This document shows, piece after piece, positions 1-64,000 of a stretch of 64,000 nt of DNA. The stretch's first letter is position 1. Each line of letters begins with the position of its first letter. The DNA is from Trueperaceae bacterium (GTDB taxonomy: Bacteria; Deinococcota; Deinococci; Deinococcales; Trueperaceae). The notes under the pieces were generated by a model that was not told the origin of the DNA, did not search any database, and worked only from the letters and a program-made list of their open reading frames with translations. The translations under genes were made by a program, and so were the position numbers. The stretch covers positions 2,208,001 to 2,272,000 of the forward strand of contig CBDCDZ010000004.1 of assembly GCA_965215565.1 (NCBI GenBank). Reading direction: 5' to 3'.

Positions 1-225
1 CTCGAGGATCGCCCAGCCATTATCTTCGAAGTGATCAACCACGAACATCACTTCCGATACAGGCGCTGAGTATCGGTCTGCAAAAGTAGTAGCGACAAAG
101 TATGTCAACGCATTGAGCACTACCATGAGAACGACAACTTTGAAAACGGAGCGTTTCAACCAACTTAGCTGTAATTTGAGAATGCTCTGCGCCGTCCGCT
201 GAGTTGGGCTTTGCTGAAAAACCAT
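1..225 (-). CDS. DUF3006-like protein, N-terminal part (runs off window start)
   Basis: Manual translation from ATG 225 (RBS GGAGGT at 235-240): MVFQQSPTQ...hydrophobic helix...FVVDHFEDNGWAILE, resembling the DUF3006 'DrfE..AvlE' motif; not in the ORF track. Confidence 0.55.
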   Translation of the reverse strand, partial: MVFQQSPTQRTAQSILKLQLSWLKRSVFKVVVLMVVLNALTYFVATTFADRYSAPVSEVMFVVDHFEDNGWAILE

Positions 226-266
226 CCGTTTGAAACCTCCGTAAAGCAGCTTTTGCTGAAACTACA

Positions 267-398
267 TAGCAGGTATCATCTGGTCTGAGTGTACGAAGTT
301 TTGCGAAGCAACACCCTCACTGTAGAAAACACTGTTTAGCACGCACGTTGTGAGGTGATACCTGCGGCACTCCGTCTCAATATGTTTTGGAAGTGCTA
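267..398. repeat. MITE-like dispersed element, copy 1
   Basis: TAGCAGGTATCATCTGGT...TAGCACGCAC...TGATACCTGCGGCA...GGAAGTGCTA; matches three other intergenic copies. Confidence 0.8.
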
Positions 399-474
399 TA
401 CACACGCCTAGTAAGCAAAGTCTCGAGCCCGAACAACACCGCTTGACCTCGAGCGTTTACGGTATGCTTTTTAG

Positions 475-1404
475 GTGAGTGTCGAAACCTTGAAAGAACG
501 CTTCCTCGAGCATAATGAACGCGCCCTAGCCAGAGCAATCAGCCTGCTCGAGCGCGGTCAACCCGAGGGACAAACCCTCCTTAAAGCGGTGCGTTCAAGA
601 GGTGGCAAAGCGCGCATCGTCGGGCTGACGGGCTCACCGGGGAGCGGCAAGAGCACCTTGGCGGACCGCCTTATCGGAGAGGTGCGGGGGCGCTCCCAAG
701 AGGTCGCCGTCGTCGCAGTGGACCCTACGAGCCCCTACAGCGGCGGCGCGATTTTGGGCGACAGAATCCGCATGATGCGCCATCACAAAGACCCCGGCGT
801 CTATATTCGCTCGATGGCAACGAGAGGTCATCTGGGCGGCTTAGCAGCGGCAACTTTGCAGGTTATCGCCCTTTTAGACGCCTACGGCTTCGACTATATC
901 TTTGTGGAAACCGTCGGCGTCGGTCAGTCGGAGGTGGATATCGTGCAAGTGGCGGACTCCACCGTGCTCGTCCTCAACCCAGGCCAGGGCGACGGCGTGC
1001 AGGCGTTCAAAGCGGGCATCATGGAAATCGCGGACATCTTTGCTATCAATAAAGCGGACCATGACGGCACCGGACGCTTAAAACGCGAGATTGGGGCGGC
1101 GTTGGACCTCGGCACGTGGGAAGAGGGCGCGTGGCGTCCGCCGCTGCAAGAAACTGTGGCCTCAGAAGGTAAGGGCAGCGAAGACCTCTTGGCGCACCTC
1201 GCTGAGCACTACGAATACCTAAAAGCGACGGGCGGACTAGAGGAGCGTAGGCGCAGCCGGGCTCGCTTTGAAATCTCCGCGGTGGTCACTGCGCAGGTGC
1301 AACGGCGCGTCCTAGCGGACGAGGCGCGTTACGTCGAGGCGGTGCTCAGGGGCGAACTCTCGCCTTCTGAGGTGGTGGAGGATTTGCTGGGCTCGAGGGT
1401 ATAA
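475..1404 (+). CDS. meaB: Methylmalonyl-CoA mutase-associated GTPase (MeaB/ArgK)
   Basis: GLTGSPGSGKST P-loop, VDPTSPYSGGAILGDRIRM, ETVGVGQSE, NKAD. Confidence 0.93.
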   Translation: MSVETLKERFLEHNERALARAISLLERGQPEGQTLLKAVRSRGGKARIVGLTGSPGSGKSTLADRLIGEVRGRSQEVAVVAVDPTSPYSGGAILGDRIRMMRHHKDPGVYIRSMATRGHLGGLAAATLQVIALLDAYGFDYIFVETVGVGQSEVDIVQVADSTVLVLNPGQGDGVQAFKAGIMEIADIFAINKADHDGTGRLKREIGAALDLGTWEEGAWRPPLQETVASEGKGSEDLLAHLAEHYEYLKATGGLEERRRSRARFEISAVVTAQVQRRVLADEARYVEAVLRGELSPSEVVEDLLGSRV

Positions 1405-1410
1405 GAGCGC

Positions 1411-1458
1411 GTCAGCACTTCAGGAAAACCTTGACAAGCTGACTGGCTGAGATGCTAA
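1411..1458. repeat. GCTGAC/GCTGAGATGCT oligomer-array repeat
   Basis: Reverse complement of 1411-1447 closely matches 13954-13990; related array at 56218-56292. Confidence 0.65.
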
Positions 1459-1513
1459 TAAGTTTGAATTTGGAATGCCATGATGTAGGTAACGTCTCAA
1501 AAGTGCGGACTAA

Positions 1514-2687
<1,174 letters not shown>

Positions 2688-2877
2688 GGTCGAGTAACGA
2701 GCAATGAGCCTGAAGGGTTTCACTTTCAACTCATTGTTTTTAACTCGTCGCTCCCTTTGTCACTAACCCTACGCCCTTTTTGTCAGCCTGAGCGTATACT
2801 TTTTGTAGTGACTTAGAAACGCATCCACCCAACTGGACAACCCAAAAACAACTTAGCTCAGTTCGAAAGGACACTTT

Positions 2878-3861
2878 ATGTCTTATCTACTTCGCGGTAT
2901 AGCGGCGAATGGGGGCGTTCGCGTGGTTGCCGCTGACGCGACACAACTCGTCGAAGAGGCGCGAGTACGCCACGATACCTCACCGACTGCAACTGCGGCA
3001 CTCGGGCGCACCCTCACGGGCGCACTTCTCCTCGCGCACGTCCTCTTAAAAAATCCACAGGACCGCGTGACCTTGCGCTTGCGCGGCGACGGTCCGATGG
3101 GCGGCACCATCGCAGACGCGGGCTTGGATGGCTCGGTGCGCGGTTACGTGACGAATCCGAACACCTACGTGCCGCTCAGACCGGACGGCAAGCTCAACGT
3201 GGGCGGCGCGCTCGGCAAGGGCGACTTACAAGTGATTCGCGCCCACGCCCCTTACGGCGACCCCTATAGCTCATCGGTTGACCTCGTCACGGGCGAAGTC
3301 GCGGAGGACATCGCGGTCTTCTTAGCGCAGTCCGAGCAGATCAGTTCCGCTGTGCTCGTCGGCGTGTACATGGAACGTAACGGCGTCGTCAAGTCGGGCG
3401 GCGTGATCTTACAGGCCTTACCGGACGCAGACCCCGCCGCTTTAGACCTCTTGGAAGCGAACGTCAAGGCGGTAGGTCAACTCACCGACGCGATGCAGCG
3501 CGTCTCTTTACTAGAGATTGTAGAGGAACTCTGCTGGGGTCTGGATTTCAAGCTCTTGACCCAAGACGCCCTGCCACTTAGGTTCGAGTGCCACTGTAGC
3601 GACGAAAAAGCGCTCGACGCGCTCGCTTACTTTTCACCCGAAGAGCGCGAGCAGATGATCGAAGAGGACGGCGGCGCAGAAGCCGTGTGCCACTGGTGCG
3701 GCGAAAAGCGCTGGATGACACCGGAGCAGATTCGTACCATCTCGAGCGACGAGATTCGCTGCCCCGAGTGCGACACCCTTTGGTACCGCGAAGGGCAAGT
3801 GACGATGGTGCGCGAGTCGGAGCGGTGCGCGTGCGGGGTGCCGGTGCAACTTCCAGCTTAA
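2878..3861 (+). CDS. hslO: Hsp33 redox-regulated chaperone with C-terminal Cys-rich extension
   Basis: HDTSPTATAALGR, GKLNVGGALG, CHC...CHWC zinc motif. Confidence 0.92.
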   Translation: MSYLLRGIAANGGVRVVAADATQLVEEARVRHDTSPTATAALGRTLTGALLLAHVLLKNPQDRVTLRLRGDGPMGGTIADAGLDGSVRGYVTNPNTYVPLRPDGKLNVGGALGKGDLQVIRAHAPYGDPYSSSVDLVTGEVAEDIAVFLAQSEQISSAVLVGVYMERNGVVKSGGVILQALPDADPAALDLLEANVKAVGQLTDAMQRVSLLEIVEELCWGLDFKLLTQDALPLRFECHCSDEKALDALAYFSPEEREQMIEEDGGAEAVCHWCGEKRWMTPEQIRTISSDEIRCPECDTLWYREGQVTMVRESERCACGVPVQLPA

Positions 3862-3880
3862 ACTTCTGAATTCAGTTTAG

Positions 3881-3920
3881 GGTGGCGCAGCAAGCAACGC
3901 TGCGCCACCTCTTCTTTTTT
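3881..3920 (+). terminator. Intrinsic terminator after hslO
   Basis: 11-bp stem GGTGGCGCAGC/GCTGCGCCACC followed by a T-rich tract. Confidence 0.8.
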
Positions 3921-4149
3921 GGTTTAGCTCGAAAAAAAGTGTTGCCGAAAAGTGAAAATTTACAGCGCAGCAGCCCAAAACCCCTCAAACTAACCCTATG
4001 CCAGACCTCTTCGGCTTCATTCTAAATGCCGTCACGAACTTCTTCGCACCACTTTACAACGCCGACAAACGACCCGAGGCACGAAAGATAACCGTCCAAC
4101 TTTTTTTCGTTATGACGGTCATCTCACTCATCCTCTTTTTACTCTTGCG

Positions 4150-5046
4150 CTAGACGCTTACTAGTTGACTCGCCGCGTACCGCGCCACCTTTGCGGGAAT
4201 GTCTACTCCCGTCGTCGCAACCGAGTTTCTAAACTCCATTGTATGGTTCACTTCGACGACGAGTAAACCGCGCTCACTCTCGACTAAATCCACCGCGACC
4301 ACGCCGCCGCCCACCGCTTCGGCTGCGCGTAGCGAGATATCTTCAAGCGAGTCATAAAGCGGGCAGTTCGTCGCCGTCGCCCCCCTCGCCGTATTGGTAA
4401 TCCAATGCTCCGAGTTGCGGTAAATAGCCGCGACGACCTCACCGCCGACGACAAAGGCGCGAATGTCCCGCCCCGGCTTCTGCACAAACTCCTGAAAGTA
4501 GAAAACCTTGTGCTGCGGCCCGCCCAGGACCTCTTTGTGCTCCAGAACGGCTTCCACCGCGTCACGGTCATTGAGCTTCGTGACCATACGCCCCCACGAG
4601 CCGACGACGGGCTTCATGACGACGGGGTAGCCGAAGTCTTCGCAAATTTCTAAGGCGGACTCGCAGGTAAATGCAACCGCTGTGCGCGGTGTGGGAACGC
4701 CTGCACGAGCGAGTGCCGCGTTCGTCGCCAGCTTATCTCCACAAGTTTCGATAACGTCAGGTGCATTCAGTACGGTTGCGCCTAACGCAGTGAAAATACG
4801 ACTGATTGCCAAACCTCTCGTCTGCGACATGCAGCGCTCAATTACTACGTCATAGTGGGCGAGGCCCCTAAGGTCCCCAAAATCCGCTTTGATATCGGGC
4901 GCGTAGAGCTTTTCAAAAGGGATGTTCTTGCGCTCCAAAGCGTCAAAGAGCAAACGCTCTTCGGGGCGCAAGCGGTCATAGACGACGGCGAGACGAGGGG
5001 TAGTCTGAACGGTATTTTCTGCGGGACATTCTAAGGTTGAAATCAT
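4150..5046 (-). CDS. lysX: Alpha-aminoadipate--LysW ligase (ATP-grasp, RimK family)
   Basis: [35 protein letters not shown]; adjacent to lysW. Confidence 0.93.
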
Positions 5047-5123
5047 AGTAATTTGGGAGTTTAGCTTTTAGCGCCCGAGTACCAACTTCTGTTTAAGAGG
5101 TTTAGCACCCACAGCTAAACGCT

Positions 5124-5279
5124 TTACTCTCCCCAATCCTCCTCTTCTTCGGGGGCAAGCTCGAGCTTGAGCGGACTTACTTTCACCACTTCTAGCTCGC
5201 TGCCGCAGTCGTCACAAACGATGAGTTCGCCTTGCTCTAAGCCTTCGGAATCTATTTCGTTGCCGCATTCTGGACACAT
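5124..5279 (-). CDS. lysW: Amino-group carrier protein LysW (51 aa, missed by the ORF track)
   Basis: Manual translation MCPECGNE...CDDCGSELEV...APEEEEDWGE*; two CxxC motifs and C-terminal EDWGE; AGGAG RBS 8 nt upstream. Confidence 0.95.
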   Translation of the reverse strand: MCPECGNEIDSEGLEQGELIVCDDCGSELEVVKVSPLKLELAPEEEEDWGE

Positions 5280-5304
5280 CTTCAAATCTCCTTGAATCTC
5301 TTAA

Positions 5305-5826
5305 TTACTGCGTTTCGTTGGGTGCTTCGCCCGCTGTTTCTCCAGGGAAACGCTGATGTTTTCGGTAGAACTCTAAAATCGAACCCGCTTCCAAAGCCTC
5401 GCGTAGGAAGTCGGGCGGCGGCGTAAGACGAAACACTTCATCACCGCGCTGAATTACACCGGAAGCAAGGTCAAAGCTCACCTCGTCGCCGTCTCGCAAG
5501 AGGTCAGGAACCTCTTTAGACTCGAACGCAGGGATACCCAAGTTGAGCAGATTGCGGTAGTGAATCCGCGCAAACGACTCCGCGATAATCGCGCCGACGC
5601 CCAGCTTCTTGAGAGCTTGCGGGGCGTATTCCCTGGACGACCCCAAGCCCCAATTACGCCCGCCGATAAGCAAATCTCCCGGCTGCACTTCCCTAGCAAA
5701 TTCAGGGCGCATGTGCGCGAAAGCGTAGGTCTGAAACTTGTTCTCACCGACCATAAAAGGGGCGTACTTACCGGGGAGGATGTCGTCGGTGTTGATGCTG
5801 TCGCCGAATTTCCAGATTTTAGGCAT
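5305..5826 (-). CDS. lysU: Homoaconitase small subunit (LeuD-like)
   Basis: GDSINTDDILPG, NWGLGSSREYA; lysine operon context. Confidence 0.88.
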   Translation of the reverse strand: MPKIWKFGDSINTDDILPGKYAPFMVGENKFQTYAFAHMRPEFAREVQPGDLLIGGRNWGLGSSREYAPQALKKLGVGAIIAESFARIHYRNLLNLGIPAFESKEVPDLLRDGDEVSFDLASGVIQRGDEVFRLTPPPDFLREALEAGSILEFYRKHQRFPGETAGEAPNETQ

Positions 5827-7055
5827 GAACGACCTCTCGCTCAGGCAAGCTCAGCGTGCCATTTAGCGCCGTCGCCGCTGCCACTGCCGGACTCGCCAAG
5901 AAAATCTTTGCTTCCGGGCTCCCCATGCGTCCCATGAAGTTGCGGTTCGAAGTCGAGACGCAGACCTCGCCAGGGGCTAGGACGCCCATGTGCCGACCCA
6001 TGCAAGGACCGCAGCCGGGAGTGCCAAAGGTTGCGCCCGCCGCAAGAAGTGTGCCGAAGGTTCCATCTGCCGCCGCCTGCTCTAACACTTGCGAGCTTGC
6101 CGGGATGACGAGCAGGCGGGTTCCCTCTGCAACATGCTTGCCGCGTAAGATATTCGCGACTTCGTGCAGGTCATCCAAGCGTCCGTTCGTGCAGGTGCCG
6201 ACGAAGACTTGATCAACAGGTGTGCCGATGAAGTCTTCTACGGGGTAAACATTGTCTACGTAAAAGGGGACAGAAACGACCGGAGAGAGGCTCGAGAGGT
6301 CAATTTCTACCTCTTTGCTGTAAGTTGCTTCAGGGTCTACCTCGAGCCACTCCGGTACGTCGTACTCCTCTAAAATCTCACCACTCGGCGGCACTAAACC
6401 AACTTTCGCACCTGCTTCAACAGCGAGGTTGGCAAGCGTCATTCGCTCGGATTTAGAGAAGCTTTCTGCGCCGTGATATTCAATACTGGCATAGGTCGCA
6501 CCGTCCGCCGTCAGTGTTTTGATGACCGAGAGCGCCACATCCTTCGCGCTTACGCCAGCAGGTCTCGCACCCACTAAGTTCACCCGAACGGTCTCGGGCA
6601 CCTTGAGCCACGTGCGCCCCGACGCTGCCGCTAATGCGATATCGGTTGCGCCCATGCCCGTTCCGAACGCGCAGACCGCCCCGTAAGTCGTCGAGTGCGA
6701 ATCCGAACCCAAGACAATCCAACCTGGACGCGCCAAGCCCTCTTCCATCAAAACCTGGTGGCAGATACCGCGCCCGATGTCGAAGACTTTAATGCCTTTC
6801 TCTTTCGCATACTGGCGCAAATTCTTCTGCGTCGTCGCCACTTCCACGTTCGAGGCGGGCGCGACGTGGTCAACTACGAAACAGACGCGCTCGGGGTGCT
6901 TGACCTCGCCGCCTAAGCTCTCCTCGATGACGCGAATCGCGCTCGGCGCAATTGAGTCCACGACCATGACTTGGTCAACTTCTACGACCGCGAGTTCGCC
7001 CGCTTGCACGCGCTTGCCTGAACGCACGGAGAGGATGCGCTCAGCGAGTGTTAGA

Positions 7056-7069
<14 letters not shown>
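5819..7069 (-). CDS. lysT: Homoaconitase large subunit (LeuC-like)
   Basis: GICHQV, DSHSTTYGA, GTCTNGR, PGCGPCMG, STSNRNF; start placed at GTG 7069. Confidence 0.9.
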
Positions 7070-8291
<1,222 letters not shown>

Positions 8292-8431
8292 TCACGCCAC
8301 GAATACACTCTTGACTCACGGCGAGCACGATTTGGGACACCTTGGAATTTAGACAGAGAGGAAAGTGCACTTACGAATCTTCAGCGGCTTACCAGCTTAG
8401 AGATTTTCGGCACACGTCTTTCACAAACGTC

Positions 8432-8461
8432 ACTTTAAGGGATGTTGGGCGCGCTTGTCAA
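8432..8461 (-). promoter_or_regulatory. Sigma70-type promoter of the lysine operon
   Basis: TTGACA (8461-8456), 18-nt spacer, TAAAGT (8437-8432). Confidence 0.6.
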
Positions 8462-8613
8462 ACCAAAAAAGTGCGTTGTAGACGCGCTTTTCCCTAGTTT
8501 TCAAAGGTTTATACGGAGGCTTACCGATGACTTCAAAGTGATTGACCTAACAGCTTGGAAATGCAAGTAAAAAGGTGAGTTAGACTTAAAAAACGAAAGT
8601 TAGCGTCTTATTC

Positions 8614-9018
8614 TCAACTGTGAAGGTCAACACGCCAGAGACCACTTTCTAACCTCTTCGCGCCGGGTTCAGCTAACCTCGCTTCATCCAGATAGAGATA
8701 CGCCCAGACCTCTTGATTTAGCGGATAGGCGACGGTTTTGATGCGCTCGTATTCGGGTGGGTCCCAGTGGCAGCCCTCGAGTTCGTCCAAAAGCGGCAGT
8801 GCCTGTCCGATATTTTCAAAGGTGAAGACGTTGCCGTGGACTTTTCCCTCACCCCTCGTGATGGCGGGGTAATCTTCGGGCTCGAGATGATAAAGCGTAA
8901 AGCCTTCGATATAGGCGTCTTGAGAGGTGAAGCGCCCACCTCTTTGCGCGACGCTGTGGTAGCGCCCGCCCGGTTTGAGGGTGCCGTAGACGAAGACGTG
9001 GGGGATAAGATCAGTCAA
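8614..9018 (-). CDS. Gamma-glutamylcyclotransferase family protein (YtfP/GGACT-like)
   Basis: VFVYGTLKPG, LDELEG...YER. Confidence 0.88.
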   Translation of the reverse strand: MTDLIPHVFVYGTLKPGGRYHSVAQRGGRFTSQDAYIEGFTLYHLEPEDYPAITRGEGKVHGNVFTFENIGQALPLLDELEGCHWDPPEYERIKTVAYPLNQEVWAYLYLDEARLAEPGAKRLESGLWRVDLHS

Positions 9019-9079
9019 GAGTTAGCATCTGTTTCAAAACTTGATCATTGCACTGCTTACGAAGACGCGCGAACTAAAG

Positions 9080-9604
9080 TTAAGTGTTGTTGCCTAAGTA
9101 CAGGGTTTTGATAGCATTGAGATGATGTCGCTCGTGACCAAGAATAACGTAAAGCAAACCGAGCACGCTTAGATTATCGTTATTTGCTTCGCCGAAAAGA
9201 GCTAACCGTTTGGGCGTCAGGCTTTCAAACATGGCAAGATTTGCTTTTCTCTGAGATAAGAGTTCTGTAGTAACGCTAGCCAAAGTACGTTGGTGGTAGC
9301 GCCCCTTACGAACATAGGTAGTTTTGTCGAAATCGTAGTCCAAGCGATTTTGCGTATCTCCGCGACTAAAGCGAAGCACGCGGAGCGAAAAAATGCGCTC
9401 TACATCAATAACATGCCCCACTACTTCGCGGATGCTCCATTTATCTTCCTCGTAGCGGAGTAAAGATTGCTCCTCACTGATACTGGATAGCAAAGACTCT
9501 GTAACCGCTAATTGACCTCTAAAAGCACTGACAATATCTGTTTCTTGAACATTATCAATGTAGCGTTGATATCTCTCGGGGTACTCTCCAGGACTAGGTG
9601 TCAT
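9080..9604 (-). CDS. DinB family protein
   Basis: KWSIREVVGHVIDVERIF and GHERHH. Confidence 0.85.
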   Translation of the reverse strand: MTPSPGEYPERYQRYIDNVQETDIVSAFRGQLAVTESLLSSISEEQSLLRYEEDKWSIREVVGHVIDVERIFSLRVLRFSRGDTQNRLDYDFDKTTYVRKGRYHQRTLASVTTELLSQRKANLAMFESLTPKRLALFGEANNDNLSVLGLLYVILGHERHHLNAIKTLYLGNNT

Positions 9605-9690
9605 CCTCGTATTTTACGACTAAGGTTTAAGTGCCAGTCTTGTGAAGCTTTGTAGCTTTGTGAAAGAGGACCTCGAGGCGTGCGCCATAT

Positions 9691-10164
9691 TCAAGGATCA
9701 GCTAAATCTGTATCAGGCTCGCCAGGGTGAGGATGTCCTATAGCACGCGCCATCGCTAGAGCCTGCCCCTTGTGATGAAATTCGTGGGTTATAGGATGAA
9801 GGATGAGCCAGCGCCTAGATAACGCAATGTCTTCTCCGGAGGAGGCTGTCCAGATAAGAGGTGCATCCAAGTCGGTAAAGCTGTCCAGCGCTTTTGAAAC
9901 GGCGGCATCTACTTCAGCAAATACGGTGCGTAAAGCCTGAACATCGTCCACTTCAACTGTAGACTCGTCTGCACCGAGACCCACCGTACCGACCCACCAC
10001 AAGTAGGTTTCTGCCACATGAGCCTGAATTGCGTTCAAACTACCGTAAGCAAAGCTGTCATCTTGCATGGTGAACACGTCGGGCGGCAGCGTCTCAAGCC
10101 AATCAAGCACTTTTGCTCTAGTGCGCTTTGTGAGGTCATAAAAGGTTCGTAAGTCCTGATTCAT
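9691..10164 (-). CDS. DinB family protein
   Basis: HVAETYLWW and HPITHEFHHKGQ. Confidence 0.85.
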   Translation of the reverse strand: MNQDLRTFYDLTKRTRAKVLDWLETLPPDVFTMQDDSFAYGSLNAIQAHVAETYLWWVGTVGLGADESTVEVDDVQALRTVFAEVDAAVSKALDSFTDLDAPLIWTASSGEDIALSRRWLILHPITHEFHHKGQALAMARAIGHPHPGEPDTDLADP

Positions 10165-10221
10165 ACTTCAGGGTAAACCTTTTGAGCGCGGATAGTTGCA
10201 GATTCAGCTTGGAGTATGCTT

Positions 10222-10686
10222 TTACATCTCTACACCAATAACAACAGACATAAGCTCATAACGGTCTCTAGCAACGAAGCCTAAGGTTGCGTAAAAGCGC
10301 CGCGCCTGTTCGTTTGTCTTAGCCACTTCCAAATGAAGGGCGACGACTTTGTGCTGAGCAAGTTCGGACTTAACTCGAGCAATCACCTTTGAGCCCACCC
10401 CCAAACCTCTGTTCGGCTCGCTGATAAAAAACTCATCAAGATAGGCGTCTCGCCCTCCTAACTCGATACTGTAGCCAAAGGTAATCACGATGTAGCCGAT
10501 TACTTTTTCTTGAATGCGAACAAGCCAGATACGACCTAAAGCGGCGTCTGTAAGCAAGGGACTCACCGCGTTGCGCCTCTCTACATCAGACATACTGATT
10601 TCCTCAAAGTCGTGGTAAGCACGCATGAGAGGTAGCAGGTCTTCTAAGTTTTGAGAAGTAGCGGTTTTGATGTCAAAGTCGGTCAT
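10222..10686 (-). CDS. GNAT family N-acetyltransferase
   Basis: LDEFFI..RGLGVGS and N..ARRFY..LGF. Confidence 0.88.
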   Translation of the reverse strand: MTDFDIKTATSQNLEDLLPLMRAYHDFEEISMSDVERRNAVSPLLTDAALGRIWLVRIQEKVIGYIVITFGYSIELGGRDAYLDEFFISEPNRGLGVGSKVIARVKSELAQHKVVALHLEVAKTNEQARRFYATLGFVARDRYELMSVVIGVEM

Positions 10687-10753
10687 GGGGTTGTGGTGTG
10701 GCTTGGTTTAGGTTCTCGAGCCGCTATGCAAAGAGGTCTTTCGTAAACGCCTT

Positions 10754-11482
10754 CTACTTTAGAGAAACCTTATTATAGATGACGGGCATCTGCCCCTGCC
10801 ATCTTTGCCACGTCATCTCATCCGTGACGAGGTCAGCCATGAAGTGTGCCACGTTGACGCGGCTCGTTTGACCCGGATCAAAGATAGCGCTTCTCGTCGG
10901 TGAGGCGTGCAGTTCGTAGGCGCTCACGCTAGCTTCGTTCGTTAAACCGTCGGGACGAACGGCAGCCCACTCGGTTGCTTTATCATTTTGACCCACCTCA
11001 GTTCGCAGGTAGTCGGCAGCTTCTTCGTTATCTGCGTGGGGCGGTAAGAGGCGGCGGAGCAGCGCAACGACGACTTTTTGACCCTGGGAAATGGGCTCAT
11101 CAAGGTCACGGTTGCTGTTGCCAGCGGTGTTCATCAGAACGAACTTAACGGGCTTAGCAGGCGTGTTCGTTTTGATGGCGTGGCACAGTCGCCGGGTTGC
11201 CTCGGTGACGAGCCTGCGCGGATGACCGTAAAGACCTTTCAAGGTCATGTTATGCCCTAAACACGAAGCAACGGCGTCACAACCTTTTACGTGCTGAGCC
11301 AACTCAGCGTCGCTAAGCTCTAAAAGGCTCGCTCGGATGGTAGAGAGGTTTTCATGCTGCCTGAGTTCTGCGGGTAGTTTGTTAGGACGCACGATAACCT
11401 TGACGTTCTGCCCGCGCTCCAGTAGTTGCGCCACGAGCAACCGCCCCGTCGCGCCGCTTGCGCCGACGACAAGGGTTTTCAT
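10754..11482 (-). CDS. NAD(P)-binding oxidoreductase (atypical SDR)
   Basis: N-terminal GASGATG Rossmann motif, VRPDGL, SRVNVAHFM. Confidence 0.85.
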   Translation of the reverse strand: MKTLVVGASGATGRLLVAQLLERGQNVKVIVRPNKLPAELRQHENLSTIRASLLELSDAELAQHVKGCDAVASCLGHNMTLKGLYGHPRRLVTEATRRLCHAIKTNTPAKPVKFVLMNTAGNSNRDLDEPISQGQKVVVALLRRLLPPHADNEEAADYLRTEVGQNDKATEWAAVRPDGLTNEASVSAYELHASPTRSAIFDPGQTSRVNVAHFMADLVTDEMTWQRWQGQMPVIYNKVSLK

Positions 11483-11519
11483 TTTTTACTCTGTTTGCTT
11501 GTGTAACTACTCATATGGG

Positions 11520-11645
11520 TTAAGGTCATCATGCTTACAATCTACTAAAAATTATGTCGGGATGAATCCTTCAAAAGGAGGAAGAGGTTGTAGAGACCTT
11601 TCTCGACTTTACGAAAGGGGACCTCGAGGCGTGCACCACGTTCGA
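11520..11645 (+). pseudogene. Degenerate, internally deleted DUF433 antitoxin remnant
   Basis: Translates EEEVVETFLDFTKGDLEAC vs EEEILEDFPDLTKEDFKAC in the intact gene at 12451; shares upstream AAGGTCATC. Confidence 0.6.
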
Positions 11646-11659
11646 ATGATCATTAACCC

Positions 11660-12268
11660 TTACCAAATCTCGCCCAGCTCGAGCACAAACCCCTCTAAAA
11701 CCCCAGTTCCTCTAATCTCTTGGGGGTGCTCTTGTTCTTCCACGCCTTCAGAAGTATAGATGTAAATGCGCCTCTCTTGTGGGTCGATGAGCCAACCTAG
11801 CTCCGAACCGTTCTCCAAATACTCCTGCATCTTGTCCTTGACGACTTCTAAACGGTCCGTAGGCGAGCGAAGCTCTAGGACAAATTCAGGGCATACGGGT
11901 GGATGTTTATCCATCTGCGCGGGGGTGAGTTCAGCTAATTTATCTCTGCTCACCCAAGACACATCAGGGGAACGAACTGCGCCGCTAGGCAAGCGGAAGC
12001 CTGTTGAGGAATCGAAAATTTTACCGCGCTTATCTTGACGGTTCCAAGCGACAAACTGGTAGGTGAGTTCTGCGTTGCGGTTTCCTGTACGTCCTCCGGC
12101 GGGTGGCATGACGATAAGTTCTACTCGAGCACTAAGTTCCATGCGGAGGTCTCGGTTAGCCTGAGCAACGTCGAAAAACGTGTCAGCGTTTAAGTCAAAT
12201 GGGGGACTAAGACGCATGACGAGTGGGTGCCAATTGATGGAGCGTTCTTTGAGCGTATCCACAAACAC
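11660..12268 (-). CDS. Uma2 family (DUF820) endonuclease-like protein
   Basis: FDSSTGFRLP, RSPDVSW, PEFVLELRSPTD, GWLIDP. Confidence 0.92.
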   Translation of the reverse strand: MFVDTLKERSINWHPLVMRLSPPFDLNADTFFDVAQANRDLRMELSARVELIVMPPAGGRTGNRNAELTYQFVAWNRQDKRGKIFDSSTGFRLPSGAVRSPDVSWVSRDKLAELTPAQMDKHPPVCPEFVLELRSPTDRLEVVKDKMQEYLENGSELGWLIDPQERRIYIYTSEGVEEQEHPQEIRGTGVLEGFVLELGEIW

Positions 12269-12329
12269 CTCCTTTTCTTTTAGGCGTGCTACATCCTATT
12301 TTAGCCTACTGAAAACCATCTGAGCACTG

Positions 12330-12396
12330 CTACGTTCCTAGCGTCACCACGCAAAGAGGGATTTCATGAGCCCCATCGACTTGCAGGAGCCTCGAG
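12330..12396 (-). pseudogene. Orphan duplicate of the last 21 codons plus stop of the SagB-like gene
   Basis: Encodes SRLLQVDGAHEIPLCVVTLGT*, identical to 13055-13121 at protein level. Confidence 0.92.
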
Positions 12397-12450
12397 CAGA
12401 CTGAAGAGTAAAAACTTGCTATCTATTAAAGGTCATCTTACACTTTCTCT

Positions 12451-12681
12451 ATGAACTATCAGGATTACATCACTATTGACCCCAATAAACGAGGGGGCAA
12501 ACCTTGCGTTCGGGGACTCCGAATCACCGTTTACGAGGTGCTCGATTATTTAGCTTCGGACATGACCGAAGAGGAGATTTTAGAGGACTTCCCCGACCTT
12601 ACGAAAGAAGACTTCAAGGCGTGTATTGCATTTGCGGCTGAGCGCGAACGCCGTTTTTTGACCGTTCCACCTGCGGCGTGA
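12451..12681 (+). CDS. DUF433 family antitoxin
   Basis: ITIDP.KRGGKPCVRGLRITV...EILEDFPDLT.ED..AC. Confidence 0.92.
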   Translation: MNYQDYITIDPNKRGGKPCVRGLRITVYEVLDYLASDMTEEEILEDFPDLTKEDFKACIAFAAERERRFLTVPPAA

Positions 12682-13013
12682 AGCTGCTGTTTGACCAAAA
12701 CCTTTCACACCAACTGACTCATTTGCTCAGCGACCTCTTCCCCAACTCACTGCACGTCAGAGATGTGGGGCTCAAAGCTGCCGATGACCCCACCGTGTGG
12801 AACTACGCAAAAGAGCACGGCTTCGTCATCGTCTCGAAAGATTCCGACTTTCATCAGCGGAGCCTCGTACTTGGCTATCCGCCAAAAGTCATCTGGATAC
12901 GGCTAGGGAATTGCTCAACTGCAGAGATCAAACAACTTCTTAGGCAGTATGAGGACGCAATCAAATCATTTGAAGGCGACTCTGAAGCTACGTTCCTCAG
13001 TCTTGCATGGTAA
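12678..13013 (+). CDS. DUF5615 PIN-like toxin (VapC45-like)
   Basis: MKLLFDQNLS, VSKDSDF, PPKVIWIRLGN; GTGA overlap with the antitoxin. Confidence 0.9.
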   Translation: MKLLFDQNLSHQLTHLLSDLFPNSLHVRDVGLKAADDPTVWNYAKEHGFVIVSKDSDFHQRSLVLGYPPKVIWIRLGNCSTAEIKQLLRQYEDAIKSFEGDSEATFLSLAW

Positions 13014-13054
13014 CGAGAGTAAATTCGCTGCTTTTGCTAACAGCTAATCGCTTC

Positions 13055-13762
13055 TTATGTTCCTAGCGTCACCACACAAAGGGGTATTTCGTGAGCGCCG
13101 TCTACTTGCAAGAGCCTCGAGAGTTCATCGTCATAAAACTCCGCCCTGATCGTCGAGGCAAGCTCCAGAGAGACCGCCGCTAAGACCGCACACTGCGCCG
13201 CAGCCCCTGCTTCCAAGTACAAGTAGCGGTACGCCCGACTCTTCGAGCCGTCGTCGATGCGGCTGGGGATGCCGGTATAGGCAATGACAGCCGCGCACGC
13301 GCTGATGTCGGTGTCACCTAGAAGGGCGTCGGCGAGGTCTAGGCTGGGCTCGGTCTGGACGAGGTGCTCTAGGGCGTGTTCACGCGGGTTGTAGTGATAA
13401 ACGCCCGAAAAGACATCCTCAATGCGCCGCACAATGAGGTAGCACTCCAAGCCCGCGAGCGGAACCGCTGTGGCGTGCGTGCGCTGTCCGCCGTAGGTAA
13501 AGCCCGCTGTGGCCCACAAAATCTGCGAGATGTCGTGCTGGCGCAAGCGTCCACCCTCGGGGATGTTCTCACGTGTCGTCGAGAGAGTCTTCCAGAGTCC
13601 ACGACCGTTTTTGAGGTCAGGCACGGGCAACGAGGCGACCTCCAAGGGATTGGCATAGACCTTGTACGCGGAAATGTTCTTACCCGTTCTATTCGGCAAG
13701 GAGCCTCGGCGGTACTTGGTCTGCGATTGGAAGCTTTCGCCTATCGTCTTGTCTTTCTGCAC
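13055..13762 (-). CDS. SagB/ThcOx-type nitroreductase family protein
   Basis: GVYHYNPREHALE, AYRYLYLEAG, FYDDEL..LL.VD. Confidence 0.8.
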   Translation of the reverse strand: MQKDKTIGESFQSQTKYRRGSLPNRTGKNISAYKVYANPLEVASLPVPDLKNGRGLWKTLSTTRENIPEGGRLRQHDISQILWATAGFTYGGQRTHATAVPLAGLECYLIVRRIEDVFSGVYHYNPREHALEHLVQTEPSLDLADALLGDTDISACAAVIAYTGIPSRIDDGSKSRAYRYLYLEAGAAAQCAVLAAVSLELASTIRAEFYDDELSRLLQVDGAHEIPLCVVTLGT

Positions 13763-14024
13763 GCTCTTCTCCTAAGCAGGTGTTTTTTCGGTCTGTGTTC
13801 TCGCAAGTCTGTGTTCTTATAAGGTAGAGAGGGTCACTCACAAGGTCACAACCACGTCACAAACCTCTTGGTTACAAAAAGCTCTTAGGAACTTCTAACC
13901 TCTTTGCTGAACCTCTTCGCCGCTGCCGTAAGTCTACTGGAGTGTACCAGGAAGCTAGTCAGCTTGTCAGGACAAACCTGAGGTGCTGACTAGCTGAGAT
14001 GCTTTGTAGTGATACAACTGAGTT

Positions 14025-14996
14025 GTGACTCCCTCTCTGCTCGAGTGGTTCCACCAACATAAACGCGGTCTCCCGTGGCGGCGCGACAAGACCCCCTACC
14101 GCGTGTGGGTCTCCGAGGTGATGCTGCAACAGACGCAGGTAAAGGCGGTCATTCCTTATTTTGAACGGTGGGTGGAGCGTTTTCCTGATGTGAAAACGCT
14201 TGCGGATGCACCTTTGGATGAGGTGCTCAAAATGTGGGAAGGCTTAGGGTATTACCGCCGCGCCAGATTGCTACACGCTGGGGCGAAAGAGGTTGTGGAA
14301 ACGCATGAAGGACAGTTGCCAGAGACTTATGAAAGATTGCTCGAGCTACCCGGCATCGGCACCTACACCGCCGCCGCTATCACCTCATTAGTTTTCAACG
14401 AAGACGTTTTAGCCGTAGATGGTAACGTCAAGAGAGTCACGGCGCGGGTCTTTGCACTTTCAGGTGTTATTACAGAAAAAGAGGTAAAAGAGAAGCTACT
14501 CCCGCATCTTCCGAGAGGTCAAGCGGGCGCGTTCAATGAAGCGTTAATGGAACTCGGCGCGACGGTCTGCACGCCGAAATTACCGCTTTGCCCTGTCTGC
14601 CCGATTTCAAGGGATTGTACAGCGTTTCAAAGAGGTGAGGTCTCGAGCTTCCCCGAGCCGAAGAAGAGGAAGAAAGTCCCTCACCTGAAGAGGTACGCGC
14701 TCGTTTATCAAAGAGATGCGTCGCTTTACTTGCGGCAAAGAGGTGAAAACGAGATGTTGGGCGGGCTGTGGGGCTTTCCTCTGGTTGAGGATGCACCTAT
14801 GGGCAAGAGGTTAGAAGAGGTTCAGCACGCTTACACGCACTTCAAAATTACAGTGACGCCCGTGCTGGTTCACGAAAAGCCGGAAGAGAGTAAATCTGTG
14901 CTGCTAACCTCTATTCCAGATTTCGCACTGTCCAAACTCGACCACAAGATTTTGGAAAGGTTGCCTCGAAGAGCAGACCTCATCGCTGAGGTTTAG
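14025..14996 (+). CDS. mutY: A/G-specific adenine glycosylase
   Basis: LPWR, SEVMLQQTQV, HhH LPGIGTYTA, VDGNV, C-x6-C-x2-C-x5-C. Confidence 0.93.
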   Translation: MTPSLLEWFHQHKRGLPWRRDKTPYRVWVSEVMLQQTQVKAVIPYFERWVERFPDVKTLADAPLDEVLKMWEGLGYYRRARLLHAGAKEVVETHEGQLPETYERLLELPGIGTYTAAAITSLVFNEDVLAVDGNVKRVTARVFALSGVITEKEVKEKLLPHLPRGQAGAFNEALMELGATVCTPKLPLCPVCPISRDCTAFQRGEVSSFPEPKKRKKVPHLKRYALVYQRDASLYLRQRGENEMLGGLWGFPLVEDAPMGKRLEEVQHAYTHFKITVTPVLVHEKPEESKSVLLTSIPDFALSKLDHKILERLPRRADLIAEV

Positions 14997-15059
14997 TGCG
15001 TGTAGCGCGAAACTTAGCTGCCCTCATACACCACGTTAGTTCACGCTATAGAGTGCGCT

Positions 15060-15962
15060 GTGCTCAGTGTTCTTTTTATCCTTCTAGGTATCGCTTTGCT
15101 ATGGCGACGGTGAACTGCTGGTGAGGTTCGCCCTACGCTTTAAGCTCAGCCCCTTGGTCATCGGCTTGACGGTAGTTGCGTTTGGGACGAGTGCCCCTGA
15201 GTTGGCAGCGACGCTCACCGCGTCCTTAAACGGTGCAGAGGCGATTGCGGTAGGTAACGTCGTCGGCTCGAACATCGCCAACGTCGGGCTCATCTTGGGA
15301 CTCGCCGCGCTTTTACTCCCCATCGCGATTCAGGAGAGCGTACTCCGGCGGGAGATGCCCGTCGTGATCGGGGCTAGCGTGCTGCCGCTCCTTTTGTTTG
15401 CGGACGGGGCGGGGGTGTGGGGCGGCTCGAGGGGGGCGTGCTCTTCGCGCTGCTCCTCGCGTATCTCGTGTGGATGCTCCGCACTCCGAACGAAGACGAA
15501 GCGTTAGACCCCGACCTCTACCCGCTCTGGCTCACGCTCGCAGGCATCGTCGGCGGGCTCGTGCTGCTCGTTTTAGGCGCACAGGTGCTCATCGAAGGAG
15601 CGACCTCTTTGGCCCTCTCCTTCGGCGTGCCGGAGCGCATCATCGGCTTGACCCTCGTGGCGGTAGGGACGAGTTTACCCGAACTGGCGAGTTCACTCGT
15701 GGCAGTTTTGAAACGTGAAACCGACCTCGTGCTCGGCAACATCATCGGCTCGAACATCTTTAATGTCCTATGCATTTTAGGCGTCACGAGCATGGTCACG
15801 CCCCTAACGCTCCCCTTCGCTGCGCTCCGCCTCGACCTCTTGGTGATGCTCGCGTTCGCCGCGCTCACCTTTGTCTTTTTGCTGACGCAGCGCAGGCTCG
15901 AGCGTTGGGAGGGCGGCGTGCTCGTGTTGGCGTACGGGGTCTATGTGGCGTGGCTGTTTTAG
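15060..15962 (+). pseudogene. Frameshifted calcium/sodium antiporter (YrbG-like)
   Basis: Two GTS(A/L)PEL...GSNI repeats spread over three frames; shifts near 15100 and 15405-15420. Confidence 0.8.
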
Positions 15963-16027
15963 GCTTGCGAGCGCAGTCCAGTATCTCACAAAGCGTCTCT
16001 GTCACCCCGAATTGTTACCCTTAAACG

Positions 16028-16327
16028 ATGAGCGAACGACGCAAAACCCTAGAGCGCACCTTGACGCGCACCCTCTCTGAACTCATCCCCGAACTCCAAG
16101 ACCCACGTATCCCTATCATTGTTACTGTGGAACGCGCCCGCTTCAACGCGGACCTCTCACAAGCGAAGGTCTTGGTGAGCGCTTTGGGCGACGAGCGTGA
16201 ATTGGAACACATGGAGACCGCCTTAAATAGAGCGAGCGGCTATCTTCAACGTGAACTCGCCCGTGAGATGCGCTCGCGCAACACGCCTAAGCTGACCTTT
16301 ACGACGGACCCGTCACAGGTGTTATGA
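16028..16327 (+). CDS. rbfA: Ribosome-binding factor A
   Basis: LQDPRI, DLSQAKV, LNRASGYLQ, TPKLTF. Confidence 0.88.
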   Translation: MSERRKTLERTLTRTLSELIPELQDPRIPIIVTVERARFNADLSQAKVLVSALGDERELEHMETALNRASGYLQRELAREMRSRNTPKLTFTTDPSQVL

Positions 16328-16337
16328 GACAGTTGAA

Positions 16338-16472
16338 AGCAATGAGTAATCCCCTTTCGGGGTTACGCAGTTTTCCGAAGGAAACGATTACGAAGTTTTC
16401 GCGGAGGCGAAACGGTGAGCAACGAGTAAGAAGCCTTTCCACTTATTGCTCATTGCTCGGAACTCATTGCTA
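16338..16472. repeat. GAGCAATGAG/CTCATTGCTC oligomer array with nested mini-hairpin modules
   Basis: Related arrays at 2691-2752 and 60359-60409; two tandem TACG(A/C)AGTTTTC hairpin units at 16363-16415. Confidence 0.7.
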
Positions 16473-16508
16473 CTACAAGCAACTTCAGTTCCTCTCAGGC
16501 AACGCGCT

Positions 16509-16907
16509 GTGAGACTCCGAGTAAGATTTGCCGAAACCGACCAAATGGGTATCGCCCACCACAGCAGTTATGTCTTGTGGATGGAAGCGGCGCGGGTCGA
16601 GTGGCTGCGCGAAAGAGGGATTAGCTACGTCGAGATGGAACGTTCGGGCGTCTCGTTAGCCGTGAGCGGCGTGACTATCAACTACCGGGCAGCGGCACAC
16701 TTTGACGATGAGGTTGAGGTGGAGACCAAACTTGTGGAGGGGAAGAGTCGGCGTTTTCGCTACGCTTACAGATTGACGAGAGCTACTGACAGCACCCTCT
16801 TAGCCACCGCCGAAACAGCGCACACACCTGTTGACCGTTCGGGTAGGGCGATCAGACTTTCCAAGGACTGGTTGGGGAAGCTCGAGCCTCACCTACAGAC
16901 TATCTGA
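16509..16907 (+). CDS. Acyl-CoA thioesterase (4HBT/YbgC family); start uncertain
   Basis: RVRFAETDQMGIAHHSSY..WME.AR; the ORF-track TTG at 16446 lies inside a repeat. Confidence 0.8.
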   Translation: MRLRVRFAETDQMGIAHHSSYVLWMEAARVEWLRERGISYVEMERSGVSLAVSGVTINYRAAAHFDDEVEVETKLVEGKSRRFRYAYRLTRATDSTLLATAETAHTPVDRSGRAIRLSKDWLGKLEPHLQTI

Positions 16908-16944
16908 GCGAGAGCGCTATAATTATTCCCACTCGGGCGGGTAG

Positions 16945-18525
<1,581 letters not shown>

Positions 18526-18624
18526 CGTATGCGTTACTCCGCACCCTATATAAGCGGAGTCCGCGTCTCGCCTTGCGTTTTGCGTACGCGCAGCAAAAGC
18601 CTCCCATGTTAGCTTAGACCCACG

Positions 18625-20460
18625 ATGCAAACCCTCAAATCCCAACTCAAACACGCCCTCGCCGACGCCCTCCAGAAGATGCCCATAGATATGGAGGCGG
18701 AGGCTCCCGACATCGCGGTTCAAGAGGTCCCAGAAGGTAAGGCGGGCGACTACGGCAGCCCCGTCGCTTTTGGACTTGCTAAAACGCTCCGCAAAAACCC
18801 GGCGGCGATTGCGCAAGAGATTATCGGAGGCTTAGACCTGCCCCCCGGCGTCCGAGAAGCCAAAGCGGTTGGACCCTACATCAACTTTTTCGTGGAGCCT
18901 GCAACCTTCGTTCAGAGCGCTGCGATAGTTGACGTGCCTTTGCCCGCTCAGAGTAAGAAGGCGATTGTCGAGCACACCAGCGTCAACCCGAACAAAGAGG
19001 CGCACGTAGGGCACTTGCGCAACATCGTCTTAGGAGACGCTTGCGCCCGCATCCTCCATGCGGCTGGTTTCGAAGTCGAGATTCAGAACTACATCGACGA
19101 CACGGGGCGGCAAGCGGCGGAGTCCATCTTTGCGACGACGTATTTTAAGGCGCAGTACGACGGGTCGAAGAAGTATGACCACTGGTTAGGCGAGCTTTAC
19201 GTGAAACTTGGCGAGGCGAAGGAGACGGACGGCGAGGCGATTGAGCGAGGTGTCTCGGAGGTGATGCACCGGCTCGAGCGCGGCGAACTCCGCACGAAGG
19301 TGGAGGACGTACTCCGGTCACAGTTGGAGACCTACTACGCGCTAGGTGTCGAATACGACCTCTTGGTGTGGGAGTCCGACATCGTGCGGAGCGGCTTCTT
19401 GGCGCAGGCGTTGGACGTTCTCAAAAGCAGCGAATACGTCTTCGAACCCGGTGAGGGTAAGTTCGCGGGCGCACTCGTCATGGACGTGTCCTCTTTTATT
19501 CCTGGTTTAGAAGAACCTTATGTCGTTTTGGTACGCAGCGACGGCAACGCGGTGTACGTCGCTAAGGATATCGGCACGCAGTTTTGGAAGGTCGGGCTTT
19601 TCGAGGGGCTGAAGTTCACGAAATTTGATACGCAACCTTTAGGCAGGACGCTCTATACCAGCAATCCTGACGGCGAAGAACACCCAGACGGGCACACCTT
19701 TGCGAAAGCGGATGAGGTCATCAACGTCATCGACGTGCGGCAGTCGCACCCGCAGACGATTGTAAAAACAGCGCTGGCGCTGACCGACGCGGCGCAAGGG
19801 TTCGAGGCTTCGCATCATTTGGCATATGAGGTGGTGACACTCGAGGGTCAAGCCATGAGCGGGCGCAAAGGGATTACCTTATCCATCGATGAGGTGATTG
19901 AGGAGGCGACGAAACGCGCAAGAGGTGTTGTCGAGGAGAAGAATCCTGATCTAATCACGATTGATGAGGTGGCGCGTCAAGTGGGCATCGGCGCACTGCG
20001 CTTTGGAATGCTCAAGAGCGAGGCGAAGCGCATCATCGACTTTCGCTGGGAGCAGGCGCTCTCGCTCCAAGGGGACTCTGCGCCCTACATCCAATATGCG
20101 CACGCGCGGGCGTGCAGCATTCTCCGGGCGGGAGAAGGGTTGGATGAGAAGGATGCAGATTGGAACAAGGTAGGCGCGTTAGAGGTCAAGCTGGCGCAAG
20201 AAATCGCGCGGCTACCCGAAGTCACGCTAAATGCAGCCAAGAGCTACGCGCCGCATCTGGTGGCGCAGTATGGGCTCGAGCTAGCTACGGGTTGGAACAG
20301 CTACTACAACCATAAAGATGAGCAGGGGAAGCCGGACACGCAGGTGCTCAAAGCGGAGCCCGGACTCCGCGAGGCGCGTTTAGCCTTGGTAAGGCGCGTC
20401 AAGGAGACGTTAGCGCAGAGTTTGGACCTGTTGGGTATCGCTGCGCCCGAAGAGATGTGA
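18625..20460 (+). CDS. argS: Arginine--tRNA ligase
   Basis: EHTSVNPNK.AHVGHLRN, MSGRKG, YIQYAHARACSIL, C-terminal PEEM. Confidence 0.95.
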   Translation: MQTLKSQLKHALADALQKMPIDMEAEAPDIAVQEVPEGKAGDYGSPVAFGLAKTLRKNPAAIAQEIIGGLDLPPGVREAKAVGPYINFFVEPATFVQSAAIVDVPLPAQSKKAIVEHTSVNPNKEAHVGHLRNIVLGDACARILHAAGFEVEIQNYIDDTGRQAAESIFATTYFKAQYDGSKKYDHWLGELYVKLGEAKETDGEAIERGVSEVMHRLERGELRTKVEDVLRSQLETYYALGVEYDLLVWESDIVRSGFLAQALDVLKSSEYVFEPGEGKFAGALVMDVSSFIPGLEEPYVVLVRSDGNAVYVAKDIGTQFWKVGLFEGLKFTKFDTQPLGRTLYTSNPDGEEHPDGHTFAKADEVINVIDVRQSHPQTIVKTALALTDAAQGFEASHHLAYEVVTLEGQAMSGRKGITLSIDEVIEEATKRARGVVEEKNPDLITIDEVARQVGIGALRFGMLKSEAKRIIDFRWEQALSLQGDSAPYIQYAHARACSILRAGEGLDEKDADWNKVGALEVKLAQEIARLPEVTLNAAKSYAPHLVAQYGLELATGWNSYYNHKDEQGKPDTQVLKAEPGLREARLALVRRVKETLAQSLDLLGIAAPEEM

Positions 20461-20521
20461 TTGACGGCGTAAGGGCGAGCTTGAAACTAGTGCGACTTTC
20501 CGCCGTTGTCTAAACAGTATT

Positions 20522-20544
20522 AAAAAAAAGCCTCCTCGGAGGCT
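20522..20544 (-). terminator. Intrinsic terminator between convergent argS and the LolA-like gene
   Basis: A-run followed by AGCCTCC-TC-GGAGGCT. Confidence 0.6.
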
Positions 20545-20636
20545 CTCGACAAAATAGGGACGGAGTTCGCATTGCGCTGCATGTTGTCCGTCTCAAAGTT
20601 GGGGTAAGGAAAACCCTATTACGAATTTCTTACAAA

Positions 20637-20819
20637 TAGCAGGTACCATCTGGTCAGCTACACCCTTACTATAGAGAACATCGTTTCCTTCGGAAAACTT
20701 CGTCTGCTCGCTCACGCGGAGCAGCTTTCAGAAATGTAGCACGCACTTTAGGTGATGATATCTGCGAAGAAGTGTTGCTTCGCATAACTACGTTCAAGCA
20801 ACGATAGGTGGAACTGCTA
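20637..20819. repeat. MITE-like dispersed element, copy 2
   Basis: TAGCAGGTACCATCTGGT...TAGCACGCAC...GATGATATCTGCG...GGAACTGCTA. Confidence 0.75.
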
Positions 20820-20823
20820 AAAT

Positions 20824-21528
20824 TTATCTGTCGTCAAACACCTCAGCGTCGGGCGGGATGAAGCGCAGCTCCTCGGGGTCTAAACCGCCGTCGATGGTGT
20901 AGTTCTCAAACGTGAGGTTGGCTAAGACGCTGCCGTCCGGCTGGACGAACTCGAGGCTGTACGGCAACCACTCCCCGTCGACAACCACGGCGTTCACATG
21001 GTCTACCGGACCTTCATTGACACCGTCGAAGCGGAGCCTGTAGGCGTTCCCGGCAGGGCTCTCGCCGTAACTTTCGACAGTCGCCTCCCACCCGTTAAAA
21101 AGCCTATTGATGTTGGGCGTCGCGTTGAAGCTGCCTTCTACTTCTTCTTCGACTTCCGGGAAGAGCGAGCCGAGCGCGTCGGGGTCACTGGTGCTTAAAA
21201 TCGTGACCTGGTTGGTGACGTAGAGGTAGTTGTAGACCGAGTCACCGTCCACCACGACGAAGTTGTCGGCTAGGGCGTCGGGCTGATAGAACTCGGCGCG
21301 GGTGAGTTGCTCGTCGGCGATAAACTGCACGTCTACCTCTAAATTGATCTCCGTACCGTCGGCGTCGTAGAGGCTGCCCCTGACGAGCGCGGCGGCGTCT
21401 TGGGTGGCTTCGGCTTTCTGCTCGAGCCGCTCCAAAATTTCATCCGCGTTCAAGTCTTGCGCTGCAACCGTGGCGAATGCGAAAAGGGTGAAGAGGGTCA
21501 GGATGGTTTTAGAGTTTAGGTTTTTCAT
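20824..21528 (-). CDS. LolA-like outer-membrane lipoprotein carrier protein
   Basis: Signal peptide; RAEFYQP.ALA.N.VVVDG.SVYNY; C-terminal F.PPDAEV. Confidence 0.7.
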   Translation of the reverse strand: MKNLNSKTILTLFTLFAFATVAAQDLNADEILERLEQKAEATQDAAALVRGSLYDADGTEINLEVDVQFIADEQLTRAEFYQPDALADNFVVVDGDSVYNYLYVTNQVTILSTSDPDALGSLFPEVEEEVEGSFNATPNINRLFNGWEATVESYGESPAGNAYRLRFDGVNEGPVDHVNAVVVDGEWLPYSLEFVQPDGSVLANLTFENYTIDGGLDPEELRFIPPDAEVFDDR

Positions 21529-21814
21529 ATTCCTCCGTAAGTGGGGTCTTCAAAGCGTAACGCCCAGTTTACCCCGCGTTTTGTTCTTTAGCTGAGCGGC
21601 GTCTAACAGAATCGTGACGGCGCTACAGAAGAATTATGGCGGGCGCGGTTGAAGGTGCCGTGAGAAGAGCGCGGCGTGAGGTTGGGATTTCGTTCATCTT
21701 GATCCGTAAGGCGAGAAAAATCACACGCTGCGAGTGTCTGTGAAGGGGTCTTTAGAACCTCCACATCCTTATGAGAGTGGCTGTGCTACGCTCCAAAATA
21801 GAAAGGAGCAGGTC

Positions 21815-23065
21815 ATGAAATCCTTTATAAAATTGCTGCTTAGCATTCCCTTACTCTCACTTTTAGCCCTCGGCTTCGCGCAAGAAGACGGCGCGGTCAT
21901 CTCGCCGCAGTCCATCATCGTCAACCCCACACCCTCTTTTGAGGTGGAGACCTTTGTCGATAAAGATGACTCGGGGCGGAGCGTGCCGAGCTATGACATC
22001 GGCGAAAGTATCCGCATCGGCGTGCGCACGAGCGAGGACGCCTATATCTACCTCTTCAGCGTCAAGAGCGACGGGGAGATTCAGCAGATTCTCCCCAATG
22101 AGGTGGACAGCTACGGGCGCGACAACTTCGTGCGGGCGGAGCAAACCAAGTACTTTCCGCCCCAGGATGCCCGCTACAGCTTCGAGGTAGGCGGACCGCG
22201 CGGTTTGGACAAGGTGCTCGCGGTGGCGAGCTTGGAGCCCTTGAATACATCGGACCTCATAGAGTTCGAGTCGGAGGGGAATTTCAGAACCTCGAGCGCG
22301 GGCGAAGGTGAATTCGCCGAGTCGCTCTCGGTTGTCGTGCGCCCCCTGCCGCAGGACGATTGGGTGACGGACACAGCACTTTTCTATGTCGGCGGACGCC
22401 CCACGACTCAGCGCTACGGCACGCTCAACATCACCTCGTCGCCCGAAGGCGCACGCGCTTACGTGGACGGACGCTTCGTCGGGTACACGCCGGTGCGCTA
22501 CGGCACTACCTCGGGTACACGCGAGGTGCGCGTCGAGAGCGACGATTACGACAGCTTTGAGACGACGGTGAACTTGCGCGGTGGTGAGACCAGGGAAGTC
22601 GATGCCGGGCTCAGGCGCGTACGCCGCACGGGTACGGTGAGCTTCACTTCACAGCCCGAAGGCGCGGACGTCTACGTGGACGGTCAGTTCGTCGGTACGA
22701 CGCCCACGGGCTCGGTCACGCTGAACGCAGGCGAGTACACGGCGAGCTTTCGTCAGTCGGATTATGAAAATACAACGGTGAATTTCACCGTGGGTAGAGG
22801 CGACAGTCGGCAGATCAGTGCGGAGCTTCGCTCGAGCACCGGCACCCTGCGCGTCCAAGCGAACGTCGGCGGCGCGAGGGTGTTCATCAACGGACAGGAT
22901 TACGGCTCGGTCCCTAACGGTAGCGGGCGACTCACGATTTCTGACTTGCCAGTAGGGACGCACCAACTCACCGTGACCGCGCCGGGCTTCACGACGCATA
23001 TCCGCGAGTTCGACATTCAGCCAGGGCGCACAACGAACGTGCGGGTGTCGCAAACGCGCAGATAA
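21815..23065 (+). CDS. Secreted DUF4384 + PEGA-repeat (S-layer-like) protein
   Basis: AAGGAG RBS, signal peptide, PQSIIVNP, three S.PEGA.VYVDG-type repeats. Confidence 0.85.
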   Translation: MKSFIKLLLSIPLLSLLALGFAQEDGAVISPQSIIVNPTPSFEVETFVDKDDSGRSVPSYDIGESIRIGVRTSEDAYIYLFSVKSDGEIQQILPNEVDSYGRDNFVRAEQTKYFPPQDARYSFEVGGPRGLDKVLAVASLEPLNTSDLIEFESEGNFRTSSAGEGEFAESLSVVVRPLPQDDWVTDTALFYVGGRPTTQRYGTLNITSSPEGARAYVDGRFVGYTPVRYGTTSGTREVRVESDDYDSFETTVNLRGGETREVDAGLRRVRRTGTVSFTSQPEGADVYVDGQFVGTTPTGSVTLNAGEYTASFRQSDYENTTVNFTVGRGDSRQISAELRSSTGTLRVQANVGGARVFINGQDYGSVPNGSGRLTISDLPVGTHQLTVTAPGFTTHIREFDIQPGRTTNVRVSQTRR

Positions 23066-23096
23066 ATTCATTCCTTAATTTCCAGGTAACGCTGGC

Positions 23097-23124
23097 GTAG
23101 GGGCGATTCATGAATCGCCCCTAC
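23097..23124. repeat. GTAG-type REP-like perfect palindrome
   Basis: GTAGGGGCGATTCA/TGAATCGCCCCTAC, 28 bp, between convergent genes. Confidence 0.8.
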
Positions 23125-23130
23125 TTTTCG

Positions 23131-24387
23131 TTATGTGAGCGCCTTAGCTAGCAGCCCTCCATGCCCGAACGCCGTGCGCGTCAGCGGAAAGCGCACCGCG
23201 CCCGGCGCGCGCGCAAAAAGCCGCGCCATCGTCTCGGCTTGCTCCTTTACGTTGAGCGTCCCCGAGAGGTAGCCCTGCCAGAGCGGGGCGGGGAGTTCGA
23301 AAAAGGCTGCTAAGAAACTTCTAAGCTGCGCTCCGTCCAGCTTGAGCTGCGCCTCTAAGCCGAAGAGGTAGAGCGAGCGTTGACGCACTTTAGGAGCGGA
23401 CCACAAGGTGTTCCAGGCGAGGTTGGAGACGCCCACTACGTCCCCCCTTCCCAACGCTTGCGCGACGGTTTTCGCAAGCTTCGGCGCTGTGTTCAAAACC
23501 GACGCCATCATGTACCCCGACGCCGGGTGCACCATGCTCGCCGCGCCGCCGAAACCCACCACGCGCTGAGAAAGGTCGGGCAGGGGTAAACCCATCGGAA
23601 AGAGGCAGCGCTCGACTTCGGTAGTCTCTTTAACGGTGACGCCGCGATGCGCCAAGCGGCGGTAGAGGCGTTCTCGTAGCACGTCTAAAGACATACCAGG
23701 ACGGCGCACTAGCGAGGTCTCCTCCACGAAGTAAAGCCCGCCGCCCAAGTCCATCGCGTAGAGGAAGGTGGGCTCTTTGCGCTCCGCGTGACTTAGGTGC
23801 GCGTCGCGGAAGTCCATCAGCACCATCTGACCTACGGGAGTGGGTGGGCTCGAGAAGTACCCCGTGACCCCGTACGCCGCTTGGAAGGCGATGGGTTGGG
23901 CTTTCGGACGCTTGATGAGAGCGGGGAAGTGTCCGCTCGTGTCTACGACGAGCCGAGCGCGGTGGTAGGAGCCGTCCTCACATCGAACCTCGGAATAGGT
24001 TGAGGCGTGCGTTACATCAGCAGCGTGACCTCTAAGAAGCCGCATGGTGCCGCGTTCACAGCGCTCCAGCGTCAGCGCTTGAAGCTTAGCGTTGTCGAGG
24101 CGTCCGTAGATGCGCCCTAGTCCAACCTCTTGCTCGCCCTCAGGTCCGACGTAGACGAGAGGCGCAGACCAGCGTTGGGTGAAGAGGTCCGAGGGGAGGT
24201 CCAACGGGGCAACCTCATCGGTCCAAACGCCGTACGAGTTAGGCCAAGGGATGATACCTTCGGGCGCTAAACAGGCGACGCTCAAGCCTAAGTCGCAAAG
24301 CTCCGCCGCGAGCAGCAAGCCCGACGGACCTGCGCCTACAATGAGTACATCGTGTATTGGTAGTGGTTCTGAGTCGAATCCTGCCAT
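23131..24387 (-). CDS. Lycopene cyclase (CrtL-type)
   Basis: IVGAGPSG, YGVW.DE, LMDFR, PTFLYAM, FVEETSL, ASMVHPASGY. Confidence 0.88.
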   Translation of the reverse strand: MAGFDSEPLPIHDVLIVGAGPSGLLLAAELCDLGLSVACLAPEGIIPWPNSYGVWTDEVAPLDLPSDLFTQRWSAPLVYVGPEGEQEVGLGRIYGRLDNAKLQALTLERCERGTMRLLRGHAADVTHASTYSEVRCEDGSYHRARLVVDTSGHFPALIKRPKAQPIAFQAAYGVTGYFSSPPTPVGQMVLMDFRDAHLSHAERKEPTFLYAMDLGGGLYFVEETSLVRRPGMSLDVLRERLYRRLAHRGVTVKETTEVERCLFPMGLPLPDLSQRVVGFGGAASMVHPASGYMMASVLNTAPKLAKTVAQALGRGDVVGVSNLAWNTLWSAPKVRQRSLYLFGLEAQLKLDGAQLRSFLAAFFELPAPLWQGYLSGTLNVKEQAETMARLFARAPGAVRFPLTRTAFGHGGLLAKALT

Positions 24388-24508
24388 ATGCTCCTTCTAC
24401 TATCTCTACACAGTAAATAAAAGGGGTGAACAAGGGGTTGAAACTCCTCGCTTCAACATCAGTGTCATCTCGGATAAAGCTACTATCCTCGTATCTTCTG
24501 GTCAGCGT

Positions 24509-25681
24509 TCAATAGCGCTCATCCACCACTAAGTCGCCCTCTACCTCGTCCTCCACGTGAATCTCGTTCATGCCGACGCCCAACGCGCTGCGGATGCGCT
24601 CCGCGAGTTCGAACGTGTTGGTGTTCGGGTCGCCCTCTATGTGCAGCGAGGCGATGTCCGTCCCCTCGGGACCGCGCTTCACGCGCAGTTGGTACTTGCG
24701 GAAGTTGAGCCCTTCGGTGGCGGCGAGCAAGAACAGCAACTCGCGCGGGTAGACCTTGACTCCTTTGAGCTTGACCATCGTGTCGGTGCGCCCGAAAACG
24801 CCTCTAGGCAACCTGTTGTCCGCGCCCTTGAGCGTGAGGTCACCCGTCATAAAGCGCAGCATGGGCATACCCTCGCGGGTCAAGCTCGTTACCACGACTT
24901 CGCCCTTTTCGCCCTCTGAGACGGGCATCAAGGTCTGCGGGTCCAACACCTCGACGATCGCCGCCTCGGGGACTAAGTGCATTCCGTCTCGAGCCGACGT
25001 TTCCGCCGCGATGACGCCCGTCTCACTGAGCCCGTAGGCGTCATACGCCGTGCAGCCCAAGCTCGCCTCCACCTCTTCGCGCAGACCCGGCACGGCGCTG
25101 AAGGGCTCACCCGCTGCCAAGAGCGTCTCGAAACGCCCGCCCACCGCGCCAATTTTACGCGCGAAACTCGGGTTCGAGACGAGCACGCCGAAGCCATACG
25201 TCCGCGCGATGTCCACGACGTTGTCGGCGTCGCTAGGTCCAAGCGCGAGGACGGTCGCGCCCAAAGAAGTCAGCCCCTCGTGGAAGAGCCAGCCGCCCGC
25301 GAGCATATGATAGCTGAAGACGACCAAGCAGCGGTCTTTGGGCGTGAGACCGCACCGCTCGAGTTGCTTTTGCACAGCGTCGGCTTGCCACCTGATGTCC
25401 TGCGCGGTGAGGTACTCGGGCATCTTGCCGCGCAACGCCGGAATGGGCGCGGGCGTGAGGTGCATCTGGACGATGTCATCTGCTAAGAAGCCACCATGCG
25501 GGTCGTCGTGTGGCGCGTGCGCCTCGAAGTGCTCCGTGAGGTTGTCTCTCGTGACGAAGGGCAGCGCGCTCACGTCGTCGGCGCTCAGCGCGTCCGGGTC
25601 CACGTCGCGCAGCCGCTCCGCGTAGAAGGGGAGCGTTTTGGCTCGAGAGACGATGTGGCGAAGCCGGGCGGTTCTGTCCAT
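24509..25681 (-). CDS. Phenylacetate--CoA ligase family protein
   Basis: YDAYGLSE, GEVVVTSL...MPMLRFMTGD, GRTDTMVKLKGVKVYP. Confidence 0.8.
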   Translation of the reverse strand: MDRTARLRHIVSRAKTLPFYAERLRDVDPDALSADDVSALPFVTRDNLTEHFEAHAPHDDPHGGFLADDIVQMHLTPAPIPALRGKMPEYLTAQDIRWQADAVQKQLERCGLTPKDRCLVVFSYHMLAGGWLFHEGLTSLGATVLALGPSDADNVVDIARTYGFGVLVSNPSFARKIGAVGGRFETLLAAGEPFSAVPGLREEVEASLGCTAYDAYGLSETGVIAAETSARDGMHLVPEAAIVEVLDPQTLMPVSEGEKGEVVVTSLTREGMPMLRFMTGDLTLKGADNRLPRGVFGRTDTMVKLKGVKVYPRELLFLLAATEGLNFRKYQLRVKRGPEGTDIASLHIEGDPNTNTFELAERIRSALGVGMNEIHVEDEVEGDLVVDERY

Positions 25682-25836
25682 GAAACTCCTTGTTATTGTT
25701 TAGCGGTGTACCACGTTTTGTGTATAGAGCTACGCGCAGTCCTTGAGAGGGATTACTTGCGCGTTCACTGGCGCACAAAACGGGATACCTTGTTTTCCTT
25801 CCTGCAAGTCATGTCGGTTTTACTATACCTCTCCTG

Positions 25837-26616
25837 CTAAGCCACAACTCGAGTCCCCGCCTCGCCCGCTAGCGCGCGCCCTAACGTCCCCGGCACCCGT
25901 CCATCCGCAATCACCGCGAAGCTCGCACCTTGCTCCAGCGCCTCTAGCGCCGCCTCGACTTTGGGAATCATGCCGCCCGTGATGCGCCCATCCACGATGC
26001 GCGCTCGGACCTCTCGCCTGGAGAGTTCGCTGAGGAGGCTCTCAGGGTTTTCGGGCTGGTCCAGAACGCCGGGAATGTTGCTCAGGAAAACCACCGGAGC
26101 CCCGAACGCGCCCGCCACCGCGCCCGCCACGCTGTCAGCGTTGACGTTGAGACTATCCGGGAGTACATTCGCATCTTTTGTCCGAGCGATACAAGCAACC
26201 ACGGGCGTGAGCGGCAAATCGAGGAGTTGACGCAATACCTCTTGATTCACTCTGACCACCTTGCCGACGTGACCCAGTGCGGCGTCCAGAGGTTCGGCGA
26301 TCAGGAGTTCGGCGTCTCTTCCCGTCAGCCCTACCGCGCCGCCTATCTCCTGCGCCAAGACCTTGCCGAGTTGAGTCAAGACGCTCTCGATAACGGGGAG
26401 GCTCAGGTCATCCGTCACCCTCAGCCCGCGCACGAACGCACTGGCGATCTTCGCCTCAGCGAGCGCCTCACCGATAAAAGGACCGCCGCCGTGTACGACG
26501 ATAGGCGCGCGGGTCTCTCGCAACTTCGCAATGTCCGCCGCAACGCGCCTACGCAGAAGAGGTTCGGTCATGGCGTTGCCGCCGTATTTGATAACGATGG
26601 GAGAGAGGGTAGGCAT
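25837..26616 (-). CDS. argB: Acetylglutamate kinase (a LysZ role is not excluded)
   Basis: VIKYGGNAM, VHGGGP, GLRVTD, NVNAD, GGMIPKV. Confidence 0.85.
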   Translation of the reverse strand: MPTLSPIVIKYGGNAMTEPLLRRRVAADIAKLRETRAPIVVHGGGPFIGEALAEAKIASAFVRGLRVTDDLSLPVIESVLTQLGKVLAQEIGGAVGLTGRDAELLIAEPLDAALGHVGKVVRVNQEVLRQLLDLPLTPVVACIARTKDANVLPDSLNVNADSVAGAVAGAFGAPVVFLSNIPGVLDQPENPESLLSELSRREVRARIVDGRITGGMIPKVEAALEALEQGASFAVIADGRVPGTLGRALAGEAGTRVVA

Positions 26617-26790
26617 GAAGTCATTTTATCTGTGTTGGGAGAGGAAGCCATATTCACGAAGGAAGTAGATAGTAATCAGGTATCAGTGGTCAGCGCAAAA
26701 GCTCCCTGATTAATGAACTACTGACCCCTATTTTTTCCCTTTTCGCCGCGCCGCACTCTGCTATGCTAGCGAGGATTTTGGGAGGCATTT

Positions 26791-28236
26791 GTGGAAGACA
26801 CGCATGAAGACACGTACACAGACAAACTCACCTTCGGCACGGACGGCTGGCGCGACATTATCGGCGATATTTTTACCTTTAAGAACGTCTCGAGAGTCGC
26901 CCAAGCGTACGCCGAACACCTCTTGGAGAAGGGCACCCCGAGCGTCGTCATCGGCTACGACACGCGCTTTAACGGTGCACGTTTTGCCAACCTCGTCGCG
27001 GAGACGATGGCGGCGAACGGCGTCGCGGTTAAGATTGCCGCTGCGCCCTTGCCGACGCCCGCGCTCTCGCTCGCGGCGGTGCACTTCGGCGCGGGTGGCG
27101 GCGTGATGCTGACCGCCTCGCACAACCCGCCCGCTTACAACGGCTTCAAGATCAAGGGACCTTATGGTGGCACGGCGACGCCCGACATCTACGAGGACGT
27201 CGCCTCGAGAACGAGCCGCATCACCAGGGGTGACGTAAAGGCGTTCGACGCGAAAACGCACAGCTTTGAAACGTTCGATATCAGGGACGCTTATTTCGAC
27301 AAGCTCGCCGAACTCGTGGACGTTGACGTTCTTAAAAACGCCTCGGGCAGCCTCGTTCATGACGCGATGGGCGGCGCGGCGGCGGGCTGGCTAAAGGGAT
27401 TTTTAGAGCGCGCAGGCTCACCGCTCGAGGTGGAAGAGGTCCGCAGCGAGCCCACGCCGATGTTCTACGGTGTCAACCCCGAACCGATGCCGCAGAACTT
27501 AGAGACCACGGTGGCGCACATGCAACGCTCGGACGCCCACTTCGCCGCCGTGACCGATGGCGACGGGGACCGTTTAGGGCTCGTCTTGCCGGGCGGCGAC
27601 TATTTCAACGCGCACCAAATCTTCGCTGTGCTTCTCAGTCTCATGAACGAAAAGGGCTACTCGGGGCGCGTCATCAAGACCTTTAACGTTTCGCGCCTCG
27701 TCGAGCGGCTCGCGGCTAAGCGGGACATCCCGGTTTCAGAAACGCCCATCGGCTTCAAGTACATCGTCGCGGCGATGTTGGAAGGGGACGTGCTCATCGG
27801 CGGCGAGGAGTCGGGCGGCATCGGCGTGACGGGCTACTTGCCCGAGCGCGACGGGGTGGCGAACAGCCTCTTGATGTTGGAGGCCGTTCTCAAGTCGGGC
27901 AAGAGCGTCGCAGACCTCTTCGCCGCGTTGGAGGACGAGACCGACTGGCAGCACGCCTATGACCGCCTGGACGTTCATCTGAGCGGCGGTGAGTTGAAAG
28001 ACGCGGTGATGCGTTCGCTGGACAACCCGCCGGGTGAATTCGCGGAGCGAGAGGTTGAATCTGTCGAAACCTTGGACGGCGTCAAGCTCAACCTGAGCGG
28101 TAACGCCTGGATTCTCTTTCGCCCGAGCGGGACCGAGCCCGTGTTGCGCGTCTACTGCGAAGCGCCGAGCGCGGAAGAGGTCGAGATGATTTTAGACGCG
28201 GCCCAGGGGTGGGTGTCGGCGCAGGAGTCTAGCTGA
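26791..28236 (+). CDS. Phosphoglucomutase/phosphomannomutase family protein
   Basis: FGTDGWR, TASHNP, DGDGDR, GGEESGG, RPSGTEP. Confidence 0.93.
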   Translation: MEDTHEDTYTDKLTFGTDGWRDIIGDIFTFKNVSRVAQAYAEHLLEKGTPSVVIGYDTRFNGARFANLVAETMAANGVAVKIAAAPLPTPALSLAAVHFGAGGGVMLTASHNPPAYNGFKIKGPYGGTATPDIYEDVASRTSRITRGDVKAFDAKTHSFETFDIRDAYFDKLAELVDVDVLKNASGSLVHDAMGGAAAGWLKGFLERAGSPLEVEEVRSEPTPMFYGVNPEPMPQNLETTVAHMQRSDAHFAAVTDGDGDRLGLVLPGGDYFNAHQIFAVLLSLMNEKGYSGRVIKTFNVSRLVERLAAKRDIPVSETPIGFKYIVAAMLEGDVLIGGEESGGIGVTGYLPERDGVANSLLMLEAVLKSGKSVADLFAALEDETDWQHAYDRLDVHLSGGELKDAVMRSLDNPPGEFAEREVESVETLDGVKLNLSGNAWILFRPSGTEPVLRVYCEAPSAEEVEMILDAAQGWVSAQESS

Positions 28237-28421
28237 GCCGGGTCGGTCACGCTCCTACGCGCTCAGGTGGCGTCGCTCTTCATCAACCCTTCACACCTCT
28301 TCTTCAACCCTTTATCCTCTCTTCCTCGACCCTTCACGCACGCCGAGCACACTGCCGACATAGGTAGCGAGCACTGCTGAACGCACGCACTAGAGCAGCG
28401 CTGCCGAGAGAGGAAGGTGCC

Positions 28422-28805
28422 ATGAAACGTCCATTCGTACTTCTCACAGGGTTGATGCTCATAGCTGGTCTGGTAGGGGCGCAAGAGGCGAGCACGGAGG
28501 CGGAGAGCGAGGCAAGCAGCACCTACAACGTCGCCTTTTACGATGGTGACCCGGCAGGTAACGGCGAGAAAATCATGACCGAAGAGGTGTCGGCACATTC
28601 GGTAGCGGCGCGCAACGAGGATTTGGAGGATGCCGAATACGTCACTATCAGTCATGGCGCTCAGAGCTACACCTTCGAGGTTGCTAGTGCAGGCGCGAGC
28701 CGCAACTCGGTCTTTTTGGACCTCTCGGGCGATGACCTCTCGGTGAACGAACTGCTCGCTAAGCAAAGCAGTAATCTGAATGCGCTGGAGCGTTACAGTA
28801 ATTGA
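28422..28805 (+). CDS. Hypothetical secreted acidic protein
   Basis: Signal-peptide-like N-terminus ending VGA-Q; GGAAGG upstream. Confidence 0.65.
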   Translation: MKRPFVLLTGLMLIAGLVGAQEASTEAESEASSTYNVAFYDGDPAGNGEKIMTEEVSAHSVAARNEDLEDAEYVTISHGAQSYTFEVASAGASRNSVFLDLSGDDLSVNELLAKQSSNLNALERYSN

Positions 28806-28931
28806 AGGAGGAGTTCTCGACTTATTGCCCTTAGCTCGCCCGGGGAAGCGCTGGCTGAGTAGGTAGGGAAATTTGTAGGTTTCTCGAGCGTGCTCAACCG
28901 ACACTGAACACAACGCACTAAAATACTGTTG

Positions 28932-28959
28932 AAAGACCTCTTCATGGAGGTCTTTTTTT
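28932..28959 (+). terminator. Intrinsic terminator
   Basis: AAAGACCTC-6nt-GAGGTCTTT plus T-run. Confidence 0.75.
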
Positions 28960-29138
28960 AGGACTCAAATCCGGTTGTGAGGACCTTCACAAACCTCACC
29001 GCTGCATACGTTCTCGCGGGCTAAGGCGCGGTATTCTTTGGTACGCAGCAAAGATTGAGTCGCTGCGTCCTGCTCAAACAGCTACGCCAAAATAGAGATA
29101 AAAAGCGTGGAATTGCGCACTCGGTTCCGTGCACAGAT

Positions 29139-29180
29139 TGTTAAACTTCTTTAACAGTTAAGGCTTTGCAGAATCTTAAC
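29139..29180. promoter_or_regulatory. Candidate MarR operator palindromes
   Basis: TGTTAAA-CTTC-TTTAACA (29139-29156) and GTTAAG...CTTAAC (29157-29180) upstream of the MarR gene. Confidence 0.5.
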
Positions 29181-29230
29181 AAAAGGTAAACATGTTCTTT
29201 GCAGCATCCCTCGATACTTAACGCTATGAA

Positions 29231-29752
29231 ATGGACCCTTATGAAACGGACCCTGGTGACATGGACATGCCGATGACGGCGATGAACGACTATTTAAGCA
29301 AACCTATAGAGAATGTGGAGCGCGCGGACGAAGGGCTCGAAGAGCTATTCGAGCGCGTCCAGCAGAACTCGTTCGCGCTGATGTGGACCTTTAAGCGTCA
29401 CATGGACGAGACGTTTCGCGCGCTCGAGCTTAAACCCTTCGAGGTCTTAGCGCTCGAGCTGCTCACGAAGGACGCGCGCTATCCTAAAGACTTGGCGGAG
29501 GCTTTGGACGCCGCGCCACCTGTCATCTCAGCGCTCCTGCGAGGTCTGGAGGCGCGGGGGCTGCTCGAGCGTCACCTTGACCCAGCGGACCACCGCCGCG
29601 TCTTCTTAGTCTTGACGGATGCGGGGCGAGACGTGCACGCGCAAGCGAAGCGCACCTGGCGCGCTTCGCAGCGTGAGCGCTTAGCGCGGCTCAGCCTCGA
29701 GCAGTTGCGCGCACTGGCGCAGATTCAGCGCGCGCTGTTGGAGGAGCGGTGA
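29231..29752 (+). CDS. MarR family transcriptional regulator
   Basis: LE.RGLLER..DPADHRRVFL.LTDAG. Confidence 0.88.
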   Translation: MDPYETDPGDMDMPMTAMNDYLSKPIENVERADEGLEELFERVQQNSFALMWTFKRHMDETFRALELKPFEVLALELLTKDARYPKDLAEALDAAPPVISALLRGLEARGLLERHLDPADHRRVFLVLTDAGRDVHAQAKRTWRASQRERLARLSLEQLRALAQIQRALLEER

Positions 29753-31605
29753 GGTTCCTCCACGTTGCGCTGCTCTCGCTAGTTTTAGGAAGTCTACCAC
29801 TTGGTCACGTTCAGGAGACGCAAGCACCCGAGGAAACACAGGAGCAGGCGAGCCAGACCTCATTAGAGGCGCAACGCGCCGAACTGAGCGCCCGCGAGAA
29901 TGTTCTGGCGGAAGCGCGCGCCGCTTTAGAGCCCCAAAGAGCGGAGGTGAGGCGGCGGCGCGCCCTACTGAATCAGCAGCTCGCCGCGCTAGACGCGCAG
30001 GAGATGGCGCTGCAACTCTTAGAGGAGACCCTAGCCGAGCAGGAGAACGTCTCGGCGGCGCAGCGTGAAGCCGCCGAGTTGCAGCGTCAAGCCCTCGAAG
30101 CACAGCGGGCTGCGTTGGCGAATCAGATCGAAGAGGTCGAAGCGTTGGAGGCGGACCTCGCAGCGCGAGAGGAACAACTCGCGGCGCAAGAAGCTGAGTT
30201 GCAAGGGCTCCGTGACGAGGTGGCGCAAGCGGAAGAGGCGGCGGCGCGGTGGCGCGAAGCGGCGCAGGAGGCGCAGCGCGAACTGCTCGAGTCCCTGCTC
30301 GTCACGTTGGAGAGCAACCCGCGCTACCTCGCTGCGCAAGCCGCAGTCGAGGCGGCTGAGGCGCAGCTAAGCGCAGCGTATAACCCCGCGTCCTTGACGG
30401 TGGAGGGAAGCTATACGAACGTTGACGCCGACGATATTCCCCAAGCTCCCGGCGGGGCGACGCCGCAACTTCAGCAGATGCAACCCGAACCAGAGCCCGG
30501 ACAAGAACAGCCCGGTGGCGGGTCAGCAAGCAACTCGTACGACCTCTCCGCCACTGCGACGTTTCGCCCTTTTCCCTTCGGCGACACCGCCGACTTAGTG
30601 CGTCAGCAGGAGTTGGCGCTGGAGAACGCGGTGCTCGACTTTCGCGAGACGGTAGCGAGCTTGCAAGGGCAAGCGTTGGAGTCCGCCTTGCAGTTCCGGT
30701 TAGCGCGCCAGTCCGTCGATTTAGCGGATAACACTTTGGAGGCGGCGCGTTCGGCTTTGGAGGCGACGCAGACGCGCGCCGAGCGGGGCGCGGCGAACGC
30801 GCGCGAGTTGCGAGACGCTGAGGCGAACTTTCAGGAGTCGGAGAACTTCTTTGAGAACGCGCAGGCGAACTTAGAACTTGCCCGCTTGAGCTTACGCACG
30901 CTCGATTTGGAGAACTTTACGGTGGCGCTCAGCGCCGCCTCGGACGAAGACATCGACGCACTGCTCGCGCTGCCGCGCGTTTCGGAAGGATTACCGCTGT
31001 CGGTCTTACGCTCGAGGGTCTCCTCCGCACAAGCCGCCATCGGCGTAGGGTCAGCGCAGCGCGACCTCATCCCCACCGCGCAAGCCTCGTACAGCTATAA
31101 CTTGGACGACCGAAGCTCCCTAAGCGCCTCCCTCGAGTCGCGCACGCTGCAACCGAGCGTGAGCTACAGCTATCAGGACCCCGAACGTTCGCTGCCCGAA
31201 AGCGCCGTCAACGGCGTGTTCCGTGCCAGTATCTCGGCGAGCATCTCGTTTGGCGTGTTCGACGAAATCAGCGCGGCGCAGGCGCAGCGGCGTTCGGCTG
31301 AGGCGGGCATCGTAGCGGCGCAGGAGAACGCGGAGCTGCAACTCGTCTCGCTCACCAACGCGCTGAACGAGGCGGAGCGCACAGTGGACTTAGAGCGCAT
31401 CCAGTTCCGCAACGCGCAACGCGCCTTTGAAGAGAACCGGCAGCGCCAGGAGCTAGGGCTCATCACGCCTCTAGAGACGCAGCAGGCGTTGGTCGAACTG
31501 CTCCAAGCCGACATCGAACTGCGCCAAGCGCGTTTTAGCGCCCTACAAGCGCTTTTAGACCTTTACGAATTCTACGCCCTGCCCCCCTCGGAGGTGCTGC
31601 TATGA
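29749..31605 (+). CDS. TolC family protein with long N-terminal coiled coil
   Basis: Outer-membrane-efflux-type helical repeats; operon with MFP and RND genes. Confidence 0.7.
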   Translation: MRFLHVALLSLVLGSLPLGHVQETQAPEETQEQASQTSLEAQRAELSARENVLAEARAALEPQRAEVRRRRALLNQQLAALDAQEMALQLLEETLAEQENVSAAQREAAELQRQALEAQRAALANQIEEVEALEADLAAREEQLAAQEAELQGLRDEVAQAEEAAARWREAAQEAQRELLESLLVTLESNPRYLAAQAAVEAAEAQLSAAYNPASLTVEGSYTNVDADDIPQAPGGATPQLQQMQPEPEPGQEQPGGGSASNSYDLSATATFRPFPFGDTADLVRQQELALENAVLDFRETVASLQGQALESALQFRLARQSVDLADNTLEAARSALEATQTRAERGAANARELRDAEANFQESENFFENAQANLELARLSLRTLDLENFTVALSAASDEDIDALLALPRVSEGLPLSVLRSRVSSAQAAIGVGSAQRDLIPTAQASYSYNLDDRSSLSASLESRTLQPSVSYSYQDPERSLPESAVNGVFRASISASISFGVFDEISAAQAQRRSAEAGIVAAQENAELQLVSLTNALNEAERTVDLERIQFRNAQRAFEENRQRQELGLITPLETQQALVELLQADIELRQARFSALQALLDLYEFYALPPSEVLL

Positions 31606-32891
31606 CGGCTACATCTATGATGCGCGCAAGCCTCCTCTTGCTCGCCCTCGGCTTGTCCTTCGCGCAGGCGCTCACTTTGGAGGAGGCGCTCTCTAGCGCC
31701 TCGGAGCGCCCCGCCGTCGCCACCGCCCGCATCGAACTGCGTGACGCGATCATCAACTCAGAGCGGACCCAGGAAGACCCCTTAGCGGTGAGAAGTGACA
31801 CTTTGCAAGCGGAGCAGCGCTTAGAACTCGCTAGAGCGAGCTTCATCCAGACCTACTACACCGCGCTGCAAGAGATCGCTTCGGCGTACACGGGCGTGCT
31901 GCAAGGGCAGAAAAGCGTCGCGGTGGCTCAAAAAGCGGCGGCGGTGAGCGAGAATTCGCTGGAGATTGCCCAAATTCGCGTGAACAACGGTAGCGGCACC
32001 CAGCTCGACTTAGAGGAGGCGCGCACCAGCTTGAGCGAGGCGCAAAACGGGGTGCGCTCGGCGCGTGACAACCTCACCGTGGGGCTCAACAACTTGGAGA
32101 CGATTTTAGATAGAGAACTCGAGCCGAGCGACTTAGAACCCATTCCCGACGACTACCTCGTACAGATTCCGGTTCTACCCACCGTGCTCCAAGCGGCTGA
32201 GGATCACCCGACGGTGGTGCAAGCGGAGCAGGGGCTCGAGCTGTCACAACTCAATACGGAACTGCTCGATCCCTCCTACGCCTCGCGCTCGCAGATCGAC
32301 AGCGCCGGGACGGGCTTGACGAACGCCCGAGAAGGGCTCCAGGAGACCGAGCGCAGCTTCCGCATCCAGGCGCGCAACCTCTATAACGCGGCGGAGAGCG
32401 CTCAGGAGACCTATCAGGTGCAGAGAGAGGCGCTGCGCAACGCCGACGAGCGGCTCGAGACCCAGCGTCAGCGTTTCGAGGGCGGACTCATCGCCCGCAT
32501 CGAGCTGAGCCAGGCGGAGCTGTCCAACCTGCAAGCGGAGTTGCAAGCCTTGCAAGCCCGCTACGGCTACCTGACCTCTTTGCTGGACTTACAAGCAGGC
32601 ACGATGGTCGCGTTGCCCGGTCCCGAAGCGCTCGACGCCCCGCCAACCGAGCCCATCGAAGCCGAGGCGAGCTTCGCGGCGGCGCAGGGTGCGACGGGGA
32701 GCGCGCCGCCCGAGGACGGTTCAGCGCCCGGCTCGAGTTCGAGCAGTTCGGATACTAGCGGCTCAGCACAAGGTAGCGAAGTGCCGAGCCCAACAGATAG
32801 CGAAGGTGAGTCCGCGGGTGAAGCGACTGGCGAAACGTCAGGTAGTGCGCCTGGTGGAGAGACCGGCGGCTCACAAGGAGGAAATCCGTGA
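31602..32891 (+). CDS. TolC family protein with Ser/Gly-rich tail
   Basis: Signal peptide, LTLEEAL, RFEGGLIARIEL repeat. Confidence 0.75.
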   Translation: MTATSMMRASLLLLALGLSFAQALTLEEALSSASERPAVATARIELRDAIINSERTQEDPLAVRSDTLQAEQRLELARASFIQTYYTALQEIASAYTGVLQGQKSVAVAQKAAAVSENSLEIAQIRVNNGSGTQLDLEEARTSLSEAQNGVRSARDNLTVGLNNLETILDRELEPSDLEPIPDDYLVQIPVLPTVLQAAEDHPTVVQAEQGLELSQLNTELLDPSYASRSQIDSAGTGLTNAREGLQETERSFRIQARNLYNAAESAQETYQVQREALRNADERLETQRQRFEGGLIARIELSQAELSNLQAELQALQARYGYLTSLLDLQAGTMVALPGPEALDAPPTEPIEAEASFAAAQGATGSAPPEDGSAPGSSSSSSDTSGSAQGSEVPSPTDSEGESAGEATGETSGSAPGGETGGSQGGNP

Positions 32892-34141
32892 ACGCCCCCA
32901 AACGTTACCTCGCACTCGCACTCGCGCTTCTCCTCACCGCTTGCGGACCCGTGCAGGCGCAAAGTGATGCAGAGGGGAGCGATCAAACGCAGAACCAGTC
33001 TCAGGGCTCCCAATCTTCCAACGTCCGGCGCGTGCGCGTCCTCACCGCCGAACGCGGCGAGCTGACCACGCAGCGGAGCACGTCGGTCAATATCGAGCCG
33101 GGTAAGGAGAGCCAAATCGCCGCCGGGACCTCGGGGCAGGTGGCGAACATCGTCGCGCGCGAAGGGGCGCAAGTCAGGGAAGGCGATACGGTCATCCGGC
33201 TGGACGCGGAAACTGCGCAGCTTCAAGTCGAGAACGCCCGCACCGCCCTGCAGACGGCGCGCGTGAACTTACAGAGCGCCCAGAATTCGTCACAGGAGAG
33301 TACCGAGCAAGCCAGAGCCGCCCTAGACGCCGCGCGCACCAACTTGGAGCTGGCGCGGCAGCAGTACGAGGAGGGGCAGCAGCTCTTCAGCTCGGGCGGC
33401 ATCTCGCAGACGCAGCTCACGCAGTTCAGAGCGCAGTTGGAGCAGTCTCAAGCCTCCTTCCAGCAGGCGCAGGCGAACCTGTCGCAACTGGAGCGCGCGC
33501 CGAGCGAAAACTTGGAGTTGCAGCGCCTTCAGGTGCAGCAAGCGCAGAACCAACTCGCGCAGGCGGAGCGCGCCCTCAGCGACGCCACCATCACCGCGCC
33601 CTTCACAGGCGAAGTCGCCGACGTGTTAGTCGAGCAGGGCGAATTTATCGGCTCGGGCAGCCCCGCTTTTAGGTTGGTGAGCACCGAGGAGCAACTCGCT
33701 AGGTTCTCCGTGCCGCCGCAGGACGCCGGACCTCTCGCCGAGCAAGGGCTCGTCTACATCGACTATAACGGTTTGGATTACGGCGCGCAGATCATCCGCT
33801 CCTCGAGCGTCCCCGGCGAGTCGCGCTTGGTCAACGTCACCGCCCGCGTCTACCCTTCTGAGACGGAGATCCCTGTGGGCACAGTTGCGCAACTCAACTA
33901 TGAAATCACGCTCGCCGAGGGCGTCAAGCTCCCCTCGGGCGCGGTGCGCACCCAGAGTGGGCGGAGCTTCGTGCTCGCGCTCGAGGAGGGCGTGGCGCGT
34001 CAGCGGGAGGTGAGCGTCGCGGGTGAAGCGGGCGGCAGCGTAGTGGTGAACGGTTTAGAACCCGGCACGCGCATCGTCTATCCGCTCCCCGCCGACCTCC
34101 GCGACGGCACCAACGTCGAGATTATTGGAGACGCTCAGTGA
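32888..34141 (+). CDS. RND periplasmic adaptor (lipoprotein)
   Basis: Lipobox LTAC, lipoyl halves, ITAPFTG. Confidence 0.88.
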   Translation: MNAPKRYLALALALLLTACGPVQAQSDAEGSDQTQNQSQGSQSSNVRRVRVLTAERGELTTQRSTSVNIEPGKESQIAAGTSGQVANIVAREGAQVREGDTVIRLDAETAQLQVENARTALQTARVNLQSAQNSSQESTEQARAALDAARTNLELARQQYEEGQQLFSSGGISQTQLTQFRAQLEQSQASFQQAQANLSQLERAPSENLELQRLQVQQAQNQLAQAERALSDATITAPFTGEVADVLVEQGEFIGSGSPAFRLVSTEEQLARFSVPPQDAGPLAEQGLVYIDYNGLDYGAQIIRSSSVPGESRLVNVTARVYPSETEIPVGTVAQLNYEITLAEGVKLPSGAVRTQSGRSFVLALEEGVARQREVSVAGEAGGSVVVNGLEPGTRIVYPLPADLRDGTNVEIIGDAQ

Positions 34142-37100
34142 AGAACCTGATTCAACTCTTCGTAACGCGCTTCGTCGCGTCCATCAGCATCTTCGGCGCG
34201 CTGGTGCTCTTCGGTCTCATCGCGTACTTCGAGCTGGGCATCGAGTTCTTCCCAGAAATCTCCATCCCCGTCGTCGCCGTCTCGACGCCTTACGCTGGCG
34301 CAGGACCTGAAGAGGTTGCCCAGGAGCTGACCGAGCCCATCGAGGACTCGCTCGCGACGCTGCCCGGCGTCAGCAGCATCACCTCGACCTCGTCCGAAGG
34401 CTTGAGCGTCGTCATCATCAACTTTAATAACAGCACGGATCAAGACCAGGCAGCGGTGGACGTGGGGCAGCGCCTCGACACTATCTTGAACAGCTTACCT
34501 AGTGACGCGGACGCGCCCATTGTCCAAAAGTTTGACCCGAGCGACGAGCCGATTTTAGACATCGCCGTCGCCGCCCCCGGCGTCTCGCTGACCGAGTTGC
34601 AGCGCTACGTGGACGACAACGTCACGCCCGCACTGCAGCGCGTTGAGGGCATTGCGGACGTGTCTTTAGTCGGCGAGATAGACCGGCAGTTTCAGGTGCT
34701 CTTAAACCCTGACCAACTCGGCTCGTACAACCTCTCGCCTGGTCAGGTCGTGAACGCGATTCGCGCCTCGGCGACGGATTTGCCCATCGGCAGCTTAGAC
34801 GTGTCGAACGGGCGCATCCTGCTGACCGGGCGCAACACGCCCGGCTCGTTAGAAGCGGTTGCCGCCATCCCCGTCGATTCGGCTAGAGGTGTGAGCGTCT
34901 CCGACGTCGCTACGGTGCGCGACAGCTCGCAAGACTTGGAGAGCTTTTCGCGCGTGAACGGCGAACAGGTCGTGCTTTTAGAAGCGCAGAAGACCTCGGG
35001 GGGCAACTCGGTAGCTGCCGCCAACAGGGTGGCGCAGGCGCTAGAAGACCTCGAGCTGCCCGAGGGTTACAGCGCCGAAGTCGTCACCGACACAACTGAA
35101 TTCACCGAGGCAGTCGTGAGCGATACCTTGGTTGAGATCGCTATCGCCGTCGCCGCCGTCGGGCTCACCATGCTCTTCTTCGTCGGGCGGCTCGGCACGC
35201 TCTTGGGCGTCATCTTGGCGATCCCCATCTCCATCACGGGTGCGTTCATCGCGTTTTTCTTCCTGGGTTTCACCTTCAACCTGATGACGCTTTTAGCCAT
35301 CACTGTGGCGGTGGGGCTCGTGGTGGACGACTCTATCGTCGTCGCCGAAAACATCGACCGCTACCGCGACAGGAACCCGCAAGAGGGCGTCGTGGTGGGC
35401 GCAGCGGAGGTCTCGACGCCTGTTTTGGCCTCGACGCTAGCGCTCTTGGCGGTCTTCTTGCCCATCTCCTTCTTGCCCGGCGTTATCGGCGACTTCTTCG
35501 CAACGTTCGGGCTCTCGATGGTCGCGATGATCGTCTTTTCGTACCTCGCGTCTATCTTCTTCCTGCCGATGCTCCTAGCGTACATCCCCAACCCGCTCCC
35601 ACCCGGCTGGCGCGATCTGCCGCGCGCGCTCGGCAAGGCCAAAAGTGACGCCTACTGGGGTCTCAACCTCTTTAAGCGCATCTGGTTCTGGGTGCTTATC
35701 GTCGGCGTCGCCGCGTTTCTCTACACGCAACTCGGACCCTTGTGGCTCCTCGCACTCCTCGCGGTGCCCTTTATCCTCGTCGCCGCGCGCTACCTCGGGC
35801 GGCTCGTCTCGTACCTCTTAGGCGCGGTGGCGCTCAGCGTGTACAGCTTCGGCGACGCGATCACCAACGTGACGCGGGACGCCTACGTGTCGTCGCTAGG
35901 GAGTGTGCTCGCGCGTCCCTGGACCGTGCTTGTCGTGGCTGCGCTCCTCTTTAGTACCCTGGTCTTCGTAGCGCCCCGCATCGGCTTTAACTTCACGCCG
36001 CCCGACGACTCGGGTCTACTCTCCGCGACGGTGGAACTGCCGTCAGGCGTCAATTTGGACGAGGGCAACGCGGTTGCCACGCGCGTCGAACGCGCCCTCT
36101 TGGATGATCCCCTCATCGAGACCTTGCAGGTGACGGTGGGCGCGTCGGACCAGAACGGCGTCTCGTCGGCGGGGCGCATCGCGCTAGGCATCCAACTCGT
36201 CGGCAAGGACGAGCGCACGCGCACCACGAACGAGTACGCGGTGGTATACCAAGGCCGCATAGAGGAGGCTCTCGCGAACGTTCCCGAGGCGGACATCAGC
36301 GTTCAGGCTGGCGACGCGGCCGGCGGACCGCCCCCTTCGGACGTGTACAACTTGACGCTCGCCTCGAACGACTTCGGGGCGCTGCAAGAGCGCGAACCCG
36401 AGATCATTCGCTACCTGGAGAGCCTGCCCTATCTGCGTAATGTGGGCTCGAGCTTGGAGTCCACCGTCAGCGAGCAGGTCTTCGTCCTCAATAACGCCCA
36501 ACTGACCGGCACCGGGCTGAGCGCCTCGGACGTCTACAGCACGCTACGCACCTACAACGTCGGTACGGAAGCCGCGCAAGTTCGCTCGGGCGGCGAAGAC
36601 ATCCCCATCCAAGTCCAGGTCAACCCGCGCTTCGTGCGCGACGAGCAGGCGCTCATCAGCTTGCCCATCTTCGCGCCGGGCTTGGAGTCGCGCGTCCCGA
36701 TCAACTCGCTCGGACGCTTTGAGAGCCGCGCCGCGCCCACCACCTTGAGCCGCTCGAATCAGACCTACTCCGTCAACTTCGAGGCGAACTTGACGACGAG
36801 CGCGCCCCCGCTCCTCACGGTGCGCACCGAGATCGAGGAGGGGCTGCGCCAAGAGGGTCTCATCGGCGACGCGGTCAATATAGGCGACAGCGGCGAACTC
36901 GACCTCGTCGGCGACCTCGCCAGAAACGGTCCTATCGCGTTCGGTTTGGCGCTGCTGCTGACCTACCTCGTCATCGCCACGCAGTTCAATTCGTTCAGGT
37001 TCCCCGTGTACCTCTTGCTCACCGTGCCCCTAGCGCTCATTGGCGTATTTTGGACCTTCCTCTTCACCGGTACCTCGTTCGACATCATCAGCGTATTGGG

Positions 37101-37530
37101 CGTGATCATGCTCATCGGTCTGGTGGTCAAAAATGCGATTTTGCTCCTCGACGTGCTCTTCGAGCAACTTCGCGAGGGGGAGGGCAGCTCGCTTAAAGAG
37201 GCGCTCATTGAGGCGGGGCGGCTGCGCTTTCGCCCCATCGTCATGACGGCTGTGACCGTGGTGATCATCAGCGCGCCGCTCCTCTTGGGTCTCGGTGAAG
37301 GCGCGGAGTTTCGCCGCCCACTCGGCCTGGTTATCTTAGCGGGCGTGCTGACCTCATCGCTCCTGACCTTCTACGTCGTGCCCGCCGCCTTTTACCAGTT
37401 CGAGCGCCGCAACTTCGAGCGGGGCGAGGGCGGCTCGGGCGAGGTTGCCGAAGCGGAGCGTCGGCGCGCGCCGACCGTCGTTGCGCCGCAGCGGACGCCC
37501 AGACCACAGACGGCGGAGAGTAAGTCGTAA
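34138..37530 (+). CDS. RND efflux permease (AcrB family)
   Basis: GAGPEEV, GLVVDDSIVVAENI, GLVVKNAILL, RFRPIVMT. Confidence 0.93.
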   Translation: MKNLIQLFVTRFVASISIFGALVLFGLIAYFELGIEFFPEISIPVVAVSTPYAGAGPEEVAQELTEPIEDSLATLPGVSSITSTSSEGLSVVIINFNNSTDQDQAAVDVGQRLDTILNSLPSDADAPIVQKFDPSDEPILDIAVAAPGVSLTELQRYVDDNVTPALQRVEGIADVSLVGEIDRQFQVLLNPDQLGSYNLSPGQVVNAIRASATDLPIGSLDVSNGRILLTGRNTPGSLEAVAAIPVDSARGVSVSDVATVRDSSQDLESFSRVNGEQVVLLEAQKTSGGNSVAAANRVAQALEDLELPEGYSAEVVTDTTEFTEAVVSDTLVEIAIAVAAVGLTMLFFVGRLGTLLGVILAIPISITGAFIAFFFLGFTFNLMTLLAITVAVGLVVDDSIVVAENIDRYRDRNPQEGVVVGAAEVSTPVLASTLALLAVFLPISFLPGVIGDFFATFGLSMVAMIVFSYLASIFFLPMLLAYIPNPLPPGWRDLPRALGKAKSDAYWGLNLFKRIWFWVLIVGVAAFLYTQLGPLWLLALLAVPFILVAARYLGRLVSYLLGAVALSVYSFGDAITNVTRDAYVSSLGSVLARPWTVLVVAALLFSTLVFVAPRIGFNFTPPDDSGLLSATVELPSGVNLDEGNAVATRVERALLDDPLIETLQVTVGASDQNGVSSAGRIALGIQLVGKDERTRTTNEYAVVYQGRIEEALANVPEADISVQAGDAAGGPPPSDVYNLTLASNDFGALQEREPEIIRYLESLPYLRNVGSSLESTVSEQVFVLNNAQLTGTGLSASDVYSTLRTYNVGTEAAQVRSGGEDIPIQVQVNPRFVRDEQALISLPIFAPGLESRVPINSLGRFESRAAPTTLSRSNQTYSVNFEANLTTSAPPLLTVRTEIEEGLRQEGLIGDAVNIGDSGELDLVGDLARNGPIAFGLALLLTYLVIATQFNSFRFPVYLLLTVPLALIGVFWTFLFTGTSFDIISVLGVIMLIGLVVKNAILLLDVLFEQLREGEGSSLKEALIEAGRLRFRPIVMTAVTVVIISAPLLLGLGEGAEFRRPLGLVILAGVLTSSLLTFYVVPAAFYQFERRNFERGEGGSGEVAEAERRRAPTVVAPQRTPRPQTAESKS

Positions 37531-37580
37531 TACGGATTCCAGTTGACTCGCCAGCATAACGAGTCAACTGGAATCCGCAT
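37530..37580. repeat. 21-bp-stem inverted repeat between convergent genes (terminator or dispersed repeat)
   Basis: ATACGGATTCCAGTTGACTCG-9nt-CGAGTCAACTGGAATCCGCAT, one mismatch. Confidence 0.8.
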
Positions 37581-37601
37581 CAGGACACCTCGAGGTACGC
37601 T

Positions 37602-38858
37602 TTAAGAATAACGAAGCTTTTGGTAATAGTGGCGCACTGTCTCGGGCAACAGCGCGCGTGCGATGCGTCTAGGCGTCAACTTGAGAAAGGCGGCGATCTG
37701 TTCATCCGAAGGGTAGTTGTCGGGCGAGAAGGACGTGTAGAGCACCTCGTAACGCGCCGCCGCCGCGTTCGCGTCGAGGTTCTCGAGCACGTAGCGCTTG
37801 CCGAACTCGCCCACTTGGGCGCGCAGCGCTTCATCCTCCAGCAGCTCGCGCAGCGCGTTCGTCAGCTCTGTGACGCTCTGACCATAAGGCTTTGCTTTCT
37901 CGAGATGCCTGCCTGCAAAGTTGTAAAAGGCAAGTTGCTCGGTGTCGTCGCGCCCTACCAAACCTGCGTACCCCAACTCGCCTAGTAGAACGACGGGCTT
38001 TTCGAAGAGCATCCCCTCAAACGCCGTGCGCCCTAAGCCCATGACGATGTCAGCCAAGCCGAGGTAGTCGGGCGCACGCGGGGCTTCGTCTTGGACGCTC
38101 ACCGCTAGCGTGGTGCCAGCGGCGCGGTTGATGTCGCTAAAACGCGCCCTAACCTCTTCAAAATCCTCGCGGTTCTCCGGCGGGACGTAACCAATATGTA
38201 CGAAACGCACGTCGTAACCCTCCTTGTGGAGTTGCGCGGCGGCGTCTGCGCCCTGAAGCAGCCCACCCTTGTATTTCCGGCTCACGCGGGCGATGCGCAG
38301 CAAGATCTTCGAAGAGGGCGGCAGGTTGTATTTTTCACGAAAGCGTCCATAGGAGGTTCCGTTATCGTCGCTCACGCGCTCTAGCATCGAAGTAAAGTCG
38401 AGGCGCGCCGGAATGACCTCGATGTCGCCCTCACGAAGTCCCGTCTTCTCGACCAACGCCGCCTTGACCTCATGGCTGAGCGAGATGATGGGCTTCATCT
38501 CCAGCGCCGTGCGCGGCGGTCTGCCGCCGCAAATCGTGTGAAAGACGGGGACGCCGAGCGCTTTGGCCGCTTTCGTTATTTCGGGCACGCCCCTCTTGTC
38601 GAAGGAGTGGACGACGTCTACCTCACCGCGCCCGTGCAGAGTATAGATGAGTTCTTCTAAAGCGGGGTACTGCCCCGCCCAACCCACCGAGATAGGGTGC
38701 ATCTTGAAGCCCGCCTCTTCGATGATGCGGGTGTTTGATCCCGCTACCACGGCAAAAGAGACCTCGTGTCCGCGCCTTTGTAGCGCCTGTGCGATGGTCG
38801 TGGCGGTGCGCGTGTGACCCGCTAGATTGCTATACATATCAACGAATAAAATTTTCAT
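37602..38858 (-). CDS. GT-B glycosyltransferase (GT4-like), paralog 2
   Basis: AGH...A.AL.RRGHEV, ADIVMGLGRTAFEGM..KPV. Confidence 0.8.
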   Translation of the reverse strand: MKILFVDMYSNLAGHTRTATTIAQALQRRGHEVSFAVVAGSNTRIIEEAGFKMHPISVGWAGQYPALEELIYTLHGRGEVDVVHSFDKRGVPEITKAAKALGVPVFHTICGGRPPRTALEMKPIISLSHEVKAALVEKTGLREGDIEVIPARLDFTSMLERVSDDNGTSYGRFREKYNLPPSSKILLRIARVSRKYKGGLLQGADAAAQLHKEGYDVRFVHIGYVPPENREDFEEVRARFSDINRAAGTTLAVSVQDEAPRAPDYLGLADIVMGLGRTAFEGMLFEKPVVLLGELGYAGLVGRDDTEQLAFYNFAGRHLEKAKPYGQSVTELTNALRELLEDEALRAQVGEFGKRYVLENLDANAAAARYEVLYTSFSPDNYPSDEQIAAFLKLTPRRIARALLPETVRHYYQKLRYS

Positions 38859-38898
38859 GACCTTCTCCGTAACCCTTAGCAGGTCTCAGCCGTTAGGC

Positions 38899-39083
38899 TA
38901 GCTGGACCTCATCTGGTTTGAGTGTACGTAAGTTTTGCAAAGCAGCACTCTCACTGTAAAAAACATTGATGAGCACTCACTTTCGGAGATGAAATCCCGC
39001 TCTCAAGCGAAGCTATCTCGCTAGGCTTCGCCCTGCGAGCTGAGAACTGCGGCAATCTGTCTCAGTAAGTCTTGGAAGTGCTA
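38899..39083. repeat. MITE-like dispersed element, copy 3 (with nested module C)
   Basis: CATCTGGTTTGAGTGTACG...GAGCACTCAC...CTGCGGCAATCTGTCTCAG...GGAAGTGCTA aligns with copy 1. Confidence 0.8.
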
Positions 39084-39283
39084 CCTCTATCCTTTATAGC
39101 GCTAAATATGCAAGCCTGGCTAGCTGTGCCCCCTCTTAGGCTGAGCGACGAACTTTTTAAGAAGTCGCTATTTCCACTACCCGCCGGAATCCTTGACCAT
39201 TCTACTCGCTGGAGCGTCTTTAAGCGGGCGTCGCTAGAGCGTAGAACAGAGTTGCGTACGCTCAACTGCTTGCAAGCGTTTGT

Positions 39284-40546
39284 CTAACCTGAGTAGTGGC
39301 GGAGCCTGTGCAGGTAGTGGTGCACCTTGCCGGGGGTCAACGCTTTTGCCACGCGCCTAGGTGTGAGCTTGAGGTGCGCCGCGAGCTGCTTGTCGGAAGG
39401 GTAGTTTTCGGGGACGAAGGACGTGTAGAGCGCCTCGTAACGCTCCGCCGCTATGTTCGCGTCGAGATTTTTCAGCACGTAAGCGCGGCCGAACTCGCCG
39501 ACGCGGACGCGCAAGGCTTCGTCCTCGAGCAGCTCGCGCAGCGTGCTCTTGAGTTCGCCGACGCTCTGCTCGTAAGGCTTCGCCTCTTTAAGGTGCCGCC
39601 CCGAAAAATTGTAAAAGGCGAGCGGCTCGGTGTCGTCGCGCCCTATCAAACCCGCGAAACCCGCCTTGCCGATGATGAGCGTAGGTTTTTCAAAGAGCAT
39701 CCCTTCGAAGACCGTACGGCCCATTCCGACGACGACGTCAGCCATGCTCAAGTAGTCGGGCGCGTGTGGCGCTTCGTCTTGGGCGCTCACAGCGAGCGTC
39801 GTGCCTGCGGCGCGGTTTATCGCCTCAAACTGCGCCTTGACCTCCTCTAAGTTCGCTTCATCGTCTGAAGGGACGAACCCGATGTGAACAAAGCGCACGT
39901 CGTAACCCTCTTCGTAGAGCCGCGCCACAGCGTCTGCGCTTTGCAGGACGCCCTTGGTGTACTTCGTCGAGAGGCGGGCGATGCGCAAGACGATTTTCGA
40001 GGTCGGCGGCAAGCCGTACTTCTCGCGAAAGCGCCGCTGCGCCGCGCCACTACTGTCCTCGGCGCGGCGCAGCAGCGCCTGGGCGTCGATACGAGCGGGG
40101 ATTACCTCGATCTCATCTTCACGAAAGCCGCTTCGCCCTAGCAAGTCGTGCTTGATCTCGTGGCTAAGCGAGATGAGCGGCTTTAGCTCCAACACTCCCT
40201 GGGGCGTTTTGCCGCCACAAATCGTCCGAAATACGGGTAGGCGCAGCGTTTTAGCTGCCTTGACCGTCTCGGGCAGACACCTCGTATTAAACGAATGAAC
40301 GACGTCCACCTCGCCGCGCCCGTGCAGGTCACTGATGACCCTCTCCATATCGGGGCAGCGCCCTGCCCAGCGCACGGGAACGCGGTAAATGGGCAACCGA
40401 GCAGCTTCGATAACGTCCGCTCTCGAGCCCTCAGCGACGACGAAAGAAACGCGGTGTCCGCGCCGCTCTAAAGCTTGGGCGATAGTGGTGGCGGTGCGGG
40501 TATGACCTGCAATATCCGCCAACATGTCAACGAACAAAATCTTCAT
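39284..40546 (-). CDS. GT-B glycosyltransferase (GT4-like), paralog 1
   Basis: Co-linear over its full length with 37602-38858. Confidence 0.8.
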   Translation of the reverse strand: MKILFVDMLADIAGHTRTATTIAQALERRGHRVSFVVAEGSRADVIEAARLPIYRVPVRWAGRCPDMERVISDLHGRGEVDVVHSFNTRCLPETVKAAKTLRLPVFRTICGGKTPQGVLELKPLISLSHEIKHDLLGRSGFREDEIEVIPARIDAQALLRRAEDSSGAAQRRFREKYGLPPTSKIVLRIARLSTKYTKGVLQSADAVARLYEEGYDVRFVHIGFVPSDDEANLEEVKAQFEAINRAAGTTLAVSAQDEAPHAPDYLSMADVVVGMGRTVFEGMLFEKPTLIIGKAGFAGLIGRDDTEPLAFYNFSGRHLKEAKPYEQSVGELKSTLRELLEDEALRVRVGEFGRAYVLKNLDANIAAERYEALYTSFVPENYPSDKQLAAHLKLTPRRVAKALTPGKVHHYLHRLRHYSG

Positions 40547-40570
40547 GTGTTCTCCTACGTTAGTGCTACG

Positions 40571-41908
40571 TTAGTGCCCTCGCCCGCCCACTTTTGCGGT
40601 GAGTCTATCCGTGAGCTTACCCAAGAAGTCGAAGTCGCTCCGCCGGTACCGCAAGAGGTCGCCTAAGGGCAAGTCAACTGCCTTTGAGTAAACCAGTACG
40701 AATACCAGCGCCGAGAGCGAATAGCTGAGCGTCGAAGCGATCGCCGCGCCGTTCGCCGCATACTGAGGGATGAGTAGCACGTTGAGCACGATGTTAAAGA
40801 GCACCGCCGGACCCGCGACGTAAAGCGCTAGCCAGGGACGCCCTTTGCTCACCAAGTCCATATTGAGTACTTTGAACGCTGTGAACGCGACGATGCCGGG
40901 CAAGAGAAGTCTGGTCACAAGCACGCTAGGCGTAAAGTCTTGACCGTAAACGAGCGGAATAAAATACCCGACGACGACGAATAATCCGGCGCTGCCCACC
41001 AGCGCAACAACGAACGTTACGCGCATCAGCTTAGCAACGTTGCGCGTGAACGCTTTGGGGTCTTTTGCGTTGGCACCTTTTGAAAAGAGCACCGCGCTGA
41101 GCGCGGCGGGCAGTTGCCACAGCAGCTCGGCTAAGCTCACCCCCTGGGTGTACTGCCCCACCTCAGTCTTCGTGCTGAGCTGCTGCAAGATCACGATATC
41201 AACCTTGTAGTTGAGCCCCAACACGAAAAGTGCGGCGGCGTAGACGACGCCTAAACTCAGCATCTGCCGCGCTACATTGGGTATGAACTTCGCTTTGAGC
41301 GAAGCGTGCCTCGAAATCAGCCAGAGCGAATAGAGCGCTAAGGAGGCGCTAGCGATGGTGCCCGCGACGAGCGCGCCCGTAACGTAGAGCCCCGCTAAAC
41401 CGACGAGCAGCAAAATAGCGACGAGCCTAACGAACGCGATGAGCCAACTCGTGAAGGAGAAGCGCTGTATCTGCTCCTTGCCCAGAAAGATGCCCGAAGA
41501 GTACGAGTTGACGAGGCTCGTAGGGATCGTCGAGAGCGCGAGCACGATGAGCGGCAGCGTGAAGTTGGGGTCGTTGACGAAATAGTAGACGCACGCGCCA
41601 ACTGCGAGGCTCAGCGCCGAAGAGACCCACACGAAAAACATCGTGACCGAGATGACGTCCGCCTCGGAATGCTCCTTTTTGCCGAGCTGATAGACCGTTG
41701 CCTGCCGGATGCCCAAGTTCGCCAAGCTCGTGATCAGCGAGGGGAACACGAGAATCGCCGCGTAGATACCCTTACCTTCTGGTCCTAAAAAACGCGCTAG
41801 GGCGACACCTGTAGCGAAGGTCAGCGCGAGCATGACAAAGCGGCTTTTCATGACGCTGAGGGCGTCGCGGATGAAACTCCGCTTCGCGGGAGCAGCGCTA
41901 GAAGACAT
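40571..41908 (-). CDS. Wzx-like polysaccharide flippase
   Basis: LARFLGPEGKG, about 12 hydrophobic segments, LNVLLIP.Y..NGAAIAS. Confidence 0.88.
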   Translation of the reverse strand: MSSSAAPAKRSFIRDALSVMKSRFVMLALTFATGVALARFLGPEGKGIYAAILVFPSLITSLANLGIRQATVYQLGKKEHSEADVISVTMFFVWVSSALSLAVGACVYYFVNDPNFTLPLIVLALSTIPTSLVNSYSSGIFLGKEQIQRFSFTSWLIAFVRLVAILLLVGLAGLYVTGALVAGTIASASLALYSLWLISRHASLKAKFIPNVARQMLSLGVVYAAALFVLGLNYKVDIVILQQLSTKTEVGQYTQGVSLAELLWQLPAALSAVLFSKGANAKDPKAFTRNVAKLMRVTFVVALVGSAGLFVVVGYFIPLVYGQDFTPSVLVTRLLLPGIVAFTAFKVLNMDLVSKGRPWLALYVAGPAVLFNIVLNVLLIPQYAANGAAIASTLSYSLSALVFVLVYSKAVDLPLGDLLRYRRSDFDFLGKLTDRLTAKVGGRGH

Positions 41909-42169
41909 GCGCCGTCCTCACTACTTTCATCTGCTTATTTTCGCGCCGCCCTATCCGTAGTTGTGTTGACACGCTGCTCCTTACCTAAGTACCTTTCACG
42001 TACCGCCAAGTATCTTAGCAGGTGCGCGCGCGTGACTGCAGAGATATATCACAGAGACGCGCCAGAGATGCAGTGCAAAAATTACGGCGGATCGGCTCAG
42101 AAGAGGGTGTTGGCATTCTCACGCCGATAACCCGGACGCGGGAGGTGTGACGAGCAGTGTCGCGCGGGC

Positions 42170-43894
42170 TCACGCGCCTTTTATACGCTTGAAAAAGGCT
42201 GCGTCAGAGATGAGCGTCTCATGCATTTCAGCGACGAGATAGATTCGGAAGGCGCTCCGGTTGGGCGGCATGTTGGGCTGCCGCAGCGCACGCTTGCCGA
42301 GGCGCTGCACCCTTTCCGGAAGGCGACGTTTGAGCGCCTGCAGCAAGCGCCGCTGGCTGAACGCCGAATCCTCACTCGTAGGGGTTGCGACGCTTAAATT
42401 CTCGGCGACGTGCCCTATAAAAGGCGCAGGAAAAATATCCGCGGCTCGGCTCGAGCTGAGCACGTCGCGCAGATAGGCGACGACTCGCGCGTCCCTAAGC
42501 AGATCGCCCCTAGCGCGCGTCGCTTCGCGCGTTGCGAAAGCGATGCCAGGTCCCTCCTCGGAGACGATGTCTCTAAAGAGCTGCTTATTGGTCCTTAGAA
42601 CATCGGGTAAGGTCCGTACCTGCTTCACTAACCTGCCGGTGATAAGAGGATTGAAGAGTTCGACGTACGGACAGGTGAGGTCACTCAGTGCGGCGAGCAC
42701 CGAGGGAACTCTAAATTCATGGTAGAGGCGGTCGCGCCAGAGCGCTAGACTCTCTTCCGGCTGCTGATGTAGCGCCTCTGGCAGGGGCTGCGCAGGCAAG
42801 TGCGCCTCCAAGTTTTGAAAGTCGCTTGTGAGAAGAAGCCCTAACGAGCGGCGGACGTCCCACACAGTATTGACTCGGTTCCAGCCGAAACCCTCATCGC
42901 CCCGGACGACTCCCTCAATTCCCCCCTCGAACAGGCGTTTCCAAATCTCGAAGCCGTCGGTATAGGCGTAGACGTGGTCGATTCTGCCCTCGCCCGCGAT
43001 TAGAAAGCGGCGAAAGATCACCTCGGTGGGCTCGTCCGAAGCGTCCGTTTCGAAGTAGCGATGTCGAGTGCCGAAGTGTGCAGCGAGCGCCTTAGCGACG
43101 TAAGCGTCGCTCTGTTTATCCTCTAAGGCACTCTTTTTACCCCAAGTAAGCGTCTGGAGCCCCTCGCGCCCTCCTAAGCCCATCAGAATAGCCCGGCTGT
43201 CGTAACCTCCAGAGAGAGGTAGCGCCCACTTGCTGTAGTCTAAGTCGAGGCTACCCAGCACATCCTCTAAGGTCTCCCTCAGCCGCCGCTTATGCTCCTC
43301 TAAACTGAGGCTTTCAGGTTGAAACGTAGCGGGGGTCTGCTCAGCGCTGAGATGCCACGTAACTCGGTCGAGGCGGAGACGCGCGTCCCCCCGGAGGCAT
43401 CTGAGTCGCCGGTCCCAAACGTTGTCGGGACCCAGATGACCCGCTGAAAGCATCCAAAGAGGAGCCGTCTCGTCAGGTTCGAAGCTTCCTAGCAGCGCGA
43501 TGATGGCACGCTGTGAGGTCGCCGCGATGAAAACCGTATCCGTCTGCACATACCAAATCGTACGCGAGGCGAGCACGTCACTCACGATCTCTACAGTATC
43601 TGCGTCGCTGCGGAAAAGGGCAAAGGTACCTTCGGGAACGCTCGCCCCAGGACGCCACCAGTCTGGCGAAGAATCAATTCTCTTACCTAACAGCAGGCTC
43701 GCTCGCTGCGTCAGCGCAGTGCCGCTAGGGTTATAGGCGACGATGCTGACGCCGCTATGCTCGAGGTAGCGAGGCTGCTGAGCCTCGATGTTATCTGGGA
43801 GTAGCCGCTCACTCAGGCGTTCCAGGCGCTCACGCAGCCCCGCCCAAGAGACGTCATCTGCATTTCTCGGGCAGACTAGTACCGCTTTCGACAC
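42170..43894 (-). CDS. Asparagine-synthase-related protein lacking the N-terminal catalytic Cys
   Basis: LPLSGGYDSR ATP-pyrophosphatase motif; starts MSKAV. Confidence 0.7.
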   Translation of the reverse strand: MSKAVLVCPRNADDVSWAGLRERLERLSERLLPDNIEAQQPRYLEHSGVSIVAYNPSGTALTQRASLLLGKRIDSSPDWWRPGASVPEGTFALFRSDADTVEIVSDVLASRTIWYVQTDTVFIAATSQRAIIALLGSFEPDETAPLWMLSAGHLGPDNVWDRRLRCLRGDARLRLDRVTWHLSAEQTPATFQPESLSLEEHKRRLRETLEDVLGSLDLDYSKWALPLSGGYDSRAILMGLGGREGLQTLTWGKKSALEDKQSDAYVAKALAAHFGTRHRYFETDASDEPTEVIFRRFLIAGEGRIDHVYAYTDGFEIWKRLFEGGIEGVVRGDEGFGWNRVNTVWDVRRSLGLLLTSDFQNLEAHLPAQPLPEALHQQPEESLALWRDRLYHEFRVPSVLAALSDLTCPYVELFNPLITGRLVKQVRTLPDVLRTNKQLFRDIVSEEGPGIAFATREATRARGDLLRDARVVAYLRDVLSSSRAADIFPAPFIGHVAENLSVATPTSEDSAFSQRRLLQALKRRLPERVQRLGKRALRQPNMPPNRSAFRIYLVAEMHETLISDAAFFKRIKGA

Positions 43895-44009
43895 ATTGCG
43901 TCCTCTCTACTGCTCAAGTTACAACAGCGCTAAAATCAGTACACTATAAGGACGCCTGGTTACACGTTCCATACATAAAATCACAAGGCTGAAAATCACA
44001 AGTAACAAA

Positions 44010-44029
44010 CAAGGGGTTTCAACCCCTTG
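44010..44029. repeat. CAAGGGGTT/AACCCCTTG REP-like palindrome
   Basis: Perfect 9-bp arms; degenerate copy at 24431-24450. Confidence 0.65.
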
Positions 44030-44157
44030 CTTTGACACCACGTCCAGATAGAGCCACTACCTCACAAGGCTGACTTCTGCTGTCTCATACCTCTTCAGGG
44101 CGACCTCGGCGAACGTGTATCTGCGCTCACTTGGCTGAGGCAAAGCGGCAACGCACT

Positions 44158-44895
44158 CTAACGGCTCGGTGAGGTTTCGCGTACCAGCCGTACGAACCGT
44201 GCGAGCCTCGGAAAGCGGTGCCACCTCTTGCGGTCTAGTCCGACGCGGTATGCCCATTCGAGCCTGAGCGCCCGCGTCCAAGGTGGCGTCCTCTTGACCT
44301 CGCCCGAGAGCACGTCGAGCGCCCCGCCCACGCCGATCATCAGCGGCACGCCCAAGGCGTCTCTATGGCTGTCCAAGAAAAGTTCTTGCCCTTCGCCCAA
44401 ACCTGCCAGCAAGAGGTGGGCGTCACTGCGGGCGACGTGCTCGAGGACGCGCGGCACCTCATCAGGACGCCTGAAGTAACCGTGCTCCACGCCCGCAATA
44501 ACCGTGCCGTAACGCCCACGCGCCACCTCCGCTGCCCGCTGCGCCACGCCCGGTTTCGCCCCCAAAAAGTAGACGCGCAGCCGCGCCCCGCCCAATGCCA
44601 GAATCCGCTCCATTAATTCGACGCCCGGCACGCGCCCCGGCAGCGTCACGCCGAAGCGCCGCGCCGCCCAAGTGATGCCGACGCCGTCAGCGACGGTGAG
44701 GTCAGCGCCCCGCAGGGCGCGTTTGAGGTCTGGATGCGTCTCGGCTTGCACTACGATTTCGGGATTTAGTGTGACGAGGAGTTTGGGAGAGCCCGCGTTC
44801 AGACACTGCGCCACGCTCCACTGCGCCGCCTCGTCCAGGGTACAGCGCGCAACCTTGTAGCCGAGCACATCGACCTCTTGCACCGCCTCGTTCAC
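44158..44895 (-). CDS. WecB/TagA/CpsF family glycosyltransferase
   Basis: VTLNPE, ADGVG, RVPGVEL, HGYF, GVGGALD, LEWAYR. Confidence 0.92.
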   Translation of the reverse strand: MNEAVQEVDVLGYKVARCTLDEAAQWSVAQCLNAGSPKLLVTLNPEIVVQAETHPDLKRALRGADLTVADGVGITWAARRFGVTLPGRVPGVELMERILALGGARLRVYFLGAKPGVAQRAAEVARGRYGTVIAGVEHGYFRRPDEVPRVLEHVARSDAHLLLAGLGEGQELFLDSHRDALGVPLMIGVGGALDVLSGEVKRTPPWTRALRLEWAYRVGLDRKRWHRFPRLARFVRLVRETSPSR

Positions 44896-45065
44896 GGTTG
44901 GACGTACCTAAAAGAGACTCGAGCTTTAATGCTTTTGAACCCGCGCACGTGAAAGATAGTAACACGCGCCTGTCGAACTGTCCTGTCGAACTGCCCCATC
45001 AACCTATTCGGGCGGCTGCAACGCATCTGACGGTTCGCTCGCGCCTCGCGCGGTAGGCTTGCTTC

Positions 45066-46634
45066 GTGTCCACTTCACCCGAATCCTTCAGCGAGCGCTA
45101 TCTCGGGGGCGCGCTGTCCGACTTTTACAGCCTCGAGCCCACCGACGTGGGCGCAGCCCTGGACCTACCGCGCGCCGCCGACAGGGACGCCCTCACCCGA
45201 GCCCTGCGCCGCTACGCCGACAAGCTGAACGCGCCAGGAGCCGTTTTCACCTCTTTGGACGCTCTGACGCACAGGGACAGTCGCGCCGTCGTCACCGGGC
45301 AACAAGTCGGACTTTTACTCGGACCGCTCTACACCCTCTCTAAAGCGGTTACGGCGGTCAATCTGGCCCGAAGGCTCAGCACTGAAGAGAAGCCCGTCGT
45401 GCCGATTTTCTGGCTCGCCTCGCAAGACGGCGACAGCGACGAGATCAATCACGCTTACCTGCTGGGCTTTGACGAGAAACTGCGCAGGCTCGAGCTTCCC
45501 CTACCCGCTGACGTGCCTGCTGGACGAATCAGGCTCGAGCCGAGTTGGGTAGAGACCGTCACTGCCTCTCTGCGCGCGCTGAGCGCTCACGAGCCCTACA
45601 AAGAGGCTTACCGAGACGAGGTGCTAGAACTCGTCTCGAGCGCCGCCGAACGCGCCGAGACGGTTGCGGACTGGTTCGCCGCAATGCTCTACGACCTCTT
45701 AGGCGCTGAGGGGCTCGTCATCCTTAACCCCTTGGAGCCCGACGTCGCGCCCCTCTTCCGCCCTACTATAGAAGCTGAGTTAGACGAGCCAAGGGCGTCC
45801 TCGCTAGCCATCAACGGCGCAGGCGAAAAGCTCCGTGAAAGGGGCTTCGCGCCGCAACTCGGGCGCGGCGAGGAGGCGACGAACCTCTTTTTAGAAGAGG
45901 ACGGTCAACGTCGCTTGCTCCGCTTTGGCGAGCCCGAGTTCTATACCGAACGCAACCTCTACACCTCGGACGACCTGAGAAAGATTCTGGACGAAGACCC
46001 GAGCCGCCTCACACCCGCCGCAGGCTTGCGCCCCATCACCCAAGACGCTGCGCTACCTACCGCCGCCACCGTCGTCGGGCCGGGCGAGCTGCGCTACTTC
46101 GCGCAACTCAAAGGGGTGTACGAAGCGCACTGCGTCGCGATGCCTCTCATCTACCCGCGCATGGAGGTCACAATCTTAGAGCCACCCGCGCGGCGTATTT
46201 TAGAAAAGTACAACCTCTCTGCTGAAGCGGTGCAAGCGGACTTTGGTTCTATCTACGACGAGTTGCTTCTAAATCTACGGGGTCACGGTGAAGCGTTCGA
46301 GCGGAGTTTGAGTGAGCTAGAGAGGGTAGCGAAAAACCTCACGGCGCACGTCGCGGCGATCGACCCGACGCTAGAACGAACCGTGGAGCGCGGCGAGGAA
46401 CACATGCGTAAGACCGTGGAACGCTTCCGCTTCAAGAGCGCGCGCGCCCTGCGCAAAAGAGACACCCTCGCGTCTGAGCAGTTCAAGCGGTTAAAAGCGC
46501 ACCTCTTGCCGACGGGCAAACCCCAAGAGCGCGTGCTGAGCCCCTTCAGCTTCTTTTTGAAACTCGGCGCGAAGAACGTGGTGGAGCGTCTTTTAGCGCT
46601 CCCCGCCGAACGCTCGCATGAGGTGAAGTTCTAG
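45066..46634 (+). CDS. bshC: Bacillithiol biosynthesis cysteine-adding enzyme
   Basis: VVTGQQ.GL..GPLYT..KA, PIFWLAS.D.D..EINH, VGPGELRYFAQL, PQER. Confidence 0.92.
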   Translation: MSTSPESFSERYLGGALSDFYSLEPTDVGAALDLPRAADRDALTRALRRYADKLNAPGAVFTSLDALTHRDSRAVVTGQQVGLLLGPLYTLSKAVTAVNLARRLSTEEKPVVPIFWLASQDGDSDEINHAYLLGFDEKLRRLELPLPADVPAGRIRLEPSWVETVTASLRALSAHEPYKEAYRDEVLELVSSAAERAETVADWFAAMLYDLLGAEGLVILNPLEPDVAPLFRPTIEAELDEPRASSLAINGAGEKLRERGFAPQLGRGEEATNLFLEEDGQRRLLRFGEPEFYTERNLYTSDDLRKILDEDPSRLTPAAGLRPITQDAALPTAATVVGPGELRYFAQLKGVYEAHCVAMPLIYPRMEVTILEPPARRILEKYNLSAEAVQADFGSIYDELLLNLRGHGEAFERSLSELERVAKNLTAHVAAIDPTLERTVERGEEHMRKTVERFRFKSARALRKRDTLASEQFKRLKAHLLPTGKPQERVLSPFSFFLKLGAKNVVERLLALPAERSHEVKF

Positions 46635-46660
46635 GTTGAGCAACTCACACATTTTGAATA

Positions 46661-46771
46661 TAGCAGGTATCATCTGGTTTGAGCCAATCTCACATGATAG
46701 AACAACGACTAGCACGCACATTATCGGATAATATCTGCGCTATTTCAGTCCAATACTTCTGATAACCGCTA
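46661..46771. repeat. MITE-like dispersed element, copy 4 (shortest; TA on both flanks)
   Basis: TA-TAGCAGGTATCATCTGGTTTGAG...TAGCACGCAC...ATATCTGCG...GATAACCGCTA-TA. Confidence 0.78.
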
Positions 46772-46890
46772 TAGTCGTCAGATAGTGACTTTGGGGCATA
46801 TCCAGCAGGTTCGCGCATCGTCAAAATTCAAGCTGTGATGTCCGAAGATAACGCTGACCTCTTGTGTAGCGGAGAAGTCGAGAGTAGGTT

Positions 46891-48027
46891 ATGACCAAAC
46901 CCAAAATCGCCATCGGCTGGATTCTCGCCTCAAAGCTCACCGACACCGCGCTCGCGGCGCGCTACGACGAGGCGAGCGAAAGGCTGCTCGCACACCTTCA
47001 GGCGCAGTTCCCTTCGTTTAACTGGCAGCTTGAGCGCGTCGAGCGCCGCGCTTTTCCCGCCGCCGGGCTCCTCAAACCGCTTCCCCTCTTAGAACTCGGC
47101 GCAGAGGAGAAACTCCATCACCAGTGGGACTTTGCTCTCGTCGTCGTGCCGAACGATCTAGAGCCGAGGCAACGCATCTCGACTTTAGGAATTCCCTCAT
47201 CGGCGCTCGAAGTGGCGGTGCTCTCGAGCGCCCGCCTCGGCCCTCACGACGCGCTCCCCGAACGTTTAGCCACCCTCGCGCTGCACCTCTTAGGACACCT
47301 CTTCACCCTGGAATATGCCGACGAGGGCCCGATGTGCCCGCCAGATGAGGTAGCGCGGCTCACCTTAGAGCCCTTCCCGAAAGCGCAGTACGAAACCGCG
47401 CAAGATGCGCTGCGAGATGTAGCGGACGCGAGGCTCGAGGAGACCAACACCCGTTGGAACGTCGTCACCTTCTACTTCCGCGCCTTTTTCAGCGATCCGA
47501 GTTCTATAATGCGGAGCATCTGGGGTTACGCGCCCTGGAAGATGCCGCTCTATCTGGGGCGTTTGACGGCGACGGTCATCGTCTCGCTGCTGTTCTTGCT
47601 CCTCACCGCCGAGTCGTGGGAGGCGGGCACGAACTCGCGGCTCGTTTGGCTCCTCGCTGGCTCGGGGGCGGCGATCACGGCCTCGAGCCTGTTCATCTTC
47701 TACGGACAAAATTTAGAGCAGCTCGGTCACGGCCCCGGCAGCGGCTGGAGCGAACAACTCGCCCGGAGCCGCATTGTCTTATTCGGCACGCTCTTCGCCG
47801 GGATGATTTCGCTCTGGTTCGTCCTCTTCTTCTTGCTATTCATGGTCTCCTACGCGCTCCCTCTCGGCGTCGTTGCAGGCTGGTCAGGCTTCGAGCCCGC
47901 CGACTTGCCCCGCCTCAATTACGTGATGTTCATGGCGTCGATTGGAATTTTGGCGGCGGCGCTAGGTGGAAATTTGGAGGACGAGGGGGAGATTAAAGCG
48001 GCGCTGTTTTTCGACGAAGAGGTTTGA
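46891..48027 (+). CDS. Hypothetical protein: zincin-like N-terminal domain plus about 4 TM helices
   Basis: Long ORF, HLLGHLF motif, hydrophobic C-terminal half. Confidence 0.7.
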   Translation: MTKPKIAIGWILASKLTDTALAARYDEASERLLAHLQAQFPSFNWQLERVERRAFPAAGLLKPLPLLELGAEEKLHHQWDFALVVVPNDLEPRQRISTLGIPSSALEVAVLSSARLGPHDALPERLATLALHLLGHLFTLEYADEGPMCPPDEVARLTLEPFPKAQYETAQDALRDVADARLEETNTRWNVVTFYFRAFFSDPSSIMRSIWGYAPWKMPLYLGRLTATVIVSLLFLLLTAESWEAGTNSRLVWLLAGSGAAITASSLFIFYGQNLEQLGHGPGSGWSEQLARSRIVLFGTLFAGMISLWFVLFFLLFMVSYALPLGVVAGWSGFEPADLPRLNYVMFMASIGILAAALGGNLEDEGEIKAALFFDEEV

Positions 48028-48677
48028 AAGGTTTACACAGGAGATACGATCCAGATTTCTTCCGCCGCGCAAAGAGATAACCCATAGCGGTAGCTACGGG
48101 TTAAATAGCCTAGACTCCTGTAGAGAAGTTTAGCTGTTCGGACAGTTTGGCTCGAGCGCTTCTAGCTTCTCGATAGCGAAAGCGACACACTCTGACAAGG
48201 TTTCTGCCCGAGTTTCCACTATAACGTCGGGAAACGAACAGGCAAAACGACTCGTTCCAATCTCTGCTACCAAGATAACGTGTGTCAGTATAGGAAGAAC
48301 TAACACGCGCACGTAATACCTTGTTTTCTAAGCCTCCACCCAGAAACTCGAACTTACTTCTCGTATCCGCCGCGGGAGGGTAGACTCTCAGATACCCGGC
48401 GAGCGCATCTGTGTGGAGCAAATTGGATTCAGAAAACGTCTTGATGTCCCACGTTGCCTCAAACTGTCTATTTTTTTTACCGTCCATGATGTAGATGCCC
48501 GGCTTATTCCGGGTTTGAATATGTTGACCACGGCTAGTTTACCTCTGCAATTCAAGCGGCGCGAAGTTAAGCGGTTGAATGGTGGAGGGGCGGCGGAGAT
48601 ACTTTGCGCTTAATCGCCCGAGCCCCCATCCTACCTGCTAAACTGAGTTTATCCGCATTTGTAAATGGAGAAAAATT

Positions 48678-48878
48678 ATGCGCGACTTTTTTAGAGAACT
48701 AGGGAAGATCGAGATTAGTCCTTTAGGGTTAATCGTAGTGGTAGCGGTTGGCTATATCGCTCTTATTTCTGCGCTAGCGTCTTATATAGGCGAGCCAGAC
48801 TTAGTAGTGAGCAACGTAGCGGCTCTAGGAGGAGCCTTTTTAGGCTCTTTCCTCATGTCAGCCCTTTTAAGTCGGTAA
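48678..48878 (+). CDS. Small hypothetical two-helix membrane protein
   Basis: GGAG RBS, two hydrophobic segments, downstream hairpin at 48926-48951. Confidence 0.6.
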   Translation: MRDFFRELGKIEISPLGLIVVVAVGYIALISALASYIGEPDLVVSNVAALGGAFLGSFLMSALLSR

Positions 48879-49090
48879 CCCTAGCTGTCACCGAAAGCTG
48901 AATTTACCCTTTAGTTTTTGGTACGGAGATGTAGGCTTACGCCTGCATCTCTTCACTTTTTGCTCAGAGCGTAGGCGTAAGGGGATGGAATCCCCTCTGT
49001 CAACCTTGCGTTCTTCGCCAGGGCGCAGGTGATCGCTGGGTCTCGAGCTTTCTCACTTTCCCCCCTCAAAGAGGTGCGCTACACTGCGCT

Positions 49091-49717
49091 ATGGATTTTC
49101 AAACGGAGCGCGAACTCAAATTTTCTTTAATGGACGAGTCGCTAGAAGAGGAGGCGTTGCAACTCGGCTTGGAGACGGAGGGTTTCAGCCTCGGACCTCA
49201 GCGTGTGGAGGTGCACCGTGACCTCTACTTCGACACGAGAAGAGGTCATTTGGAGCGCTCAGGCTTGGCGCTCAGGCGGCGCGTGATCAACGGCGGCGCG
49301 CCTCTCGCGACGCTCAAGGCGGCGGGCACGGCGCGGGGGGCGTTGCACGTCAGGGACGAGCTAGAGCTTCCATTCGAGGGTGAGGCGTGGCCGCGAGAGG
49401 TCCGCATGAGAGTGGCGGAGGTTGCGCCGCTCATCTCGCTGCAGCCCGTGGTGGCGCTGACGACGGAGCGCACCCGCTACCTCGTAGGGCGCAGAGGGGA
49501 AGAGGTGGCAGAGCTATCTTTCGATAGCGTGGAGGCGAAACGCTCGGGGGAAGAGGTGAGCGTGCATTTTGCGGAGTTAGAAATCGAGGCGCTACGGGCG
49601 GACGCTGACTTGGAGCGTATCGCGGGGGTGCTCGGTAAACTCTTAGCGCTCACCCCGAGCGGCGTGAATAAGCTAGAGCGCGCTTTGGCCCTTCTCAGTT
49701 TGGGCGCGTGGGCTTAA
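49091..49717 (+). CDS. CYTH domain protein
   Basis: ERELKF, DLYFDT, LRRR, ELEIE. Confidence 0.88.
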   Translation: MDFQTERELKFSLMDESLEEEALQLGLETEGFSLGPQRVEVHRDLYFDTRRGHLERSGLALRRRVINGGAPLATLKAAGTARGALHVRDELELPFEGEAWPREVRMRVAEVAPLISLQPVVALTTERTRYLVGRRGEEVAELSFDSVEAKRSGEEVSVHFAELEIEALRADADLERIAGVLGKLLALTPSGVNKLERALALLSLGAWA

Positions 49718-49741
49718 ACCTATGGATTTGGGAGCACAAGT

Positions 49742-50311
49742 GTGACGCTCTACCTCATTCGCCACGCGCAAGCCGACGCGCGCGGACCCAAATATCCTGA
49801 CGACAGTCTTCGTCCACTCGTTGCCAAAGGTCACAAGCAAGCAAAGGCGCTAGCGAGGGCGTTTCATGTTCTTGGCGTACGGTTGGATAGACTGTTCTCG
49901 AGCCCCTACACTAGAGCGCTGGAGACCGCCCAGCCGTTGGGGGAGCAGCTCGAGGTGAAAGTTGAAACGCTCGCCGAACTGACCTCTTCGCGTTATCCAC
50001 AGCTCTTGGGGCGGCTTGTGGATAAGGGTGTGGATAAGGGTGTGGACAACCTCATGCACGAAGGGGCGAGCGAACCTGTGGATAAGGGTGTGGATAACTC
50101 GAGAAGTAGCACCGCAGACGGCGCGCACGTCGCCCTCGTCGGTCACGAACCCTACCTGAGCGAGCTGACCTCTTACCTCTTGACGGGGGACGCTTGGGAG
50201 GTCAGCATAAAATTCAAAAAAGCGATGGTGGTGCAACTCGGGGGACGCTTGGAGGCGGGTAAAATGACGCTTCAAATGATGACGCCCGTGAGCGTGTACA
50301 GGAAGTTTTAG
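49742..50311 (+). CDS. sixA: SixA-like histidine phosphatase with an internal VDKG-repeat segment
   Basis: LYLIRHA, RPL..KG, SSPYTRALETA, LVGHEP. Confidence 0.85.
   Translation: MTLYLIRHAQADARGPKYPDDSLRPLVAKGHKQAKALARAFHVLGVRLDRLFSSPYTRALETAQPLGEQLEVKVETLAELTSSRYPQLLGRLVDKGVDKGVDNLMHEGASEPVDKGVDNSRSSTADGAHVALVGHEPYLSELTSYLLTGDAWEVSIKFKKAMVVQLGGRLEAGKMTLQMMTPVSVYRKF
49993..50097. promoter_or_regulatory. Cluster of six DnaA-box 9-mers inside the sixA CDS
   Basis: TTATCCACA at 49993; TGTGGATAA at 50017, 50029, 50077, 50089; TGTGGACAA at 50041. Confidence 0.8.
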
Positions 50312-50369
50312 CGCGCAGCTTCGTTCTATAGCGCCTACTCCGCCCTCGCGAGGTCCGTTATGGTGAGCT

Positions 50370-51314
50370 ATGGAGAGAGTGGAAGAACGTCCTGTTTTAG
50401 TCATCGCGGGTGCGTCCGGTGTCGTCGGTACGCACCTCATCCATCAGGCTAGAGAGCGCTACAACATCCGCATCCTGACGCGCCGCAGCAACATCCAAAC
50501 GCCTGCGGGCGTCACGCCTGTCGTGTGGAACCCGACTGCGGCTAAAGAGGGAGACGAGGCGGCGCTGCTCAGCGTCGGTGAAGCGCTTTCGGGCGCGGCG
50601 GCGCTCGTCAACCTTGCGGGTGCGTCGATTGCGGACGGAAGGCTGGGCGAAGACCATAAACGCCGCGTCCTGGAGAGCCGCGTCGACAGCACGAAGACGC
50701 TTTTGGCAGCGCATAAACGTAGCGCCGCGCCGCCGGGCGTCTGGCTGCAAGGCTCAGCGACGGGCTATTACGGCGACGCGGGCGAACGCGAACTCACAGA
50801 GGACGCGCCGAGCGCCGAGGATTTCTTTCTCGCGGACGTGTGTAAAGCGTGGGAAGCAGCCGCCGAGAACGCGAACGGTGCACGTCTCATCGTCAGCCGC
50901 ACCGGGCTCGTTCTCGCCCAAGATGCCCCCGCGTGGCAAAAAATGCTCTTGCCCATCAAACTTTTCGTGGGCGGGCGCTTCGGCGACGGCGAGCAGTGGT
51001 ATCCGTGGATCGACGCCGACGACCTCGCGCGGGCGCTGCTCTTTCTTACCGAAAATAGCGAGAGTAAAGGCGTCTACAACCTCTCTGCGCCGGAGCCCGT
51101 GCGCCAGATTGAGCTTGTCGAGCGGGCAGCGCGGCGCTTAGGACGCCCCGCCATCTTCCCCACACCTGCGCCGCTCCTGCGCCTAGCCATTGGTGAAGTC
51201 GCGGACGCGCTCCTCTTGCCGAGCGCCAAGGTGATACCAGCGAAGCTGCAAGCCGAAGGCTTCACCTTTCAGCGCGCGCATATAGGGGATGAATTGGATA
51301 AGCTTCTCGCCTGA
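50370..51314 (+). CDS. TIGR01777 family (YfcH-like) oxidoreductase
   Basis: GASGVVG, VNLAGASI, SATGYYG, FLADVCKAWE, GDGEQWYPWI. Confidence 0.9.
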   Translation: MERVEERPVLVIAGASGVVGTHLIHQARERYNIRILTRRSNIQTPAGVTPVVWNPTAAKEGDEAALLSVGEALSGAAALVNLAGASIADGRLGEDHKRRVLESRVDSTKTLLAAHKRSAAPPGVWLQGSATGYYGDAGERELTEDAPSAEDFFLADVCKAWEAAAENANGARLIVSRTGLVLAQDAPAWQKMLLPIKLFVGGRFGDGEQWYPWIDADDLARALLFLTENSESKGVYNLSAPEPVRQIELVERAARRLGRPAIFPTPAPLLRLAIGEVADALLLPSAKVIPAKLQAEGFTFQRAHIGDELDKLLA

Positions 51315-51402
51315 AGTCTATCTTTTGGAAAAAATATGTACATTCTGACATTTCCCTAGCGCTCACCCCGTCACCGCCCGTTTCTTGGTACGCTAGTTCA
51401 CT

Positions 51403-52131
51403 ATGTCCAAGCTTTCTCCGTCCACCTTACGCGGCTACCTCGTGCACGTTTACACCGCCTCGACGCTCATCTTCGTGACGCTGGCAGCGCAGTGGATCAT
51501 CGAGGGGACCTACCGCTGGGCGTTGGCCGCGCTCGCCGTGACCATCATTATCGACGCCACCGACGGCGCGTTGGCGCGCAAGTGGCGCGTGAAGGAGACG
51601 GCGGCGGGCATCGACGGCGAACTGCTCGACAACATCGTGGACTTCGTCTCGTACGTCGTGGTGCCGATGCTCTTTATGCTCCAAGCGCAGATGTTCACCC
51701 CGCCGATGACGCTCTGGATGGCGTTCGCGATGTTCGCGAGTGCGTTCGGGTTCTCGCGCACCACCGCCAAACTCGCCAACGAGGGCTTTTTCGTCGGCTT
51801 CCCCTCGTACTGGAATATCATTGTGTTTTACCTCTACTTGCTCCAGACGCCGCCCTTGCTCAACACGGTGCTCGTCGTGCTGCTCTCGCTCTCAGTGTTC
51901 GTGCCGCTGCGCTTTCTCTATGTGAGCCGCTTGTCCAAGGGGCGCACGCTGCACCTCGGGCTCGGCTTCATCTGGGGTGTTCTGTGCCTCGCAGCACTCG
52001 CCATGGAGGCGAGTACGGTGCGCACGCTCATCTTGTATCTCTCGCTCGTCTACCCGCTCTACTACACGGCGCACTCGCTCCAGCTCGACTTCAAACTGCG
52101 CCAAGAGCAGCGCGAAGCCCTTGCGGACTGA
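51403..52131 (+). CDS. CDP-alcohol phosphatidyltransferase, phosphatidylcholine-synthase-like
   Basis: VH.YTAS, DATDG.LAR...G..LD.IVD, FVGFPSYWN. Confidence 0.8.
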   Translation: MSKLSPSTLRGYLVHVYTASTLIFVTLAAQWIIEGTYRWALAALAVTIIIDATDGALARKWRVKETAAGIDGELLDNIVDFVSYVVVPMLFMLQAQMFTPPMTLWMAFAMFASAFGFSRTTAKLANEGFFVGFPSYWNIIVFYLYLLQTPPLLNTVLVVLLSLSVFVPLRFLYVSRLSKGRTLHLGLGFIWGVLCLAALAMEASTVRTLILYLSLVYPLYYTAHSLQLDFKLRQEQREALAD

Positions 52132-52134
52132 GGG

Positions 52135-52980
52135 TTAGTAAGGCTGCCTGAGCGCGTCCTGAACGGCGCGTATCATGACGCCAATAGGCGCGTCCTCACC
52201 CGTCCACGCTCTGAACGATTCCGCCCCCTGATAGACGAGCATCGGCACGCCGTTCTGCACCTTTAGCCCCTCGCCCTCAGCGTCTTTGAGGAGGCGCGTC
52301 TTTTCGGGGCGGTAGATGAGGTCGCAGACCGTGCCCCGGTTGGGGAGCAGTCCGGGCGGTAGGGGGGAGAGGTTGGGGTTGGTGCCCTCGTGCTCCAAAC
52401 CTACCGAGGTCGTGTTGACCAAGAGGTCCGCGCCGCGCACCGCTGTGTCTAAAGCGCGAAAGTCCACCGCTTCGATGTCGCCGTAGTCACTGAACTCGAG
52501 CCCCAACGTTTCCGCCTTCTCCTGCGTCCGGTTGAATACCTGCAAGCGTTTGACGCCCGCGTTAAGGAGCGCGTAAGCGACCGCCCTACCCGCGCCGCCC
52601 GCGCCCAAGAGCACCGCGCGCAGTCCTCTCGGCTCGAGGTCCGCGTCTTCGATGAGCCCTCTTATAAAACCCGTCGCATCCGTGTTTTCCCCGATCAAGC
52701 GTCCATCTCGGTTGATAATCGTATTCACCGCGCCCATCGCCTGCGCCGCGTCCGTCAGCTCATCCATAAAGGGCAAGACCGTGAGCTTATGCGGCACGGT
52801 GACGTTCGCGCCGTAACTTTCCCCTTCGCGCAACCTCTCCATCACTTCGGGGAGTTGCTCGGAGGTTACGTCTAGCGCCTCGTACGTCGCGTCTAAGCCG
52901 AGTTCAGCGAACGCGGCGTTGTGCATCGCCGGGCTGAGCGAATGCCCAGCCGGATGCGCCAAGAGGTACGCCCGCTTCAC
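52135..52980 (-). CDS. aroE: Shikimate dehydrogenase
   Basis: [36 protein letters not shown]. Confidence 0.95.
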
Positions 52981-54053
52981 GCTTCAACAGTTTGGGAAGC
53001 GCCCTGAGATACGGCGTCACGGATGACCTCTTGGATGATGGTGGCAGCCCTCGTCATGTCTTCATCCGTGATGTGATAATGCGTCACCAAGCGAATCGTC
53101 TGCGCGCCGAGCGCGTTGCACAAAACGCCCCTTTCCGCCATCTTTTCAGCAATAGCGGCGGCATTGGGAACGTGAAAGTAAACCATGTTGGTCTGCACGG
53201 TGGATAAGTCCAAGGTGACCTCGGGAAGTTGGACGAGCGCCTCAGCCAAACCCCGCGCCCGCGCGTGGTCCTCACCGAGCCGCCCCGCCATCTCCTCCAC
53301 CGCGATGATACCCGCTGCTGCCAACACGCCCGCTTGCCGCATCCCGCCGCCCAACATCTTGCGGTAGCGGTGCGCCTCTTTGATGAAGTCCTTGGAACCC
53401 AAAAGCACCGTGCCGACGGGCGCGGCGAGCCCTTTGCTCAAGCAGAGGGAGACGGAACCGAAGGGCGCGCACAGTTCAGCTAGGCTCACGTTCAGCGCCG
53501 CCGCTGCGTTCGCTGCCCGCGCGCCGTCTAGGTGAAGTGGTAAACCTTCCTCTCGTGCGAGTTGCGCAACCTCATGGCAGCGCTCCAGAGGCACAACGGT
53601 TCCGCCCGCTTTGTTGTGCGTATTCTCGAGCACGATCATCCCCGTCGGCGCTTGGTGGATGCTGCGATGGACCGCACCTCTTATGTCCTCGACTTCAGGA
53701 GTGCCCAGCGGCGCAGGGACGAGGCGCGGCAGTGCGCCGCTGATGACCGCCATCGCGCCGAGTTCGTACTCGTAGACGTGTGCGCCCTCTGGGACGATGA
53801 CCTCTTGCCCGCGCTTGGTGTGCACAGCGATGGCGATTTGGTTACTCATCGTGCCTGACGGCATCAAAAGTCCCGCCTCAAAGCCCGTACGTTCAGCCAG
53901 CATCTCTTGAAGCTTGTTGACGGTAGGGTCTTGTCCGTACACATCGTCGCCGACGTGCGCGTCCATCATCGCGCGGCGCATTTTTGGGGTGGGTTGGGTG
54001 ACGGTGTCGGAGCGTAGATCAATAGGGGAGTCAGTAGAATCGGTCGTTTGCAT
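52977..54053 (-). CDS. ltaE: Low-specificity L-threonine aldolase
   Basis: [34 protein letters not shown]. Confidence 0.93.
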
Positions 54054-54089
54054 AGCGTTATTCTACCTATGCTCTCTGTGCCGAGGGTG

Positions 54090-54632
54090 TTAGACGCGCT
54101 CGAGCCCCCTACGCGCTCCAGCCGGAAGCTCCACCCGAATCGGATCGTTGACCCTGACCTCACCGCCCATAAGCACCACGCTCATCACGCCCGCCTTGCG
54201 AATCAGGTTGCCCTCTTCGTCGTGGTCGAGCACCGCTTTCATCAGCCCGCCTTGAAACTTATCGAGTTGCGCACAAGGGTTACGCAAGCCGGTTAGTTCC
54301 AACACTACCTCTTCACCGATGTAAAGCCGCGCACCCCTCGGCAGAGCGAGCAAGTCAACCCCTCTTGTCGTGATGTTCTCGCCCATATCGCCCGCCGCAA
54401 CGTCAAAGCCTTTTGCGCGTAGTTCGTCGTGAAGCTCCGTATGGATGAGATGAACTTGTCGCAAGTTAGGCTGCGTGGGGTCGGCGGCGACTCTCGAGCG
54501 GTGCTTGACCGTTTCGCCCATGTGCGCGTCGCCTTCGACGCCCAGACCCTTCAAGAGTCGGATGCTCGTTTGGTTGGTTTTGCTGAAGGTATGCGCTTTG
54601 CTGCGGCTGACGGCGGTGACTTTGGTGTTCAT
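54090..54632 (-). CDS. MOSC domain protein
   Basis: GVEGDAH, GENITT.G, LRNPC.QL. Confidence 0.9.
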
Positions 54633-54644
54633 ACTCGCGCCTCT

Positions 54645-55118
54645 CTAAAAGAGCGTTTCGTCCTCTTGTCGTATCTTAAAAAGCGCTTTCGGATAACGGT
54701 TTAGAAGGGGCGAATCAGGGAAATCTTCGGGATGCGCGTAGCAAAGCTCCAAGGATTCTCCGTCCAGCCCATTTAGGGTGCCACCTATTACTTTACATAG
54801 AAAAGCGACGGTTGTGACCTCGAGCCTGTCTCCATTCGGATAAGTATGACGATGATTCGTACCGCCGAACACGCCCGCCACCTTTTTGGGCACGACATGA
54901 AGCCCTGTTTCTTCATAAACCTCGCGCACAACCGCCTCGGCTGGCGTTTCACCGGGGTCAATCGCGCCACCAGGTGCACACCACGTACCGTCATCACGTC
55001 TTTTCTGCAAAAGAACGCGCCCGTTATCATCGTAGATAATCGCCATTACGCCAGGATTGAGAATTAGCTCATGCCCAATGGCGGCGCGTATCTTTTTGAG
55101 ATATTCAGAAATCGGCAA
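54645..55118 (-). CDS. NUDIX hydrolase
   Basis: GGAIDPGETPAEAVVREVYEETGL Nudix box. Confidence 0.92.
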   Translation of the reverse strand: MPISEYLKKIRAAIGHELILNPGVMAIIYDDNGRVLLQKRRDDGTWCAPGGAIDPGETPAEAVVREVYEETGLHVVPKKVAGVFGGTNHRHTYPNGDRLEVTTVAFLCKVIGGTLNGLDGESLELCYAHPEDFPDSPLLNRYPKALFKIRQEDETLF

Positions 55119-55119
55119 G

Positions 55120-56082
55120 CTACGCGCCGACTAACGACTCTTGCTCGCTCACGTACCACTCCCAAAAGCGCTCCACGCCCTCTTGCACCGAAACGGTGGG
55201 GTTGAAGCCTAGAAGCTCCCTCGCCTTACTCGTGTCGGCGTAGGTGACGTAGACATCGGCGGGCAGTTTGGGCTGCGGGTTGAGGTTCGCTTTTTTGCCT
55301 GCAATCTTCTCCATCGTCTCGATAAAGTCCGCGAGAGGCAGCGGCTCGCCGCGCCCTAAATTGATAATTTCGTAGCCCAAGGGTTTGTCAATCGCGGCGA
55401 CGAGACCTTTGGCGATGTCCTCCACGAAGGTCCAGTCGCGGCGCATGTCGCCCTCGTAAAGAGGGATTTGCTTGCCCTTGTAGATGCTTTCCGCCAAGAG
55501 GTAGGGCATCATATCGGGGCGTCCATTGGGACCGTACACGGTGAAAAAGCGCGTTGCGGTGAAGTTCAGATTGTAGAGCGTATGGTAGGTGTAGCCCAAG
55601 AGTTCGGCGGCGCGTTTGGCGGCGGCGTAGGGCTGCGGGGGCTTTAAGCAGGGGTCCGTTTCGACAAAAGGAATCGTCTCGGTGCTGCCGTAAATCGAAG
55701 AGGTCGAGGCGAAGACGAAATTGCCCACGCCCGTCTCCAGTGCCGCGTCCATGAGGTGCTGCGTCCCGTTAAGGTTGACCTCCATATACAGCGCGGGATT
55801 CTGGACCGAGTTGCGCACGCCCGCCATCGCCGCGATGTTCGCCACCACATCGAAGTTCTCGTCCCTGAAGAGGTCTTTGACCTCGTCGCGGTTACGGATG
55901 TCACCCTTAACCATCCTGAAGAGGTCGTACTGAGCCAACCGCTTTGCGTTGGCCCGCTTTTTCGCGGGGTCGTAGTAGTCGTTGAAGTTGTCTAGACCGA
56001 CGATGGTGTCGCCGCGTTCTAAGAGCATCTGGGCGGTGTGGCTGCCGATAAAACCGGCTGCGCCTGTAACGAGAATTTTCAT
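55120..56082 (-). CDS. NAD-dependent sugar epimerase (UDP-glucuronate 4-epimerase-like)
   Basis: VTGAAGFIG, AMAGVR.S, YAAAK, RFFTVYGP.GRPDM. Confidence 0.88.
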   Translation of the reverse strand: MKILVTGAAGFIGSHTAQMLLERGDTIVGLDNFNDYYDPAKKRANAKRLAQYDLFRMVKGDIRNRDEVKDLFRDENFDVVANIAAMAGVRNSVQNPALYMEVNLNGTQHLMDAALETGVGNFVFASTSSIYGSTETIPFVETDPCLKPPQPYAAAKRAAELLGYTYHTLYNLNFTATRFFTVYGPNGRPDMMPYLLAESIYKGKQIPLYEGDMRRDWTFVEDIAKGLVAAIDKPLGYEIINLGRGEPLPLADFIETMEKIAGKKANLNPQPKLPADVYVTYADTSKARELLGFNPTVSVQEGVERFWEWYVSEQESLVGA

Positions 56083-56265
56083 AGTGTGGCTCCTAAACCG
56101 AGGTTGCTCTGAATTTCCATGAGTTACCTAAAGACCGAGGCAAGTCGCTCGTGCTCGAGCCTACCCGAAATTCACATGAAGCGATATGAACAATGTGGCT
56201 TTTTTCGCGTGAAAGCTCGTCAGCTAGTCGGGGTTTTAGCGGGTCAGGTTTTCGGTTTTCCCTGA

Positions 56266-57615
<1,350 letters not shown>

Positions 57616-57920
57616 CTTTATCGTCACCACTTTCAACTGCGACACACCTATATTTACTATAGATGTGTAACTCAATATTGGGCACCTTGACCGCGCCGTT
57701 TAGAGCAGTTTAGCAAGCAAACCTCAACATGCCTGACAGATAGGGAGCGGTGCAAAGCAAATCCCCCTCGAGTCGCTTCTTATTCGAGGGGGGTTGCTCA
57801 GGGTAAATGGCGTACTCGGACGTACTCGCGCAGTATCTCTTTTTCTACATGAAGGAGGATGACGCTAAGGTGAAGCTCATGAGAGAGCGAGGTTGGCGTT
57901 TAGATCGCTCGAATTGCGCT

Positions 57921-58991
57921 CTAATGAGTTTTTGATGAGGTGAGGCTAGGCGTGCTATTCGGCTCTAAGTCCATCATCGCCACCACAACGAGGTGCGGTT
58001 TCGTCAGCGCGCTGATCAAGATGAGGTAGAGCGCGACGAAGCCCTCTAAAGAGATGATTCTCTCCGCGTTGAAGAGGTAGAACCCGCTCAGCAAGCAGAG
58101 AGCGGCGAAGGTGACGGGCAAGAGGTCTAGGGTGAGCCGCCTGACGGGAGGATACAGGTGCCCCTGGGCGACTTGCGCCGCGTCCCTCGGATGCAGGATG
58201 AGAAGACGCCCCAAATGCCTCAGCGAGTGCCAGAAGAGGAAGTAAACGCCTATGGACATGTACGCGGGTACAAGCGTGAAAAGCAGAATGAGGAGAAGAA
58301 CTTCTGCGCCGTCTACCGCGAGCAGTTGGGCATTCGGCGCAGCGCGCACCGCGTTAAATGCGTAAGCAAGCAGCCCTACTGTGAGTAAACAGAGGAGCGG
58401 GACGACGAGCCAGGGCGAGGTGAGCGTGAGCGTCGTATCAGCCAGCCCGAGTCCCGTAGCGGCGTGGCGGTACAAGCTTTCGGCGGTCTCGGGAAAGGCC
58501 AAAACGGGCAGTACGATGGGCAAGCTGCCCCGCACCAAAAGCGTCACCCAAGCGCCCCAACGCGTTGGGCGCGCTCTCCCTAAGAAAATCTCCAAAAAGC
58601 GCTGATCGCCCTGACCCCAGTGCCACACCGTCGCGGCTAGAAAGCCGATAAATGCAACTGCCGGTTGCCAGAGCCAGAGCCCCAGGTAGAGCGCCGCCAC
58701 CGCGACGTAGGCCAGCAGGTAGAGGGCGACGCCCAGGGGTTTACGCCCCCAGGTGAGCCCGAGCCGCGCCGGGATGAGGTGGTCTAGTGCGCCGTGCGGC
58801 AGACCTAAAAGCACGATACCTAATAGGAGCGGGTAGAGCGCGTACGTTTCGGTAAGGTGCGGCGCGGCGAGTTGTAAGCCCAGCGCGAGCAGGACGAAAG
58901 AGGCTGGCACAACCGTTAGGAAGGGGGCGAGCCGTACCTCTGCGCCCACACGCTGGTTCCTTCTCACTGCACCTGAACTGAACTCGAGCAT
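57921..58991 (-). CDS. blh: Brp/Blh family beta-carotene 15,15'-dioxygenase
   Basis: GLPHGALDH, WHWGQGD, YFLFWHSLRH, LTKPH: four conserved His in a membrane protein. Confidence 0.88.
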   Translation of the reverse strand: MLEFSSGAVRRNQRVGAEVRLAPFLTVVPASFVLLALGLQLAAPHLTETYALYPLLLGIVLLGLPHGALDHLIPARLGLTWGRKPLGVALYLLAYVAVAALYLGLWLWQPAVAFIGFLAATVWHWGQGDQRFLEIFLGRARPTRWGAWVTLLVRGSLPIVLPVLAFPETAESLYRHAATGLGLADTTLTLTSPWLVVPLLCLLTVGLLAYAFNAVRAAPNAQLLAVDGAEVLLLILLFTLVPAYMSIGVYFLFWHSLRHLGRLLILHPRDAAQVAQGHLYPPVRRLTLDLLPVTFAALCLLSGFYLFNAERIISLEGFVALYLILISALTKPHLVVVAMMDLEPNSTPSLTSSKTH

Positions 58992-59361
58992 TCACCAAAC
59001 TTTACGGCACGCAGGGCGAGAAGTAAAGGTTCGTTTCTTACAGTTCGCCTTCTGAAGCGTTCTTGGCTGCAACTCCTGCGGTAGAGGGGAGTTTGATGCT
59101 AGATAGCAGGCCAGCTTCGCGAGCTACCGTTGATACCGCTGCTTCAACTCTTAAAACGCCTAGTTCTTGAAAGATACGCCTTGTACCAGCGCTGCAAACC
59201 CGGGGTGTGCGTACTGCTCTAACTTTGTCTATCGCATTGTGAAAAATCCTCTAAACGGTGTCACCCAAGTGCTTGTGGTTTTTCGAACATCCTCGCCCTA
59301 CACAGTCTCTAAGTACAGGTGTATCTATAGCGGAATAGGGATTCTATGCTTCACTAAGTTT

Positions 59362-59760
59362 ATGAACGCGCAGCGTACGAGTCAAAATTTAGCGCACAGC
59401 GCATCGACGAGATGGGCAAGCTTAGAGACGGAATATGGGGTTACGATGAGCATAGAGGCAGAATTCAACGAGTTGGAAAGGGCGTTTGGCGTCGCGGCTG
59501 AAGCGACGGAGCACCTGCTCGGCGAGTACGCGCTTTTTGTGCTCGAGCACGAAGAGGTCACTGCATTTTTGCAAGATTATCTTTGCGCGCTCAAATACGA
59601 TTTTGGGCTCGCGCTTTATAATTTCGACGGCAAACGCGCCGAAGAACTTTTAGAGGACGTTCAGACGCTCTTCGGTGAAGCGCAGCTCAAGGTCAACCGA
59701 GGGGTTATCCCCTCCCCCCAGCAGGTGAGCCATACCGTGCTCAGCAAGACGGGCTGGTAG
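59362..59760 (+). CDS. Hypothetical protein (start uncertain)
   Basis: 3' part of ORF 59167-59760 looks protein-like; 5' part does not. Confidence 0.5.
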   Translation: MNAQRTSQNLAHSASTRWASLETEYGVTMSIEAEFNELERAFGVAAEATEHLLGEYALFVLEHEEVTAFLQDYLCALKYDFGLALYNFDGKRAEELLEDVQTLFGEAQLKVNRGVIPSPQQVSHTVLSKTGW

Positions 59761-59771
59761 GAAGCTTACTT

Positions 59772-60305
59772 TCAGCCTGTCCTCACGTATACGAAGCGGC
59801 TCAGCAGTGCACCGAGTAGAAGGCTCGGCAGCGCGATATAGACGAGCAGCGGGTCGGCTGTCACCTCGGGGCGGAAGAACTTGACGAGTTCGACGCCTAG
59901 CGCGAGAGAGCCTCCTGCAACGAGCGCAATGACGAATGCTTGCGGCGTCCCCCTACGAAACAGCCAAGAGGTCAAGAAGTACCCGAACGTCAGGTAGAAC
60001 ATTCCGTGAATTACCTGCGAGAACGTATCCGTCTCCTGCTCGGGTAAGACCGCTTGCAGCGCAATAATCACCACCGTCATCAGCACGTAGATACCCGCCC
60101 AACGCTGCTGCCGCCTGGCTTTCTCTGTAGATTTCCCCGTGAATTTCTCCGCGGCTTTTTCGTTGCGCGGCTCGAGCTTTTCTTTCTTAGGTGCGGGTTT
60201 AGCGGTCTGCACTCTCTTCGTCTGCCGCGACCCTCGGCGCTTATCGCGCTCCTTCTCGCGCTTTTTGTCAGATTTTTCGGTGGCTCTGCGGAGTTGCCTG
60301 TTCAT
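59772..60305 (-). CDS. Hypothetical membrane protein with basic N-terminus
   Basis: ATG 60305 follows TACAGT; Lys/Arg-rich region then four hydrophobic helices. Confidence 0.7.
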   Translation of the reverse strand: MNRQLRRATEKSDKKREKERDKRRGSRQTKRVQTAKPAPKKEKLEPRNEKAAEKFTGKSTEKARRQQRWAGIYVLMTVVIIALQAVLPEQETDTFSQVIHGMFYLTFGYFLTSWLFRRGTPQAFVIALVAGGSLALGVELVKFFRPEVTADPLLVYIALPSLLLGALLSRFVYVRTG

Positions 60306-60445
60306 AAGGTTACTGTAACAGGTTAAGGGACGCGCCGCCGTTCGCTGGTACGGAACGGAGAGCAATGAGTAAAAATCTTTAGACTCATTGCTCGTTTCTC
60401 ATTGCTCGCTCTCCTGTGCAGCAACTTCCCACTCCACGGGTAGCG

Positions 60446-61801
60446 CTAGTCCGACAACGCCACATTCGCCGCCACTAAGAGTGAATCCCACACGCCGCTA
60501 AAGGGCGGTGCGTACGCCATGTCGAGGTCGGCTAGGTCGGCGAGGGTGCCGCCTTTGAGGAGGAGCGCGGCGATAGCGTCCACGCGCTTGACGGCGTCGC
60601 CGTAGCCCGCGAGCTGTGCGCCCAGCAGTTTTTGCGAGCCTTTCTCCCAGACGAGCGTGACGGTGAGGGGCGACTTGTCGGGGTAGTAGCCCGCGTGGTC
60701 CGTGTCTTCGATGCAGAGGCTCTCTGCGTCGAAGCCCGCCTCCTGCGCGGCTTGCTCGTTAAGACCCGTCGTCGCAAAGGCGCGCTCAAAAACCTTGGTG
60801 ACGGCGGTGCCTAAAACGCCCTTGAACGACGCCTCTTTGCCCGCGATGACCGTGCCCGCCACGCGCCCCTGCTTGTTCGCGGTGTCGCCTAAGGGCAGCC
60901 AGGTCGGTTTGCCTGTAAGCATATGACGCGCCGCTGTCACGTCGCCTACGGCGTAGATGTCCGCTACGTTCGTGCGCAGCTTTTCGTCCGTTAAGATGGC
61001 GTTATTTGGTCCAAGCTCGAGCCCCAACCCCTTCGCCAACTCACTGTTCGGCTTCACACCCGCCGCCATAATCACGAGGTCGGCGTTTAGCGTCTCCTCT
61101 CCCTCACCCGTTTTCATGACGACGCGCTCGACGCTGCCATCCCCTTCGAAGCTGGTGACTTCGGTGCCTAAGTAGACATCCACGCTGTTGTCTTTAAGCT
61201 CGCAGCGGGCGATTTCGGAGTAGTCGGGGGTAATGGACGCCAAGAGGTGCTCGGACCTTTCGGCGACGCTCACATGGAGCCCGGCTAGCGTGAGGGCTTC
61301 CGCCATCTCGAGCCCGATATACCCCCCACCTACGATGACCGCGCGCGCCGCACCCTCAGTCGCTTTCGCAATCGCCGCCGCGTCCTCCATACGCCGCAAG
61401 GTATAGATGTTCTCCAGGTCCATTCCCGGTAAATCCGGTCTAATGGCTTGTGCTCCCGTCGCTAGCACCAAGACGTCGTAAGACACACTAAAGGTATCGC
61501 CCGACTCCAGGTTCTTGACCTCGAGCGTGCGGTTCTCGTGGTCTATGTCTGTCACCTCGTGGCGCACCTTGACCTCGACGCCCTGCTCCGCCATCTCCTC
61601 GGGCGAACGCGAGACCAACTTCTCCAAATCGGGGATCAGCCCGCCGATGACGTAGGGCATCCCGCACGCCCCGTATGAAATGTAGTGGCTCCGCTCGAAC
61701 ACGGTGACCTCGAGGTCAGGGTTCTCCCGCTTAGCCTTCGACGCCGCGCTCATGCCCCCCGCGACACCTCCGATAATGAGGACTTTCTTTGTGTTGGACA
61801 T
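60446..61801 (-). CDS. CoA-disulfide reductase / NADH oxidase family flavoprotein
   Basis: GGVAGGMSAA, SYGACGMPY redox Cys, GGGYIGLE, YAPPFS. Confidence 0.9.
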   Translation of the reverse strand: MSNTKKVLIIGGVAGGMSAASKAKRENPDLEVTVFERSHYISYGACGMPYVIGGLIPDLEKLVSRSPEEMAEQGVEVKVRHEVTDIDHENRTLEVKNLESGDTFSVSYDVLVLATGAQAIRPDLPGMDLENIYTLRRMEDAAAIAKATEGAARAVIVGGGYIGLEMAEALTLAGLHVSVAERSEHLLASITPDYSEIARCELKDNSVDVYLGTEVTSFEGDGSVERVVMKTGEGEETLNADLVIMAAGVKPNSELAKGLGLELGPNNAILTDEKLRTNVADIYAVGDVTAARHMLTGKPTWLPLGDTANKQGRVAGTVIAGKEASFKGVLGTAVTKVFERAFATTGLNEQAAQEAGFDAESLCIEDTDHAGYYPDKSPLTVTLVWEKGSQKLLGAQLAGYGDAVKRVDAIAALLLKGGTLADLADLDMAYAPPFSGVWDSLLVAANVALSD

Positions 61802-61873
61802 AAGGATAAGTCTACGCCCGCACCGCACCGCGCGCCGTAGCGCGCCCTTTCTTTCGTGCTACACTTTGGGATT

Positions 61874-63061
61874 GTGACTCAGGATTTTGCGGACGCTGCT
61901 GCCGAGACGAACCGGAGATTGCTCGAGCTAGCCCAAACCTACGGCACGCCGACGTACGTTTATGATTTAGACAGGGTGAGCGCTCAGGTGGACGCACTGC
62001 GTGGGGCGTTGCCCGGAGCGGACCTCCATTACGCCGTAAAAGCCAACCCCTGCGGCGCGGTGCTGCGGCATCTGGCGAAGCAAGGGCTCGGCGCTGAGGT
62101 CATCACCTTAGGCGAGTTGGAGCGGGCGCTCCGTGCGGGCTTCCCGCCTGAACGCATCCTCTTGGGTGGACCTAAACAAGACGCCGCGCTCAGAAGTCGC
62201 GCTGTTCAAGCAGGCGTTAAACTAGTGAGTTTAGACAGTGTGTCGCAGTGGAGAGGATGGGAGCAGGCCTTTCAAGGTCAAGAGGTCAACGTGCGTTTCC
62301 TCGTGCGCCTCAACCCTGCACTCGACCCCTGTACGCACGAACATCTGGCGACGGGAGCAGCCGAGTCCAAGTTCGGAATGACGCTAGGCGAGGCGCAAGA
62401 GGTTGCCGAGGCGTTGGGCGATAAACTTTCAGGCTTTCACGTCCACGCGGGCTCGCAAATCGCCGAGATGAGCGTTTACGATGAGATTTTCTCTACGCTC
62501 AGACCTCTTTACGAACGCTTCAGGGGTGCTGACACGCTCGACTTGGGCGGTGGCTTCGTAGTGCCGAACTTTCCTCTGACGCGGTTTGCGGAAAAGGTTT
62601 CGAGTCTCGAAGATTTAGACGTGAAGTTGATTTTAGAGCCCGGACGCTACCTCGTCGCGCAGAGCGGCGTGCTGCTCACCCAAGTCCTCCACGTTAAAGA
62701 GGGCGCACGCCGCCATATCATTGCCGACGCGGGCATGGCGGATTTGCTTCGCCCCGCCCTCTACGGCGCGGCGCACCCAATTCGCGTGCTCACCTCAGAT
62801 GGAGACGTCGGTATGAACGAAGTGGACGTGGACGGACCGCTCTGCGAAAACGCGGACCGCTTAGGGCGCGGCGTTCGGCTTCCCGAGGTGAAAAGTGGTG
62901 ACCTCTTGGCGGTACGGGAGGCGGGCGCGTACGGCTTCACGATGGCGTCGAACTACGCCTCGTCGCTGCGCCCGGCTGAGGTCGTCGTTCAAAGCGGCGA
63001 GGCGCGGCTGGCGCGGCGGCGCGAAGAGGTTGAGGACTTGTGGCGGCTCGAGTGTGATTAG
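61874..63061 (+). CDS. lysA: Diaminopimelate decarboxylase family enzyme
   Basis: YAVKAN, SKFG, HAGSQI, LDLGGG, EPGR, RPALYG, GPLCE..D, GAYGFTMASNY. Confidence 0.82.
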   Translation: MTQDFADAAAETNRRLLELAQTYGTPTYVYDLDRVSAQVDALRGALPGADLHYAVKANPCGAVLRHLAKQGLGAEVITLGELERALRAGFPPERILLGGPKQDAALRSRAVQAGVKLVSLDSVSQWRGWEQAFQGQEVNVRFLVRLNPALDPCTHEHLATGAAESKFGMTLGEAQEVAEALGDKLSGFHVHAGSQIAEMSVYDEIFSTLRPLYERFRGADTLDLGGGFVVPNFPLTRFAEKVSSLEDLDVKLILEPGRYLVAQSGVLLTQVLHVKEGARRHIIADAGMADLLRPALYGAAHPIRVLTSDGDVGMNEVDVDGPLCENADRLGRGVRLPEVKSGDLLAVREAGAYGFTMASNYASSLRPAEVVVQSGEARLARRREEVEDLWRLECD

Positions 63062-63200
63062 GGGAAAGGTGGTTTCGTGAGGCGTAACATTGAGCGGGAC
63101 GACTCTTGGAGGCTTTTAGCCGTTAGCGGTTAACCGTTAGCTCTTGCTTTTAAGCTAACAGCTCATACCTAACTGCCCAAACATCGTATCCTCAATCTCT

Positions 63201-64000
63201 ATGGATTTAGACGCAACCTTATCCCCTATCATCGAACGTTTTTCAGGACGAGTGAGCGTCGCCTTGCAACGCAATTCAGACGGCTTCTCCTACACGCATA
63301 ACGCCACCCAAACGATGAGCGCCGCCAGCCTCATCAAACTGCCCATCCTCGTGGGGACGCTCGAGCAAGTAGCGGGGGGGAGGCTCGAGCTTACGACCCG
63401 CTACGAACTCAAAGAGGAAGAGCAGGTAAGTGGCTCGGGCGTGCTGCACGTGCTCCAGCCGGGACTACTTCTCACCTTACGCGACCTCTTGACCCTCATG
63501 ATCGTCGTCAGCGACAACACCGCGACGAATATGCTCATTGACATTGCAGGGCGAGAGCGCGTGAACGACTTCTGCGGACGCGCCGGGTTGCGCCAGACCT
63601 ACCTCGTCGGCAAGCTGCAACTGCCCGAAGAAAAGCGCAATGAGGAGCAAAGGCGCGGCGGCAATAACGTCACATGTGCGGCGGACGTGCTCGGGCTGCT
63701 GACCTCTTTGCAGCGCGGCGACCTCTTGCCGCCAGAGCTGACGGCGTTAGCCGTAAAGATTCTCAAAAAGCAGCAGTTCACCGAAGCGTTGGCGCGGTAC
63801 TTGCCGACGGACGCGGAACTTCATTCGGACGCCGTGAGCGTCGCGTCGAAGAGCGGGTGCATACGCGGCGTGTGGCACGACGCGGGCGTCGTCTACGACG
63901 CTTCGGACCGCCCTCTTTACACGCTCGTTGTGATGACCTCGGAGTCGGAAGACAGGTCATTCAGCTTCGAGCAGGAGGGGATGCTGCTGATTGCGGAGGT
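63201..64000 (+). CDS. Serine hydrolase, class A beta-lactamase-like (runs off window end)
   Basis: Manual translation: AASLIK (SxxK), VSDNTATN (SDN), KSG; TATCCT upstream of the ATG. Confidence 0.85.
   Translation, partial: MDLDATLSPIIERFSGRVSVALQRNSDGFSYTHNATQTMSAASLIKLPILVGTLEQVAGGRLELTTRYELKEEEQVSGSGVLHVLQPGLLLTLRDLLTLMIVVSDNTATNMLIDIAGRERVNDFCGRAGLRQTYLVGKLQLPEEKRNEEQRRGGNNVTCAADVLGLLTSLQRGDLLPPELTALAVKILKKQQFTEALARYLPTDAELHSDAVSVASKSGCIRGVWHDAGVVYDASDRPLYTLVVMTSESEDRSFSFEQEGMLLIAE

Follow-up and report, generated by a model that had tools for sequence, protein, structure and literature searches.

The window, a stretch of 64,000 nucleotides of contig C4 of the Trueperaceae genome G000 (G000:C4:2208001-2272000), carries a sixA gene flanked by a CYTH-domain gene and by yfcH. 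Inside the intact sixA gene lie six DnaA boxes, five perfect and one with a single mismatch, which together span 105 bp (49993-50097). Box 1 starts at 49993 on the forward strand, the others start at 50017, 50029, 50041, 50077 and 50089, all on the reverse strand, and every offset is a multiple of 12 bp. GGG spacers of 3 bp separate boxes 2 and 3, 3 and 4, and 5 and 6, and each of these pairs is a double box (two boxes in the same direction, 2-3 bp apart). The features of the locus are listed below; G001 and G002 are the other genomes of the genus, G005 belongs to another genus and G071 is its sister.

49091..49717, + strand: CYTH-domain gene, the upstream neighbour in G000, G001, G002, G005 and G071
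49742..50311, + strand: sixA, phosphohistidine phosphatase; intact 189-aa frame with the boxes in frame; RHA, RP, SP and GHxP motifs near-invariant among 92 homologues
49993..50001, + strand: DnaA box 1, perfect; faces box 2 head-to-head at a 24-bp offset; codes for R84 (third base)-Y-P-Q at the helix start
50017..50025, - strand: DnaA box 2, perfect; codes for L92 (third base)-V-D-K at the helix end
50024..50125, + strand: SixA variable loop, residues 95-128; low model confidence; holds boxes 3-6
50029..50037, - strand: DnaA box 3, perfect; 3-bp spacer from box 2 (double box)
50041..50049, - strand: DnaA box 4, one mismatch; 3-bp spacer from box 3
50077..50085, - strand: DnaA box 5, perfect; opens the last pair; P-V-D-K
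50089..50097, - strand: DnaA box 6, perfect; 3-bp spacer from box 5; G-V-D-N
50370..51314, + strand: yfcH (TIGR01777 family), next gene downstream in G000, G001 and G002, absent from this place in G005 and G071

Number, register and spacers of the boxes are as the initial annotation had described them, and so is their place between the SSPYTRA (residue 53) and GHEP (residue 134) motifs of an intact 189-aa ORF. The product passes the TIGR00249 cut-off narrowly (76.2 vs 74.5 bits); R7, H8, R58 and H135 are invariant or nearly so in 92 aligned rows, and the catalytic motifs are intact. In the AlphaFold model (mean pLDDT 90.7) boxes 1 and 2 code for opposite ends of a confidently modelled helix (residues 85-94), and boxes 3-6 fall in the variable loop, which has a pLDDT of about 57 at residues 101-120 and is approximately 25 residues longer than that of most family members. 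The earlier placement of the array in a protein loop holds for boxes 3-6 but not for boxes 1 and 2. It had also been suggested that the 12-bp period preserves the reading frame, and indeed this period corresponds to four codons as well as to the geometry of a double box with 3-bp spacing.

Six of the ten matches with at most one mismatch found in the window are within the 105 bp of the array. At the genome-wide rate of such matches (633 in 4.39 Mb) approximately 4e-9 clusters like this one are expected per genome. A contig of the public run X1, possibly the source sample itself, spans the whole stretch with 0 differences, which makes an assembly error at the array unlikely; the coverage of run X3 was limited to yfcH. 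Between 48800 and 51500 the promoter scan returned 0 sites, and terminators were at chance level (4 vs 3.3).

At least two perfect boxes, written in rare codons, were found at sixA in all three genomes of the genus. Taken together with the identical X1 contig, this disposes of the strain-specific repeat and of the assembly artefact, either of which the initial annotation had named as fatal to its reading. Box 2 is free of mismatches in each of the three. In G002 it is accompanied by a perfect box 1, the offset again being 24 bp; in G001 box 1 carries two synonymous mismatches, alongside a 12-bp pair that is perfect. Outside the genus, G005 shows a perfect box 1 followed at 15 bp by a box with one mismatch, and the sixA gene of G071, where box 1 carries two mismatches, has no box within one mismatch. 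Going beyond the initial annotation, the number of boxes ranges from one to six among the relatives. No perfect box was detected in sixA in the other 22 of the 26 loci with a located sixA frame (the frame was found in 26 of 30 loci and the remaining four were dropped). A second set of 29 loci, overlapping the first, had 26 without a perfect box anywhere in the locus; both sets include the unpublished genome G035, entered as a negative only.

The DNA-level comparison comprised the three genomes of the genus and one partial contig. Third positions are 53-59% identical between the sixA genes of G000 and G002. Box positions that end synonymous codons in A or T were kept in 5/5 cases, against a background of 59/151 (p about 0.009), so that the orthologue alignment proposed earlier came out in favour of 9-mers conserved at synonymous positions. 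Perfect boxes account for 7/8 VD[KN] triplets in sixA of G000, G001 and G002 vs 4/287 elsewhere in G000 genes, although the copies are not independent. In a relative represented in run X4, the 71 nt that end at box 3 hold 3 differences at most, as compared to 26 in the 199 nt upstream (p about 0.02); its box letters are bounded by this figure rather than read. Its loop is shorter: it could be aligned through box 3, after which 37 other letters follow in frame. A metagenome scan with a four-sequence alignment yielded 80 loci, none of them from the box-carrying clade (best 47% over full length).

The boxes appear to have left a footprint in the protein. Several of the SixA homologues that carry a name come from Trueperaceae. 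Of the homologues (164 found, 120 of them listed), 25 group with G000 in one clade, which has a support of 92/97 in a tree built from the top 60 with the loop kept. A loop with one to five VD[KN] triplets is present in 21 of the 25 clade proteins vs none of the 95 others (120 listed of 164). Among the matches listed, a tandem VD[KN] pair occurs in 13 of the 25 and a VD[KR]xVDN pair in 14; five, which are related to G002, carry a single VDN, and four have no VD[KN]. In the clade loops 58 of 61 VDx triplets are VDK or VDN, and the genome-wide share is 6.5% of 4540. A residue whose codons cannot end in T (K, E, Q, M or W) never precedes VD[KN] (0/58), as compared to 13% in the rest of the loop and 21% in the genome. 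The interchange of K and N is what would be expected under selection at the DNA level, because the 'AA' that starts both codons is kept. Spacer residues (G, P, L, A, D) and loop length vary among the relatives, and VD[KN] stays. Only 2 of 3323 predicted G000 proteins contain VD[KN]xVD[KN], and both code it as DnaA boxes.

It could be argued that the peptide itself is the object of selection, perhaps by providing SixA with a docking motif, and the VD[KR]xVDN pair in 14 of the 25 listed clade proteins is compatible with this. However, the K/N swap and the ban on preceding K, E, Q, M and W track the DNA and not the chemistry of the residues, and the same DNA motif is found between genes and, in other frames, as LST, IH[KRS] and WI peptides. 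Selection of the peptide is therefore highly improbable.

Neutral slippage deserves more weight, if only as part of the answer. A 12-bp unit containing a box could grow and decay unselected where the loop tolerates it. The common GGG spacer of three G000 units is a sign of recent duplication, the copy number varies, there are decayed copies (VDR, VNK and VSN), and a comparable array in a channel gene (see below) is missing in G001 and G002. Slippage probably generates the copies. As the sole cause it was already disfavoured and we consider it improbable, because boxes 1 and 2 are not repeat products, yet they keep rare codons at the low third-position identity given above; because VD[KN] is constant while the spacer residues differ; and because both proteins with the doubled motif use DnaA-box codons. 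Nor does it account for the distribution of 3-bp double boxes in Deinococcota, which are found in 38 of 61 genomes, the reversed control giving 0 of 61. On the whole, the boxes are very probably selected as DnaA sites.

Forty loci were taken from the double-box list with a bias to sites not obviously origins; 14 of them were oriC and 26 were not. Six of the latter 26 are inside recognised genes, namely two in prmC (LSTxLST), two in rqcH-like genes (LIH[KR]VIHS), one in hpf (AVDKAVDK) and one in pth, and two further loci are at uncertain N-termini. Elsewhere in the phylum, in-gene double boxes use three reading frames, either strand and unrelated genes. The hosts prmC, rqcH-like, hpf and pth are all translation-related, possibly by chance in a sample of this size.

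In G000, the dnaA gene maps to 2.670 Mb. Twelve boxes between dnaA and dnaN make up a complete oriC, which is built from the same 9-mer and 12-bp pairs as the array and is located 411 kb from sixA. The array is flanked by DNA of 33-36% AT vs 70% beside oriC, in agreement with the earlier statement that this is a non-origin cluster with no dnaA, dnaN or AT-rich element nearby. The density of boxes (six in 105 bp) and their oriC-like 12-bp pairs might suggest a cryptic second replication origin. This is extremely improbable, given the GC-rich flanks, the presence of the complete oriC and the absence of a skew inflection at 2.26 Mb; moreover, the boxes of the array point towards one another, with 15 bp of GC-rich spacer in between, in contrast to oriC arrays, which point outward. 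A simple DnaA-trio regular expression gave no match at five loci, oriC among them, and was given no weight here. The mapping against oriC and GC skew that had been recommended was informative in its first half only: the cumulative skew of C4 is weak, with a minimum at 3.15 Mb (about 0.48 Mb off the dnaA-dnaN origin) and a maximum at 0.29 Mb, an offset that may reflect inversions.

The array is one of four non-origin clusters in G000. Of the 37 perfect boxes on C4, eight belong to oriC, 15 to these four clusters and 14 are single, the last number being near the 7-20 expected from Markov models. The cluster at the 3' end of trpF (G000:C4:2727217-2727421) is common to G000, G001, G002, G005 and six genomes of family f2, where it shows head-to-head pairs 23-25 bp apart despite a different downstream gene. 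No other non-origin cluster that we saw is as widely conserved, and this one is the best candidate for a Deinococcota locus of the DARS or datA kind. Upstream of ilvD a perfect double box (G000:C4:3190716-3190736) is kept in G001 amid a diverged intergenic region. A second in-gene array, three perfect boxes with a 12-bp period read as VDKPVDKSVDN, is located in an Ion_trans_2 channel gene (G000:C4:3502474-3502506); it is absent from the orthologues, G001 having degenerate copies only and G002 none in a frameshifted gene. Conversely, at the positions of G000 that correspond to three box pairs of G001 and G002 there is no box, even with one mismatch allowed. The genus thus shows a turnover of clusters, as pairs and arrays present in one genome are missing at the matching sites of others.

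Treating contigs as whole circular chromosomes, the distance of sixA from the origin in half-chromosome units is 0.19 in G000, 0.09 in G001 and 0.09 in G005. In one case a distant gene is without boxes: sixA of G071 is at 0.74 and box-less, and its sister G005 at 0.09 has two boxes. An origin-proximal sixA (0.12-0.23) was also found in three of six box-less genomes. In six genomes with long contigs all 16 non-origin clusters are within 0.41 half-chromosome of dnaA (10 distinct loci, nominal p about 1e-4, with a threshold chosen post hoc and related genomes that are not independent).

The orientation of boxes also differs between origins and other sites. In 40 non-origin loci 24 of 24 adjacent opposite-strand pairs are head-to-head, 17 of them at 22-25 bp, whereas in 17 oriC loci 17 of 19 such pairs are back-to-back. 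Counted by distinct locus family, the head-to-head rule holds in 7/7 (p about 0.008). This brings to mind DARS, where the array would strip ADP from DnaA through its head-to-head boxes 1 and 2 and its tandem boxes, and would thereby promote initiation. The E. coli DARS1 and DARS2 cores (PMC5742627) have the same (+)(-)(-) order as sixA, a first box opposed head-to-head to a tandem pair with a 12-bp offset. The first offset is 24 bp in the array (15 bp in G005) vs 14 bp as measured here in DARS, about one helical turn more, the second being 12 bp in both. The strict DARS spacing is thus absent. Furthermore, DARS is non-coding while the sixA array is coding, its inverted box has decayed in G001 by two synonymous changes that left a perfect tandem pair, many clusters including the channel-gene array are without an inverted box, and no Hda was found in G000, where dnaA is the sole PF00308 match, so that recharging may not be needed. 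Taking these points into account, a DARS-like function appears quite unlikely.

The array also resembles datA in being a cluster outside the origin, at a distance of a few hundred kb. It differs from datA in its location in a coding region and in the absence of an IHF-like site and of a protein reaching the IHF cut-off. No IHF site with at most one mismatch to the consensus was found in the 400 bp surrounding the array, whereas the match in datA was perfect, and none of four HU/IHF-family proteins reached the IHF cut-off. The assignment to the datA (DDAH) type was rejected on these grounds. The four HU/IHF-family genes are at G000:C4:885070, 2842271 and 3663416 and at C2:23643, and none reaches the IHF or the E. 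coli HU cut-off. An overlap of the datA core with queG is contradicted by PMC5742627.

Another explanation is a local one: DnaA bound within the gene could act as a transcription roadblock or regulator and tie expression of full-length sixA and of yfcH downstream to the level of DnaA. DnaA roadblocks within transcribed regions are described for E. coli in the introduction of PMC11317965, and B. subtilis clusters also regulate neighbouring genes according to the portions available of PMC3245932 and PMC2533591, which deal with six DnaA-box clusters (DBCs). The tandem boxes have one orientation, the site persists at sixA across the genus, and CYTH-sixA-yfcH stay together in G000, G001 and G002 despite shuffled flanks. 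The persistence at sixA, with other pairs coming and going, is no less compatible with a local role than with a sink. On the other side, the gene that follows the box-bearing sixA of G005 is a different one, the box number is as variable as one to six, and searches turned up no replication link for the CYTH gene, sixA or yfcH. A roadblock specific for sixA is further weakened because arrays recur elsewhere in the phylum in unrelated genes and in both orientations. We regard the local explanation as rather unlikely.

DnaA is likely to bind the array, and to bind it cooperatively, to judge from related systems. In the part of PMC7988490 that was available, D. radiodurans DnaA binds TTATCCACA and the Kd drops with added boxes; similarly, pairs 2-3 bp apart are reported to be preferred by E. 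coli DnaA (PMC11317965; Stringer, Fitzgerald and Wade 2024, in part). The E. coli double boxes, as far as that text describes them, have the same direction and 3-bp distance as the three junctions of the sixA array; they are mostly upstream of genes and combine one good with one poor box, whereas those in sixA are near-perfect, repeated and in frame. The same source mentions that ChIP-seq in E. coli gave no DnaA at the in-gene guaB box.

The explanation that we favour, with about an even chance of being right, is that the sixA array serves as an origin-proximal DnaA sink restraining initiation, by analogy with the B. subtilis DBCs. Of the functions considered in the initial annotation (titration, reactivation, roadblock) titration is the best supported, while the datA type and strict DARS have failed and the roadblock has lost ground. 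The array would be copied early in each round and would, for this reason, soak up DnaA after initiation, its effect adding to that of the other clusters of the genome. If contributions are additive, box number and host gene are free to vary; variable copy number, interchangeable host genes and the bias to the origin make an additive sink the best fit. Counting against a sink, datA is inhibited by transcription through it (PMC5742627, in part), and transcription may likewise strip DnaA from the array.

Among known systems the array is most like a DBC without being a strict member, as it is coding and known from sequence. Judging from partial sources, B. subtilis DBCs and the Streptomyces clusters cited with them are dense groups of near-perfect boxes outside oriC, several per genome, like the sixA array. 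The likeness extends to proximity to the origin, to the location beside different genes in different species and to a host in which SeqA and Hda were not found; SeqA and YabA had no match in G000. Density outside oriC and origin-proximity are thus shared and intergenic location is not. The DBCs are intergenic, the eight stable B. subtilis DnaA sites being all intergenic in the available part of PMC2533591, and binding and negative control have been shown for them, whereas the sixA array is in a gene and dictates residues. In literature searches with thin coverage of subscription journals, we found no report of a conserved in-gene DnaA-box array or of such a cluster in Deinococcota; the accessible portions of PMC5835720, PMC4585315 and PMC12371093 contained nothing on in-gene arrays.

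A plausible history starts from codons that the family already had. YPQ and LLVD are present without boxes in many outgroup proteins, which suggests that codons already in place were probably the source of the first boxes, the Y-P-Q and L-V-D runs at the helix ends being turned into boxes 1 and 2. Subsequent slippage of a 12-bp unit, a box plus 3 bp, would have added double boxes to the loop, leaving the frame intact since 12 bp equal four codons, and selection on the DNA would keep them. If this is true, an evolutionary series can be seen from ordinary codons to boxes, to six of them and to decay, a replication-control signal shapes the sequence of a protein, and peptide repeats such as VDKxVDN or LSTxLST are footprints of DnaA sites.

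A broader proposal for how Deinococcota limit initiation without SeqA, Hda or YabA, which we put forward as speculative and unlikely in its full form, is that these bacteria control DnaA by dispersed, evolutionarily mobile, origin-proximal clusters with a grammar of their own, the sixA array being one nucleotide-state control site. In this grammar a double box would be combined with a head-to-head box at a distance of 22-25 bp, an arrangement equivalent to a DARS core plus one helical turn and the reverse of the oriC geometry, and the clusters would fall repeatedly in genes because their period equals four codons. In-gene arrays can be removed by synonymous recoding with the protein untouched, which would open DnaA titration to a direct test in relatives such as Thermus or Deinococcus.

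Two minor observations concern other loci. A head-to-head box and a double box lie directly 3' of a minC-like gene, which is below the family cut-off, at locus L187 (G060:C1:4958123-4958165). At loci L147 and L159 and near position 911620 of G000:C4, degenerate boxes stand beside or replace perfect ones and the same two G-to-A changes recur, which suggests a common route of box decay or gain.
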